A model generated the notes under the pieces. That model did no database searches. It was not told the DNA's origin and saw only the letters and a program-made list of their open reading frames with translations. Shown piece by piece: positions 1-45,318 of a stretch of 45,318 nucleotides of DNA (position 1 is its first letter; the number at the start of each line of letters is the position of its first letter). Location of the stretch: NCBI GenBank assembly GCA_937895465.1, contig CALAYY010000042.1:1-45318 (forward strand). Reading direction: 5' to 3'. This DNA comes from an uncultured Clostridia bacterium (GTDB lineage: Bacteria > Bacillota > Clostridia > Christensenellales > DUVY01). The position numbers and the translations under genes are program-made.

Positions 1-2
1 TC

Positions 3-782
3 CTAAAAGAAACCAAAGTTGACCAAACAAATAATCAAAATCGATATTGTCAAGATACCGCTGATTTCATTCATTCGCCTTTGTAAAGGTGTCTGCTCAA
101 CTTTGGTTTCTTTTAGGATATTGGCAATGTGTCCGATTTCGGTTTGCATGCCTGTAGTAGTAACAACGGCAAGCCCCGTTCCATAAGTTATTTTGTCAGT
201 AGTAAACAACATATTCTTGCGGTCGCCCACAATAACTTTGTCACTGTCAATTTTTTCGGTGTTCTTATCCACAGGAGAAGATTCACCCGTAAGTGCCGCT
301 TCTTCTGCCATAAGGCTGTTCGCTTTGATAATTCTTGCATCAGCGGCTATAACATCGCCTGCAGTTACTTGCATAATATCGCCCGGCACAAGCGTGTCAG
401 AAGGTACCATTTTTACCGCATTATTACGAATAACTGCGGTATAAGGTGTAGCCATACTTTTGAGCTTGGCAATTGCTTGTTCTGCCTTGCCTTCTTGTAT
501 TGTACTCATAACAGCATTAAGAAGAACTACTGCCAAAATTACTATCATATCCACTACTTCACCCAAAATACCGGATATAACAGCAGCGACTATCAAAACA
601 ATCATCATAGGATTGACTAATTGCTTCAAAAACTTAACCAATAAGCTCTCTTTTTTTTCTGATGACAAAACATTATGTCCGTATTCTTCCAGTCTTTTTG
701 CCGCTTCTTCGTCAGTAAGTCCTGATGAAGAGGTCTTCAATTGACCTAAAACTTCATCAATTTCTTGATTATAATACGCCAT
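3..782 (-). CDS. P-type cation-transporting ATPase (Ca2+/Mn2+-type), N-terminal part; gene continues beyond window start
   Basis: The translation shows a cation-ATPase N-terminal segment (LTDEEAAKRLEEYGHN), two TM helices, the actuator domain (PGDIMQVTAGDVIAADARI) and the TGES motif (LTGES). The ORF-track start at 827 lies inside the upstream leader. A better start is ATG at 782 (MAYYNQEIDEVL), preceded by GGAGG at 795-799. The frame is open to the window edge. Confidence 0.85.
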   Translation of the reverse strand: MAYYNQEIDEVLGQLKTSSSGLTDEEAAKRLEEYGHNVLSSEKKESLLVKFLKQLVNPMMIVLIVAAVISGILGEVVDMIVILAVVLLNAVMSTIQEGKAEQAIAKLKSMATPYTAVIRNNAVKMVPSDTLVPGDIMQVTAGDVIAADARIIKANSLMAEEAALTGESSPVDKNTEKIDSDKVIVGDRKNMLFTTDKITYGTGLAVVTTTGMQTEIGHIANILKETKVEQTPLQRRMNEISGILTISILIICLVNFGFF

Positions 783-808
783 TAATACTCTTTTCCTCCG
801 CATTAATT

Positions 809-830
809 GATTTGACTCTTTCGTCAAATC
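809..830 (-). promoter_or_regulatory. 8-bp hairpin directly 3' of the riboswitch aptamer (possible expression platform)
   Basis: The minus-strand RNA reads GAUUUGAC-GAAAGA-GUCAAAUC, immediately after the 3' strand of aptamer P1 and about 10 nt before the GGAGG SD. No U-tract follows, so it is not a classical terminator. Confidence 0.35.
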
Positions 831-930
831 GATAAAAGTCTTGCCAATAATCTATATACCGAAAGTTCAGATTTCTTTGTGTTGACGGCATATCGCCGCT
901 TTGTTTTAGCGGTGACTACTCCCTTTTATC
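831..930 (-). promoter_or_regulatory. yybP-ykoY family (Mn2+) riboswitch aptamer in the leader of the P-type ATPase gene
   Basis: The minus-strand RNA is GAUAAAAGGGAGUAGUCACCGCUAAAACAAAGCGGCGAUAUGCCGUCAACACAAAG...UUGGCAAGACUUUUAUC. The closing helix is GAUAAAAG/CUUUUAUC. The conserved 5' element AAAGGGAGUAG and 3' element GCAAGAC(C/U)UUU match the yybP-ykoY consensus as I remember it (e.g. L. lactis AAAGGGGAGUAGC ... UUAGCAAGACCUUUCC). There is an internal hairpin CCGCU-AAAACAA-AGCGG and a GUCAACA element. Confidence 0.75.
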
Positions 931-1132
931 AATAGTCCTGAAAAAACAATACAGGGCAATTTTATTATTTCAAATATTAATATGCCCTAAAAGTAAAAAT
1001 AATTATAGCTTTTTCTATATTCCTCCTAATAATGTATACAATAAAAATAACATTTTTTACCTTTTTTCGCAACTGCTAATAATTATATGAAGGATAATCA
1101 ATAATATAAGTATAATTAAAAGAGGTGTAATT

Positions 1133-1945
1133 ATGTCAGAAATTGTATTTGTATTGGGCGGCTCTTCTGGAATAGGGCTGGAAACTGTAAAGAAATTTAT
1201 TAATGAAAAATATACTGTCTATAACGGCTCAAGGACAGAATGCCCCGTAGCTGGTGTAACTAATTTGACTGTTGATGTTGCCAATCCCGAGACTTTATCA
1301 AAGGCAGTAGAAAATATATTATCCGAACACGGCAAAATAGATATCGGTGTCTATTGTGCAGGCATATCTATTGCCGCTCCTGCAGAAAAGACTACTAGAG
1401 ATGATTATAACTATCTTTTTGAAGTCAACATGTTTGGTGCTGCCGAGTTTGTAAGAGAACTTGTTCCTGTAATGAAAGCACATAATAAAGGACGGCTGCT
1501 TTTTGTAAGTTCGTTGGCAGGTGAATTGCCCGTTCCGTTTGAAGCATACTATAGTGCTTCAAAAGCGGCGTTGGATGCATTTGTGTCCGAACTCAATATT
1601 GAATTTAATCAATTTAATATTTATGCAACTTCTATTGTACCAGGAGGAGTTCGAACAGATTTTACACAAAAGAGAAAGATATATTCGGACGGCGAGCAGG
1701 TAGAAAATCTTGATAAGGCAACTCAAAAGCTTGCTACTTTTGAACAGCAAGGATTACATGCCCAAAAGGTAGCACATGCTATTTATTGTCAGGCTATTAA
1801 AAAAAGACCTGATGTAATATGCGTTGTTGGATTAAAAAATAAAGTTCAATATGTCGCAAGTAAAGTATTGCCCCAAAAAGCCTCTTTAGGTGTAATAAAA
1901 TATATGTATAAGCAAGAAAATAACGGCAATAATGCAAGAGTATAA
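1133..1945 (+). CDS. SDR-family NAD(P)-dependent oxidoreductase
   Basis: N-terminal Rossmann glycine motif (VLGGSSGIG) and catalytic YxxxK (YSASKAAL). The SD AAGAGGTG lies 6 nt upstream of the ATG. A terminator follows. Confidence 0.8.
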   Translation: MSEIVFVLGGSSGIGLETVKKFINEKYTVYNGSRTECPVAGVTNLTVDVANPETLSKAVENILSEHGKIDIGVYCAGISIAAPAEKTTRDDYNYLFEVNMFGAAEFVRELVPVMKAHNKGRLLFVSSLAGELPVPFEAYYSASKAALDAFVSELNIEFNQFNIYATSIVPGGVRTDFTQKRKIYSDGEQVENLDKATQKLATFEQQGLHAQKVAHAIYCQAIKKRPDVICVVGLKNKVQYVASKVLPQKASLGVIKYMYKQENNGNNARV

Positions 1946-1950
1946 AAATA

Positions 1951-1996
1951 TTATTATTTCTTTTTAAAAGCCGCAAAAATTATATTTGCGGCTTTT
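1951..1996. repeat. 46-bp direct repeat, copy 1 (identical to 5258-5303); contains a terminator hairpin
   Basis: ttattatttctttttaaaagccgcaaaaattatatttgcggctttt occurs identically at 1951-1996 and 5258-5303 in the same orientation. Confidence 0.95.
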
Positions 1997-1998
1997 TT
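1966..1998. terminator. Rho-independent terminator (bidirectional architecture) after the SDR gene
   Basis: Stem GCCGCAA (1970-1976) pairs with TTGCGGC (1986-1992). An A-run lies 5' and a T6 run 3'. Confidence 0.8.
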
Positions 1999-2053
1999 GA
2001 AATTATCAATTAAAATGCTAGAGAATTAGTATAAAGGTTGTACTTTATGTCGT

Positions 2054-2083
2054 TAAGGTTGTCAGCACCCTCATCCCCTTGCC
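2054..2083. repeat. ~30-bp imperfect direct repeat, copy 1 (related to 4518-4547, part of the histidine-kinase remnant coding sequence)
   Basis: On the minus strand, GGCAAGGGGATGAGGGTGCTGACAACCTTA aligns with GTCAACGGGATGGGGGTGTTGACAACCTTA. The core is 22/24 identical and the full span 26/30. It sits 4 nt downstream of the stop of the GLUG lipoprotein gene. Confidence 0.8.
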
Positions 2084-2087
2084 CAGA

Positions 2088-4229
2088 TTATGATATTTCT
2101 TTAAGCACAGGATTTCCGTCTTCTGATAAATTTTCAAAATCCCATATGTTATTGTCCCATAAAACTTCCATTGCAGAAACTATTTCAGCCACATTTTCAG
2201 CCTGTATTCCGTTGTATTCGGTACTATTGCCGGTTTGGCTTGATATTCGATAACAGTTTTGTATTAATATTGTTTTTTCTCCTTCATCGTCCAGATAACC
2301 TATCAATCCCCCCGAACTTATTCCGCTTACATTTCCTGATGTATAACAGTTTTTCATAAAAATATATGAGTCATTAAATGAACAGCCCAACCAGCCGCCT
2401 GCATAAGAAATATCTTCATGATTTGTATCAGAATTCAGATCAAGTGATGAAAAGCTGTTATTTGAGATTATTGCACCCATCATATTCAAACCGACAGAGC
2501 CGCCGATTACTGACGCCATATCTCTTACAGTACTTATTTCTCCTGAAGAATGACTGTTATCAATATAAACGAGTCCCATATTTGCACCAACAAAACCTCC
2601 GCCATAAGTAAAAATCCCCTGCGAATTAAATATATTTGAAGTCGAACACTCATTTATTGCAATAACGGCATAAAATGTGTTTGTTCCTCCTACCAGTCCA
2701 CCGATGAGGACACCGTAACCGTTTGTGTCAATATTATTTATTGCTTTGCATTTATTAATTTTCAAATATGTATATTTGATATCATCATCGATTATGATGC
2801 CTGCCAATCCTCCAGCTGATAATGAGTTATCACCCGAATCGGAAGATATGATTGTTATATCCGTCTCAACAGAGCACGATGTTATAATAGAATCAGATTT
2901 AACTGTTGCTGTAATTCCTCCAACGTAAACATCATATTGTTCTTCACTTGTATTTTCAATTTGTATGTTAACACAAAAATTTTCCAGATTAAGATTTTTT
3001 ACAACACCATTCAGATTTTTAAATAATCCGAATTCTACATTAGTGTTTTGATATACTTCATTAATGCTCAAATTTTTGATTGAAAATCCGTTTCCGTCAA
3101 AACATCCGATAAAATCTTTTGGAGCCCATTCAATCCCTGTAAGGTCTAAGTCATTCATTAATTTATAATAATACATTTCATTCATATTATCCAAATCTTC
3201 AATTGTGAATATCTCAAAAATTTTGTTTAATGAAACCTGTAATATTATTTCTTCATTTTCGGTGAACGTCAATTCATCATATTCTTTGATTAATGTTCCG
3301 ACATATTTATTTGAATAAGTAACACTTTGGAAAACCCTTGAATACATACCAGATACAGGTTTTACCAACACTTTATAACGGTTATTATCAATTTTTATTA
3401 TTTCCGAATAGACCGTTCCGTTAAGTTCGATATTATGAATATCATAACCTGTAGGATTATCTAAGATAACGCACAAATATACATCATCCTCAGGAAAGCA
3501 ATAAAAAATCTCTTCTCCGCTTTCATTAATATATAAAATATCAACATAACGAAGTTCGCCGTTAACAAAGATACTTGCATTCATATCAGAAACTGTAGTT
3601 ATATGACTTTCTTCTTCCAAGGAAAATTGAATTTCTTCTAAAGAAAACTGGGTATTTCCGCCCGAATACTTGTCATCACAAATAAATTCCGCCGTCATTT
3701 GATGTGTTGTGCTGTTATAAGTAACATCAAAAAGCTCTCCGTTAATTTTTGCCTTATTTATGGTGGCATTCAAAGGATTGTTAAGCTGCACTACAAATTG
3801 AAAAGATTCATCTTGTGATACAAATTCTTGCAAAAATCCGATTGAAACAATGTCAATAATGTTTGTTTTAATAATTGTTTCAATAGATGCATTTTGTTCT
3901 CCTGCTCCGTCATTAAGATTATATGTATAGGATGCTTTAATCTTGTAATCACAATTTGGCGTTAATTCATTAAAAGTATCGCTTAAGATATTTGCAGCAT
4001 CTGCGATATGTTCGTCTCCTTCGAATAATTCTACCTTAATTAATTGTCCGACACCGTCAATATCTGTAAATTGCAAATTATAACTGATAGTATCTGTACT
4101 ACTCTCAATACCTGAAAATTTTGCCTGCGGAACAGCATAAATTTTTGCTTTTGGTTGTTTACATCCGACAAAAATTGCAAAAATAATAAAAATAAATATC
4201 AATAAAAAAAATATCTTTTTTGCTCTCAT
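2088..4229 (-). CDS. Surface lipoprotein with GLUG-motif repeats (beta-helix-like C-terminal region)
   Basis: Signal peptide plus lipobox (MRAKKIFFLLIFIFIIFAIFVGC). The C-terminal half carries repeated GLUG-type motifs (GGLAGII, GGLVGGT, GGFVGAN, GGSVGLN, GGWLGCS, GGLIGYL) preceded by FDGNGFSIKNL. The N-terminal half looks like Ig-like or repeat domains. Confidence 0.75.
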   Translation of the reverse strand: MRAKKIFFLLIFIFIIFAIFVGCKQPKAKIYAVPQAKFSGIESSTDTISYNLQFTDIDGVGQLIKVELFEGDEHIADAANILSDTFNELTPNCDYKIKASYTYNLNDGAGEQNASIETIIKTNIIDIVSIGFLQEFVSQDESFQFVVQLNNPLNATINKAKINGELFDVTYNSTTHQMTAEFICDDKYSGGNTQFSLEEIQFSLEEESHITTVSDMNASIFVNGELRYVDILYINESGEEIFYCFPEDDVYLCVILDNPTGYDIHNIELNGTVYSEIIKIDNNRYKVLVKPVSGMYSRVFQSVTYSNKYVGTLIKEYDELTFTENEEIILQVSLNKIFEIFTIEDLDNMNEMYYYKLMNDLDLTGIEWAPKDFIGCFDGNGFSIKNLSINEVYQNTNVEFGLFKNLNGVVKNLNLENFCVNIQIENTSEEQYDVYVGGITATVKSDSIITSCSVETDITIISSDSGDNSLSAGGLAGIIIDDDIKYTYLKINKCKAINNIDTNGYGVLIGGLVGGTNTFYAVIAINECSTSNIFNSQGIFTYGGGFVGANMGLVYIDNSHSSGEISTVRDMASVIGGSVGLNMMGAIISNNSFSSLDLNSDTNHEDISYAGGWLGCSFNDSYIFMKNCYTSGNVSGISSGGLIGYLDDEGEKTILIQNCYRISSQTGNSTEYNGIQAENVAEIVSAMEVLWDNNIWDFENLSEDGNPVLKEIS

Positions 4230-4343
4230 ATACTTTCCCCCAATAAATGAAATTTCAAAAAGAATAGTAAATTAATTAATTGTATAATATTATATTAAAA
4301 ATTACAACAAAATATAAAAAAATTTTCAACAAAATGGCGTTCA

Positions 4344-4559
4344 TTAATTTTCAATTTTTCGTTTTTTTATACGCACTGTTACGCATGCCCCCTCGTTAAT
4401 ATGAGAGTGGATTGAAATACCATAATTTTTACCGTATTCAAGTTTGATGCGTTCATCGACATTTTTTAATCCGTATCCGCCCAGAGAATTGATATCTCGA
4501 AGCTTTTTCATTACGCCTAAGGTTGTCAACACCCCCATCCCGTTGACCACCTTAATCAA
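4344..4559 (-). pseudogene. Remnant of a sensor histidine kinase (C-terminal end of the HATPase_c domain only)
   Basis: The translation GGYGLKNVDERIKLEYGKNYGISIHSHINEGACVTVRI is the G2-box-to-C-terminus of a YesM/LytS-type kinase. There is no H-box, N-box or TM region. It has only a TTG start, immediately after an in-frame TAA, and overlaps the upstream ORF by 8 nt. Confidence 0.7.
4518..4547. repeat. ~30-bp imperfect direct repeat, copy 2 (inside the histidine-kinase remnant)
   Basis: See 2054-2083. This copy encodes NGMGVLTTL of the remnant. Confidence 0.8.
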
Positions 4560-4857
4560 TTATTTTTTTATACTTATTCATAATATTGCAAACTGCCTTA
4601 GTGGTCAAAAAAGCTGTTAATAAGTCCTTGCCATCGTCATTATTAAAGTTTTTTGTTATTAAAGAATTTATAACTTCATTCTTTTCTTTTGAAAATGCGG
4701 TAAACTCTTTATCAAATCTTTCGCCTTTTAGAAAACGTGAAACATACCCTGCAATGTAATTTTCCTCCACCTCAAACTTATGGTCAAGCAGTTTCCGCAA
4801 AGGTAGTGCAAGGTAAGCTTTTAATACATATAATTCATGTTTAGGCAGCTTTTTCAT
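4552..4857 (-). CDS. Hypothetical protein, 101 aa, no recognised family
   Basis: ATG-initiated ORF overlapping the upstream ORF by 17 nt, with only a weak SD. It is soluble and lysine-rich. The C-terminal AVCNIMNKYKK resembles QVVEIMKKYY of its neighbour. Confidence 0.45.
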   Translation of the reverse strand: MKKLPKHELYVLKAYLALPLRKLLDHKFEVEENYIAGYVSRFLKGERFDKEFTAFSKEKNEVINSLITKNFNNDDGKDLLTAFLTTKAVCNIMNKYKKIID

Positions 4858-5176
4858 TTTTATCTTTACCCAATAAATAATATTTTTTCATTATTTCAAC
4901 TACTTGCAAGCAAAGATTAAAGTATTCCAAAGCATAATCGTCAAACTCTTTTATATCGGTATCATCGTAAAATTTCTTACAATTTTTTATGGTTTCCTTA
5001 TATATTATGCTATCGGAAATCACCTTACCTTTTAACAGCAAATTGCAAATGGAAAAATCAACATCTTCAATGAATAAAATCCTGTCAGTATTATCAGTTT
5101 TAAATATTGAAGGTATTCTCAACTTCTGAAAATGCTTAAGCAATTCCTTTTCAGTTTTTTCTATTGAATATTTCAT
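4841..5176 (-). CDS. Hypothetical protein, 111 aa, no recognised family
   Basis: ATG preceded by a strong SD (AGGAGGT, 5-nt spacer), located directly downstream of the repeat/terminator copy 2 on the minus strand. Confidence 0.6.
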   Translation of the reverse strand: MKYSIEKTEKELLKHFQKLRIPSIFKTDNTDRILFIEDVDFSICNLLLKGKVISDSIIYKETIKNCKKFYDDTDIKEFDDYALEYFNLCLQVVEIMKKYYLLGKDKNEKAA

Positions 5177-5257
5177 TGCTACCTCCTATAACAACACATA
5201 CCAGTAAGATAATATTTTGCCGGCTGTTGTAAAAATACCGCCAAGAGCATAGCTATC

Positions 5258-5303
5258 TTATTATTTCTTTTTAAAAGCCGCAAAAATTATATTTGCGGCT
5301 TTT
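5258..5303. repeat. 46-bp direct repeat, copy 2 (identical to 1951-1996)
   Basis: Exact identity over 46 nt. The last five codons and the stop of the MFS gene lie inside it. Confidence 0.95.
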
Positions 5304-5304
5304 T
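5273..5304 (-). terminator. Rho-independent terminator of the hyd-transporter-MFS transcription unit
   Basis: Stem GCCGCAA (5277-5283) pairs with TTGCGGC (5293-5299), flanked by A- and T-runs. The MFS stop codon (5287-5289) is in the loop. Confidence 0.7.
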
Positions 5305-6477
5305 ATATTTTACAGACTTTTTTGCCCTGTTAAGAAGCTCTACCATTAATATCATAACTAAAGAAATTATTAACAAAAATAAAGGCAATAATGACATATT
5401 AATATATTGACCGATTAATCCAAAAAGCGGCGGAACAAAAGTTGCACCTACATAAGCACATGCCATTTGAACACCCATAATAGACTGAGAAATATCAGCA
5501 CCAAAATTATCAGGTGTACTGTGTATAATAGATGGATAAATCGGAGCGCAGCCAAGTCCTATAACAAAAAATGCTATGCAAAGAATTATATCTATGCTGG
5601 GTAAAAACAATAGAGCAATACCAAGTATAATAAATACCTGACCTATACGGATAAGGTTTTTATTACTTATACGTGCAGTCAAAAAACCAGAAACCAATCT
5701 TCCAAAGGTTATTCCAAAATAATATAAAGAAATCCAAGAAGCGGCTATGTTTTTTTCTATACCTCTTGAGATTACCAAAAAGCTGCTGCCCCATAATCCT
5801 GCTGTGCTTTCGACTGCGCAATAACATAAAAAAGCAAGCAATATTGGCTTTGAACCTTTAATTTTTAATATTTGGCTTAATGAAACAGGCTTGTATTCTT
5901 TTTTCTCATTGGTAAGATTCTCTTTTTGAAGTTTATCTCCCTTTTTCCATAACGGCAGTGCAAGAAAGAGTACGAGAACTAACACAGTCTGAATCAATCC
6001 AATAGTGAGATAACCCATATTCCAACTGTTTTTGCTTAGCCAAAAAGACATTATTAGCGGACTCATTGTCACACCTACACCCCAAAAACAATGCAGCCAA
6101 TTCATATGCTTTGCTTTATAATGAAGGGCGACATAATTATTGAGAGCGGCATCCACACTGCCCGCTCCCAACCCGAGCGGAATGCAGAAAACCAACATCA
6201 TCCAAAAATTAGTTGAAAAGGATATACCGATAAGTGCAATAGCAGTCATACATACGCTTACGGCAGTAGTTAAGCCAGTTTTAAAACGATATATAATTTT
6301 ACTGCTAAAAAAGCTTGATATTATCGTGCCGCAAGAAACAGTAAAAGATAAAATCCCTGCAAATGAAAGAGGAACTCCAAATATGGGATATAATGTAGGC
6401 CAAGCAGTGCCGAGCAAAGAATCAGGTAAGCCAAGGCTTATAAACGCAAGATATATGATAATAAGTAATGCAACCAT
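5287..6477 (-). CDS. MFS transporter
   Basis: About 12 hydrophobic helices. The N-terminus ISLGLPDSLLGTAWP and the segment GLGAGSVDAALNNY are typical of MFS (FucP-like) proteins. The start is revised to ATG at 6477 (MVALLIII...), with AAGGA 7 nt upstream. The ORF-track start at 6555 overlaps the permease gene. Confidence 0.75.
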   Translation of the reverse strand: MVALLIIIYLAFISLGLPDSLLGTAWPTLYPIFGVPLSFAGILSFTVSCGTIISSFFSSKIIYRFKTGLTTAVSVCMTAIALIGISFSTNFWMMLVFCIPLGLGAGSVDAALNNYVALHYKAKHMNWLHCFWGVGVTMSPLIMSFWLSKNSWNMGYLTIGLIQTVLVLVLFLALPLWKKGDKLQKENLTNEKKEYKPVSLSQILKIKGSKPILLAFLCYCAVESTAGLWGSSFLVISRGIEKNIAASWISLYYFGITFGRLVSGFLTARISNKNLIRIGQVFIILGIALLFLPSIDIILCIAFFVIGLGCAPIYPSIIHSTPDNFGADISQSIMGVQMACAYVGATFVPPLFGLIGQYINMSLLPLFLLIISLVMILMVELLNRAKKSVKYKKPQI

Positions 6478-6517
6478 AATAAATCCTTTATTTATTATTA
6501 TAATATTATCAATACAA

Positions 6518-7264
6518 TTAGTCCATATATTTCCTTTTAATTTTTCTGACAGCAAATTCTATTAAGAAAACAAACAACACCATCAAAATTGTCCATGCGA
6601 AAATATTGGCAGTGTTAAGATAAATTCGTTCTTGCAGCATTGTATAACCTATTGTTCCGCGCGGCTGAGCTATAAATTCTGACATAACCATAACTTTGAG
6701 GCCCAATCCAAAAGACTGAACAAACGAAGCAATTATGTAAGGAAAAGTCACAGGAACAAATATAGACATAATTATTCTAAAGTTTATTCCGCTTAGCTGT
6801 TTAATTTCATCTTTTATAGCATCGTCAATTGCCAAAAAACCACTCAAAACCCCTTCATACATAACGGGTAACACTACAAATCCGGTAATAAAATACGGAC
6901 TTAAGTCATTTCCGACAACAAATAGTAAAATTAGTATAACCGACACTATAGGAACTGTTCTTAATATAACAAAAAAAGGCTTGAAAAAGCTTTCAAACCT
7001 TGAAAATTTGTATGATAAAAATGCTAAGATAAGAGTTAAGACCGCACAAACAAGCACTGTCAATATCAGTCTTCCCACAGTCTTTAGGATTATTAGATAT
7101 GTACTGCTTTTTTTCAATAAAGCTACTAAAGACCATAAAACACTTGAAATATCGGGAATAACCAAATCATTATTAACAAGCTGCTCCCCAGATGTCCAAA
7201 GAACAATCAAAAACAATACGCCAAGCAATACATATACAAAACCGTAATGTTTCTTTTTGTTCAT
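6518..7264 (-). CDS. ABC transporter permease, NitT/TauT (SsuC-like) family
   Basis: Six-TM pattern with a degenerate EAA-type loop (AIDDAIKDEIKQLSGINFRIIMSIFVPVTFPYI). Its ATG overlaps the stop of the SBP gene by 1 nt. Confidence 0.7.
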   Translation of the reverse strand: MNKKKHYGFVYVLLGVLFLIVLWTSGEQLVNNDLVIPDISSVLWSLVALLKKSSTYLIILKTVGRLILTVLVCAVLTLILAFLSYKFSRFESFFKPFFVILRTVPIVSVILILLFVVGNDLSPYFITGFVVLPVMYEGVLSGFLAIDDAIKDEIKQLSGINFRIIMSIFVPVTFPYIIASFVQSFGLGLKVMVMSEFIAQPRGTIGYTMLQERIYLNTANIFAWTILMVLFVFLIEFAVRKIKRKYMD

Positions 7265-8217
7265 TAATAATAAAAGGTTTCAGAGGGTATTATGTCAAGC
7301 AAGTTAGAGTTTTTTTCAATCAGCAGTTCAAAATATTGTTCTGCAACGCTTTTATTATCTTTGGCATCCAGATAATCTATTACATTGCCACTTTGAATTG
7401 CAGATGCAATAACTGCTGAAGTCATATTAGTAAAATACTCATTCTTATTGACAATGTTATCTGCATATTGTGTAGGATTAGATTTTAGATTTTGTATATT
7501 AGCTTTTAATTTTTCTAGCACCTTATTTATCTTGTCAATATTCTTTGATTCGGGGTTAACAAAAACTCCTGCCTGAGGTATAGATGACATCTCATCAGCT
7601 AAAACCGTTTGAAGGTCAACAACATTTAGTTCCATGCCAAACTTAATTTGCAGTTGAGATACCACCGGTTCAGCAACAAGTGCATAATCATAAGTAGAAT
7701 TGTCGCCTTTAAATAACGGAACAACTTCACTTATTCCCGATTGGTAATCGATATTATCTTCATTGATAGCAATGTTTTTAGACGCTAATGCCGCTCTAAA
7801 AATTATATCAGGTGTTGTATTTTTTCCAAAAGCAATAATCTTTTTGCCAGTCAAATTAGAAAGCGTGTTATCTAATGGCGTTCCGTTTCTGGAGATTATA
7901 TAAACATTGCCAAAGGTTATCATAGAATCAAGTTTATATATAGAGTTATTGTTATTATATAGCTTGGCTCCCAAATTGAGCGGTGCTATCACTATATCAT
8001 GTGATTTGGTTGTAAAAGCTGATGACAAAAGGGTAGGACCGCTTACATTGTCAATTTCAATATCTTGATTATCATAAAGCCCGCCTAAAGCTATCAAGGT
8101 TATTCCGTCAGGAACCATAATCTTGACTTTGATATTTTGGGTTTTATTGCATCCCATTGCTGTATTCGATATCAGCATAATGCTCAGCAACAAAAACGCT
8201 AACAAAACCTTTTTCAT
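7264..8217 (-). CDS. ABC transporter substrate-binding lipoprotein (NMT1/SsuA-like)
   Basis: Signal peptide plus lipobox (LISNTAMGC). The size and alternating beta-alpha pattern are typical of NitT/TauT-type SBPs. An SD GGAGA lies upstream. It starts 15 nt after the hydA stop. Confidence 0.6.
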   Translation of the reverse strand: MKKVLLAFLLLSIMLISNTAMGCNKTQNIKVKIMVPDGITLIALGGLYDNQDIEIDNVSGPTLLSSAFTTKSHDIVIAPLNLGAKLYNNNNSIYKLDSMITFGNVYIISRNGTPLDNTLSNLTGKKIIAFGKNTTPDIIFRAALASKNIAINEDNIDYQSGISEVVPLFKGDNSTYDYALVAEPVVSQLQIKFGMELNVVDLQTVLADEMSSIPQAGVFVNPESKNIDKINKVLEKLKANIQNLKSNPTQYADNIVNKNEYFTNMTSAVIASAIQSGNVIDYLDAKDNKSVAEQYFELLIEKNSNLLDIIPSETFYY

Positions 8218-8232
8218 TTTATCATCTCCAAA

Positions 8233-10008
8233 TTATAGTTTTGAATATTTATCTTTTTTGGTGTAATGAGTATGCAAAATATCGTGTGCCTTATGACTAC
8301 CAGGTTTTTCCAAATACTCTTTATACAACTCTATTACATCAGGATTTTGATGCGATTTTCTCAAATCCTTTTTAGCATCTATATTATACAATGCCTTGGC
8401 ACGCTCTGCTCTTACATCTATTGTTTCCAATGTTTCAGCACATATTACAGGCTGACCGCCGCCATTAACACAACCGCCTGTACAAGCCATAAATTCTACA
8501 AAAGCGTATTTTTCTGGATTTTGTTTTATTCTTTCAAACATTTGGGGAAAATTAACTGCACCGTGAACAACGGCTATGGTAAGCTTATTTCCTGCTATTT
8601 CAAGTTCAGCTTCTTTTATGCCCTCGCCTGCGCCTCTAATGACTCCAAAATCCACATCAGTGTAATCCTTATTTTCTAATATATCTCTTACACTTCTAAG
8701 TGCAGCTTCCATAACTCCGCCCGTTGCTCCAAATATAACACCAGCACCGGTATATTTTGCAAGAGGACTTGAAGGTATAGTATCTTCTAAAGCCCTAAAG
8801 TCAATATCACATCTTTTTATCATACGTGCTAATTCACGTGTAGTAAGAACATAATCTACGTCTCTTACACCGTCGGCTTCCATTTCAGGACGCTTTGCTT
8901 CAGACTTTTTAGCTATACAAGGCATTACAGAAACAACTCTTATCTTATCTTTATCAATATTTAACTTAGCCGCATAATAATGCTTTGTCAATGCTCCGTG
9001 CATCTGTTGAGGAGATTTACATGTTGATAAATTAGGTAAAAATTCAGGATAATATTGTTCTATATATCTTATCCATCCAGGTGAACAGGATGTAAACAAA
9101 GGCAAGGCTTTTTTGTCGCCGTTTTTAAAACTTTTAAACCTTTCTATAAATTCTGTGCCTTCTTCCAATATAGTTACATCTGCGCTGTAATTGGTATCGG
9201 TTACGTCATCAAATCCAAGCTGATTTAGCGCACTGTAAAGTTTGCCTTCAACATTAGTGCCGATAGGATAATCAAACTCTTCTCCCAAAGCAGCTCTAAC
9301 ACTGGGCGCAATTTGTACTACTGTATAATATTGTTTGCTGTCAAGAAGATCCAAAACATCGTCAATTTGCTCTCTTTCTCTCAAAGCACCGACTGGGCAT
9401 GCCTGAATACATTTACCACAATAAATACATCCGCTGTCATCAATATTATGATTTTGGGCTGTACTTACATAAGTACCAAAACCGCGGTCGTTATAATCCA
9501 AAACTGCTGTTCCTGCAAGCTTTTGGCAGGCTGAAACGCATCTGCCACACAAGATACACTTAGAACTATCAAGCACTATTGAGTCAGAAATATTTACTAT
9601 GTAGTTCTTCTTTTTAAAATGTGCTTGTTCGCCTATATGATTGTCAATATTATATTTTCTCAAAAGATATAAAAATTCACAATTTCTTTCTCTAGGACAC
9701 TTCCAGCATTCAAATCTGTGATTAGCTGCTAAAAGCATAAGATTTTTCTTTACTGACCTTTTGACTCGTTCGGTATTAGTTTTTACAACCATATTGTTTT
9801 GCACTTTTATAGTGCAGGAATTTTTTAAGGTACGCATTCCCTCTATTTCTACAACACAAACACGGCAAGCTGATGTCTCATTGATATTTTTTAAAAAGCA
9901 AAGTCTGGGTATATTGATACCTATTGCTTTTGCCGCTTGCAAAACTGTATAACTTTCGGGTACGGTAACAACTTTTCCATCTATATATAAAGTTACGTTA
10001 TTCATCAT
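8233..10008 (-). CDS. hydA: [FeFe]-hydrogenase catalytic subunit (M3 architecture, HydA of a HydABC-type enzyme)
   Basis: N-terminal plant-type 2Fe-2S domain (CRVCVVEI). Two ferredoxin-like motifs (CILCGRCVSAC, CIYCGKCIQACP). H-cluster motifs are L1 FTSCSPGW (variant), L2 MPCIAKKSE and L3 EFMACTGGCVNGGGQP. Confidence 0.9.
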   Translation of the reverse strand: MMNNVTLYIDGKVVTVPESYTVLQAAKAIGINIPRLCFLKNINETSACRVCVVEIEGMRTLKNSCTIKVQNNMVVKTNTERVKRSVKKNLMLLAANHRFECWKCPRERNCEFLYLLRKYNIDNHIGEQAHFKKKNYIVNISDSIVLDSSKCILCGRCVSACQKLAGTAVLDYNDRGFGTYVSTAQNHNIDDSGCIYCGKCIQACPVGALREREQIDDVLDLLDSKQYYTVVQIAPSVRAALGEEFDYPIGTNVEGKLYSALNQLGFDDVTDTNYSADVTILEEGTEFIERFKSFKNGDKKALPLFTSCSPGWIRYIEQYYPEFLPNLSTCKSPQQMHGALTKHYYAAKLNIDKDKIRVVSVMPCIAKKSEAKRPEMEADGVRDVDYVLTTRELARMIKRCDIDFRALEDTIPSSPLAKYTGAGVIFGATGGVMEAALRSVRDILENKDYTDVDFGVIRGAGEGIKEAELEIAGNKLTIAVVHGAVNFPQMFERIKQNPEKYAFVEFMACTGGCVNGGGQPVICAETLETIDVRAERAKALYNIDAKKDLRKSHQNPDVIELYKEYLEKPGSHKAHDILHTHYTKKDKYSKL

Positions 10009-10015
10009 TTTACTC

Positions 10016-11848
10016 CTATGCCAAAATTATTGCGTCAACAGGACAGGATTGCTTACACAAGTTGCATTTTGTACAACGTGAAGAATCAATTTTGTGCAGC
10101 TTTTTAACTTCACCGCTAATAGCCTGAGCGGGACAATTACGCTTACATTTGCCACAGCCAATACATTTGTCTGTTACATAATATTTGATAAGTGCTTTAC
10201 ATACTTTGGTAGGACATTTTTTATCCACCACATGAGCTATATATTCGTCCCTAAAATTAGCCAAAGTTGAAAGTATCGGATTAGGTGCTGATTGTCCAAG
10301 CGCACACAAAGCAGAATCTTTTATATATAAGGCAAGCTCTTCTAACTCGGTTATATCTTCCATTGTGCCGTTGCCCGAACTGATTTTTTCCAAAATCTCC
10401 AGCATTCTTTGAGTACCCTCTCTGCAAGGCGTACATTTTCCGCATGATTCTTCTACTGTAAACTTTAGATAAAATTGAGCCACATCAACCATACAGTTGT
10501 CTTCATCCATAACAATCATTCCGCCGCTGCCCATCATTGAGTTAAGATTGATAAGATTGTCATAGTCAATAGGTGTATCAAGGTGTGCTTCAGTGAGACA
10601 TCCGCCCGAAGGTCCGCCTGTCTGGACTGCCTTAAACTTTTTGCCGTTAGGGATTCCGCCGCCTATACCGTAAATAACATCTCTTAAAGTTGTTCCCATC
10701 GGCACTTCCAAAAGACCTGTATTATTAATTTTTCCGCCCAAAGCAAACACCTTAGTGCCTTTGGATTTTTGGGTTCCCATTGAAGAAAACCATTTTTCGC
10801 CCTTTAATATTATTACAGGAATATTAGCATAAGTTTCTACATTGTTTATGATTGAGGGCTTTCCCCAAAGTCCTTTATCAGCAGGGAAAGGAGGCTTGTT
10901 ACGGGGCATTCCTCGTTCGCCTTCTATTGATGCTATAAGTGCTGTTTCTTCTCCGCACACAAAAGCACCTGCTCCAAGTCTTAATTCAAGATCAAAATTA
11001 AACTTAGTTCCAAAGATGTTTTGACCTAATAAGCCAGCTTTATATGCTTGAGCTATCGCATGGTTTAATCTTTCTACTGCCAAAGGATATTCCGCTCTGA
11101 TATATATATATCCTTGAGATGCGCCTATTGAATAACCGCCTATTGCCATAGCTTCTATTACGCTGTGGGGGTCGCCTTCTAAAACCGCTCTATCCATAAA
11201 CGCACCGGGGTCTCCCTCATCTGCATTACATATTATATATTTTTGGTCGGCATTATTTTTGGCACATAAGCTCCATTTTAGTCCAGTAGGAAATCCTCCG
11301 CCGCCTCTGCCTCTAAGCCCTGATTCTTTTATAATATGTATAACCTCGTCAGGAGTCATTTCTGTTAGAGCTTTTCCCAAAGCCTTGTAACCGTCATAGC
11401 ATATATATTCGTTGATGTCCTCAGGATTAATTACTCCGCAATTACGAAGAGCAATTCTTGTTTGGCTTAAAACGCCGTCAGTTTTCTTGAAGTTTTCAAT
11501 ACTAAGTGTTTGAACAGAGTATCCCAAACAAAGATGGTTTTCCACAATCTTTTTGGCACCTTCAATATTTACCTTGCAATAGGTCGTTTTGTTTCCGTTA
11601 AAATCTATAACCTCAACCAAAGGCTCCAATGCACATTCACCTACACAGCCTACAGGAATAAGGTCAACATTGTCTAAGTTTTTTAAAGCAATCTCTTGCC
11701 TTAATGTATCAAAAACCTCTTTTGCTCCTGCGGTAATTCCGCAAGTAGCCATACCTACAACAACTCGATAACCTTTTTTGTTGTTTTGAGGCATAATCTT
11801 TTCTTCAGTAAGAGTTTTTGCGTTATTCAAGTAATCTAAAGTTATCAT
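10016..11848 (-). CDS. hydB: NuoF-like NAD(P)H-binding flavoprotein subunit of the hydrogenase (HydB)
   Basis: GRGGGGFPTGLKW (FMN/NADH site). ESCGKCTPCREG (N3-type 4Fe-4S). N-terminal thioredoxin-like 2Fe-2S segment. Two C-terminal CxxCxxCxxxCP motifs (CIGCGKCKRNCP, CTKCNLCKQSCP). SD GGGAGA. Confidence 0.9.
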   Translation of the reverse strand: MITLDYLNNAKTLTEEKIMPQNNKKGYRVVVGMATCGITAGAKEVFDTLRQEIALKNLDNVDLIPVGCVGECALEPLVEVIDFNGNKTTYCKVNIEGAKKIVENHLCLGYSVQTLSIENFKKTDGVLSQTRIALRNCGVINPEDINEYICYDGYKALGKALTEMTPDEVIHIIKESGLRGRGGGGFPTGLKWSLCAKNNADQKYIICNADEGDPGAFMDRAVLEGDPHSVIEAMAIGGYSIGASQGYIYIRAEYPLAVERLNHAIAQAYKAGLLGQNIFGTKFNFDLELRLGAGAFVCGEETALIASIEGERGMPRNKPPFPADKGLWGKPSIINNVETYANIPVIILKGEKWFSSMGTQKSKGTKVFALGGKINNTGLLEVPMGTTLRDVIYGIGGGIPNGKKFKAVQTGGPSGGCLTEAHLDTPIDYDNLINLNSMMGSGGMIVMDEDNCMVDVAQFYLKFTVEESCGKCTPCREGTQRMLEILEKISSGNGTMEDITELEELALYIKDSALCALGQSAPNPILSTLANFRDEYIAHVVDKKCPTKVCKALIKYYVTDKCIGCGKCKRNCPAQAISGEVKKLHKIDSSRCTKCNLCKQSCPVDAIILA

Positions 11849-11879
11849 TTATATCTCCCGTATCCAAAATGTAAACAAT

Positions 11880-12359
11880 TTACGCTTTTAAGGCTTCTTC
11901 TATTGCTTTTTTTGCTATATCTTTGTTAGCAGCACCATAAACTTTTTCGTCAATCTTAAATACCGGTGCAAGACCGCAAGCACCTATACAGCGCGTGTTT
12001 TCCAAAGTAAACATGCCGTCAGACGATGTTTCACCCGGATTGATATGCAGCAAATCCTGTATTTGTTCCAATATTTCCTTTGCACCTTTAACATAGCAAG
12101 CAGTTCCAAGACAAACACTTATAACATGCTTTCCTTTGGGCTCAGTTGTAAAATTGGAATAAAAGGTAACAACACCGTTTATTTTGGCAACAGATTCATT
12201 GAGTTCTTCTGAAATAATCTTCTGCACTTCAATGGGTATGCATCCAAAAATATGCTGAGCGTCATGTAAAGACGGCATCAGCGGTCCGGGTTTTTGCTTA
12301 TGTTGTGCAATACATTGTTTTAGCATTGCAACCTTTTCTTCATCCAAAACAAACTTCAT
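11880..12359 (-). CDS. hydC: NuoE-like [2Fe-2S] subunit of the hydrogenase (HydC)
   Basis: CLGTACYVKG ... CIGACGLAP four-Cys pattern of the NuoE/HoxE family. About 160 aa and first gene of the cluster. Confidence 0.85.
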   Translation of the reverse strand: MKFVLDEEKVAMLKQCIAQHKQKPGPLMPSLHDAQHIFGCIPIEVQKIISEELNESVAKINGVVTFYSNFTTEPKGKHVISVCLGTACYVKGAKEILEQIQDLLHINPGETSSDGMFTLENTRCIGACGLAPVFKIDEKVYGAANKDIAKKAIEEALKA

Positions 12360-12623
12360 ACTAGTCCCCTTGTAAATAATAATTATTAGATTAGCAAATA
12401 TATAAAAGATATGAAATAATATTGCTAATATATTAACTAAAGAAAGTATAACAAAATTATTTTAAGAAGTCTAATAAATTGTCATATTTTAACTAATTGT
12501 TATTGATTATAAATAAAGTTATCAATTAAGTTGTCATATATTGATAATTAAAAATAAAAATTTGAAAATAAAAAATAAATTTATTAACAATAATTCAAAG
12601 TTTAATACTATATTAACGATATA

Positions 12624-12652
12624 AATAAAAAAGTGCCAAAGATTCGGCACTT
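12624..12652 (-). terminator. Rho-independent terminator after the phosphoglucomutase gene
   Basis: On the minus strand, AAGUGCC-GAAUCUUU-GGCACUU is followed by UUUUUUAUUU. Confidence 0.8.
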
Positions 12653-12676
12653 TAATTAAACAACCTTTAATTTATT

Positions 12677-14344
12677 TTAGGAAAAATACTTTAATGCAGC
12701 GTTAAGCAAGTCTTCTGAAAAGCCTTTTAGTCTTGAAGGACTTTCGGCTTGGCATAATACATAGATTTTTAACTTAGGCTCGGTACCAGAAGGTCTTATC
12801 AAAACCTTGCCCCCATCTACAATCAGACTCAAAACATTGGAAGAAGGCAAGCCTTCTATACCTTTTTGATAATCCTTGAACTGCTTTATTTCATATTTGC
12901 CTAAAGCAGCAGGCGAATTGTTTCTGATAGCTTCTATTTTTTCGTTCATTTCCTTAATGCCTTGCATTCCCTTAAATTCTATACTCTTAAGTAGATTGGC
13001 ATTATAGCCGTAACACTCATAAATTTCTTCCAATCTATCTATAAGAGTTTTTTGCTGACAAAGATAATGCTGAGCCATTTCCGCAACAAGCATAGCAGCA
13101 ACTACACCGTCTTTATCTCTTACATATGCTCCTGCCATATAGCCGTAGCTTTCTTCAAATGCTAAGATAAAATTATCAAGCTCGTTTTGCTTTTCTATAA
13201 CGCCCAACTTCTCACCTATAAATTTAAACCCTGTTAAAACATCATAAACTTTGGCATTATAGTCTTTTGCAATCTCATATATAAGGTCAGTTGTAACAAT
13301 AGTCTTAATAATAAAGGGTTTTGAAGGCAACTTTCCCAATCTCTTTTTCTCGCTCAAAAGATAATCGGTCAGCAAAATACCGACTTCATTACCTGTCAAT
13401 AATTTTATTTTACCTTTTTGACGCACACCTATGCCCAATCTGTCGCAATCGGGGTCAGTAGCCAAGATCAAATCGGCATTCTTTTTGTCAGCTAGTTTTA
13501 TAGCAAGAGCTAATGTCTCAGCAGCCTCTGGATTAGGATAAGGACAGGTTTCAAAATTGCCGTCAGGCAATTCTTGTTCTGGAACAATATTTACATTTTG
13601 AAAGCCTCGCCTTCTCAAAATGTCTGTTACTGGGATATATCCTGTACCATTTAGAGGAGTATAAACTATCTTGATGTCTTTTGGCTGATTATCGCTTACA
13701 GAACAGCTTATGACATTATCCATAAAGCTTTCATAAACATTACTATCTATATAATTGATTATTCCTTGATTAAGATAGTTTTCAAATGTATCTGTCTTAA
13801 TTGAAAAGATGTCTTGTATTGCGTCTATTCTTTGCAAAACGGCTTCACTTGCCTCTAATGTCAATTGGCATCCATCCGAACCATAAACCTTATAACCGTT
13901 ATAGGCTTTGGGGTTATGAGAAGCTGTGACCATAATTCCTGCATCACATTTTAAACTTCTTACAGCAAAAGATAATAGCGGTGTCGGATTGAGAGTAGAA
14001 AAGATATGAACTTTTATTTTCAGGCTAGAAAAAACCTCAGCAGCGGCATGAGCAAACTCATAAGAAAAGTTACGTGAATCATAGGATATGGCAATAGATG
14101 GATTATCATTATTAGAAACAATGTACTCACCAAGCCCATAAGACGCTTTTTTTACGGTATAAATATTCATACGGTTGCTGCCGCTTCCAATAATGCCTCT
14201 TAATCCCCCTGTTCCAAATTCCAGCGATTTATAAAATCTATCCTTTATTTCATTTTCATCATTTTGTGCAGCCTCAAGGTCTTTTTTCCAAAATCCTTTA
14301 ACATGTTTCAGCCAAAGCTGATTTTGTTCAAAAATATTGTTCAA
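12677..14344 (-). CDS. pgcA: Phosphoglucomutase/phosphomannomutase (alpha-D-phosphohexomutase family)
   Basis: Phosphoserine loop TASHNP, Mg loop DPDCDR, sugar loop FEESYG and phosphate loop RPSGTEPKLK. TTG start with AAGGAG 8 nt upstream. Confidence 0.88.
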   Translation of the reverse strand: MNNIFEQNQLWLKHVKGFWKKDLEAAQNDENEIKDRFYKSLEFGTGGLRGIIGSGSNRMNIYTVKKASYGLGEYIVSNNDNPSIAISYDSRNFSYEFAHAAAEVFSSLKIKVHIFSTLNPTPLLSFAVRSLKCDAGIMVTASHNPKAYNGYKVYGSDGCQLTLEASEAVLQRIDAIQDIFSIKTDTFENYLNQGIINYIDSNVYESFMDNVISCSVSDNQPKDIKIVYTPLNGTGYIPVTDILRRRGFQNVNIVPEQELPDGNFETCPYPNPEAAETLALAIKLADKKNADLILATDPDCDRLGIGVRQKGKIKLLTGNEVGILLTDYLLSEKKRLGKLPSKPFIIKTIVTTDLIYEIAKDYNAKVYDVLTGFKFIGEKLGVIEKQNELDNFILAFEESYGYMAGAYVRDKDGVVAAMLVAEMAQHYLCQQKTLIDRLEEIYECYGYNANLLKSIEFKGMQGIKEMNEKIEAIRNNSPAALGKYEIKQFKDYQKGIEGLPSSNVLSLIVDGGKVLIRPSGTEPKLKIYVLCQAESPSRLKGFSEDLLNAALKYFS

Positions 14345-14545
14345 TTTGATTCTCCTTATCTACCAAAAATTACAAATTAGTTACAAACATAAGTATTATA
14401 TATTAATAACTAATCTTTGTAAATAAAATCCGTTACATGCCATATTTCTTTAAAAAAGCACTGTTATGACACAACTTAAAGTTTTTGCATATTTGGCATT
14501 TACATTTTAATAAAAATTTGATAAAATAAAATATATTATGTAATT

Positions 14546-14621
14546 GGGCGATTAACTCAGTTGGGAGAGTGTCATCTTGACGTGGTGAAAGTCGAGGGTT
14601 CGAGTCCCCCATCGCCCACCA
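14546..14621 (+). tRNA. tRNA-Val (anticodon GAC)
   Basis: 76-nt cloverleaf folded by hand. Acceptor stem GGGCGAT/ATCGCCC, D stem ACTC/GAGT, anticodon stem TCATC/GGTGA with loop TTGACGT, T loop TTCGAGT (one A-C mismatch in the T stem) and encoded CCA. Confidence 0.85.
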
Positions 14622-14667
14622 TCTTACTTTAACATCTTACGCCTGCAAAAGAAAATTATGTGATATT

Positions 14668-15411
14668 ATGAAAAACGAACAACCAAAATCTTTTTTAAAG
14701 CGTGTGCTAGGTACTTTTTCTGTTGTCGGATATATCCTTTTGATATGCACTCTAGGGCTTCTTTGTTATTTCCTTATAAGCAGTAAAATTAATAATAGAG
14801 TTCCTGTACTGGGAGGTTATTCATTTTTAAAGGTTGTTACCAAAAGTATGGAGCCAGAACTAAAAGCAGGTCAGTACATTTTGGTAAAGGAAGTTGATAC
14901 CAACAATTTAAAGGTCGGCGATGTTATATCATATTATTATACGCTGTCTGACCTTCAAAAAAAAGAGCTGGGTGTAAATGAAAACAAAATAGTAATAACT
15001 CATAGAGTTAAGGAGGTTTGGATAGATCCCAGCACAAATGCTGTTATAGGATTAAAAACCAAAGGAGATAACAATATTTTAGAGGATAGTTGGAGTGTCA
15101 AGCCTGAACAGGTTATAGGCAAATATGATCTGACACATCCAGTAATTGTAAAAATCTTAAGTTTTTTTAGCAATCCTCTGGGCATGATTATTCTGGTTAT
15201 ATTCCCTTTAAGTCTAATACTTGTTTCAGACATCGTGAGTTTGTTTAAAGTAATAAACGAAAAAGAAGATGATGATTATTACGATGATGATGAAATCTTA
15301 GATGATGACGACGATGATGAATTTGGGAACTTTAATTATGGAAATGATGAACAATTTGACGAATATACATATCAGCACAAATATATAGACTATTACAACG
15401 ACGATGATTAA
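14668..15411 (+). CDS. Signal peptidase I, SipW-like (S26B), with an acidic D/Y-rich C-terminal tail
   Basis: N-terminal TM helix, catalytic Ser box (VTKSMEPELKAG), His box (ITHRV) and a second TM helix. A ~45-aa tail follows (DDDYYDDDEILDDDDDDEFGNFNYGNDEQFDEYTYQHKYIDYYNDDD). Confidence 0.75.
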   Translation: MKNEQPKSFLKRVLGTFSVVGYILLICTLGLLCYFLISSKINNRVPVLGGYSFLKVVTKSMEPELKAGQYILVKEVDTNNLKVGDVISYYYTLSDLQKKELGVNENKIVITHRVKEVWIDPSTNAVIGLKTKGDNNILEDSWSVKPEQVIGKYDLTHPVIVKILSFFSNPLGMIILVIFPLSLILVSDIVSLFKVINEKEDDDYYDDDEILDDDDDDEFGNFNYGNDEQFDEYTYQHKYIDYYNDDD

Positions 15412-15459
15412 AGTCGAGTTGATACAATATAAAAGAAAAATAAAAAGGAAGGGACACAT

Positions 15460-16404
15460 ATGCATATTGAGTTATTAAAACTTAATCCAGTCGTTAAAGA
15501 TTATATCTGGGGCGGCAAAAAGTTAAAGAGTGTTTGGAATAAGAAAGGCGGGGAAAGAATTGCTGAGACTTGGGAGTTATCGCTTCATCCTGACGGCTTA
15601 ACTAAGGTTGAAGGCGGAAGTTATGACGGTAAAACATTAAAAGAGCTGTTAGATGTTTGGCCTGTTGAAAAGTCTATCGGAAAAAGCGCATCTTTGTTTC
15701 CAATGTTTCCTATGATTGTAAAATTGCTTGATACAAGTGATAAGCTGTCAATTCAAGTTCATCCTAATGATGATTATGCTCATAAACATGAAAACCAATT
15801 TGGCAAGAATGAGGCATGGTATATACTAGAGGCTGAAGAGGGAGCAGGTGTTTATCTGGGATTTAAAGAAAAGGTTACTAAAGACCGTGTAAAACAGAGC
15901 ATTGAGGACGGCACTTTATTGGATTTGATGCAATTCTATCCTGCAAAGCCCGGCAATGTGTTTTATATTCCGGCAGGAACAGTCCATTCTTTGGGTGCTG
16001 GACTTACTGTTGCCGAAATACAGCAAAACTCTAATGTCACTTACAGATTGTTTGATTATAATCGTCCAGGAAAAGACGGACAACCCCGTGAACTTCATAT
16101 TGATCAAGCTCTTGAAGTTGCCAATCTTAATCCTTATGATGTGGAAATACCTAAAATTGAGAAAAGATTACTTAGACAAATAACTACTGACAGATATTTT
16201 AAGGTAAAAGAAATAACAAGTTCTGGCATTTATAAAAGAAAGATAGACGATATCTTTTGCGCCATATTATTCTTGGATGGGAACGGCGAAATAACTGACA
16301 GCATAACCAAATATGATTTCAAAAAAGGCGATGCATATTTTGTGCCTGCAGGATTGCCCTTTAAAATCACGGGCGATGCAAGATTCTTGGAAATTTCTGT
16401 TTAA
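15460..16404 (+). CDS. manA: Mannose-6-phosphate isomerase, class I
   Basis: Motifs QVHPND, NEAWYIL and YIPAGTVHSLG. About 315 aa, the Firmicute type. SD AAGGAAGGG. Confidence 0.85.
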   Translation: MHIELLKLNPVVKDYIWGGKKLKSVWNKKGGERIAETWELSLHPDGLTKVEGGSYDGKTLKELLDVWPVEKSIGKSASLFPMFPMIVKLLDTSDKLSIQVHPNDDYAHKHENQFGKNEAWYILEAEEGAGVYLGFKEKVTKDRVKQSIEDGTLLDLMQFYPAKPGNVFYIPAGTVHSLGAGLTVAEIQQNSNVTYRLFDYNRPGKDGQPRELHIDQALEVANLNPYDVEIPKIEKRLLRQITTDRYFKVKEITSSGIYKRKIDDIFCAILFLDGNGEITDSITKYDFKKGDAYFVPAGLPFKITGDARFLEISV

Positions 16405-16416
16405 AATTGAACATTT

Positions 16417-16454
16417 AAAAAAATTAAGACCGTTTTAAAAACGGTCTTTTTTTA
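16417..16454. terminator. Bidirectional rho-independent terminator between convergent manA and queH
   Basis: Stem AAGACCGT (16426-16433) pairs with ACGGTCTT (16441-16448). An A-run lies 5' and a T-run 3'. Confidence 0.8.
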
Positions 16455-16457
16455 ATA

Positions 16458-17003
16458 TTATTGGGCTTTTTTGGAAAACTTTTGCAAGATTGTTTCGTTA
16501 TATGAAACAATACATCCGCAATACTTCTGACGGTACAGACCCAAATCTTTGGCTTCTTGCTGACCTTGTCTATATCCTGTTCTAAAATCCTCATAATAAA
16601 AAGGGATACCTACCTGATTCCCTATTTTCTCTCCCAAAGATTTTATCAAATCATGATTTTGATACGGACTGACTAGAAGGCTGGTAGTATAGGAATCAAA
16701 GCCGTTATCAAGAGCATATTTTGCCGCAAGCTGCAATCTCAGACTATAACACATCTGGCAACGCTCTTCTGTTGTGCCTTTAAATGTCTCCCATTCTGAC
16801 TGCATAAATCCGTCAATAAATTCTACAGGAATATCAGATTGTTTAGAGAATTGCTCTAAGGTTGTCCGTCTTTTTTGGTATTCTTCTATTGGATGGATGT
16901 TTGGGTTGAAAAACAATCCAAAAACTTCGTTTTTATTTTCAAGAAGTTTTTTTGAAGGATAAACTGCGCAAGGAGCGCAACACATGTGCATTAATATCTT
17001 CAT
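16458..17003 (-). CDS. queH: Epoxyqueuosine reductase QueH (DUF208)
   Basis: N-terminal HMCCAPC motif, C-terminal YCGC cysteines, and ~180 aa size typical of QueH. Confidence 0.8.
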   Translation of the reverse strand: MKILMHMCCAPCAVYPSKKLLENKNEVFGLFFNPNIHPIEEYQKRRTTLEQFSKQSDIPVEFIDGFMQSEWETFKGTTEERCQMCYSLRLQLAAKYALDNGFDSYTTSLLVSPYQNHDLIKSLGEKIGNQVGIPFYYEDFRTGYRQGQQEAKDLGLYRQKYCGCIVSYNETILQKFSKKAQ

Positions 17004-17109
17004 AATTTACTCCGTATATAACTATAAGCCCAAAATCATTAGATTGTCAACAAGGTTATCTATGGAAAATTTTAGACAATTCTTATAAAATAGTCTTTTG
17101 GGGCTTGTT

Positions 17110-18648
17110 TTATTTGATTATAAGTTTTTCTATGTTAATAATCTTATCAGCCCAAGCCTCATAAAAAGCCCTTTCGTGACTGACCAAAATTACCGTACCC
17201 TCAAATTTTTTTAATGCCCTTATAAGAGCAGATTTTGCTTCAACATCCAGATGGTTGGTAGGTTCGTCCAAAATCAATATATTGCAAGGATGCATCATAA
17301 TCTGAGCCAACTTGACTTTGGACTGCTCCCCGCCGCTTAACGTTGTGATTTTTTGAATCATATGCTCATTTTTTATAGCAACTATGCTTAGGATTTTGCG
17401 TATTTCTTTATCAGATGCTTTTGGATACATAGACCCCAAATAACTTAACGCAGTTGCATCCTCATCTTGCCATATAAGATCTTGAGCAAAATATCCCTTC
17501 TCGCAATTTTGGGCAAAACAAAAGCTTCCGCTCAAAGCCTTAATTTCTCCTATTAAAGTTTTTATTAAGGTTGATTTTCCAATGCCGTTAAAGCCTGTAA
17601 TTGCCATTCGCTGTTTGTTGTTGATGCTAAAATTTAGTTTAGGCAGCAGCGGATAATAATAGCCTACTTCAAGATTTTTTACTTCCAACACCGTCTGAGC
17701 ATTAACAGGAGTGTATTTAAAGCTAAAAACAGGCTCTTTTAGAATGTTGGGCGGAGCAATCTTTTCTAGCTTATTAAGCATCTTTTGACGGCTTTGTGCC
17801 ATTCGGGCTGTTGACGCACGTGCCTTGTTGCGTGCAATATAATCCTCTGTCCTTTCTATGAGTTTTTGTTGAGAGTCATAATTTTTTTCATATTCAAGTC
17901 TTCGTTGTTCTTTTTGTTTGGAAAATGAAGAATAACTGCCGCTATATTTGGCAATGCTGCGAAATTCAATATCCAAAATACAGTTTGTTATTGTTTCCAA
18001 AAAGTTAAAATCATGAGAAACCGTAATAAAAGCACCTGGATATGTTTTTAGGTATTTTGACAGCCAATCAATATGATTGCTGTCCAAAAAGTTGGTAGGC
18101 TCATCAAGTAACAGCAAATTGGGTTTTTGGAGCAATAGTTTTGCCAAAATCACCTTGGCACGCTGACCGCCGCTCAAATGCTTAATAGGCGTATCAAGCC
18201 CCATAGCCGTTATGCCCAAACCAGCGCATACCTTACCTATTGTGGCAGGGATAGAATAAAAATCGTTCCCTGCAAGTCTTTCCATTATGGATGAAGCCTG
18301 CTTGATAAGCTTTTTATCAGGATTGTTTATTAAAGTGTGATTAATTTCATTAAGTCTTTGCTCTTGTTCATACAGTTCTAAAAATGCCTGCTTTAGATAT
18401 ACATCTATTGTTAATGACGGGTCTATCTCGGCATATTGATCCAATTGTCCTATAACTGCTTTGGGATGAATAATTATCTCACCTTTATCAGGCAAAATCT
18501 CCCCTGTCAATATCTTAATAAGAGTGCTTTTGCCTGTACCGTTTTGACCGACAAGCCCCATATGCTCCTTATTAAATAACGAGAACGAGGCATTATCATA
18601 TAATACCTTGTCCCCGTAAGAATGTGAAAGACCTATGACCTCAAGCAC
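17110..18648 (-). CDS. ABC-F family ATPase (two tandem NBDs, no TM domain)
   Basis: NBD1 has GQNGTGKST, LSGGQRAKV and LLLLDEPTNFLD. NBD2 has GFNGIGKST, LSGGEQSKV and ILILDEPTNHLD. A charged inter-domain linker connects them. GTG start. Confidence 0.85.
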   Translation of the reverse strand: MLEVIGLSHSYGDKVLYDNASFSLFNKEHMGLVGQNGTGKSTLIKILTGEILPDKGEIIIHPKAVIGQLDQYAEIDPSLTIDVYLKQAFLELYEQEQRLNEINHTLINNPDKKLIKQASSIMERLAGNDFYSIPATIGKVCAGLGITAMGLDTPIKHLSGGQRAKVILAKLLLQKPNLLLLDEPTNFLDSNHIDWLSKYLKTYPGAFITVSHDFNFLETITNCILDIEFRSIAKYSGSYSSFSKQKEQRRLEYEKNYDSQQKLIERTEDYIARNKARASTARMAQSRQKMLNKLEKIAPPNILKEPVFSFKYTPVNAQTVLEVKNLEVGYYYPLLPKLNFSINNKQRMAITGFNGIGKSTLIKTLIGEIKALSGSFCFAQNCEKGYFAQDLIWQDEDATALSYLGSMYPKASDKEIRKILSIVAIKNEHMIQKITTLSGGEQSKVKLAQIMMHPCNILILDEPTNHLDVEAKSALIRALKKFEGTVILVSHERAFYEAWADKIINIEKLIIK

Positions 18649-18790
18649 TTTTTATTACCTTTAGTTAATATTTTTAAAAACATATTATATAACACAACAA
18701 AAGCTTTTGGCAAGCGATGGCTTTTGTGATAAGAATTTTTAAATTATAAAAATATCCATATTTTTTATCTATTAAGTACAAAAAAACAAC

Positions 18791-18819
18791 TTGCCTAATC
18801 AATTTTGATATGCTAAGAT
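18791..18819 (+). promoter_or_regulatory. Putative sigma-A promoter of tRNA-Leu
   Basis: TTGCCT (-35), a 17-nt spacer, and TGcTAAGAT (extended -10), about 20 nt before the tRNA 5' end. Confidence 0.4.
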
Positions 18820-18838
18820 TATTAAGCAAAATATCTTT

Positions 18839-18923
18839 GCGAGGATGGCGAAACTGGCAGACGCGCACGTTTCAGAGGCGTGTGGGGAAACCCATGCGGG
18901 TTCAAGTCCCGCTCTTCGCACCA
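18839..18923 (+). tRNA. tRNA-Leu (anticodon CAG), class II with a long variable arm
   Basis: Acceptor stem GCGAGGA/TCTTCGC (one G-U pair). Anticodon stem CACGT/GCGTG with loop TTCAGAG. Variable arm TGGGGAAACCCAT. T arm GCGGG-TTCAAGT-CCCGC. Encoded CCA. Confidence 0.9.
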
Positions 18924-18930
18924 CATTTTA

Positions 18931-18957
18931 AAGGCTTAGAAAGTACTTCTAAGCCTT
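18931..18957 (+). terminator. Hairpin terminator after tRNA-Leu
   Basis: 11-bp stem AAGGCTTAGAA/TTCTAAGCCTT with a 5-nt loop, followed by a T-rich GTTTGT. Confidence 0.6.
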
Positions 18958-19182
18958 GTTTGTACCAAAATTAATCAAACACCTTGCTTAAGTTTAGCGT
19001 TTTATCCAAGCACCTAATTTGCACCCTAATCAAAATAGACATTTAATCAATTTTTGACACTAACTTTGACACATAACTTATTTCATAATTGATGATACAA
19101 AATCAGTATAAACATCTTTTATCAAATGACTTGTTTATGTCATAATCTCTAATAAAAATTATTAAAAGAAAAGCACTTATTA

Positions 19183-20253
19183 TTAATTTTTAGATAAAAC
19201 ACCTTTAATTACTGGGTACAAGCCCTCAGCTATTCTGTAAAAGCCTAAATCGTTGGGATGGCACATATCCACCGTGCAATTATCCCTTCCCTTATTTTTG
19301 AATAGCTTTTCACCGTTTACAAAATAAATATTTTTATCTCCGCTTTCAGTTGCATATATATATGTGTTTTTTATTATTTTACGTCTCTTTATATTATTTT
19401 CCTTCCCATTTTCAAAATCAGGCTTACTCATTAATACTATAGGCACAGTCTTATTATTAGCTCTTATCCTCTTATAAAAATCAATATGTGTTTTTTCAAG
19501 AAAATCCAGACTTGGCGCGTTATGGTCGTAATCACAAACAAACACGCTCATATCAAGTTTAGAGATATAAGCCGCCATAGACTGTTCTCCCTTTGCATTG
19601 CCAGAAAATCCTAGATTAATATAATCACAATCTAACCATGATGATAATATAGCCTGATAACTGTTGCCAGGTCTTGATGCACATCCTCCTTGAGTAATTG
19701 ACGAACCGTAAAAAACAATAGGCTTTTCAATCAAATAGTTTGAGCCTTCCTTTAGAGTTGCCGATTTTTCCAATCCTATATATAATTCATTTACTCCGCT
19801 ATAAAGGGGAAAATTAATTAATATATCCTTTTCGGCTTTTTTATTAAAATATATTATTGATTCGTAACCGTCTTTTATGCTAATCGGCGGAACAAAAGAG
19901 TCGCAAAAGATAAATCCTTTCGGCGATTTTATATATAAATCAAATCCCGTAGAACCGGTAAAGGCCATATGCGGCATTAAATTAATTCGATTCATTTTGA
20001 CATTTATTGCTATATAGTCCGAATCCGTTTTGAATCGAAGCCTTCCGCCTGCAGTACTATAATTAAGATGTTTAACCCCTTCGCTAATTTTTTCGGAAAC
20101 TTCAATTGGCATTCTCATATATTCGTTTTGGTTTTGATAATCATACAATCCATAAATCTTAAAGGGAGGCTTATTAACATTATAAAAAATAATATTATCT
20201 GTTTTAAGCGAAGATTTTAGTTCTAAGTTCTTATCAATATCTGCTATATCCAT
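19183..20253 (-). CDS. SGNH/GDSL-family hydrolase (probable carbohydrate/pectin acetylesterase)
   Basis: Block I FYGSSITQG, block III GFSGNA and block V DMCHPND (DxxH). A ~170-aa N-terminal beta-rich domain is present. The gene is adjacent to a pectin locus but behind its terminator. Confidence 0.7.
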   Translation of the reverse strand: MDIADIDKNLELKSSLKTDNIIFYNVNKPPFKIYGLYDYQNQNEYMRMPIEVSEKISEGVKHLNYSTAGGRLRFKTDSDYIAINVKMNRINLMPHMAFTGSTGFDLYIKSPKGFIFCDSFVPPISIKDGYESIIYFNKKAEKDILINFPLYSGVNELYIGLEKSATLKEGSNYLIEKPIVFYGSSITQGGCASRPGNSYQAILSSWLDCDYINLGFSGNAKGEQSMAAYISKLDMSVFVCDYDHNAPSLDFLEKTHIDFYKRIRANNKTVPIVLMSKPDFENGKENNIKRRKIIKNTYIYATESGDKNIYFVNGEKLFKNKGRDNCTVDMCHPNDLGFYRIAEGLYPVIKGVLSKN

Positions 20254-20438
20254 AGATAATTCCTTTTATTTTATAAAAGCTTTTCAATTATATCATAGCT
20301 TATTAATACACCCTAATATAACACCGTTTTTTTAAAACGCCAAAGATGTAATAAGTGTTTAACTCATTTTTTTCATAAACACCTTCAACGCTATTAAGTA
20401 TACAACAACTGATTCTGCTGATAAATTTTTATACATGT

Positions 20439-20474
20439 AAAAAAGGAGTCAACCATAAAAAATTGACTCCTTTT
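20439..20474 (-). terminator. Rho-independent terminator ending the pectin operon after kduD
   Basis: Stem GGAGTCAA/TTGACTCC with a 10-nt loop, flanked by A6 and T4 runs. On the minus strand it is followed by UUUUUU. Confidence 0.8.
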
Positions 20475-20496
20475 CTTATATTGGGGTGTTTGGAAA

Positions 20497-21246
20497 TTAT
20501 CTTGCAAGCCAGCCGCCGTCAACGGCGATTGTAAAGCCGTGAATATAATCACTAGCATTACTTGCCAAAAAGATTGCCGTTCCCATTAAATCGTCAGGTG
20601 TTCCCCAACGCCCCGCAGGAATACGGTCAAGAATTTCTTCACTTCGGGTTTTATCTGCACGCAAAAGTGCAGTATTGTTGGTTGCCATATATCCCGGTGC
20701 AATGGCATTGACATTGATATTATGTTTTGCCCATTCGTTAGCCATAGTCATGGTAATGCCTTTTACTGCTGACTTGCTTGCTGTATAGCTTGGGCATCTG
20801 ATACCGCCCTGATAGCTTAGCATACTTGCAATGTTTATTATTTTGCCACCGCTTTTTTGCTCTAAAAAACGTCTTGCAACTGCTTGGCTAAAAAAGAATA
20901 CAGTCTTAGCGTTAAGACTAATAACATCATCCCAATCCTTTTCGGAAAAATTAATGCTGTCTTCACGCCTTATGATACCTGCATTATTGACTAATATATC
21001 TATCTGTCCAAATATCTCTACTGTTTTGTTGACAATATCATTTATAGGGTCAACTGTCATAAGATTGGCAACTATACCGTGAAAATTATCGCCGAGCATT
21101 TCCTTAGTTGCAGTACTTTCTACATAATCCACGCCGACAACTTTTGCCCCTGCTTCAACATAAGCCTTGCAAATACCCTGTCCTAGCCCTGTGCTGCTGC
21201 CTGTAACAATAGCAACATGCCCTTTTAGACCAAACATATCTTTCAT
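20497..21246 (-). CDS. kduD: 2-dehydro-3-deoxy-D-gluconate 5-dehydrogenase
   Basis: Near-colinear similarity to E. coli KduD as recalled (VTGSSTGLGQG, IDILVNNAGIIRRED, GGKIINIASMLSYQGGIRCPSYTASKS, NVNAIAPGYMATNNT, IAVDGGWLAR). Confidence 0.92.
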   Translation of the reverse strand: MKDMFGLKGHVAIVTGSSTGLGQGICKAYVEAGAKVVGVDYVESTATKEMLGDNFHGIVANLMTVDPINDIVNKTVEIFGQIDILVNNAGIIRREDSINFSEKDWDDVISLNAKTVFFFSQAVARRFLEQKSGGKIINIASMLSYQGGIRCPSYTASKSAVKGITMTMANEWAKHNINVNAIAPGYMATNNTALLRADKTRSEEILDRIPAGRWGTPDDLMGTAIFLASNASDYIHGFTIAVDGGWLAR

Positions 21247-22073
21247 CTCAAATCCTCCATATCTACATTATCCATATCATCAAAATCTTGATTTTCTCCA
21301 CACATGCCCCAGATAAATGTATAGTTTTTTGTACCGCAACCGCTATGAATACTAAAGCTCGGCGATATTACAGCCTGCTCATTTTTGACAACTATGTGCC
21401 TTGTGTCGTCAGGTGCCCCCATAAAATGAAATACTAGATTTTTGGGCGGTATATCAAAATACAAGTAGACTTCCATTCTGCGTTCATGTGTATGAGTAGG
21501 CATAGTATTCCATACACTGCCTTCCTTTAAAATTGTCAAGCCCATAACAAGCTGGCAAGAAGGTATAACCTGTGGGAGAATATACTTATATATTGTTCTT
21601 TCATTGCACTCTGCCTTGTTTCCCAAATCCACCTTTATTGCCTTGTTTTTGTCAATTAGCGTTGTTTGATAACTTGTATGAGCAGGAACAGAATTAAAAT
21701 AAAATTTAGCCGGATTATTTTTATCAACAGATAAGAATTTTACATTTTGTGTTCCTCTTGCTATATAAAGACATTCATATTTATTGATATTATAGGTTTT
21801 TCCGTCTGCAATAATCTGTCCGCCTCCAGCGATGTTAATAACGCCCATTTCCCGTCTTTCTAAGAAATATTTGGCTGAAAAAGTCTGTCCACCTATTATT
21901 TCAACTGCGCTGCTAATAGGCATTATGCCGCCTGCAACTATTCTGTCTATATGAGAATAAACACAAGTCATTTCATCTTTAATAAAAATTTTTTCAATTA
22001 GAAATTCGCTTCTGAGCCTTTGAGTATCATACGATAAAAAATCCTGTCTGTTAACAGCCTGTCTGGTTTCCAT
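21243..22073 (-). CDS. kduI: 5-dehydro-4-deoxy-D-glucuronate isomerase
   Basis: Colinear with E. coli KduI as recalled (YSHIDRIVAGGIMP, FLERREMGVINI, WNTMPTHTHERRMEVYLYF, QAVISPSFSIHSGCGTKNYTFIWGMCGENQDFDDMD). Confidence 0.92.
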   Translation of the reverse strand: METRQAVNRQDFLSYDTQRLRSEFLIEKIFIKDEMTCVYSHIDRIVAGGIMPISSAVEIIGGQTFSAKYFLERREMGVINIAGGGQIIADGKTYNINKYECLYIARGTQNVKFLSVDKNNPAKFYFNSVPAHTSYQTTLIDKNKAIKVDLGNKAECNERTIYKYILPQVIPSCQLVMGLTILKEGSVWNTMPTHTHERRMEVYLYFDIPPKNLVFHFMGAPDDTRHIVVKNEQAVISPSFSIHSGCGTKNYTFIWGMCGENQDFDDMDNVDMEDLR

Positions 22074-22093
22074 AGTTGTTCTCCTTAAATGTA

Positions 22094-23257
22094 TTAGTAT
22101 TTATTATTTTCCAAATATTTTATTTCGCCGTACGACATCAAAAACGGTCCCAACCCTTTTGCATCGTTTTGTACTACAGGCTCAGAAATATAATATTCGT
22201 AAGAGCCGTCACGCTTTAAGTTTTCTTTGGGTCCAAGTCCTGCCATAAGGCATATACCGCCAAGCTTGATTTTGCCCCTTTCACTTTTTAGATATTTTTT
22301 GCATATACCTTCAAATATTTCAATGCCTGTAATAATATAGTCTTGAGACAATATTTTTAGCCTTGCACCCTTTAAAACCGCATAAGCTACCATAGCACTT
22401 CCGCTTGTTTCTAAGTAATTACCCTGACAGCCGATGCAATCAACCACCTGATAAAACATCTTGAACTTTGGGTCAATATATTGAAGTACTCCATCAACCG
22501 CCTCAATAAATATTTGTTTTACGGTGTCTTTTTCTTTTTCGTGTGTATCTGACATGTATTCAAAAATATCAACAAGACTCATCAAAAACCAACCTATGGA
22601 ACGAAGCCAAAAACTTTTTGACAAGCCTCTTGAATCTGCCCAAAACGCTTCATGAGAATAATCAAAACCATGATAATAAAGGCGTTTTTGAGGGTCAAAC
22701 ATAAATTCTCTCACATTTTTTAACTGACTTATAATGTCATCATAATTTTGGCAATTGTTTATCAGCGTTTCATATCTTGTATAAAAAACTTGCGCCATAT
22801 ACAGTCCATCCAACCATATTTGATTGGGATATATAAGCTTATGCCAAAAGTTTCCTGACTCTGTTCTTGGCTGTCTTAGTAAATCGGCATATAGTATTTC
22901 TATTGCTTTTTTGTATTTATCCTTTTTGGTGTATTCATACAAGTCAAACAAAACCCTGCCGCCACATATATTATCAAGATTGTAACTTTCTGTCTTATAC
23001 TCCAATATTGTGCCGTCATCAAAAATATAATAATCGTAAAATTGATCTGCAAATTCCAAAAATCGCTTTTGCCCTGTATGCTTATACAAATTTATGAGCC
23101 CGATTATCATACAAGCGTCTATATAGTTCCATCTTGGTACAGAGCCTTCCAAAATTTTTTCCATATTCCATAATGGCTCTTTGGGTGTAGAACAGCTTAT
23201 GATATCGTCAATATACTTATCAATAATATTATTAAATTTTTTATTACTTTCGCTCAT
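22094..23257 (-). CDS. GH105 unsaturated rhamnogalacturonyl/galacturonyl hydrolase (YteR/YesR-like), cytoplasmic
   Basis: (alpha/alpha)6-type sequence with IWLDGLYMAQVFY and no signal peptide. The gene context is GH28 and kduID. Confidence 0.75.
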   Translation of the reverse strand: MSESNKKFNNIIDKYIDDIISCSTPKEPLWNMEKILEGSVPRWNYIDACMIIGLINLYKHTGQKRFLEFADQFYDYYIFDDGTILEYKTESYNLDNICGGRVLFDLYEYTKKDKYKKAIEILYADLLRQPRTESGNFWHKLIYPNQIWLDGLYMAQVFYTRYETLINNCQNYDDIISQLKNVREFMFDPQKRLYYHGFDYSHEAFWADSRGLSKSFWLRSIGWFLMSLVDIFEYMSDTHEKEKDTVKQIFIEAVDGVLQYIDPKFKMFYQVVDCIGCQGNYLETSGSAMVAYAVLKGARLKILSQDYIITGIEIFEGICKKYLKSERGKIKLGGICLMAGLGPKENLKRDGSYEYYISEPVVQNDAKGLGPFLMSYGEIKYLENNKY

Positions 23258-23265
23258 AATAACCT

Positions 23266-24810
23266 TTATTCAATCTCTATATTGTTAACATTGCATTTTA
23301 TTACAGTATCACCCTTAACATCGTTAAAACTAACATTTTTAAGTTTGACATTTTCTACATTGTTAAAATATAAGCCGTGTTTACAGCATTCCATAGCATT
23401 AGTCATCATTGCGGGTAGTCCGGGTTTTGAATCTTGTTTAAAAGAAAATTTTACATTTTCTATAATTATTTCCTTAATAGGCTGCTCAGGCAGACCGTAA
23501 AAAAATCCTGCCGTCTGCTCGCAGTCATTGCATACCATATCTTTAAAATGACAGCGTCCTATATAAGGCGTACACTCATCTACAGGTAATTTTTCTTTTG
23601 ACCAAACATATTCAGTCTTGCCGTCAGGGTCGCAAAAATAAAACATATTGACTACAATGGGGGATAAAACATTATCCATTTTGATATTTTCAAAAATAAT
23701 ATTATCTACTATTGCGTCAACACCCCTGCCCCTTCTTGTCTTAATTCGTAAACCTCTGTCTGTTTGGTTAAAATAACAGCGGCTTATTGACAGATTTTTT
23801 ATTCCGCCTGCAAGCTCACTTCCCAGAACAATAGCACCATGTCCGTATTGCATTATGCAATTTCTTATAATTACATTTTGACAAGGAGTTTTATATGTTT
23901 TGCCCATATAGATTTTCCCAGACTTTAACGCCACACAGTCATCTCCAACAGAAAATAATGAGCCTATAATTTTGACATTATTACAGGATTCAGGGTTGCA
24001 GCCGTCAGTATTGGGAGAATCTTTATCTGCAAAGACCTTGATATCAAAAAACGATATATTATTGCAAAAATAAGGATGAAAATTCCAGCTTGCAGAATTT
24101 TGACCAGTTATTCCATGAATAACAATATCTTCACATTTGTTCAAAAACAACAAACGGGGACGACCGTATTTATGTTTTTTGAAATCAGGATACCATATAC
24201 CGCTATGACCGTTGCCGTCGATTAAACCTTCACCTATTATTTTGATATTTTTGGCAAAGTGTGCACTAATATATGATTGATAGCAAGGCATAGGATGACC
24301 TTCCCATGAAGAATACTGAATCTTTTCCTTGGTAATTTCACATTCTATTTCGCCAGGGATTATCGGATAATCCTTCTCATCCTCGCTTGCCAGCATCTTT
24401 GCGCCTTTTTTTAGCTCTATAGTAATGTTGCTTTTCAAAGTTATGGGACGGGTATAATATATTCCTTGAGGAAACAGTACCCTCCCGTTTTCAGAACAAG
24501 CATTAATGGCATTTTGAACGGCTAGTGTGTCATCCGTATGCCCGTCTCCTATAGCACCAAAATCCATAACATTGATACAGCAGCTTTCTTGTGCTGTTAT
24601 TAATTCAAAACAAAAATCATTTAACGTTGTGCCGATTATATAACTTGTATTAGGCAATAAATCAAACAGCGAAAAAACATTAGTGTTAAATTCTTTGGAT
24701 TGTTTAACACCATCTACTATAATTTGATATGATAAGTCATTATAATATATAAGGTCGTTGTTAAGTTCAAAACAGACCGAAGTGCTTCCTATATACAAAG
24801 GTTTAAACAT
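23266..24810 (-). CDS. GH28 (exo-)polygalacturonase, cytoplasmic
   Basis: GH28 signature blocks NTDGCNPES, GDDCVALKSG, GHGAIVLGSE and RGLRIKT. No signal peptide. SD AAGGAG. Confidence 0.88.
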   Translation of the reverse strand: MFKPLYIGSTSVCFELNNDLIYYNDLSYQIIVDGVKQSKEFNTNVFSLFDLLPNTSYIIGTTLNDFCFELITAQESCCINVMDFGAIGDGHTDDTLAVQNAINACSENGRVLFPQGIYYTRPITLKSNITIELKKGAKMLASEDEKDYPIIPGEIECEITKEKIQYSSWEGHPMPCYQSYISAHFAKNIKIIGEGLIDGNGHSGIWYPDFKKHKYGRPRLLFLNKCEDIVIHGITGQNSASWNFHPYFCNNISFFDIKVFADKDSPNTDGCNPESCNNVKIIGSLFSVGDDCVALKSGKIYMGKTYKTPCQNVIIRNCIMQYGHGAIVLGSELAGGIKNLSISRCYFNQTDRGLRIKTRRGRGVDAIVDNIIFENIKMDNVLSPIVVNMFYFCDPDGKTEYVWSKEKLPVDECTPYIGRCHFKDMVCNDCEQTAGFFYGLPEQPIKEIIIENVKFSFKQDSKPGLPAMMTNAMECCKHGLYFNNVENVKLKNVSFNDVKGDTVIKCNVNNIEIE

Positions 24811-25399
24811 CCTGAAATTCTCCTTTTTTAAAATATTTTTTGAAGAATATCAGATTGCGTATTGTCAAAAACAAAAAGTCATAAATCAAAAAGAACAAGC
24901 CATATAATAGCGGCTCAACTGGCAAAACAACGCTTTCTTTTGGCAAATTTTTGATGTTAATAACCAAAACATTAATATAGCTGTATGTATAAGATATAAA
25001 TACTGACAACACCAAACCATATATCAGGTTAATAAGAATTGAATATATTTTCTTTTTTGAAAACATTATATATTTTCTCATTTTATTTTTATCATCATCT
25101 AACAAAATCAAAATCTTGTTGACTATTACATCAGTAACGAGTCCGATTGCAAGACCTAAACCTGCCATTACATCCAATTGGTCTATTGTGTTGTATGGTA
25201 TTCCCCAGCCTATAAAAAAGTAAATTGCACCCGCAAACCAATATTTTATAATAACAGCTTTTATGACAGCAGGAATCTTGGAAAGCCGAGAGTATTTATA
25301 CGGTCTAACCTCTTTCTCCGCATTTCTTTCTCCCCTATCCTGTTCGATTTCCTCATGCCTTATTGATTTTGATTTTGTTATTTCATTATTTATTTTCAT
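24803..25399 (-). CDS. Unknown membrane protein, 198 aa, ~4 TM, charged N-terminus
   Basis: ATG start overlapping the upstream ORF by 14 nt, and stop overlapping the GH28 start by 8 nt. Hydrophobic segments include KYWFAGAIYFFIGWGI, MAGLGLAIGLVTDVIV, IYSILINLIYGLVLSVFISY and LLYGLFFLIYDFLFL. No family was recognised. Confidence 0.6.
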   Translation of the reverse strand: MKINNEITKSKSIRHEEIEQDRGERNAEKEVRPYKYSRLSKIPAVIKAVIIKYWFAGAIYFFIGWGIPYNTIDQLDVMAGLGLAIGLVTDVIVNKILILLDDDKNKMRKYIMFSKKKIYSILINLIYGLVLSVFISYTYSYINVLVINIKNLPKESVVLPVEPLLYGLFFLIYDFLFLTIRNLIFFKKYFKKGEFQDV

Positions 25400-25919
25400 A
25401 ATCTATTTCAATTTTGTCATACGCCAATTGTTCTTGTTGTATTTGTTCTTGCTTTGTAGTGTTAATACGCTGAAACAATTTACTGTATAAAGGAAGTAAA
25501 AATATGCTTATAAGTGACAAGCTAAGCGACACTATATGAACATAGCTCCATACTATTGAAGCTGAAATATCAGGAGTTTTGGGCACTTCTTTGACCGTAA
25601 TTTCAAAATACAGAACATTAATATAATAAATATCAAGCACCAATTGCAAAATTATCAAGGCAACAGTCAAAATGATTACAGGTATAGCTTTTTTGTTTAC
25701 TTTTTTGACTGCAATAAAAGTAAAAACCGTCATAATAGATGCAAGAGTAATTATAAATAAATTAAAAGCTATTATCTTGTTGTTGACATACATTGTTGCG
25801 TTGGAATGTCGAGATAATAAAAATGTATAGATACAACAACTCAAAATCAAAAGAAGCATCGGTATTATCTGAGGATGTCTTTTGAGATAGACTAATTTTT
25901 TTCTAAAATATTCACCCAT
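25386..25919 (-). CDS. Unknown membrane protein, 177 aa, ~4 TM
   Basis: ATG with SD AGGTGA (5-nt spacer), 8 nt after the ATPase stop. It has four hydrophobic helices and a Q/E-rich C-terminus. No family was recognised. Confidence 0.65.
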   Translation of the reverse strand: MGEYFRKKLVYLKRHPQIIPMLLLILSCCIYTFLLSRHSNATMYVNNKIIAFNLFIITLASIMTVFTFIAVKKVNKKAIPVIILTVALIILQLVLDIYYINVLYFEITVKEVPKTPDISASIVWSYVHIVSLSLSLISIFLLPLYSKLFQRINTTKQEQIQQEQLAYDKIEIDYENK

Positions 25920-25927
25920 TATTTCAC

Positions 25928-26995
25928 CTATCTTAACGCCTTAGTTGTTTCTTTATCAAAGAAATGAATTTTATCTGTCAAAAAGTCAATCTTAATTTTA
26001 TCGTTTTGTTTGAAGCTGTGCCATCCTAGAATTTTTAAGATTATTCTTTTTTTGCCTATATAACCATGAACATTGGTGTATTGACCTAGATTTTCATTGA
26101 CATTTACAGTTATTTCTATATCATTTCCTAAAACAGCATTTTCAGGTCTTATTCCAAGCACAATCTCTTTTCCCATATAATCTTTTAAAATGTCTTTTTC
26201 TGCCTGTTTAAGTTCAATTTCAAAACAATCGTGCTTTAATGTTCCGTTATGTGTAACAAGCACATCCAAAAAATTCATTGCAGGCAGTCCGATAAAGCCT
26301 GCTACAAAAATATTGGCAGGATGATCGTATAATTCTATCGGTGCTCCTATCTGCTGCACATATCCATTATTCATAACTACTATTCTGTCTGCCAAAGTCA
26401 ATGCTTCTATCTGGTCATGTGTAACATAAATCATAGTTGAATTGAGCGTTTGGTGTAAAAGCTTCAGTTCATGTCTCATCTTTCCTCTTAATTTGGCATC
26501 CAAATTGCTAAGCGGCTCATCAAATAAAAACACCTTGGGATTTCTAACTATTGCTCTTCCTACCGCAACCCTTTGTCTCTGTCCGCCTGACAGTTGTTTT
26601 GGTTTTTTATTGAGCTGATTAACTAATCCCAAAAGTCTTGCTGCCCTCATTACCTTTTCGTGAATTACATCTGCATTGACTTTTCTGAGCATAAGACTAA
26701 ATGCCATATTATGATATACTGTCATCTGATGGTACAAAGCATAATTTTGAAAAACCATAGCAATATCCCGATCTTTTGGGGGAGTATTTGTTACATTTTT
26801 ATCATCTATAAATAATGTTCCGGACGATATCTCTTCAAGTCCCGCTATCATTCTAAGCGTTGTGGATTTTCCGCAACCCGAAGGACCTACAAAAACGATA
26901 AATTCCCCATCGTAAATATCCATATCAAAGTTATATACGGCGTGTACACCGTTTGGATAAATTTTATTCAATCCCTTTAAAGATAAATTTGCCAT
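25928..26995 (-). CDS. MsmX/UgpC/MalK-type sugar ABC transporter ATPase (copy 1)
   Basis: Walker A GPSGCGKST, signature LSGGQRQRV, Walker B VFLFDEPLSNLD, H-loop VTHDQ and a C-terminal MalK/TOBE-like domain. The start is revised to ATG at 26995 (MANLSLKGLNKIY), with GAGGA upstream. Confidence 0.9.
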   Translation of the reverse strand: MANLSLKGLNKIYPNGVHAVYNFDMDIYDGEFIVFVGPSGCGKSTTLRMIAGLEEISSGTLFIDDKNVTNTPPKDRDIAMVFQNYALYHQMTVYHNMAFSLMLRKVNADVIHEKVMRAARLLGLVNQLNKKPKQLSGGQRQRVAVGRAIVRNPKVFLFDEPLSNLDAKLRGKMRHELKLLHQTLNSTMIYVTHDQIEALTLADRIVVMNNGYVQQIGAPIELYDHPANIFVAGFIGLPAMNFLDVLVTHNGTLKHDCFEIELKQAEKDILKDYMGKEIVLGIRPENAVLGNDIEITVNVNENLGQYTNVHGYIGKKRIILKILGWHSFKQNDKIKIDFLTDKIHFFDKETTKALR

Positions 26996-27000
26996 TTGGG

Positions 27001-27450
27001 TCAATCCTCGCCTTGTAAGATTAAATATTTTAAATATTCTCTTAGTATTGTGGATCTTGTATAACAAAGAATTGCTGAGATTATTAATACAAGTCCTGAT
27101 AATGAGTAAAACATAAAAATAAGTAAAAAGATGATAATTTTCAATTGTCCAAATAAATAAAATCTAAGAGGAACAATAAATATTCGCAAAACCTGTATTG
27201 CTCCCATTATTGCCAAAATGTATGACCAACTCTTATTATACGTTTTGGATTTTTCTGCTCCCATAAAACCCAATATCATAAAAACTATATTATAAACAAT
27301 ATCAATACCTATATAATAATCAGGCATGATTTTTCTGTTTTCATTAATTAAAAAGATGCATACTACATTAAATAATATTGAAAGAATACATAACCAGAAC
27401 GATGCTATATTGTTCTGATAACGCATTCTTTCGCCGTTTAGTCTAGCCAT
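27001..27450 (-). CDS. Unknown membrane protein, 149 aa, ~4 TM
   Basis: The start is revised to ATG at 27450 (MARLNGERM), with a strong SD GGAGGT at a 5-nt spacer. It overlaps the upstream ORF stop by 8 nt and ends 5 nt before the ATPase start. No family was recognised. Confidence 0.65.
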   Translation of the reverse strand: MARLNGERMRYQNNIASFWLCILSILFNVVCIFLINENRKIMPDYYIGIDIVYNIVFMILGFMGAEKSKTYNKSWSYILAIMGAIQVLRIFIVPLRFYLFGQLKIIIFLLIFMFYSLSGLVLIISAILCYTRSTILREYLKYLILQGED

Positions 27451-28078
27451 GATGTACCTCCGATAAACGCTCTTGCGCAAGAGCATAAACTTTTTTATCC
27501 ATCTTTTCTTCTTTTTTCATCATTTTGGTCTTGAAAATCAAATTAACAACAACCAAAACGGCTTCAATAAGCATTAAAACTCCTAATACTATTCCTAAAT
27601 CAAAATAAAAAGTAGATTTGACATATCTGTAATTTGGAAAGTCCTGCGTGTTTTTATAATATTGTTCAAAATCAACTTTGAGGTACTCAATTCTAAAATT
27701 AACAACATTGACAATTATAATAATCGCTAAAACAACAGCAATAATTGAAAATAATATTGAAGTTATATAGTTTGACAAATAATACTTTCTTCTGGTATGA
27801 GTAAAAAACACAAGCATTGAAATCCCTGAAATAATAAATAATATTGAACATACAAATAATAACTTATTAAAATCCTGAACCAAAAAATATATTTCAGAGC
27901 CTTTTACATATAAGAATGATTTATCGGTAAAATAAAATAGCTCATATACATCAGTAGAAAAAAGCAAAGAGTAAGCTAAGATAAAAAATGTCAAAATAAA
28001 TCCTGATTTTATAATGGGCTTTTGCATCTTCTTAGCCAAAGTAAAAATATCTTTTTTGGACTTATTATTATTATTCAT
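27443..28078 (-). CDS. Unknown membrane protein, 211 aa, ~4 TM
   Basis: ATG with AAGGA upstream. It has a lysine-rich N-terminus, four hydrophobic helices, a Y/F-rich loop (FRIEYLKVDFEQYYKNTQDFPNYRYV) and a charged C-terminus. No family was recognised. Confidence 0.65.
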   Translation of the reverse strand: MNNNNKSKKDIFTLAKKMQKPIIKSGFILTFFILAYSLLFSTDVYELFYFTDKSFLYVKGSEIYFLVQDFNKLLFVCSILFIISGISMLVFFTHTRRKYYLSNYITSILFSIIAVVLAIIIIVNVVNFRIEYLKVDFEQYYKNTQDFPNYRYVKSTFYFDLGIVLGVLMLIEAVLVVVNLIFKTKMMKKEEKMDKKVYALAQERLSEVHHG

Positions 28079-28112
28079 AAAAGTCCTTACTCCTTTTAGA
28101 ATATTTTGAATT

Positions 28113-28139
28113 CATAAGGGGATTATAAATCCCCTTATG
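28113..28139 (-). other. Intercistronic stem-loop downstream of the SBP gene (likely mRNA stabiliser or partial attenuator)
   Basis: Perfect 11-bp stem CATAAGGGGAT/ATCCCCTTATG with a 5-nt loop, 15 nt after the SBP stop. No U-tract follows. Confidence 0.6.
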
Positions 28140-28154
28140 AAAACTAAAGAACAA

Positions 28155-30254
28155 TTATTTATTATTCATTGCGCTGTAAGCAGCACGTGCAGCAGTTAAG
28201 AATAGCTTTTGATTCCAGGTAGTTTCTATCTGGGTAATTAAAGCTTCTTTACTTAAAAGAGTTGTTTCGCCTTTTGTTCCTTCAAAACCATATTGAACAT
28301 AGTCACTAAAAGCAAAACCTCTTGTAGCACTGTTAATCGTAAAGTTGGTGTTCAATAATGTCAAACCGCTTATAGCAGTTTGTTGTGTTTTGGTATAGGC
28401 AAGTGTTGTAGGCATAGAATGCAATCTCTTATCAGACTCGCTATTAGGATTAACTGACAAGTGCTTGATAGTTCCAAGCTCAATAGCCTTCAAAATATTG
28501 TCTAAGCCTACTTGACCCTTAGGATGAACACATTGATATTCCATACCCTGTTCTTTTACATAGCCGATAGGGAATGTTCCGCCCAAGAAACGACGGTAAT
28601 AGTTAGTATAGTTGCCTGCAGCATAAAATTGAAGCTCTTCTAAAGCTGCAGCAGAAAGCTTGGGAACCTGCTTGCCGTTATATTCTATTGTGCCGTCAAT
28701 CCACTTTTCAGGACCAAAAGACATCAAACGATTGCCTTCAGTAGAATACATGTAATCAATAAGCATTAACGCTCTTTCGCGCTTAGCTTGAGATGCAGAA
28801 GCAAGTATTGCCCATCCATCAGCTTTTACAGAACGCCAAGAATCAGTAAACCTTGTGTAATTATCATAGCCCCAATCTGCAAAAGGAGGCAAAACAGGAG
28901 TAAGATTAAAATCGGTTATGGTTTCGTCAAGCTTGTTAACTACTGTAGTAGTCTGGTTGTAGTCATAAGTCATAAAACCGAGGTTTTGTGCATTAAGTCT
29001 GTTGCGATGGCTTTTTTCGTTTGCATAAGAAGTACCCGATGTTGCATTGTCATTATGAAAATCAGGCAAAATCAAGCCTTCAGCATATAGATTATGTAAC
29101 CTTTCCAATCCATCCATTGTTGATTGTTGTACTCTGGCGTCTTGTAGTTTACCTTCTTTGTCAATATACAACCAGTTAATACGGGCATCCATCCCTCTTA
29201 CGCCCCAGATTTCCATAAAACGCATAAGGTCCATAACTCTGTCATTGGTACTCCATCTGGGATAGAAAGGTATTATGTTAGCTTCCGCATTGCCGTTAAG
29301 AAGAGCAGGGTTAGCCTTAACACATCTTAATAAAGCAACTAATTCGTCAGCATCATAAGCTGCGTTGACACCTGTAAATAATTCGGAACGCTTGGTACCA
29401 AATTTGTTATTATAAGTGGTATCAATATAACTTCTTAATGCTTTAGTCAAAGTCTCACCGTTTTTGGTTGAAAGTTCATTTTGAACTTTAATTATATTTT
29501 TAGCATAATTTTTGGTGATTGTTTCTGTTGCGCTTTTGTCAGCTTTTACTACCGTAAACTGTTTGTTTAAGGTATCAGGCATATAATTGGTATACTGTGT
29601 CTGAACTGTTGCAGCAGTATCAAAAGTAGGTTCGTTTGAACCGTCAAGCAACTTTTGAACCCAATCAACACGCATCATAAACATTCTTTCTAGGTCATCA
29701 TAACCGTCGAAATACGGTGCATAAAACATCTGTCCTTCGCCGGCAACGATAGTTGTTTTAACGATGCTATTATTATCCAAAAACTTCTTAAAATTAGGCA
29801 TTTTGTCAAGATATTGTTTGAGGTCAACAAATCTATTGTTTGTGATACCTTCCTCAATAATATCATTGCCGCCGCCGTTAATCATATCTATACCGCTGAA
29901 ATTGCCTGCCTGTGAAAAACTCCACTGTTCTGTCAGATTCTTGTATTTTCCTGCATAAGATAAGTCATTGATATCAAAATTAAATTTTTTACCTAATGCG
30001 TTCCAAACCGGCTTAATATCGCCGTCACGGTATCTGACGCCGTCAGCAGCAAGGTAACCGCCGTCAGCATGCTTATTGCCTTGGTTATAAGTCATATAAG
30101 CATTGCTGTCATACATAATTGCCATATTTAATGTAAGCTTTTCGTCTGTAGAAAAGCCGGTGTCTTCTTTGTCACATCCGATAAAACTACCGGCAAAACA
30201 AGACAATAAGAAAACCATAATTAAGCCTAGTAATAATGATTTTTTTGTTTTCAT
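28155..30254 (-). CDS. Extracellular sugar-binding lipoprotein, LplA-like (family 1 SBP), unusually large (699 aa)
   Basis: Signal peptide with a lipobox (LLSC/FIGC). Overall LplA/YtcQ-like character. The start is revised to ATG at 30254 (MKTKKSLL), with GGAGGG upstream. The ORF-track TTG at 30266 lies inside the SD. Confidence 0.75.
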   Translation of the reverse strand: MKTKKSLLLGLIMVFLLSCFAGSFIGCDKEDTGFSTDEKLTLNMAIMYDSNAYMTYNQGNKHADGGYLAADGVRYRDGDIKPVWNALGKKFNFDINDLSYAGKYKNLTEQWSFSQAGNFSGIDMINGGGNDIIEEGITNNRFVDLKQYLDKMPNFKKFLDNNSIVKTTIVAGEGQMFYAPYFDGYDDLERMFMMRVDWVQKLLDGSNEPTFDTAATVQTQYTNYMPDTLNKQFTVVKADKSATETITKNYAKNIIKVQNELSTKNGETLTKALRSYIDTTYNNKFGTKRSELFTGVNAAYDADELVALLRCVKANPALLNGNAEANIIPFYPRWSTNDRVMDLMRFMEIWGVRGMDARINWLYIDKEGKLQDARVQQSTMDGLERLHNLYAEGLILPDFHNDNATSGTSYANEKSHRNRLNAQNLGFMTYDYNQTTTVVNKLDETITDFNLTPVLPPFADWGYDNYTRFTDSWRSVKADGWAILASASQAKRERALMLIDYMYSTEGNRLMSFGPEKWIDGTIEYNGKQVPKLSAAALEELQFYAAGNYTNYYRRFLGGTFPIGYVKEQGMEYQCVHPKGQVGLDNILKAIELGTIKHLSVNPNSESDKRLHSMPTTLAYTKTQQTAISGLTLLNTNFTINSATRGFAFSDYVQYGFEGTKGETTLLSKEALITQIETTWNQKLFLTAARAAYSAMNNK

Positions 30255-30362
30255 CTTTCCCTCCAATTTTTTTATATAATCAGATTTTTATGTGTTTTTA
30301 ATCTTTTGGCTATCAGCTGCAAGTGATAAATCAAATGACTAAAACTTCACATAAAAACCAAA

Positions 30363-31244
30363 CTATTCCTTTACGCCGCCCATATTCACACCTTTAGCAA
30401 AATACTTTTGTATATAAGGATAGATAATAATTATTGGTATTATTGCACACACAATCATTGCATATATCAATGATTCGGGCGCAAAGTCTGTTATAACTGT
30501 TCCGTTTTCAGAAGTAAGGTCATCCAATGTTTGTCTAATATAAACCTGAAGCGGCCATTGATAATGATTTCGTATCATTATTCTCGCCCAAAAAAATCCG
30601 TTCCAGCGGCTAATTGCAAAGAATAATGTCACTGTAGCAATAGTCGCCTTGCACATAGGTGCATACACCTTGAATAGAAGCTGAAGCTCAGTTGCTCCGT
30701 CAACAGTTGCTGCCTCTTCTATTTCTTTGGACACGCCTTCAAAAGCATTTCTAAGAAGCACCACATTAAATGCAGCCATTCCCATTGCAATTACTACCAG
30801 CCATTTGTCATCACTAACACCAAAAAAGTCAAATACATTTTGGGTGGTCTTATAATTCATTAGCTGTGGAACTAATCCTGCGGTAAACCAAAGAGTAAAA
30901 ACCAAAAAGAAATTTAAGCCTCTTCTAAATACCAAACGCTTTTTTGACAGCGCATACGCTCCCAGCATGGCAACTAATAATGCCCAAATAGTCCCGTAAA
31001 AGGTCACAAACAATGTATTAGCATAACAAACCCAAAACTGTTTGTTATTAATCACCGCACCAAATGCATCAAATTGTATATCAACAGGCAATAATATAAC
31101 CTTGCCTTCATTAAAAGCATCTCCACCGCTTATTGCCGCTGAAAACGCATAAACAAAAGGATATAAACACATAAGTGCGAATATAACCAAAAATACATTT
31201 GCTAATATTTTAAAAATTAATTCTGAAGCTTCTACTCTTTTCAT
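30363..31244 (-). CDS. Sugar ABC transporter permease (LplC/YteP-like, CUT1)
   Basis: Six-TM pattern with EAA loop EEAATVDGATELQLLFKVYAPM. ATG at 31244 follows SD GAGGTG. Confidence 0.85.
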   Translation of the reverse strand: MKRVEASELIFKILANVFLVIFALMCLYPFVYAFSAAISGGDAFNEGKVILLPVDIQFDAFGAVINNKQFWVCYANTLFVTFYGTIWALLVAMLGAYALSKKRLVFRRGLNFFLVFTLWFTAGLVPQLMNYKTTQNVFDFFGVSDDKWLVVIAMGMAAFNVVLLRNAFEGVSKEIEEAATVDGATELQLLFKVYAPMCKATIATVTLFFAISRWNGFFWARIMIRNHYQWPLQVYIRQTLDDLTSENGTVITDFAPESLIYAMIVCAIIPIIIIYPYIQKYFAKGVNMGGVKE

Positions 31245-31254
31245 AAACACCTCG

Positions 31255-32373
31255 TTAATACAGTGAAGTCTCTGACACTTTTCGGCTGACCATGTTTGAA
31301 CCTATAACTAGAAGCATAGACAACACCGCAGCCATTAAGTCTGCTGCTGATGCTAATGCCTGATTGGTGTTCTCTTGTCCACCGTCCATACCTGCCATTC
31401 TAAAAACATAAGTTGATACTATATCTGCTGTGCTATAAATTTCCTTGTCATAAAGTAATAGTACTTTTTCGTATCCTATGGACAAAAGTCCTCCAAGATT
31501 AAGAATAAGCATTATTGTAATAGTCGAAGCCATACCGGGCAACACTACATATCTTAACTGAGCAAGCTTAGAAGCACCGTCAATTTTTGCCGCCTCATAG
31601 CTTGTCGGTGAAATACCTATAATTGCCGCAAAGAAAACAATCGAATTATATCCTGCTGTCTCCCAAATCCCTGAAATTTGATATATTGCTCTAAAATATT
31701 TTGGTACTCTCAACATTCCGCGATAGGCATCTTCACTTGAGACAAGCCCGATTTTATCAAAAAATTGAGCTAAAATTCCCGGTTCGGCAAAGATTGAGCC
31801 GCCCTTTAACAACATAGTTATTAGAGTTGTAATTACAACTGTTGAAACAAATCTAGGCAAATATGTGCATATCTGAATAGAACTTCTTAGTATGTTAGAT
31901 TTTACTTCATTAAAGAATAGTGCCAGTATTATAGGAACAGGAAATCCAAATAATAGCCCGTAAAAGCTTATCATAAAGGTGTTTCTAAAAGCCTGCCAAA
32001 ATCCTGCAGAATCCTCTCCAAAAATAAGCTTATAAAAATAGTTTATTCCCACAAACTCTCTATCAAAAATCTGAACAGTAGTGTCGTTAACTTTAAAAGC
32101 GCCTATAAGACCGTACAAAGGCATATACCGCCATAAGAAAAACACCAAAACCATAGGCAAAACCATAAGATACAATCGCCAATCTTTTATAATCTTCTTA
32201 CCGATATTCTTCCAGTAGTGCTTTTCCAGTTCATCTAAAACTGCAATATTGACCTTTTCTTCAAGTTTTTGAGTTGATTCAGAGTCATCCATGGAAATGG
32301 CTATTTTATCAATGCTTTTTTTAAGGATAGTTTTTGAAGCATCCTGACAATTGATTTTATCAATTTCAGCCAT
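31255..32373 (-). CDS. Sugar ABC transporter permease (LplB/YtcP-like, CUT1) with a ~60-aa cytoplasmic N-terminal extension
   Basis: EAA loop YEAAKIDGASKLAQLRYVVLPGM. The start is revised to ATG at 32373 (MAEIDKIN), with GAGGAGGG upstream. Confidence 0.85.
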   Translation of the reverse strand: MAEIDKINCQDASKTILKKSIDKIAISMDDSESTQKLEEKVNIAVLDELEKHYWKNIGKKIIKDWRLYLMVLPMVLVFFLWRYMPLYGLIGAFKVNDTTVQIFDREFVGINYFYKLIFGEDSAGFWQAFRNTFMISFYGLLFGFPVPIILALFFNEVKSNILRSSIQICTYLPRFVSTVVITTLITMLLKGGSIFAEPGILAQFFDKIGLVSSEDAYRGMLRVPKYFRAIYQISGIWETAGYNSIVFFAAIIGISPTSYEAAKIDGASKLAQLRYVVLPGMASTITIMLILNLGGLLSIGYEKVLLLYDKEIYSTADIVSTYVFRMAGMDGGQENTNQALASAADLMAAVLSMLLVIGSNMVSRKVSETSLY

Positions 32374-32944
32374 AAATTCCCTCCTCATTTTTTGCCTTGC
32401 TTTCTTTGGCAATACGTGCCAAATAATCATCCTGACATTCAAATAATCCGTTTTGCTTTCTTGCTATTGCGACAATGATTAATGCTATTACACCGTTAAA
32501 TACATCAGTAGAGAAAAAACTGATTATATTAAAAATACTTTGTTCAAAAATAAAAGAAACTAACGACCTGCCAAGGTTAATAGCAATAAACCCAGTAACA
32601 ACAAACAACATTGACATCCAAAGCTTATTAAGAATTTGTTTTCTTGACACGGCTTTTAGCCATAACAGGTTAAGTAAAATAAATGCGTTGCCAAGCCCAT
32701 ATATGAGATATTGAGAAGGTGTACCGCGGCAGAAGATACAATATGAAATACCGCTCAAAACTGCCGGTAACACCGCCCATTCTCGCCAGCGCATCATAAC
32801 AATAAGACTTATAGGCAAAACAATAGACAATGTATAATGTTCTAACCTGAAATTTTGAAAAGCAATGATATTGATTGCTTCCAAGACACAGGCAATAATA
32901 CAGAAGATTGTTATATCTATTGCTTTATAAGTTGTTTTTTTCAT
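32366..32944 (-). CDS. Unknown membrane protein, 192 aa, ~6 TM (loosely ECF S-component-like in size and shape)
   Basis: Its ATG overlaps the uxaC stop (ATGA) and AAGGGGA lies upstream. Its stop overlaps the lplB-like start region. It has six hydrophobic helices and a charged C-terminal tail (RKQNGLFECQDDYLARIAKESKAKNEE). Confidence 0.6.
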   Translation of the reverse strand: MKKTTYKAIDITIFCIIACVLEAINIIAFQNFRLEHYTLSIVLPISLIVMMRWREWAVLPAVLSGISYCIFCRGTPSQYLIYGLGNAFILLNLLWLKAVSRKQILNKLWMSMLFVVTGFIAINLGRSLVSFIFEQSIFNIISFFSTDVFNGVIALIIVAIARKQNGLFECQDDYLARIAKESKAKNEEGIYG

Positions 32945-34344
32945 TTTGTCCCCTTAGAAAAAAATCTTTCAGCGTTGTTATAGCATATATCTTCAACTAT
33001 TCTGCCGACAAACTCTAAATCATTGGGATATTCTCCGTCTTCTATCAGCTGTCCAAGTTTATTACACAAAATTCTTCTAAAATATTCATGTCTTGGATAT
33101 GACAAAAAGCTTCTTGAATCAGTCAGCATGCCCACAAATTTTGACAGCAATCCAAACTGTGCTGTTGCTTCCAACTGTCTGTTTATCCCGTCCTTCTGGT
33201 CATTAAACCACCAAGCGCTTCCAAATTGAATTTTACTAACATAATTAGGACTTTGAAAACAGTTTTTTATTGCGGCAAGCACTTCATTGTCTCTTGGGTT
33301 AAGACAGTACAATATTGTCTTAGGCAATTCATCTGTTTTATCCAATTCATTAAGTAATGCTGCAAGTGAGCTTGCAAAAGATTGGTCTTCTATGGCATCA
33401 AATCCTGTGTCTGCTCCTAACTTTGCCATATATCTAGACGAAACATTTCTTAATGCTCCGATATGATATTGCTGTACCCAGCCGTGACGCCTATATTCCC
33501 GACCCAAAAACACCAAAATATAACCCTTGTATTTTGATAATTCTATGGCGGTCAATTTTTCATGTCTTAATGCCTTAGAAAAAATCATTTCAACTTCTTG
33601 TTTGGTTGCCTGTTCATACATAACCACATCAAGAGCATGGTCAGAACAAACACAGCCCAAAGAATCAAAATACTCTATCCTATCCTTTAAGGCTTTTAAC
33701 AAATCATCCAAAGCTGCAATCTTATATCCTGCCGCTTTTTCTAATTTTGGCAGCCAGTCAAAAAACATATTAAGCTCAATATTAATAGCTTTATCAGGTC
33801 TAAAAGCCGGCTTTACTGATACATCAAATTCGTCTTCTTGTAGTTTTTTGTGGTATATTAAATCATCTGTAGGGTCGTCAGTAGTAAATAGGGCTTTTAC
33901 ATTGCTCTTTTTAATCATTGCACGTGCCGTGAGTTTTTCTAATTTTTTGTTAGCTTTTTCCCATATAATAGATGCTGTATGAGGATTAAGAATAAGGTCA
34001 ATATCAAAAAATCTTTTTAATTCTAGATGCGACCAGTGATAAAGAGGATTACCTATAGCATAAGGGAGTGCCTCGGCATATTTCAAAAACTTGTCATAGC
34101 CTGACTTAGAGCCAGAAATATAATCCTCATCTATGCCTAGCTCTCTCATAATGCGCCATTTGTAATGGTCGCCTGAAAGCCAAACATCAGCAAGGTCTAA
34201 AAACTTCTTGTCTTCATATATTTCCTTAGGACTCAAGTGGCAATGGAAATCAAATATCGGCATCTGTTTGCCAAAGACATTATACAGCTCTACCGCTGTC
34301 GGATTTTTTAATAAATAATTATCATTTAAAAATTCTTTCATCAT
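32941..34344 (-). CDS. uxaC: Glucuronate/galacturonate isomerase
   Basis: Colinear with E. coli UxaC as recalled (PIFDFHCHLSPKEI, WLSGDHYKWRIMR, GNPLYHWSHLELKR, TTDDPTDDL, FRPDKA). The start is likely one of the tandem ATGs at 34344/34341 after GGGGA. The ORF-track GTG at 34374 is unsupported. Confidence 0.9.
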   Translation of the reverse strand: MMKEFLNDNYLLKNPTAVELYNVFGKQMPIFDFHCHLSPKEIYEDKKFLDLADVWLSGDHYKWRIMRELGIDEDYISGSKSGYDKFLKYAEALPYAIGNPLYHWSHLELKRFFDIDLILNPHTASIIWEKANKKLEKLTARAMIKKSNVKALFTTDDPTDDLIYHKKLQEDEFDVSVKPAFRPDKAINIELNMFFDWLPKLEKAAGYKIAALDDLLKALKDRIEYFDSLGCVCSDHALDVVMYEQATKQEVEMIFSKALRHEKLTAIELSKYKGYILVFLGREYRRHGWVQQYHIGALRNVSSRYMAKLGADTGFDAIEDQSFASSLAALLNELDKTDELPKTILYCLNPRDNEVLAAIKNCFQSPNYVSKIQFGSAWWFNDQKDGINRQLEATAQFGLLSKFVGMLTDSRSFLSYPRHEYFRRILCNKLGQLIEDGEYPNDLEFVGRIVEDICYNNAERFFSKGTK

Positions 34345-34409
34345 CTTTCCCCGTTTATCTATATATTGCAACACCTTTAGAATTTCTGCTTTTTTAAAAG
34401 GCGTTTTAC

Positions 34410-35834
34410 CTATTCTGAATTTGTTTCCCCTACCTTCAAATTATCAATTATATTTTTCTCTTTTATCTTTTTAAGATAAATAATGCAAATCACAAGTGAC
34501 ATCAACCCTATTCCTGCATTGCTTATAAGCATTGCTATTCCGATGCTTTCCGCGCCAAGATTAGTTAAATTAATCATTATAGCCAGCGATGGAATTCTAA
34601 ACACAAACAATCTAGCAAGATTAACTACCATAGAAGCTTTGGTAAACCCGTATCCGTATAAAAGCCCCAATGTAGATTGATTGATTCCGAGCGCTATTAT
34701 GCCCATCTTTTCATAAGCAAATATCTTATCCACAAGACTTGCAAATTGCATATCTCCTTTGGCATAAAATCTTATTATAGGGTCATTAAATATTGTCAAT
34801 AATACAGTTCCCAAAATGCCCAGCACCATATTGAGAATAAAAGAGTAATAAAAAGCTTTCATTGCTCTGTCCTTGTTTTTGTATCCCAAGTTGGTACTGA
34901 TAATTAGTCCTGAGGATTCTTCAACACTTGCCATTACATTATTGACATATCCACCCATGTTGTTAGATATCCCCAATGCACCCACGGCTTTGTCGCCATA
35001 ATGGGAACACATTGCATTGACAATAACCTTGCCAAGATTAAAAACAAACCTTCCTAAAAAGATGGGGAATGACAGCACGAAAACAGGTTTGAGATAATCT
35101 CTTTTCAGACTTTTATCTTTAAATGAAAATCTGAAAATATAATTGGGCATCAGCAGTCTTATAACAACAAACAAAGTAAGCATCAGATTGGCGATAAGTG
35201 TTGAAGCCGCAATCATTACAAGACCTTGATGAAAGATTTTGATAAACATATAAGATAAAGTAATTTTTATTATCATTATCATTATGTTTATTCCCAAAAT
35301 AGTTACAGTCTGTCCTCTTGCTTTTTCAAGTCCCATAAAGATGTTGTTAAACAGCATTATACCTACAGTTACAATCTGCACCATAAAGTACTGTGAGCCA
35401 ATCTTAATAAGATTGTTTGGAGTTCTTGCAATCCTTAATATAGATGTTGCTAAAGGTACGCACACTGCTATTACGGAAAGTCCTATCACTCCTGCCAAAA
35501 ACAGCAATGTATTAGCCATGGTTTTTGCGTTTTTAAAATCATTTCTGCCTATCAGCCTCGACACCAAAATCATACCGCCGCTTGCAAAGCCTGACCCTAG
35601 TGACATAATGAGGTTGGTTAGTTGTCCTATTACAGCTACTGCTGATATTGCTGATGAGTCAATTTCCGCCGCAATGATAGAATCAATTATTGTGTATAAA
35701 TAACTCAAAGCATTTATCAGAAAAAGCGGTAAAGATATTTTGAATATTACTGCCCACAAATTTTTGGTCACAATAAATTCACGCAGTTTTCTGTCTGATT
35801 CTTTTACATTGCCCTTTTGTATAGTTTGGGTCAT
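34410..35834 (-). CDS. MATE-family transporter
   Basis: About 12 TM in 474 aa with a two-fold repeat, and an N-terminal region typical of MATE/NorM-like proteins. SD AGGTGG. It starts 7 nt after the stop of ATPase 2. Confidence 0.7.
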   Translation of the reverse strand: MTQTIQKGNVKESDRKLREFIVTKNLWAVIFKISLPLFLINALSYLYTIIDSIIAAEIDSSAISAVAVIGQLTNLIMSLGSGFASGGMILVSRLIGRNDFKNAKTMANTLLFLAGVIGLSVIAVCVPLATSILRIARTPNNLIKIGSQYFMVQIVTVGIMLFNNIFMGLEKARGQTVTILGINIMIMIIKITLSYMFIKIFHQGLVMIAASTLIANLMLTLFVVIRLLMPNYIFRFSFKDKSLKRDYLKPVFVLSFPIFLGRFVFNLGKVIVNAMCSHYGDKAVGALGISNNMGGYVNNVMASVEESSGLIISTNLGYKNKDRAMKAFYYSFILNMVLGILGTVLLTIFNDPIIRFYAKGDMQFASLVDKIFAYEKMGIIALGINQSTLGLLYGYGFTKASMVVNLARLFVFRIPSLAIMINLTNLGAESIGIAMLISNAGIGLMSLVICIIYLKKIKEKNIIDNLKVGETNSE

Positions 35835-35841
35835 ATACCAC

Positions 35842-36933
35842 CTAGCTGTTTATTGTCATATTAGTTTGAGCGTCAAAAACATATAAGCTCGTATAAGGTA
35901 TAGCAAAATTACAATTGCAATTAATTGGAGGTATGTTATAAGGCGATACTCTCAAAATAATTCTGTTATTGCCCATATACGCATAAACATTGGCATTATC
36001 GCCAAGTAATTCGGTTAGTTCTGTTTGTGCTGCCAAAATCAAAGAATTAGGCACATCTTTATCGCCGCAAGTGGTAATTGCTTCAGGTCTGAAACCAAGT
36101 ATTATATCTTGCTTGTTGTACCTTGAGGCTATATCAGGAAATAGTTTCTTAAAATCAAAGGATAATTCGCAACCCTTAATAAAAGCTGTTCCGTTAGAAA
36201 GACTGCATGGCAAAAAATTCATAGGCGGGTCGCCTATAAACCCTGCAACAAATCTATTGGCGGGATGAAAATATAGTTCGTGCGGAGTACCGACCTGTTG
36301 AATATATCCGTCTTTCATTACCACGATCCTATCAGCCATTGTCATTGCCTCGACTTGGTCATGTGTAACATATATCGTGGTGGCATTGGTCTTTCTGTGT
36401 ATTTCAATTATTTCGGAACGCATTGTAGTACGTTGTTTTGCATCCAGATTGGAGAGAGGTTCATCCATCAAAAATACTTTAGGATACCTTATTATCGCTC
36501 TGCCGACAGCAACTCTTTGACATTGACCGCCTGAAAGTTCTCTAGGCTTTCTGTCAAGATAATCACTAAGCCCAAGTACCAAAGCTGTTTCTTTTACTCT
36601 CTTTTCAATAAAATCTTCATCATAACCCTCAAGTGTCAGTCCAAAAGCCATATTTTCATAAACATTGAGGTGCGGATAAAGCGCGTATGACTGAAATATC
36701 ATTGCAATTCCTCTTTGTTTGGGGGTTTTGTTATTGACAAGCTCTCCGTCAATAAACATCTTCCCTTTAGTAATAACTTCCAAGCCTGCAATAATACGAA
36801 GCATTGTGGATTTGCCGCAGCCTGAAGGTCCTACAATAACCAAAAATTCCCTATCATTGATGTTTAAATCAAAAACAGCTTGAAAACCGTTGTCATAAAT
36901 TTTATTGATTTTTTCCAAATAAATTTGCGCCAT
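35842..36933 (-). CDS. MsmX/UgpC/MalK-type sugar ABC transporter ATPase (copy 2)
   Basis: Walker A GPSGCGKST, signature LSGGQCQRV (Cys in place of the usual Arg), Walker B VFLMDEPLSNLD and H-loop VTHDQ. ATG at 36933 (MAQIYLEKINKIY) overlaps the upstream stop by 1 nt. Confidence 0.88.
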   Translation of the reverse strand: MAQIYLEKINKIYDNGFQAVFDLNINDREFLVIVGPSGCGKSTMLRIIAGLEVITKGKMFIDGELVNNKTPKQRGIAMIFQSYALYPHLNVYENMAFGLTLEGYDEDFIEKRVKETALVLGLSDYLDRKPRELSGGQCQRVAVGRAIIRYPKVFLMDEPLSNLDAKQRTTMRSEIIEIHRKTNATTIYVTHDQVEAMTMADRIVVMKDGYIQQVGTPHELYFHPANRFVAGFIGDPPMNFLPCSLSNGTAFIKGCELSFDFKKLFPDIASRYNKQDIILGFRPEAITTCGDKDVPNSLILAAQTELTELLGDNANVYAYMGNNRIILRVSPYNIPPINCNCNFAIPYTSLYVFDAQTNMTINS

Positions 36934-37769
36934 CAGTTCTTTCCCCACAATTTTCTTACTAACTTGACTGCCGGTTCGATGTTTTTGCCTGTCGTTCCTT
37001 CAAGCACTAAAACAGCGTCTTTATCATAATCTTTTATAAGCTTTAATATCTTAGGATAGTTCATTATCCCATTGCCCAAAGGTACTTGTTTTAACTTATT
37101 GTCTTCTACGATGTAATCTTTGAGATGAAAACAATGAATATTATCAAATGTTTTCAATCCGTCTTTTAATATGTCTTCATAGTCGTTATGATTGCTGATG
37201 TCTAAGTAGTTATAAATGTCAAAAATTATTTTCAGGTTTTTTCTGTCAATCATATCAACTGCTCTTTTTAGTGTCTTTACATCGTAGCAAACATGTCCGA
37301 AGGCCCCTTCTATTGCCACAAACGCCTTGTTTTTTGAAGCATAATCGCAAAGTTCTTCAAAGGTCTTTACAACTATTTTTAATGCCTCATCCGTTCTGTT
37401 TTTTGGATTGTATGTCCATTTGTCATCGTTGTGTGAGCCTGTTTCTGATCCTACGATATTACAGCCTATTAAATTGCCAAATTTCAAATATTCTTTAAAA
37501 ATCTGTATTCCCAACTTGACCTTATCAATATTGCTATGTACTGGATTGAAATAAGCACCAAGTAGGAATATTTTTTTTGATACGTTATCAAAAAAATGCT
37601 TTATCTTTTGGGCTTTTTTTTCATCTAATTGTCCGTTTAAATAAGCTATATCTTGAAATGTCTTATATAAGACAAGTTGCACACCTTCAATATCAAGAGT
37701 TTTTAGCAAATCAGAAATCACGCTTTCATCGTTTTCTTGCAAATCGTGACATCTTATTGCCAGTTTCAT
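36933..37769 (-). CDS. Sugar phosphate isomerase/epimerase-like TIM-barrel protein (xylose isomerase-like fold)
   Basis: About 280 aa with family-typical segments (VAIEGAFGH, FHLKD, VLEG). Its ATG overlaps the kdgK stop by 1 nt. The substrate is unknown. Confidence 0.55.
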   Translation of the reverse strand: MKLAIRCHDLQENDESVISDLLKTLDIEGVQLVLYKTFQDIAYLNGQLDEKKAQKIKHFFDNVSKKIFLLGAYFNPVHSNIDKVKLGIQIFKEYLKFGNLIGCNIVGSETGSHNDDKWTYNPKNRTDEALKIVVKTFEELCDYASKNKAFVAIEGAFGHVCYDVKTLKRAVDMIDRKNLKIIFDIYNYLDISNHNDYEDILKDGLKTFDNIHCFHLKDYIVEDNKLKQVPLGNGIMNYPKILKLIKDYDKDAVLVLEGTTGKNIEPAVKLVRKLWGKN

Positions 37770-38791
37770 TATCTTTGCACCCTGCCGGAGCCGTCACCTT
37801 TAATAAGGTTTTCAACTTCATCAACTGATACCAAGTTAAAGTCGCCAGGTATAGTGTGTTTTAATGCACTTGCTGCAACGGCAAAATCTAGAGCCTTTTT
37901 AAAGTCAGGCTTAGTCAAAAGACCATGGATAAGACCGCCTGAAAAAGAATCTCCGCCGCCCACTCTGTCAACTATCCTTATGTCATATTTTTTGGATTGA
38001 TAAAACTCATTACCGTCATAGATAAGCGCACTCCATGAATTGTCGCTTGCAGAATGAGATTCTCTTAAGGTGGATGCAATGTACTTAAATCCAAACTTTT
38101 CTTTCATTTCTTTGAAAATCTTATGATAGCCGTCTATATCCAATTCGCCTTTGGTCACATTAGATTTACCTGGTTTAAAGCCTAAGCATTTTTCTGCATC
38201 CTCTTCATTGCCGATACAGACATCTACATATTGCATTAACTCTGTCATGCATGCTTTAGCCTGTTCTTCTGTCCATAATTTTTTGCGGTAATTTAAGTCA
38301 ACCGAAACTGTAACATTGTGTTTTTTGGCGGCTTGACATGCGGCTTTTATAAGTTCTCTCGATTGCAAGCTTATTGCAGGAGTTATCCCTGTCCAATGAA
38401 ACCATTGTGCCCCTGAAAAAATCTTATCAAAATCAAAATCCGTTATCTTGGCTTGTGAGATAGCACTATCAGCACGGTCATAAATAACCTTAGAAGCACG
38501 CATTGACGCACCGCTTTCCAAAAAATATATGCCTACTCTATCCCCGCCTCTTGCTATATAGTCCGTCTTAACACCCAAAGCCCGCAAGAAATTAACAGCA
38601 CTTTGACCTATCTCGTGCTTAGGAAGTTTGGTGACAAAATACACATCATGCCCATAATTGGCAAGGCTGACGCTTACATTAGCTTCACCGCCGCCATAAC
38701 AGACATCAAACTTGCTGCTTTGAATAAACCTTGAAAAGCCTTCCGTTGAAAGCCTAAGCATTATTTCGCCTAAAGTTACAACTTTATACAT
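37769..38791 (-). CDS. kdgK: 2-dehydro-3-deoxygluconokinase (PfkB family)
   Basis: N-terminal GEIMLRL and GGGEANVSVSL, and C-terminal VDRVGGGDSFSGGLI (PfkB anion-hole/ATP motif). The context is eda and kduID. Confidence 0.88.
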   Translation of the reverse strand: MYKVVTLGEIMLRLSTEGFSRFIQSSKFDVCYGGGEANVSVSLANYGHDVYFVTKLPKHEIGQSAVNFLRALGVKTDYIARGGDRVGIYFLESGASMRASKVIYDRADSAISQAKITDFDFDKIFSGAQWFHWTGITPAISLQSRELIKAACQAAKKHNVTVSVDLNYRKKLWTEEQAKACMTELMQYVDVCIGNEEDAEKCLGFKPGKSNVTKGELDIDGYHKIFKEMKEKFGFKYIASTLRESHSASDNSWSALIYDGNEFYQSKKYDIRIVDRVGGGDSFSGGLIHGLLTKPDFKKALDFAVAASALKHTIPGDFNLVSVDEVENLIKGDGSGRVQR

Positions 38792-38823
38792 TTTATCTAA
38801 CCCCTCTCTTTTTAACTAATTAA

Positions 38824-39801
38824 TTATCTTTTTTGCAGCAAATGCACTGCAAAACCGCCGATATCATCTTTTAGATAAATTGCAACAACATTACCCTTAG
38901 CATCAGTTTTTTTGGTGCTTTCGTCTGCCTCAAATCCTTTGTTTTTCAAATGATACAAGGCTCTGTCTATTGAATTGGTCTTAATTGCAAGATGCCCATG
39001 TTTTCCTAGATAAGGAGACTTCATAACTTCTATCTTATCAGAACAGAAAATGCTGCTGTTGCCAATTTTGGATTCAAAGGAAAAAGCGTTGGAAAGACTG
39101 TTAGTTACACCTAAAGCATCATTTTCGCTATCGCAATTAATGCCCACATGCGCAAATTCAAATCCCAAAATTTTGTCAATTGCTAATTTGCATATGGCGG
39201 TTATAGCATCAAAATCTTGTGCTTCCAACAACTTTGGATTAACCATCCATGTACCGCCGCAAGCAAAAACTTTTTCAAACAAAAGATATTCTGAGATGTT
39301 GTTCTCATTGATACCGCCTGTAGGCATAAAGCTTATATTGCCGTAAGGCGCACTTATTGCTTTTATATATGCCAATCCTCCCGCTTGTTCAGCAGGAAAA
39401 AACTTAACGTAAGTTAAACCAAGCGTAAATGCAAGCTCAATTTCGCTTGCGCTTGAAATACCCGGAATAAAAGGAATGCCTTTATTAAGGCTGTGTTTTA
39501 CTACATTGGGATTGAGTCCGGGAGCGACCAAAAACTTGGCTCCGGCATCTATTGCACGGTCAGCTTGTTCTACAGACAAAACAGTGCCCGCACCTATTAA
39601 CATATCAGGATAATTTTTTGAAATGTCCTTTATAACCTTGTCCGCACCTTCTGCCCTAAAGGTAATTTCTGCACAGGCTATTCCGCCTTTTAATAAAGCT
39701 TCTGCCAAAGGACAAGCTAAAGATGTGTTTTCCAATTTGATAACAGGAACAATACCAATATTTTTTAATCTTTTTATAATAGATTCAAAATCAATACTCA
39801 C
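38824..39801 (-). CDS. eda: KDPG/KHG aldolase (Eda) fused to a C-terminal ~110-aa VOC/glyoxalase-like domain
   Basis: The N-terminal ~210 aa carry Eda motifs (GIVPVI, AEITFR, GAGTV, YVKFFPAE with the Schiff-base Lys, PTGGI). The C-terminal part has FAHVGIN ... GHLAIKT ... FAVHLLQ, resembling a VOC beta-alpha-beta-beta-beta module. GTG start with AAGGGG upstream. Confidence 0.8.
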   Translation of the reverse strand: MSIDFESIIKRLKNIGIVPVIKLENTSLACPLAEALLKGGIACAEITFRAEGADKVIKDISKNYPDMLIGAGTVLSVEQADRAIDAGAKFLVAPGLNPNVVKHSLNKGIPFIPGISSASEIELAFTLGLTYVKFFPAEQAGGLAYIKAISAPYGNISFMPTGGINENNISEYLLFEKVFACGGTWMVNPKLLEAQDFDAITAICKLAIDKILGFEFAHVGINCDSENDALGVTNSLSNAFSFESKIGNSSIFCSDKIEVMKSPYLGKHGHLAIKTNSIDRALYHLKNKGFEADESTKKTDAKGNVVAIYLKDDIGGFAVHLLQKR

Positions 39802-39936
39802 TATTTTTTTTCCCCTTACCTAATAGTTTTTTGATTGACAATCATATCTTAGCTTATATTATAACTATAGTAAATATATAAATTGACATATTTTTATGGA
39901 CAAATTGGACTTTTGTGTATATAATATTACTTAATT
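39802..39936. promoter_or_regulatory. Divergent promoter/operator region between the pectin operon and the AraC regulator gene
   Basis: AT-rich 135-bp spacer between divergent genes. It has two ATTGACA elements (about 39831 and 39881) and TATAAT-like hexamers on both strands. Exact promoters were not resolved. Confidence 0.5.
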
Positions 39937-40683
39937 ATGCATAAAATCATATCAATGGGCAGACACCTTACCACTTTTACTGTAGGCGTTCATAATCATG
40001 ATTACTGGGAAATAGTGTATTGCACTAGCGGTAACGGCACTTTTAAAAGTGATAACGGCTATTCAATGGATTATCAGACGGGTGAAGTTGTATTAATTCC
40101 GCCTAAGATTGCCCATTCTAACGAAAGCACTCACGGATTTACTAATATTCATTTAACTATGGACAATATTGCGCTTTCTAATATCAATTTTATTAAGATC
40201 TTAGACAATCCAAGCCAAATATTATACCACACGTTTTCACAAGCATATTATATATACAATTGTGATATAAATAATAAGTTTAACCTCCTTTCCATTTTGG
40301 GGGATCTTATCGGAAATTGTCTTATCGCTTTTTTTGGAGTAAAGCAGTTTTCACCAATTATTGAAAAAATCCGTATGGAAATTATCAAGAACTTTACTGA
40401 CTGCAATTTTGATCTCAACAAAATCTTGATTGACAAAACCAATAAGCCCGAATATTTAAAAAAACTTTTTAAAAAAGAAACCGAAATGACGCCGCTTCAA
40501 TTTTTGACAGAAACAAGGATTTCTTTTGCAAAAAAGCTTTTAAAAGCCCGTGTCACTCTTAACAAAAATATAGCAGAAATATCTCATGAGTGCGGTTTTG
40601 AGGACCCTCTTTATTTTTCAAGGTTGTTTAAACAGCATGTCGGTTGTTCGCCTTTAATATACAGCGAATCTAATGAAATATAA
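39937..40683 (+). CDS. AraC-family transcriptional regulator (cupin sensor plus HTH)
   Basis: N-terminal cupin-like segment (HNHDYWEIVYCTSGNG ... IPPKIAHS). C-terminal AraC HTH (ISHECGFEDPLYFSRLFKQHVGCSP). Confidence 0.85.
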   Translation: MHKIISMGRHLTTFTVGVHNHDYWEIVYCTSGNGTFKSDNGYSMDYQTGEVVLIPPKIAHSNESTHGFTNIHLTMDNIALSNINFIKILDNPSQILYHTFSQAYYIYNCDINNKFNLLSILGDLIGNCLIAFFGVKQFSPIIEKIRMEIIKNFTDCNFDLNKILIDKTNKPEYLKKLFKKETEMTPLQFLTETRISFAKKLLKARVTLNKNIAEISHECGFEDPLYFSRLFKQHVGCSPLIYSESNEI

Positions 40684-40685
40684 AA

Positions 40686-40711
40686 AAAGACATACCTTTT
40701 GATATGTCTTT
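40686..40711. terminator. Bidirectional terminator between the araC-like gene and the yxjI-like gene
   Basis: Stem AAAGACATA/TATGTCTTT with an 8-nt loop, flanked by A-run and T-run. Confidence 0.7.
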
Positions 40712-40718
40712 TTAATGT

Positions 40719-41198
40719 TTAACTTTTGTTTTTATTTGTAAATAAATCAATTATAATTGACATTGCTATATAATACAGTTCGTTTTGCTCATCAATGATA
40801 TCACAGCAATATGTGTCTAATACATAGATTATTCTTTTCGAAATTTGCGCTAAGATTTCTTCAGGTTTAAAAATATCATAATTAAGTGATAAGTAATTGC
40901 CGTCTATTTTTATATTTTTAAATTGTTCATATTCTGATTTTATAAGATATTTTTTATTCCTAAAGGAAAAGTTAGGTCCTATAGAAAATAAAATCTGCAT
41001 TTTGGAATCAAAGACATCATATCTAAACAGCTTCTTTTGAATTTTTAAAAGCACATTTTCGTTAAGGTCAAAAATGTTGATAGCAGATAACTTACCGTTT
41101 TCCGTCTTAACAAAATATTTTTGTTCTCCATTGTCTTGTTTGATGTAAAACCCTTCATTCCAAATCTCTTGTGATTTTTGTCTTAAAAAGTATTTCAT
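40719..41198 (-). CDS. YxjI/LURP-one-related (tubby C-terminal-like fold) protein, paralog 2
   Basis: About 160 aa, colinear with its neighbour and with B. subtilis YxjI as recalled (KQ...W...FYIKD..G...F.V, RYDV, KI.G, ISK, IIID). The start is revised to ATG at 41198, after GGAAGGTGG. Confidence 0.65.
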   Translation of the reverse strand: MKYFLRQKSQEIWNEGFYIKQDNGEQKYFVKTENGKLSAINIFDLNENVLLKIQKKLFRYDVFDSKMQILFSIGPNFSFRNKKYLIKSEYEQFKNIKIDGNYLSLNYDIFKPEEILAQISKRIIYVLDTYCCDIIDEQNELYYIAMSIIIDLFTNKNKS

Positions 41199-41371
41199 AA
41201 CCACCTTCCTTTTTTGTTTTATTTGAAAAAGTCATTAAAAAATAGTGATCTATCAAATAATGGCAAATCACTAAATGTACACAATTTTAGTCCAATAAAA
41301 TGCTTACATAACTTTTTCTTAGTTTCATAGGTGTTTTTATCTTTTGTATTAATATAAATTAATATTATTGC

Positions 41372-41863
41372 TTATTTCTTTTTGTGATGAATGCAATCTA
41401 CTACGATAGCAAGAGCCAGATAATTAACAGCATTAGCTTCATCAGCTATTGTAACTCCGTAAGAGTCGGTTATTCTAAAAAGTTTCTTAGAAATACGGGC
41501 TACAACCTCATCACCTTTATTGACATCAAATTCCCAAGCAAAAATATTACCGTCAACTTTTAATCCGTTTAGTACAGGGTTTTGCGAAATAATTTTGAGC
41601 TTTTTGGTAAAAACAGTGAATCTGCTTTTGACTGTAAAAAGTAACTTACCTTCCGAGGTATAGACATCGTATCTAGGAAGAAATCTAAAATACCTTTTTT
41701 TGATTTTTAACAAAGGCTGATTATTCATATCGTATATGGTCGATCTAAAAAGAAGATTGACATCTGATTTTACAAAAAAACAGTCAACACCCTGTTCGTC
41801 TTTAATATAAAAACTGCTTCTCCATAAGTTAAAAAGCCTTTGTTTAACAATATAATTTCTCAT
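41372..41863 (-). CDS. YxjI/LURP-one-related (tubby C-terminal-like fold) protein, paralog 1
   Basis: MRNYIVKQRLFNLWRSSFYIKDEQG ... FLPRYDVYTSEGKLLF ... VDGNIFAWEFDV ... ISKKLFRITDSYGVTI ... LALAIVVDCI matches the YxjI pattern as recalled. Confidence 0.7.
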   Translation of the reverse strand: MRNYIVKQRLFNLWRSSFYIKDEQGVDCFFVKSDVNLLFRSTIYDMNNQPLLKIKKRYFRFLPRYDVYTSEGKLLFTVKSRFTVFTKKLKIISQNPVLNGLKVDGNIFAWEFDVNKGDEVVARISKKLFRITDSYGVTIADEANAVNYLALAIVVDCIHHKKK

Positions 41864-41880
41864 TTTTCCCTCTTTTTTAA

Positions 41881-42306
41881 TTAGTTACTTATTTCAATCT
41901 TGAGTATTTTAGGCACAACAAGAACAGCAATTGCAATTACAATCAATATGCTATTAATAACTATCATAGGTACTTTATTGGTAGTTTTTTTTGAAAGACT
42001 TATAATCAAAATTGACAATGCGCTTAAACCTATAGAGATTCCTGCCGCATAGGGTATATATTGATAAAGTGATGCAATAAATTCAAAAGTTTCATCTCCA
42101 CCATCAAATAATGCCCTAAAATCTTCATTCAAAAACAAAGTAAACAAAGTCATAAATGCAATTAGAAAAAGTATTACATAATATAAAACAATCAAATAAG
42201 TTGATAATAAAATAATGCCAATAAACAATAGACACAAAAATGACAAGACTGTCAAAAAAATAGCAAACCTATTGGTTTTTCTCTTTTTAATTACATTTTC
42301 TTCCAT
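41881..42306 (-). CDS. Unknown membrane protein, 141 aa, ~4 TM
   Basis: ATG ORF with four hydrophobic helices, lying between thrB and the yxjI-like gene. No family was recognised. Confidence 0.5.
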   Translation of the reverse strand: MEENVIKKRKTNRFAIFLTVLSFLCLLFIGIILLSTYLIVLYYVILFLIAFMTLFTLFLNEDFRALFDGGDETFEFIASLYQYIPYAAGISIGLSALSILIISLSKKTTNKVPMIVINSILIVIAIAVLVVPKILKIEISN

Positions 42307-42353
42307 AAAACAAGTATAACATTTCTAATACAAAAGTCAATATAAATTTATTT

Positions 42354-43208
42354 TTACTCTATATAAACACCGTTTGCGATAATATTTTTAATTTCAAGAC
42401 GCCAATTCTTAGGCGTATCAAAAGGCACAAAATTGTCATCAACAAAAGCAGCTATTGTAGGACCTGCACCGCTCAAGAAAATTCCCAATGCCCCTGCTCT
42501 TTTAAACAATTCAACTATCTTATCAAAATCTTTTATTAGCGGGCGTCTATAAGGAGTATGGATTTTGTCATCCATTATGTATTTTAGCTTATCAAATTCA
42601 CCTTGCGACAAAGCAGCAAATGTAGCAACGGCTCTTGACAATGAATAGACCATATCTGCTCTGCTGTACATTTCGGGTAATACCGCCCTTGCCTTGGTGG
42701 TAGAAAGCGGAAAATCAGCAATCATAACAGCTATTTTTAAATCTTTTTTTGGCAAACACCTAAATGTATGCACCTTGCCTGCACCATTAACAACGCTTAC
42801 AGTTATACCGCCCAAAATTGCAGGCACTACATTGTCTGGATGTCCGTCAAAAGATGTGCAAAGATTAATTACATCTTCGGTTGACATAGGATAATTTAAC
42901 AACGAATTGGCAGCAGTAACTCCACCGACTATACATGCGGCAGAACTCCCCAGACCGCTTGTTTTGGGAATGTTATTAATTTGTTTTATATAAACGCCTT
43001 TAAACTTCTTCCCCAAAAATTCATAGGTCTTTTTGATAGTGCTTGCTACTAGATTTCTGCCGTCTTTTGGCAAATCATCATCAGTATCTATAACAATCTT
43101 ATCAAAAGGCTCTATCCATAGCTCGTTATAAATATCTAAAGCCAGTCCCATACAATCAAAACCTGCACCTAGATTAGCACTTGTAGCAGGCACTTTTATC
43201 TTTACCAT
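42354..43208 (-). CDS. thrB: Homoserine kinase (GHMP family)
   Basis: N-terminal VPATSANLGAGFD and GHMP motif PKTSGLGSSAA. About 285 aa. Confidence 0.85.
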   Translation of the reverse strand: MVKIKVPATSANLGAGFDCMGLALDIYNELWIEPFDKIVIDTDDDLPKDGRNLVASTIKKTYEFLGKKFKGVYIKQINNIPKTSGLGSSAACIVGGVTAANSLLNYPMSTEDVINLCTSFDGHPDNVVPAILGGITVSVVNGAGKVHTFRCLPKKDLKIAVMIADFPLSTTKARAVLPEMYSRADMVYSLSRAVATFAALSQGEFDKLKYIMDDKIHTPYRRPLIKDFDKIVELFKRAGALGIFLSGAGPTIAAFVDDNFVPFDTPKNWRLEIKNIIANGVYIE

Positions 43209-44095
43209 TTTATTTCCTTTATTTTTAACGTTTTAACATCTTTTTGATAATCAGTATTTGTTATATAAGGCTCAAGGCGCCCTATCTTATGCGTTGCAGC
43301 AGTTATCGCATACTTCAAAGTTTCTTTTATATCCATACCGTCTTTTAAACACTTTAATGATGCAGCAACCATTGTGTCCCCAGCGCCTGTTGTGTTGACA
43401 ATGTTATCGTGATTCATATAAGCGCTGTAAGCTTTTTTGCCGTCAGTTATCAATGCCCCCTCTGCTCCCATTGACAGAAGAATGTATTTGATCCCATACT
43501 CATCAATTAGGTTTTTGCATTCCTTTAAAGATTCTACTTCATTTTGGTAGTGCTTACCTGTTAAAGCATTAAATTCAAAGATATTAGGCTTAATCATCAG
43601 AGGGCGTGCTTTGATACCTTCTTTTAATGCCTCACGGCTGGAATCAAATATGCATTTTTGACCGCCGGCTATTTCTATAAGGCGTCTATAAAAATCATCT
43701 GTTGCCCCTGCTGGCAATGAGCCGCTTATTACTACGTATTCTGCCTCTTTGGCAAGAGGCTCAAACTTTTTTATAAAGCTCTCTTCAAGCTGCTTATTAA
43801 TAGGCTCGCATTGCCCGCTGTATTCTGTAATGTTGCCGTATGTATCAATTACCTTTTTGTTGATTCGAGCTTTGCCCTTCATCAGCTCATAATGTCCTAT
43901 GACATTATGTTGCTTTAGATAAGACTCAAATATCATTTTTGAGCCTTCGGGCATAAACATCAGACATTGGGATTGCAGTCCTATATTGCTAAGGCTGATA
44001 GCGACATTAACACCCTTACCTGCGGGTAGGATAAGGGTGTTATCGGTACGAATATATTCATCTATACAAACATTGGCACAAACTGTGAGTATCAT
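43202..44095 (-). CDS. PfkB-family sugar(-phosphate) kinase, 1-phosphofructokinase/tagatose-6-P kinase-like
   Basis: AGKGVNVA near the N-terminus and NTTGAGDTMVAA near the C-terminus. SD AAGGAAG. Its stop overlaps the thrB start by 7 nt. Confidence 0.75.
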   Translation of the reverse strand: MILTVCANVCIDEYIRTDNTLILPAGKGVNVAISLSNIGLQSQCLMFMPEGSKMIFESYLKQHNVIGHYELMKGKARINKKVIDTYGNITEYSGQCEPINKQLEESFIKKFEPLAKEAEYVVISGSLPAGATDDFYRRLIEIAGGQKCIFDSSREALKEGIKARPLMIKPNIFEFNALTGKHYQNEVESLKECKNLIDEYGIKYILLSMGAEGALITDGKKAYSAYMNHDNIVNTTGAGDTMVAASLKCLKDGMDIKETLKYAITAATHKIGRLEPYITNTDYQKDVKTLKIKEIKW

Positions 44096-44205
44096 TATCT
44101 TCCTTTATTTTCTTATCATGCAAAACTATTCGGTCTTATTATATGAATATTTTAACAAAAAGTCATTAAAAAAACATAAGCTTGCTAAAATAACTATATA
44201 AAATA

Positions 44206-45318
44206 TTAATCTTCTTCTGCCGTTCTCTTATGAGGAGATGCCGCGATTATAGCAGGCACAAGGTTGGCAGGCACTTCTTCATATCGTTCAAATTTACATA
44301 CAAAACTGCCTCGTCCTTGAGTCATGCTTCTTAAGTCGGTTGCATACTTAAACATCTCAGTCAAAGGCGCTTCTGCTGAAATAATTTGCCTTCCGTCTGA
44401 CAAAGTCATGCCCAAAATCCTGCCGCGTCTTCTGTTCATATCGCCCATTATATCTCCAAGATAGCTTTCGGGTACGGTTATATGATAACTATAAATAGGC
44501 TCTAATATTGAAGGCGATGCCTCCATCATTCCTTTTTTAAATGATAAGGATGCTGCAATTTTAAATGCCATTTCTGACGAATCCACATCATGATAACTTC
44601 CGTCTTGAAGCGTACATTTTAAATTAACTACAGGGTAGCCTGCCAAAACGCCTCTATTGATACATTCTAATAAGCCTTTTTCTACAGCCGGTATATATTG
44701 CTTAGGCACACTGCCGCCGACTACAGTTTCGGTAAACAAAAAGTTGCCTTCATAATACGGCTCAAACATAATTTTGCAATGACCGTATTGACCGTGACCG
44801 CCTGATTGTTTCTTATGCTTGCCTTCGGCAACTGACATTTTTCTTATGGTTTCACGGTAAGGTACTCTTGGATCGGACAGCTTGGCTTCTACACCAAATT
44901 TGTGCTTTAGTTTTTTTGCCATGACATCTATCTGGGTTTCGCCAAGACCGCTTATTAATGTCTCAGCAGTCTCGGCATTTCTTGATACCTTGATAGTCGC
45001 ATCTTCTTCTGTAAGCTTAGTAAGTCCTCCAAAAACCTTTTCTTCCTCGCCTTGTTTTTGACTGGTTATTGCCATTGTAAATACCGCTTCAGGAAAAACA
45101 ATAGGCTCTAAGACTATTTTGCATCCATCCGTTATCGTGTCGCCTGTACGTGTAAATTGCAGCTTTGCAAACGCGCCAAAATCACCAGCACAAAGTGAAT
45201 CAACAGGCTCTTGCTTTTTGCCTTTCATTGTAAAAATTGCAGAGATCTTTTCAGCCTTGTCTATAGTAGAATTATATAAATTGGAGCTTGTTTTTAAAGT
45301 TCCTGAGACCACTCTAAA
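44206..45318 (-). CDS. Elongation factor G family protein (domains II-V); 5' part lies beyond the window end
   Basis: KQSGGHGQYGH, DVDSSEMAFK, LEPIY and NRRRGRI are EF-G domain IV/V hallmarks. The frame is open to the window edge. Confidence 0.85.
   Translation of the reverse strand, partial: FRVVSGTLKTSSNLYNSTIDKAEKISAIFTMKGKKQEPVDSLCAGDFGAFAKLQFTRTGDTITDGCKIVLEPIVFPEAVFTMAITSQKQGEEEKVFGGLTKLTEEDATIKVSRNAETAETLISGLGETQIDVMAKKLKHKFGVEAKLSDPRVPYRETIRKMSVAEGKHKKQSGGHGQYGHCKIMFEPYYEGNFLFTETVVGGSVPKQYIPAVEKGLLECINRGVLAGYPVVNLKCTLQDGSYHDVDSSEMAFKIAASLSFKKGMMEASPSILEPIYSYHITVPESYLGDIMGDMNRRRGRILGMTLSDGRQIISAEAPLTEMFKYATDLRSMTQGRGSFVCKFERYEEVPANLVPAIIAASPHKRTAEED

Follow-up and report, generated by a model that had tools for sequence, protein, structure and literature searches.

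Four orphan membrane proteins encoded around an MsmX-type ATPase gene in uncultured Bacillota: possible accessory subunits of uronate-oligosaccharide importers

Four small membrane proteins, here called A, B, C and D, are encoded around an MsmX-type ATPase gene directly after the gene for an AlgQ-like SBP, and this block recurs across hundreds of uncultured Bacillota from gut and digester. The four proteins are tied to the module and lie outside known families, some lineages carry A and B as one fused protein, and the ATPase belongs to a clade specific to the module. Our preferred reading, which we hold tentatively, is that A-D are accessory subunits of an AlgQ-type uronate-oligosaccharide ABC importer; we infer both their physical assembly with the ATPase and the permeases and any role in transport. 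A textbook transporter class appears to have conserved parts hitherto undescribed. The A-B fusions, the module-specific ATPase clade, a fifth orphan protein (M0), a second ATPase and the concentration of conservation on cytoplasmic and buried polar positions are new here.

The block, its genes and its recurrence

The window analysed is a stretch of 45,318 nucleotides from an uncultured Clostridia bacterium (contig CALAYY010000042.1), and its relevant features are collected in Table 1. A preliminary description of this DNA had placed A, B, the ATPase, C and D in this order and with these sizes, and the coordinates agree, as do the junctions from A/B to D/GH28 when the sequence is read directly (8-nt overlap, 5-nt gap, 8-nt gap, 14-nt overlap and 8-nt overlap) and the Shine-Dalgarno-like motifs of A (AAGGA), B (GGAGGT) and C (AGGTGA). 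Such tight coupling alone is no evidence of a complex, because the soluble GH28 enzyme is coupled as well, through its 8-nt overlap with D. Kyte-Doolittle analysis finds four hydrophobic segments in each small protein, the number earlier judged by eye, and since the termini and the TM2-TM3 turn are basic in all four, an N-in/C-in topology fits them. In D, the four TM helices follow 36 N-terminal residues that are disordered and charged.

Table 1. Features of the uronate operon, in descending order of position in the window
Feature	Coordinates	Strand	Description and basis
Second MsmX/MalK-type ATPase	35842-36948	minus	same operon; other clade, with canonical YALYPH and AFGL
M0, fifth orphan polytopic membrane protein	32366-32944	minus	192 aa; overlaps start of permease 1
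Permease 1	31255-32373	minus	BPD_transp_1 type; EAA loop EAAKIDGAS...LP; PF00528 on identical gene in locus L002
Permease 2	30363-31244	minus	BPD_transp_1 type; EAA loop EEAATVDGAT...AP; PF00528
SBP, AlgQ1/AlgQ2/Smon0123-like	28155-30254	minus	699 aa; lipoprotein-like N-terminus; PDB profile match
Hairpin, 14-bp stem	28111-28141	minus	between SBP stop codon and gene A; fold -25.6 kcal/mol, z = -5.0
A	27443-28078	minus	211 aa, 4-TM; ORF list and hydropathy
B	27001-27450	minus	149 aa from ATG (longest ORF 161 aa), 4-TM
Embedded ATPase	25928-26995	minus	355 aa from ATG; MsmX/MalK/UgpC-type; Pfam and NCBIfam
C	25386-25919	minus	177 aa, 4-TM; ORF list and hydropathy
D	24803-25399	minus	198 aa, 4-TM; ORF list and hydropathy
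GH28 polygalacturonase-like enzyme	23266-24810	minus	no signal peptide

A check of gene neighbourhoods shows that the arrangement of two small membrane proteins on either side of the ATPase recurs: A-B-ATPase-C-D comes after the same AlgQ-like SBP (35-56% identity) in 42 of the 44 related loci that were informative, which belong to MAGs of Clostridia and Bacilli, an order fixed far beyond chance. The ATPase gene lies between B and C in every complete block (42/42) across deep divergence. Exhaustive searches returned hundreds of homologue clusters, and distant family members, sampled independently, occupy the same slot. The genomic context is always uronate catabolism, in one locus with a heparinase II/III-type lyase, and a GH28 gene comes after D in 39 related loci. 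Incomplete blocks occur in one locus (L049) that keeps A, B and C beside the permeases and SBP and has lost the ATPase and D, and in another (L058) that carries B-ATPase-C-D but lacks A and, over about 8-10 kb, any permease or SBP gene. A full cassette away from this SBP and permease set was not found among the loci sampled.

The view that A-D are real, conserved genes, argued earlier from their layout, is borne out by this synteny and by purifying selection (pN about 0.3 vs pS about 0.7). Identical copies of the proteins are predicted on 5-9 independent contigs, homologues at 17-56% identity are intact with conserved motifs at more than 40 loci, and no frameshifts were found in A-D among syntenic relatives.

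Orphan families and their conserved positions

None of A, B, C and D matches any characterised family in Pfam, NCBIfam or PDB sequences, and Foldseek returned nothing significant for the models of D and the A family, in keeping with the earlier impression that no family could be recognised. The two families named at that time are likewise absent. YesL/DUF624 (PF04854) gave no match at E <= 1, either to the proteins themselves or among the scanned family members (A, B, C, D and M0 with 46, 45, 42, 42, 46 or 138 family members), and the EAA loop of canonical permeases is missing, with no PF00528 match at E <= 1 or in family members and no EAA-like motif. YesL/DUF624 proteins are also small polytopic membrane proteins in Bacillota carbohydrate ABC operons; they have no sequence relationship to A-D or M0.

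Several other candidates were rejected on sequence. Neither A-D nor M0 matches the Pfam or NCBIfam models of ECF S, T or CbiM/N/Q components, and DctQ and TctB, the small 4-TM subunits of TRAP and TTT systems, appeared in none of the Pfam scans. The eukaryotic tetraspans (MS4A/CD20, MARVEL/synaptogyrin, tetraspanin/uroplakin and claudin/PMP22) have the N-in/C-in four-helix topology in common with A-D and gave scattered weak matches, all below curated thresholds: CD20 reached 26.8 bits against a cutoff of 27.9 in only one of 138 A-family members, MARVEL was hit in 2/46, claudin in 3/42 and tetraspanin in 1/138. Foldseek comparison with these families gave E >1 and TMq <=0.32; TMt values of 0.40-0.52 arose only when normalised on small targets (8jj5_D, 8a6m, 8k7t_B) or on four-helix bundles designed de novo, again at E >1. 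What they have in common is probably generic four-helix packing, which is no evidence of homology or shared function.

The conserved positions of A-D fall mostly in cytoplasmic loops and on buried polar residues. In A, which has 45 syntenic homologues within a family of 325 representative clusters, it peaks in the cytoplasmic TM2-TM3 turn (R96-x-x-Y99-Y100-x-x-N103), with a relative entropy of 3.0 vs a protein mean of 1.6, and the outer loops are rich in aromatics; the A-family fold is modelled by AlphaFold as four long helices with pLDDT >90. Conserved in B are R10-Y11, G48-x-D50-x3-N54 in TM2, K69-x-Y71 and R89, and in C K13, F55, H128 (in TM4), P143 and I152. The TM3-TM4 outer loop of C accepts large inserts in some relatives, among them a 519-aa variant (locus L068) with an insert of about 320 aa. 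The D family, 74 clusters that are all annotated as hypothetical, conserves P43, K52, W54, G57, G66, G86, D90, N124, P163 and D174; its AlphaFold model consists of four long helices (pLDDT 82.7, pTM 0.73), for which Foldseek returned no match and the best PDB E-value was 1.5. Juxtamembrane motifs are conserved in B, C and D, as are charged mid-membrane residues, Asp residues in D and an Asp and an Arg in B. Judged from sequence conservation, the Asp, Arg and His residues retained inside the TM helices suggest that A-D are more than a scaffold. The cytoplasmic loops measure 8-17 residues and, between the modelled D and A family, only D has a helix there, of four residues.

Natural fusions join A and B into one 8-TM protein in two lineages (P0136 and P0154, 42% identical to each other and found on several contigs). 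In the AlphaFold model of the fusion the B half has a pLDDT of 50-78, a confidence at which the A-B interface is not readable. The paralogy of A and C proposed in the preliminary description gained no support, hhalign giving only 28% and then 17% probability, over different segments, against 99.7% for a positive control.

The importer and its two ATPases

Without A-D, the importer is formally complete, as had been claimed: an SBP, two EAA-loop permeases and a MalK-type ATPase are all present, and each agrees with a type I (CUT1-like) ABC importer. The motif EAA-x3-G-x9-I/V-x-L/A-P can be read in the translations of both permeases. The SBP has no Pfam match, and its profile matches AlgQ1, AlgQ2 and Smon0123 in the PDB at E = 1e-19 to 1e-12. 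M0 precedes the permeases in essentially every related locus and has no Pfam, NCBIfam or PDB match. The hairpin is followed by no T-run; it probably stabilises the mRNA or acts as a partial attenuator, keeping expression of the SBP above that of the downstream genes. M0, the second ATPase and this hairpin between the SBP and the block were absent from the preliminary description, and they alter the picture.

The embedded ATPase has the Pfam domains ABC_tran and OB_MalK, the latter in a C-terminal OB/TOBE domain, and scores 464.6 bits against NCBIfam UgpC (cutoff 432). Its best PDB matches are 7x0q, B. subtilis MsmX (6yir, E = 1e-105) and AlgS (4tqu_S). An EcfA-type assignment was rejected, ECF_ATPase_1 giving 153 bits, below its 315-bit cutoff, against 465 for UgpC. 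NBDs of the MsmX/AlgS-like type pair with EAA-loop permeases, and we know of no MsmX/MalK/AlgS-type NBD that drives non-EAA membrane domains. All 43 module-embedded ATPases form their own clade, with specific residues (H/A89, S100 and F158) beside the Q-loop and within the helical subdomain. This clade has lost the proline of YALYPH and the glycine of AFGL, which stand on either side of the first helix in that subdomain, whereas the clade of the second ATPase keeps both. The second ATPase, about 50% identical to the embedded one, has MsmX-like counterparts near the module in 18 other loci and is absent within 10 kb from about 26. In some loci it immediately precedes M0, with an overlap of 8 nt in L018 and at a distance of 11 (L019), 37 (L016) or 110 nt (L042) upstream.

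The closest known systems are AlgM1M2SS-AlgQ2, which imports alginate in Sphingomonas sp. A1, and Smon0120-0123, the importer of unsaturated GAG disaccharides of Streptobacillus moniliformis, to which the SBP (AlgQ1, AlgQ2, Smon0123) and the ATPase (AlgS) both point. These are, like the locus here, type I uronate-oligosaccharide importers in which a MalK-type ATPase serves two EAA-loop permeases, and they are not known to have components beyond an SBP, the two permeases and an ATPase dimer. By contrast, the SBP described here has about 200 aa more, carries a lipid anchor and falls short of all Pfam SBP thresholds, and the operon conserves five additional orphan membrane proteins (M0, A, B, C and D). 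The pectic-oligosaccharide importers of B. subtilis (YtcQP-YteP, LplABC and YesOPQ) are Bacillota CUT1 systems with an MsmX-type ATPase, a close relative of the embedded one. They share a single orphan MsmX, whereas here a dedicated ATPase clade sits amid four orphan TM proteins, often with a second MsmX-like ATPase in addition. ECF transporters (CbiMNQO, BioMNY) likewise have several small membrane proteins encoded around an ABC ATPase gene, which assemble with the ATPase; unlike them, the locus here has a MalK/UgpC-type ATPase with an OB/TOBE tail, an SBP and EAA-loop permeases. The MsmX-dependent systems of B. subtilis have been modelled as MsmX2 with two permeases and an SBP (PMC11466899).

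Possible roles of the four proteins

As accessory subunits, A, B, C and D would form one conserved membrane assembly around the dedicated embedded ATPase, A pairing with B and C probably with D, and would serve the importer encoded just upstream (M0, permease 1, permease 2 and SBP). Their conserved cytoplasmic turns and juxtamembrane motifs may dock with the ATPase dimer or with the permeases at their cytoplasmic face, and their aromatic-rich, insert-tolerant outer loops may face the unusually large lipoprotein SBP or the acidic oligosaccharide cargo. Once in the cytoplasm, the oligogalacturonides would be cut by GH28 and GH88, and the products would enter the KduI/KduD/UxaC pathway. Several observations favour an accessory role: the SBP-linked synteny (42/44), purifying selection, the uronate context and the distant members in the same slot; the A-B fusions, the substitutions specific to the ATPase clade and the conservation of the cytoplasmic face; and a standard MsmX/AlgS-like NBD beside two EAA-loop permeases, together with the retention of A-C with the importer in L049. 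Against it, to our knowledge no CUT1 importer has an accessory TM subunit, the second MsmX-like ATPase is hard to explain if the embedded one already serves the permeases, the block in L058 has neither permeases nor SBP nearby, and the Asp, Arg and His residues kept within the TM helices point beyond a scaffold.

The same L058 block would suit a different reading, somewhat less likely in our estimation, in which the embedded ATPase dimer powers a transporter or membrane machine distinct from the importer, with A-B and C-D as its two membrane halves (8 + 8 TM). A second, canonical MsmX-like ATPase, in the operon or shared elsewhere in the genome, would energise the canonical permeases, and the uronate pathway would draw on both machines. 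It is common for Bacillota CUT1 operons to have no ATPase of their own and to share MsmX, which is in favour of this division, as are the coexistence of two ATPase clades here and in 18 loci, the second at times directly before M0, and the loss of the YALYPH proline and AFGL glycine in the embedded clade only. So, too, are a gene order that resembles TMD(A,B)-NBD-TMD(C,D), set off from the SBP gene by the strong hairpin, the 8-TM A-B fusions in two lineages, and the conserved polar and charged residues within TM helices. However, the embedded ATPase is strongly MsmX/MalK/AlgS-like, A-D lack an EAA-like coupling helix and have short cytoplasmic loops, the second ATPase is missing nearby from some 26 loci, L049 has A, B and C but neither ATPase nor D while L058 lacks A, and the full cassette does not occur away from this SBP and permease set among the loci sampled.

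A more specific proposal, and in our view a rather doubtful one, is that A-B and C-D are the halves of a new ABC membrane domain, split 4 + 4 TM and devoid of an EAA loop. A dedicated, groove-modified MalK/MsmX-type ATPase would drive it, beside or with the canonical SBP-dependent importer. If true, gut Bacillota would possess an ABC machine of a new architectural class.

Less probable again is a contribution of A-D to uronate-oligosaccharide use outside any ABC transporter, for example as an ion or counter-ion pathway for polyanions, as an anchor or dock for the SBP or surface enzymes, or as a sensor, with the ATPase gene between them only by inherited gene order. The simple tetraspan-like folds, whose weak resemblances are only to scaffold-type families (CD20/MS4A, MARVEL, tetraspanin and claudin), the mid-membrane charges of D and B, the large soluble inserts in outer loops and the translational coupling shared by the soluble GH28 are compatible with such a role. 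The invariable position of a module-specific ATPase between B and C (42/42) argues against it, as does the strongest conservation being on the cytoplasmic, ATPase side and not on the outer face; a sensor finds no counterpart in sensor or signalling domains detectable with Pfam or NCBIfam. Finally, that A-D are spurious or decaying frames in an AT-rich spacer around the ATPase gene, as the low local GC (26-30% at 25-28 kb) and the lack of family matches might suggest, can be set aside with near certainty, being refuted by the intact homologues with conserved motifs, by pN << pS, and by hundreds of clusters and confident AlphaFold models.

Four small membrane proteins around an embedded ATPase gene

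Few membrane machines are understood as well as the type I carbohydrate ABC importers, whose accepted parts are a substrate-binding protein (SBP), two permeases and two ATPase subunits. A 2024 genome-wide structural survey modelled the MsmX-dependent importers of B. subtilis, LplABC and YtcQP-YteP included, as two MsmX subunits with two permeases and an SBP, and the word "accessory" is absent from it (PMC11466899). The locus considered here differs from these models in its five conserved extra membrane protein families, M0 and A to D. The most apt description is that of a type I ABC importer locus for uronate oligosaccharides, with an ATPase clade of its own and five orphan families of membrane proteins.

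A to D are encoded on either side of an embedded MalK/MsmX-type ATPase gene (see table). The ORF list, direct sequence reading and a hydropathy scan reproduced exactly what the preliminary description had reported of this block: the order and lengths of the ORFs, the junctions (overlaps of 8, 14 and 8 nt at A-B, C-D and D-GH28, with gaps of 5 nt before and 8 nt after the ATPase gene), three SD-like motifs, which precede A, B and C, and the four hydrophobic segments of every small protein. Basic termini and a basic TM2-TM3 turn in A to D fit an N-in/C-in topology. Identical A-D protein sequences have been called on 5-9 independent metagenomic contigs, and none of these protein calls bears a name. 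Scans of the operon for promoter and terminator consensus sequences returned nothing above shuffled expectation. Between the SBP stop codon and A lies a perfect 14-bp hairpin lacking a T-run (-25.6 kcal/mol, z = -5.0), not mentioned in the preliminary description, which may stabilise the SBP transcript or partially attenuate read-through into A-B-ATPase-C-D.

Features of the window and of related loci, with their coordinates
Feature	Location	Strand	Description
GH88	22094-23257	minus	
GH28	23266-24810	minus	
D	24803-25399	minus	198 aa
C	25386-25919	minus	177 aa
Embedded ATPase	25928-26995	minus	MalK/MsmX-type, 355 aa
B	27001-27450	minus	149 aa
A	27443-28078	minus	211 aa
Hairpin	28111-28141	minus	
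SBP	28155-30254	minus	699-aa lipoprotein
M0	32366-32944	minus	192-aa polytopic membrane protein
MatE-family efflux gene	34410-35834	minus	
Second ATPase	35842-36948	minus	MsmX/MalK-type
tRNA gene	14546-14618	plus	
tRNA gene	18839-18920	plus	
P0136	L064:4047-5111		A-B fusion, 354 aa
P0154	L068:545-1606		A-B fusion, 353 aa
C-family protein with insert	L068:2695-4254		519 aa
Locus without ATPase and D	L049:7442-13366		
Secreted protein	L020:60-3605		1,181 aa
Partial block	L058:7646-10828		
Module beside lyase gene	L060:510-9988		

That these are real, conserved genes, as their layout had first suggested, is borne out by comparison with relatives. At L001, a relative at ~50% identity, all genes of the block are intact and in the same order. 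A to D are 50-56% identical between the two loci, against 62-83% for neighbouring enzymes, and nonsynonymous differences are far rarer than synonymous ones (pN 0.27-0.31 vs pS 0.70-0.73); the dN/dS of ~0.14-0.19 is only a rough figure because dS is saturated. The better conserved SBP was then used to fetch 48 loci from species-representative genomes, all of uncultured Bacillota (Clostridia, Christensenellaceae, Oscillospiraceae, Defluviitaleaceae, Erysipelotrichaceae and RF39-like Bacilli). When the ORFs of these loci were searched iteratively with HMMs, homologues of all five genes turned up immediately behind the SBP gene and in unchanged order in 42 of the 44 with sufficiently long contigs. 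The arrangement of two genes, ATPase and two genes noticed in the window is a recurrent one. L049 and L020 are the two exceptions. The former carries M0, two permeases, SBP, A, B and a divergent C without ATPase or D, after which the operon ends; the next gene encodes a surface protein of 2,094 aa. The latter is an unrelated secreted protein on a high-GC Oscillospiraceae contig that merely carries an SBP-like domain, with no permeases and no A-D nearby. Two further loci, L058 and L059, have a B-like gene, ATPase, C, D, GH28 and GH88, whereas M0, permeases, SBP and A are all absent from about 8-10 kb around; directly upstream, on the other strand, is a gene for a pectinesterase.

Profile searches extended the families well beyond these loci. 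A k-mer-seeded search with A had returned a single relative; an exhaustive HMMER search with the A-family profile revealed 325 representative clusters at 50% identity (E <= 1e-3; 207 at E <= 1e-10), nearly all of 175-250 aa. The D-family profile matched 74 clusters, with a sharp cut-off in score, and not one of them has a functional name. Sampled distant members occupy the same slot, in which a large Pfam-less SBP is followed by A, B, ATPase and C. The module is widespread in uncultured gut and digester Bacillota, its sources being metagenome-assembled genomes from rumen and from human, chicken, rabbit, goat and termite gut, together with anaerobic digesters.

Orphan families, fusions and conserved residues

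None of the window's A-D proteins scores above cutoff in Pfam or NCBIfam, the best Pfam score being that of CD20 for A (26.8 bits vs a cutoff of 27.9 bits). Pfam scans of every aligned family member (46, 45, 42 and 42 sequences, and for A a further 138 diverse representatives) gave no consistent family; the commonest match, in 3 of 42, was like the others weak and of tetraspan type, and DUF624/YesL was matched by none of the scanned members. Profile searches of all PDB sequences left B, C, D and M0 without a match and gave nothing beyond noise for A. The AlphaFold2 model of D, built on a 60-sequence alignment (pLDDT 82.7, pTM 0.73), shows four long helices plus a short one, of four residues, in the TM2-TM3 loop on the cytoplasmic side; Foldseek found no match for it in the PDB (best E-value 1.5, TM-scores <= 0.35). 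A model of a natural A-B fusion reached pLDDT > 90 across the entire A half, while confidence is low in the B half because only two sequences stand behind it in the alignment. Foldseek returned nothing significant for this model (best E-value 0.08), its compact matches being generic four-helix bundles only (uroplakin/tetraspanin, synaptogyrin, the FcεRI β chain and de novo maquettes). A search of the literature for A-D found no description. The proposal that these proteins belong to no recognised family, YesL/DUF624 included, has stood up to sequence and profile comparison and, for A and D, to structure comparison, and A-D and the module as a whole are undescribed as far as these searches show.

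M0, which the preliminary description had overlooked, overlaps the start of permease 1 and is kept in about 45 related loci, essentially every locus. It comes in two size classes, one of about 190 aa in loci of Clostridia type and one of 255-283 aa in loci of Bacilli type, the latter with a C-terminal extension that carries an LLDGGTL motif, and it too is without a match in Pfam, NCBIfam or the PDB. All five families, M0 and A to D, are accordingly without Pfam, NCBIfam, PDB or literature record in the searches made, and they appear to be mutually unrelated, with no relationship detectable in B-D, A-D, A-B, B-C, C-D or M0-D comparisons. Paralogy of A and C, suggested earlier from a shared layout, was rejected as unsupported: hhalign gave 28% over TM2-TM3 and then, with a deeper alignment, 17% over TM4, a different segment. 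A few A members match the C HMM at 1e-5 to 1e-6.

Two natural fusion proteins, P0136 and P0154, join A to B in the A+B slot between SBP and ATPase. Each half matches its own family HMM (E = 1e-35 to 1e-41), and hhalign aligns the C-terminal half with family B at 99.7% probability. The two fusions are only 42% identical and represent two lineages, and the P0136 cluster contains four full-length members on separate contigs. By Rosetta-stone logic, such fusions point to joint action of A and B at a 1:1 ratio, and the N-in/C-in topologies of both are compatible with fusion. A scan of all ORFs and retrieved proteins found no fusion to the ATPase or the permeases and no other fusion architecture; an apparent C-D fusion in L050 proved to be an artefact of a masked run of N. 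One C-family protein (L068) carries a ~320-aa acidic soluble insert in the predicted outward-facing TM3-TM4 loop, with smaller inserts at the same site in L028 and L029, and some A-family members also have outer-loop inserts. The tolerance of large inserts supports the predicted topology, with the outer loops exposed.

The most conserved segment of A, by far, is the cytoplasmic TM2-TM3 turn HTRRKYYLSN, in which R96, Y99, Y100 and N103 reach 98-100% conservation. On the cytoplasmic side of B, R10-Y11 and K69-x-Y71 are retained; C retains K13 and K/R151-I152, and D has P43, K52, W54 and G57 conserved where TM1 meets the inner side. Conserved buried polar residues are D50, N54 and R89 in B, H128 in C, and D90, N124 and D174 in D.

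Two ATPase clades and the possible role of A to D

The embedded ATPase is closest to 7x0q, B. subtilis MsmX, T. litoralis MalK and AlgS. A second ATPase, also missed at first reading, lies in the same long operon, in the order KdgK, AP_endonuc_2, second ATPase, MatE, UxaC, M0; in L018 its gene overlaps the M0 start by 8 nt. Both ATPases occur in the window, where they are 50% identical and fall in separate clades, and in 18 other loci. The embedded ATPases form one clean clade (43/43), with ~64% identity within it and ~49% to the second. Three positions set this clade apart from the second clade and MsmX, which retain the canonical residues: at 89 the Pro of YALYPH is replaced (A in 65%, G in 23%, His in the window), at 100 AFGL becomes AFSL in 98%, and at 158 FLMDEP becomes FLFDEP in 100%. 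Judging from MalFGK2 structures, positions 89 and 100 presumably flank the first helix of the helical subdomain, a helix that lines the groove for the permease coupling helix.

The central reading of the preliminary description, that A-D are real, predicted co-expressed and unrecognised membrane proteins, held in every attempt at refutation that was run. We further consider it likely that they make up a conserved assembly in the membrane, linked in function to the embedded ATPase and to the AlgQ-type importer. Quite possibly, A-D, perhaps together with M0, belong as accessory subunits to the importer formed by SBP, both permeases and an ATPase dimer. This is favoured by the close relationship of the embedded nucleotide-binding domain to MsmX, since such domains are not known except with EAA-loop permeases; by the full cassette always standing beside an AlgQ-type SBP and permease set; and by the retention of A-B-C beside the permeases of L049, where the ATPase is missing. 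It is somewhat unlikely that A-B and C-D are instead the membrane halves of a separate machine powered by the embedded ATPase, the permeases being served by the canonical second ATPase or a shared MsmX, even though the genes are laid out much like TMD-NBD-TMD, ATPases of two clades are found together, residues near the coupling groove are changed in the embedded clade, no permeases lie near B-ATPase-C-D in L058, and conserved charged residues lie inside the membrane. That A-D are ancillary and contact no ABC component is improbable: generic tetraspan-like folds would fit, but the invariant position of the ATPase gene and the conservation on the cytoplasmic face would be left unexplained.

Should these five proteins be importer subunits, the textbook stoichiometry would lack components in the case of an ecologically important pectin/uronate uptake system of uncultured gut Bacillota; if they form a machine of their own, it would be a new ABC architecture. 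Either way, the analysis defines five new protein families that have clear motifs, together with a natural fusion and a compact, expressible operon.

Importer core and catabolic setting

The importer core of SBP, two permeases and ATPase is canonical. Profiles match the SBP to AlgQ1, AlgQ2 and Smon0123, which bind uronate oligosaccharides, over residues 310-603 only; it has no Pfam or NCBIfam match at all, and its relatives range from 663 to 888 aa. Both permeases have a PF00528 domain and readable EAA loops. The genomic context of the block is always uronate catabolism, with GH28 following D in 39 loci along with GH88, KduI, KduD, UxaC and KdgK. In the window, GH28 and GH88 are without signal peptides, which suggests that oligomers are imported and then cleaved in the cytoplasm. 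At L060, an independently sampled locus, the full nine-gene module adjoins a heparinase II/III-type polysaccharide lyase and not pectin genes, which indicates that the module is not limited to pectin loci. L001 and L002 likewise have the MatE-family efflux gene that in the window separates the second ATPase from UxaC. The sole Rfam matches in the window are two tRNA genes.
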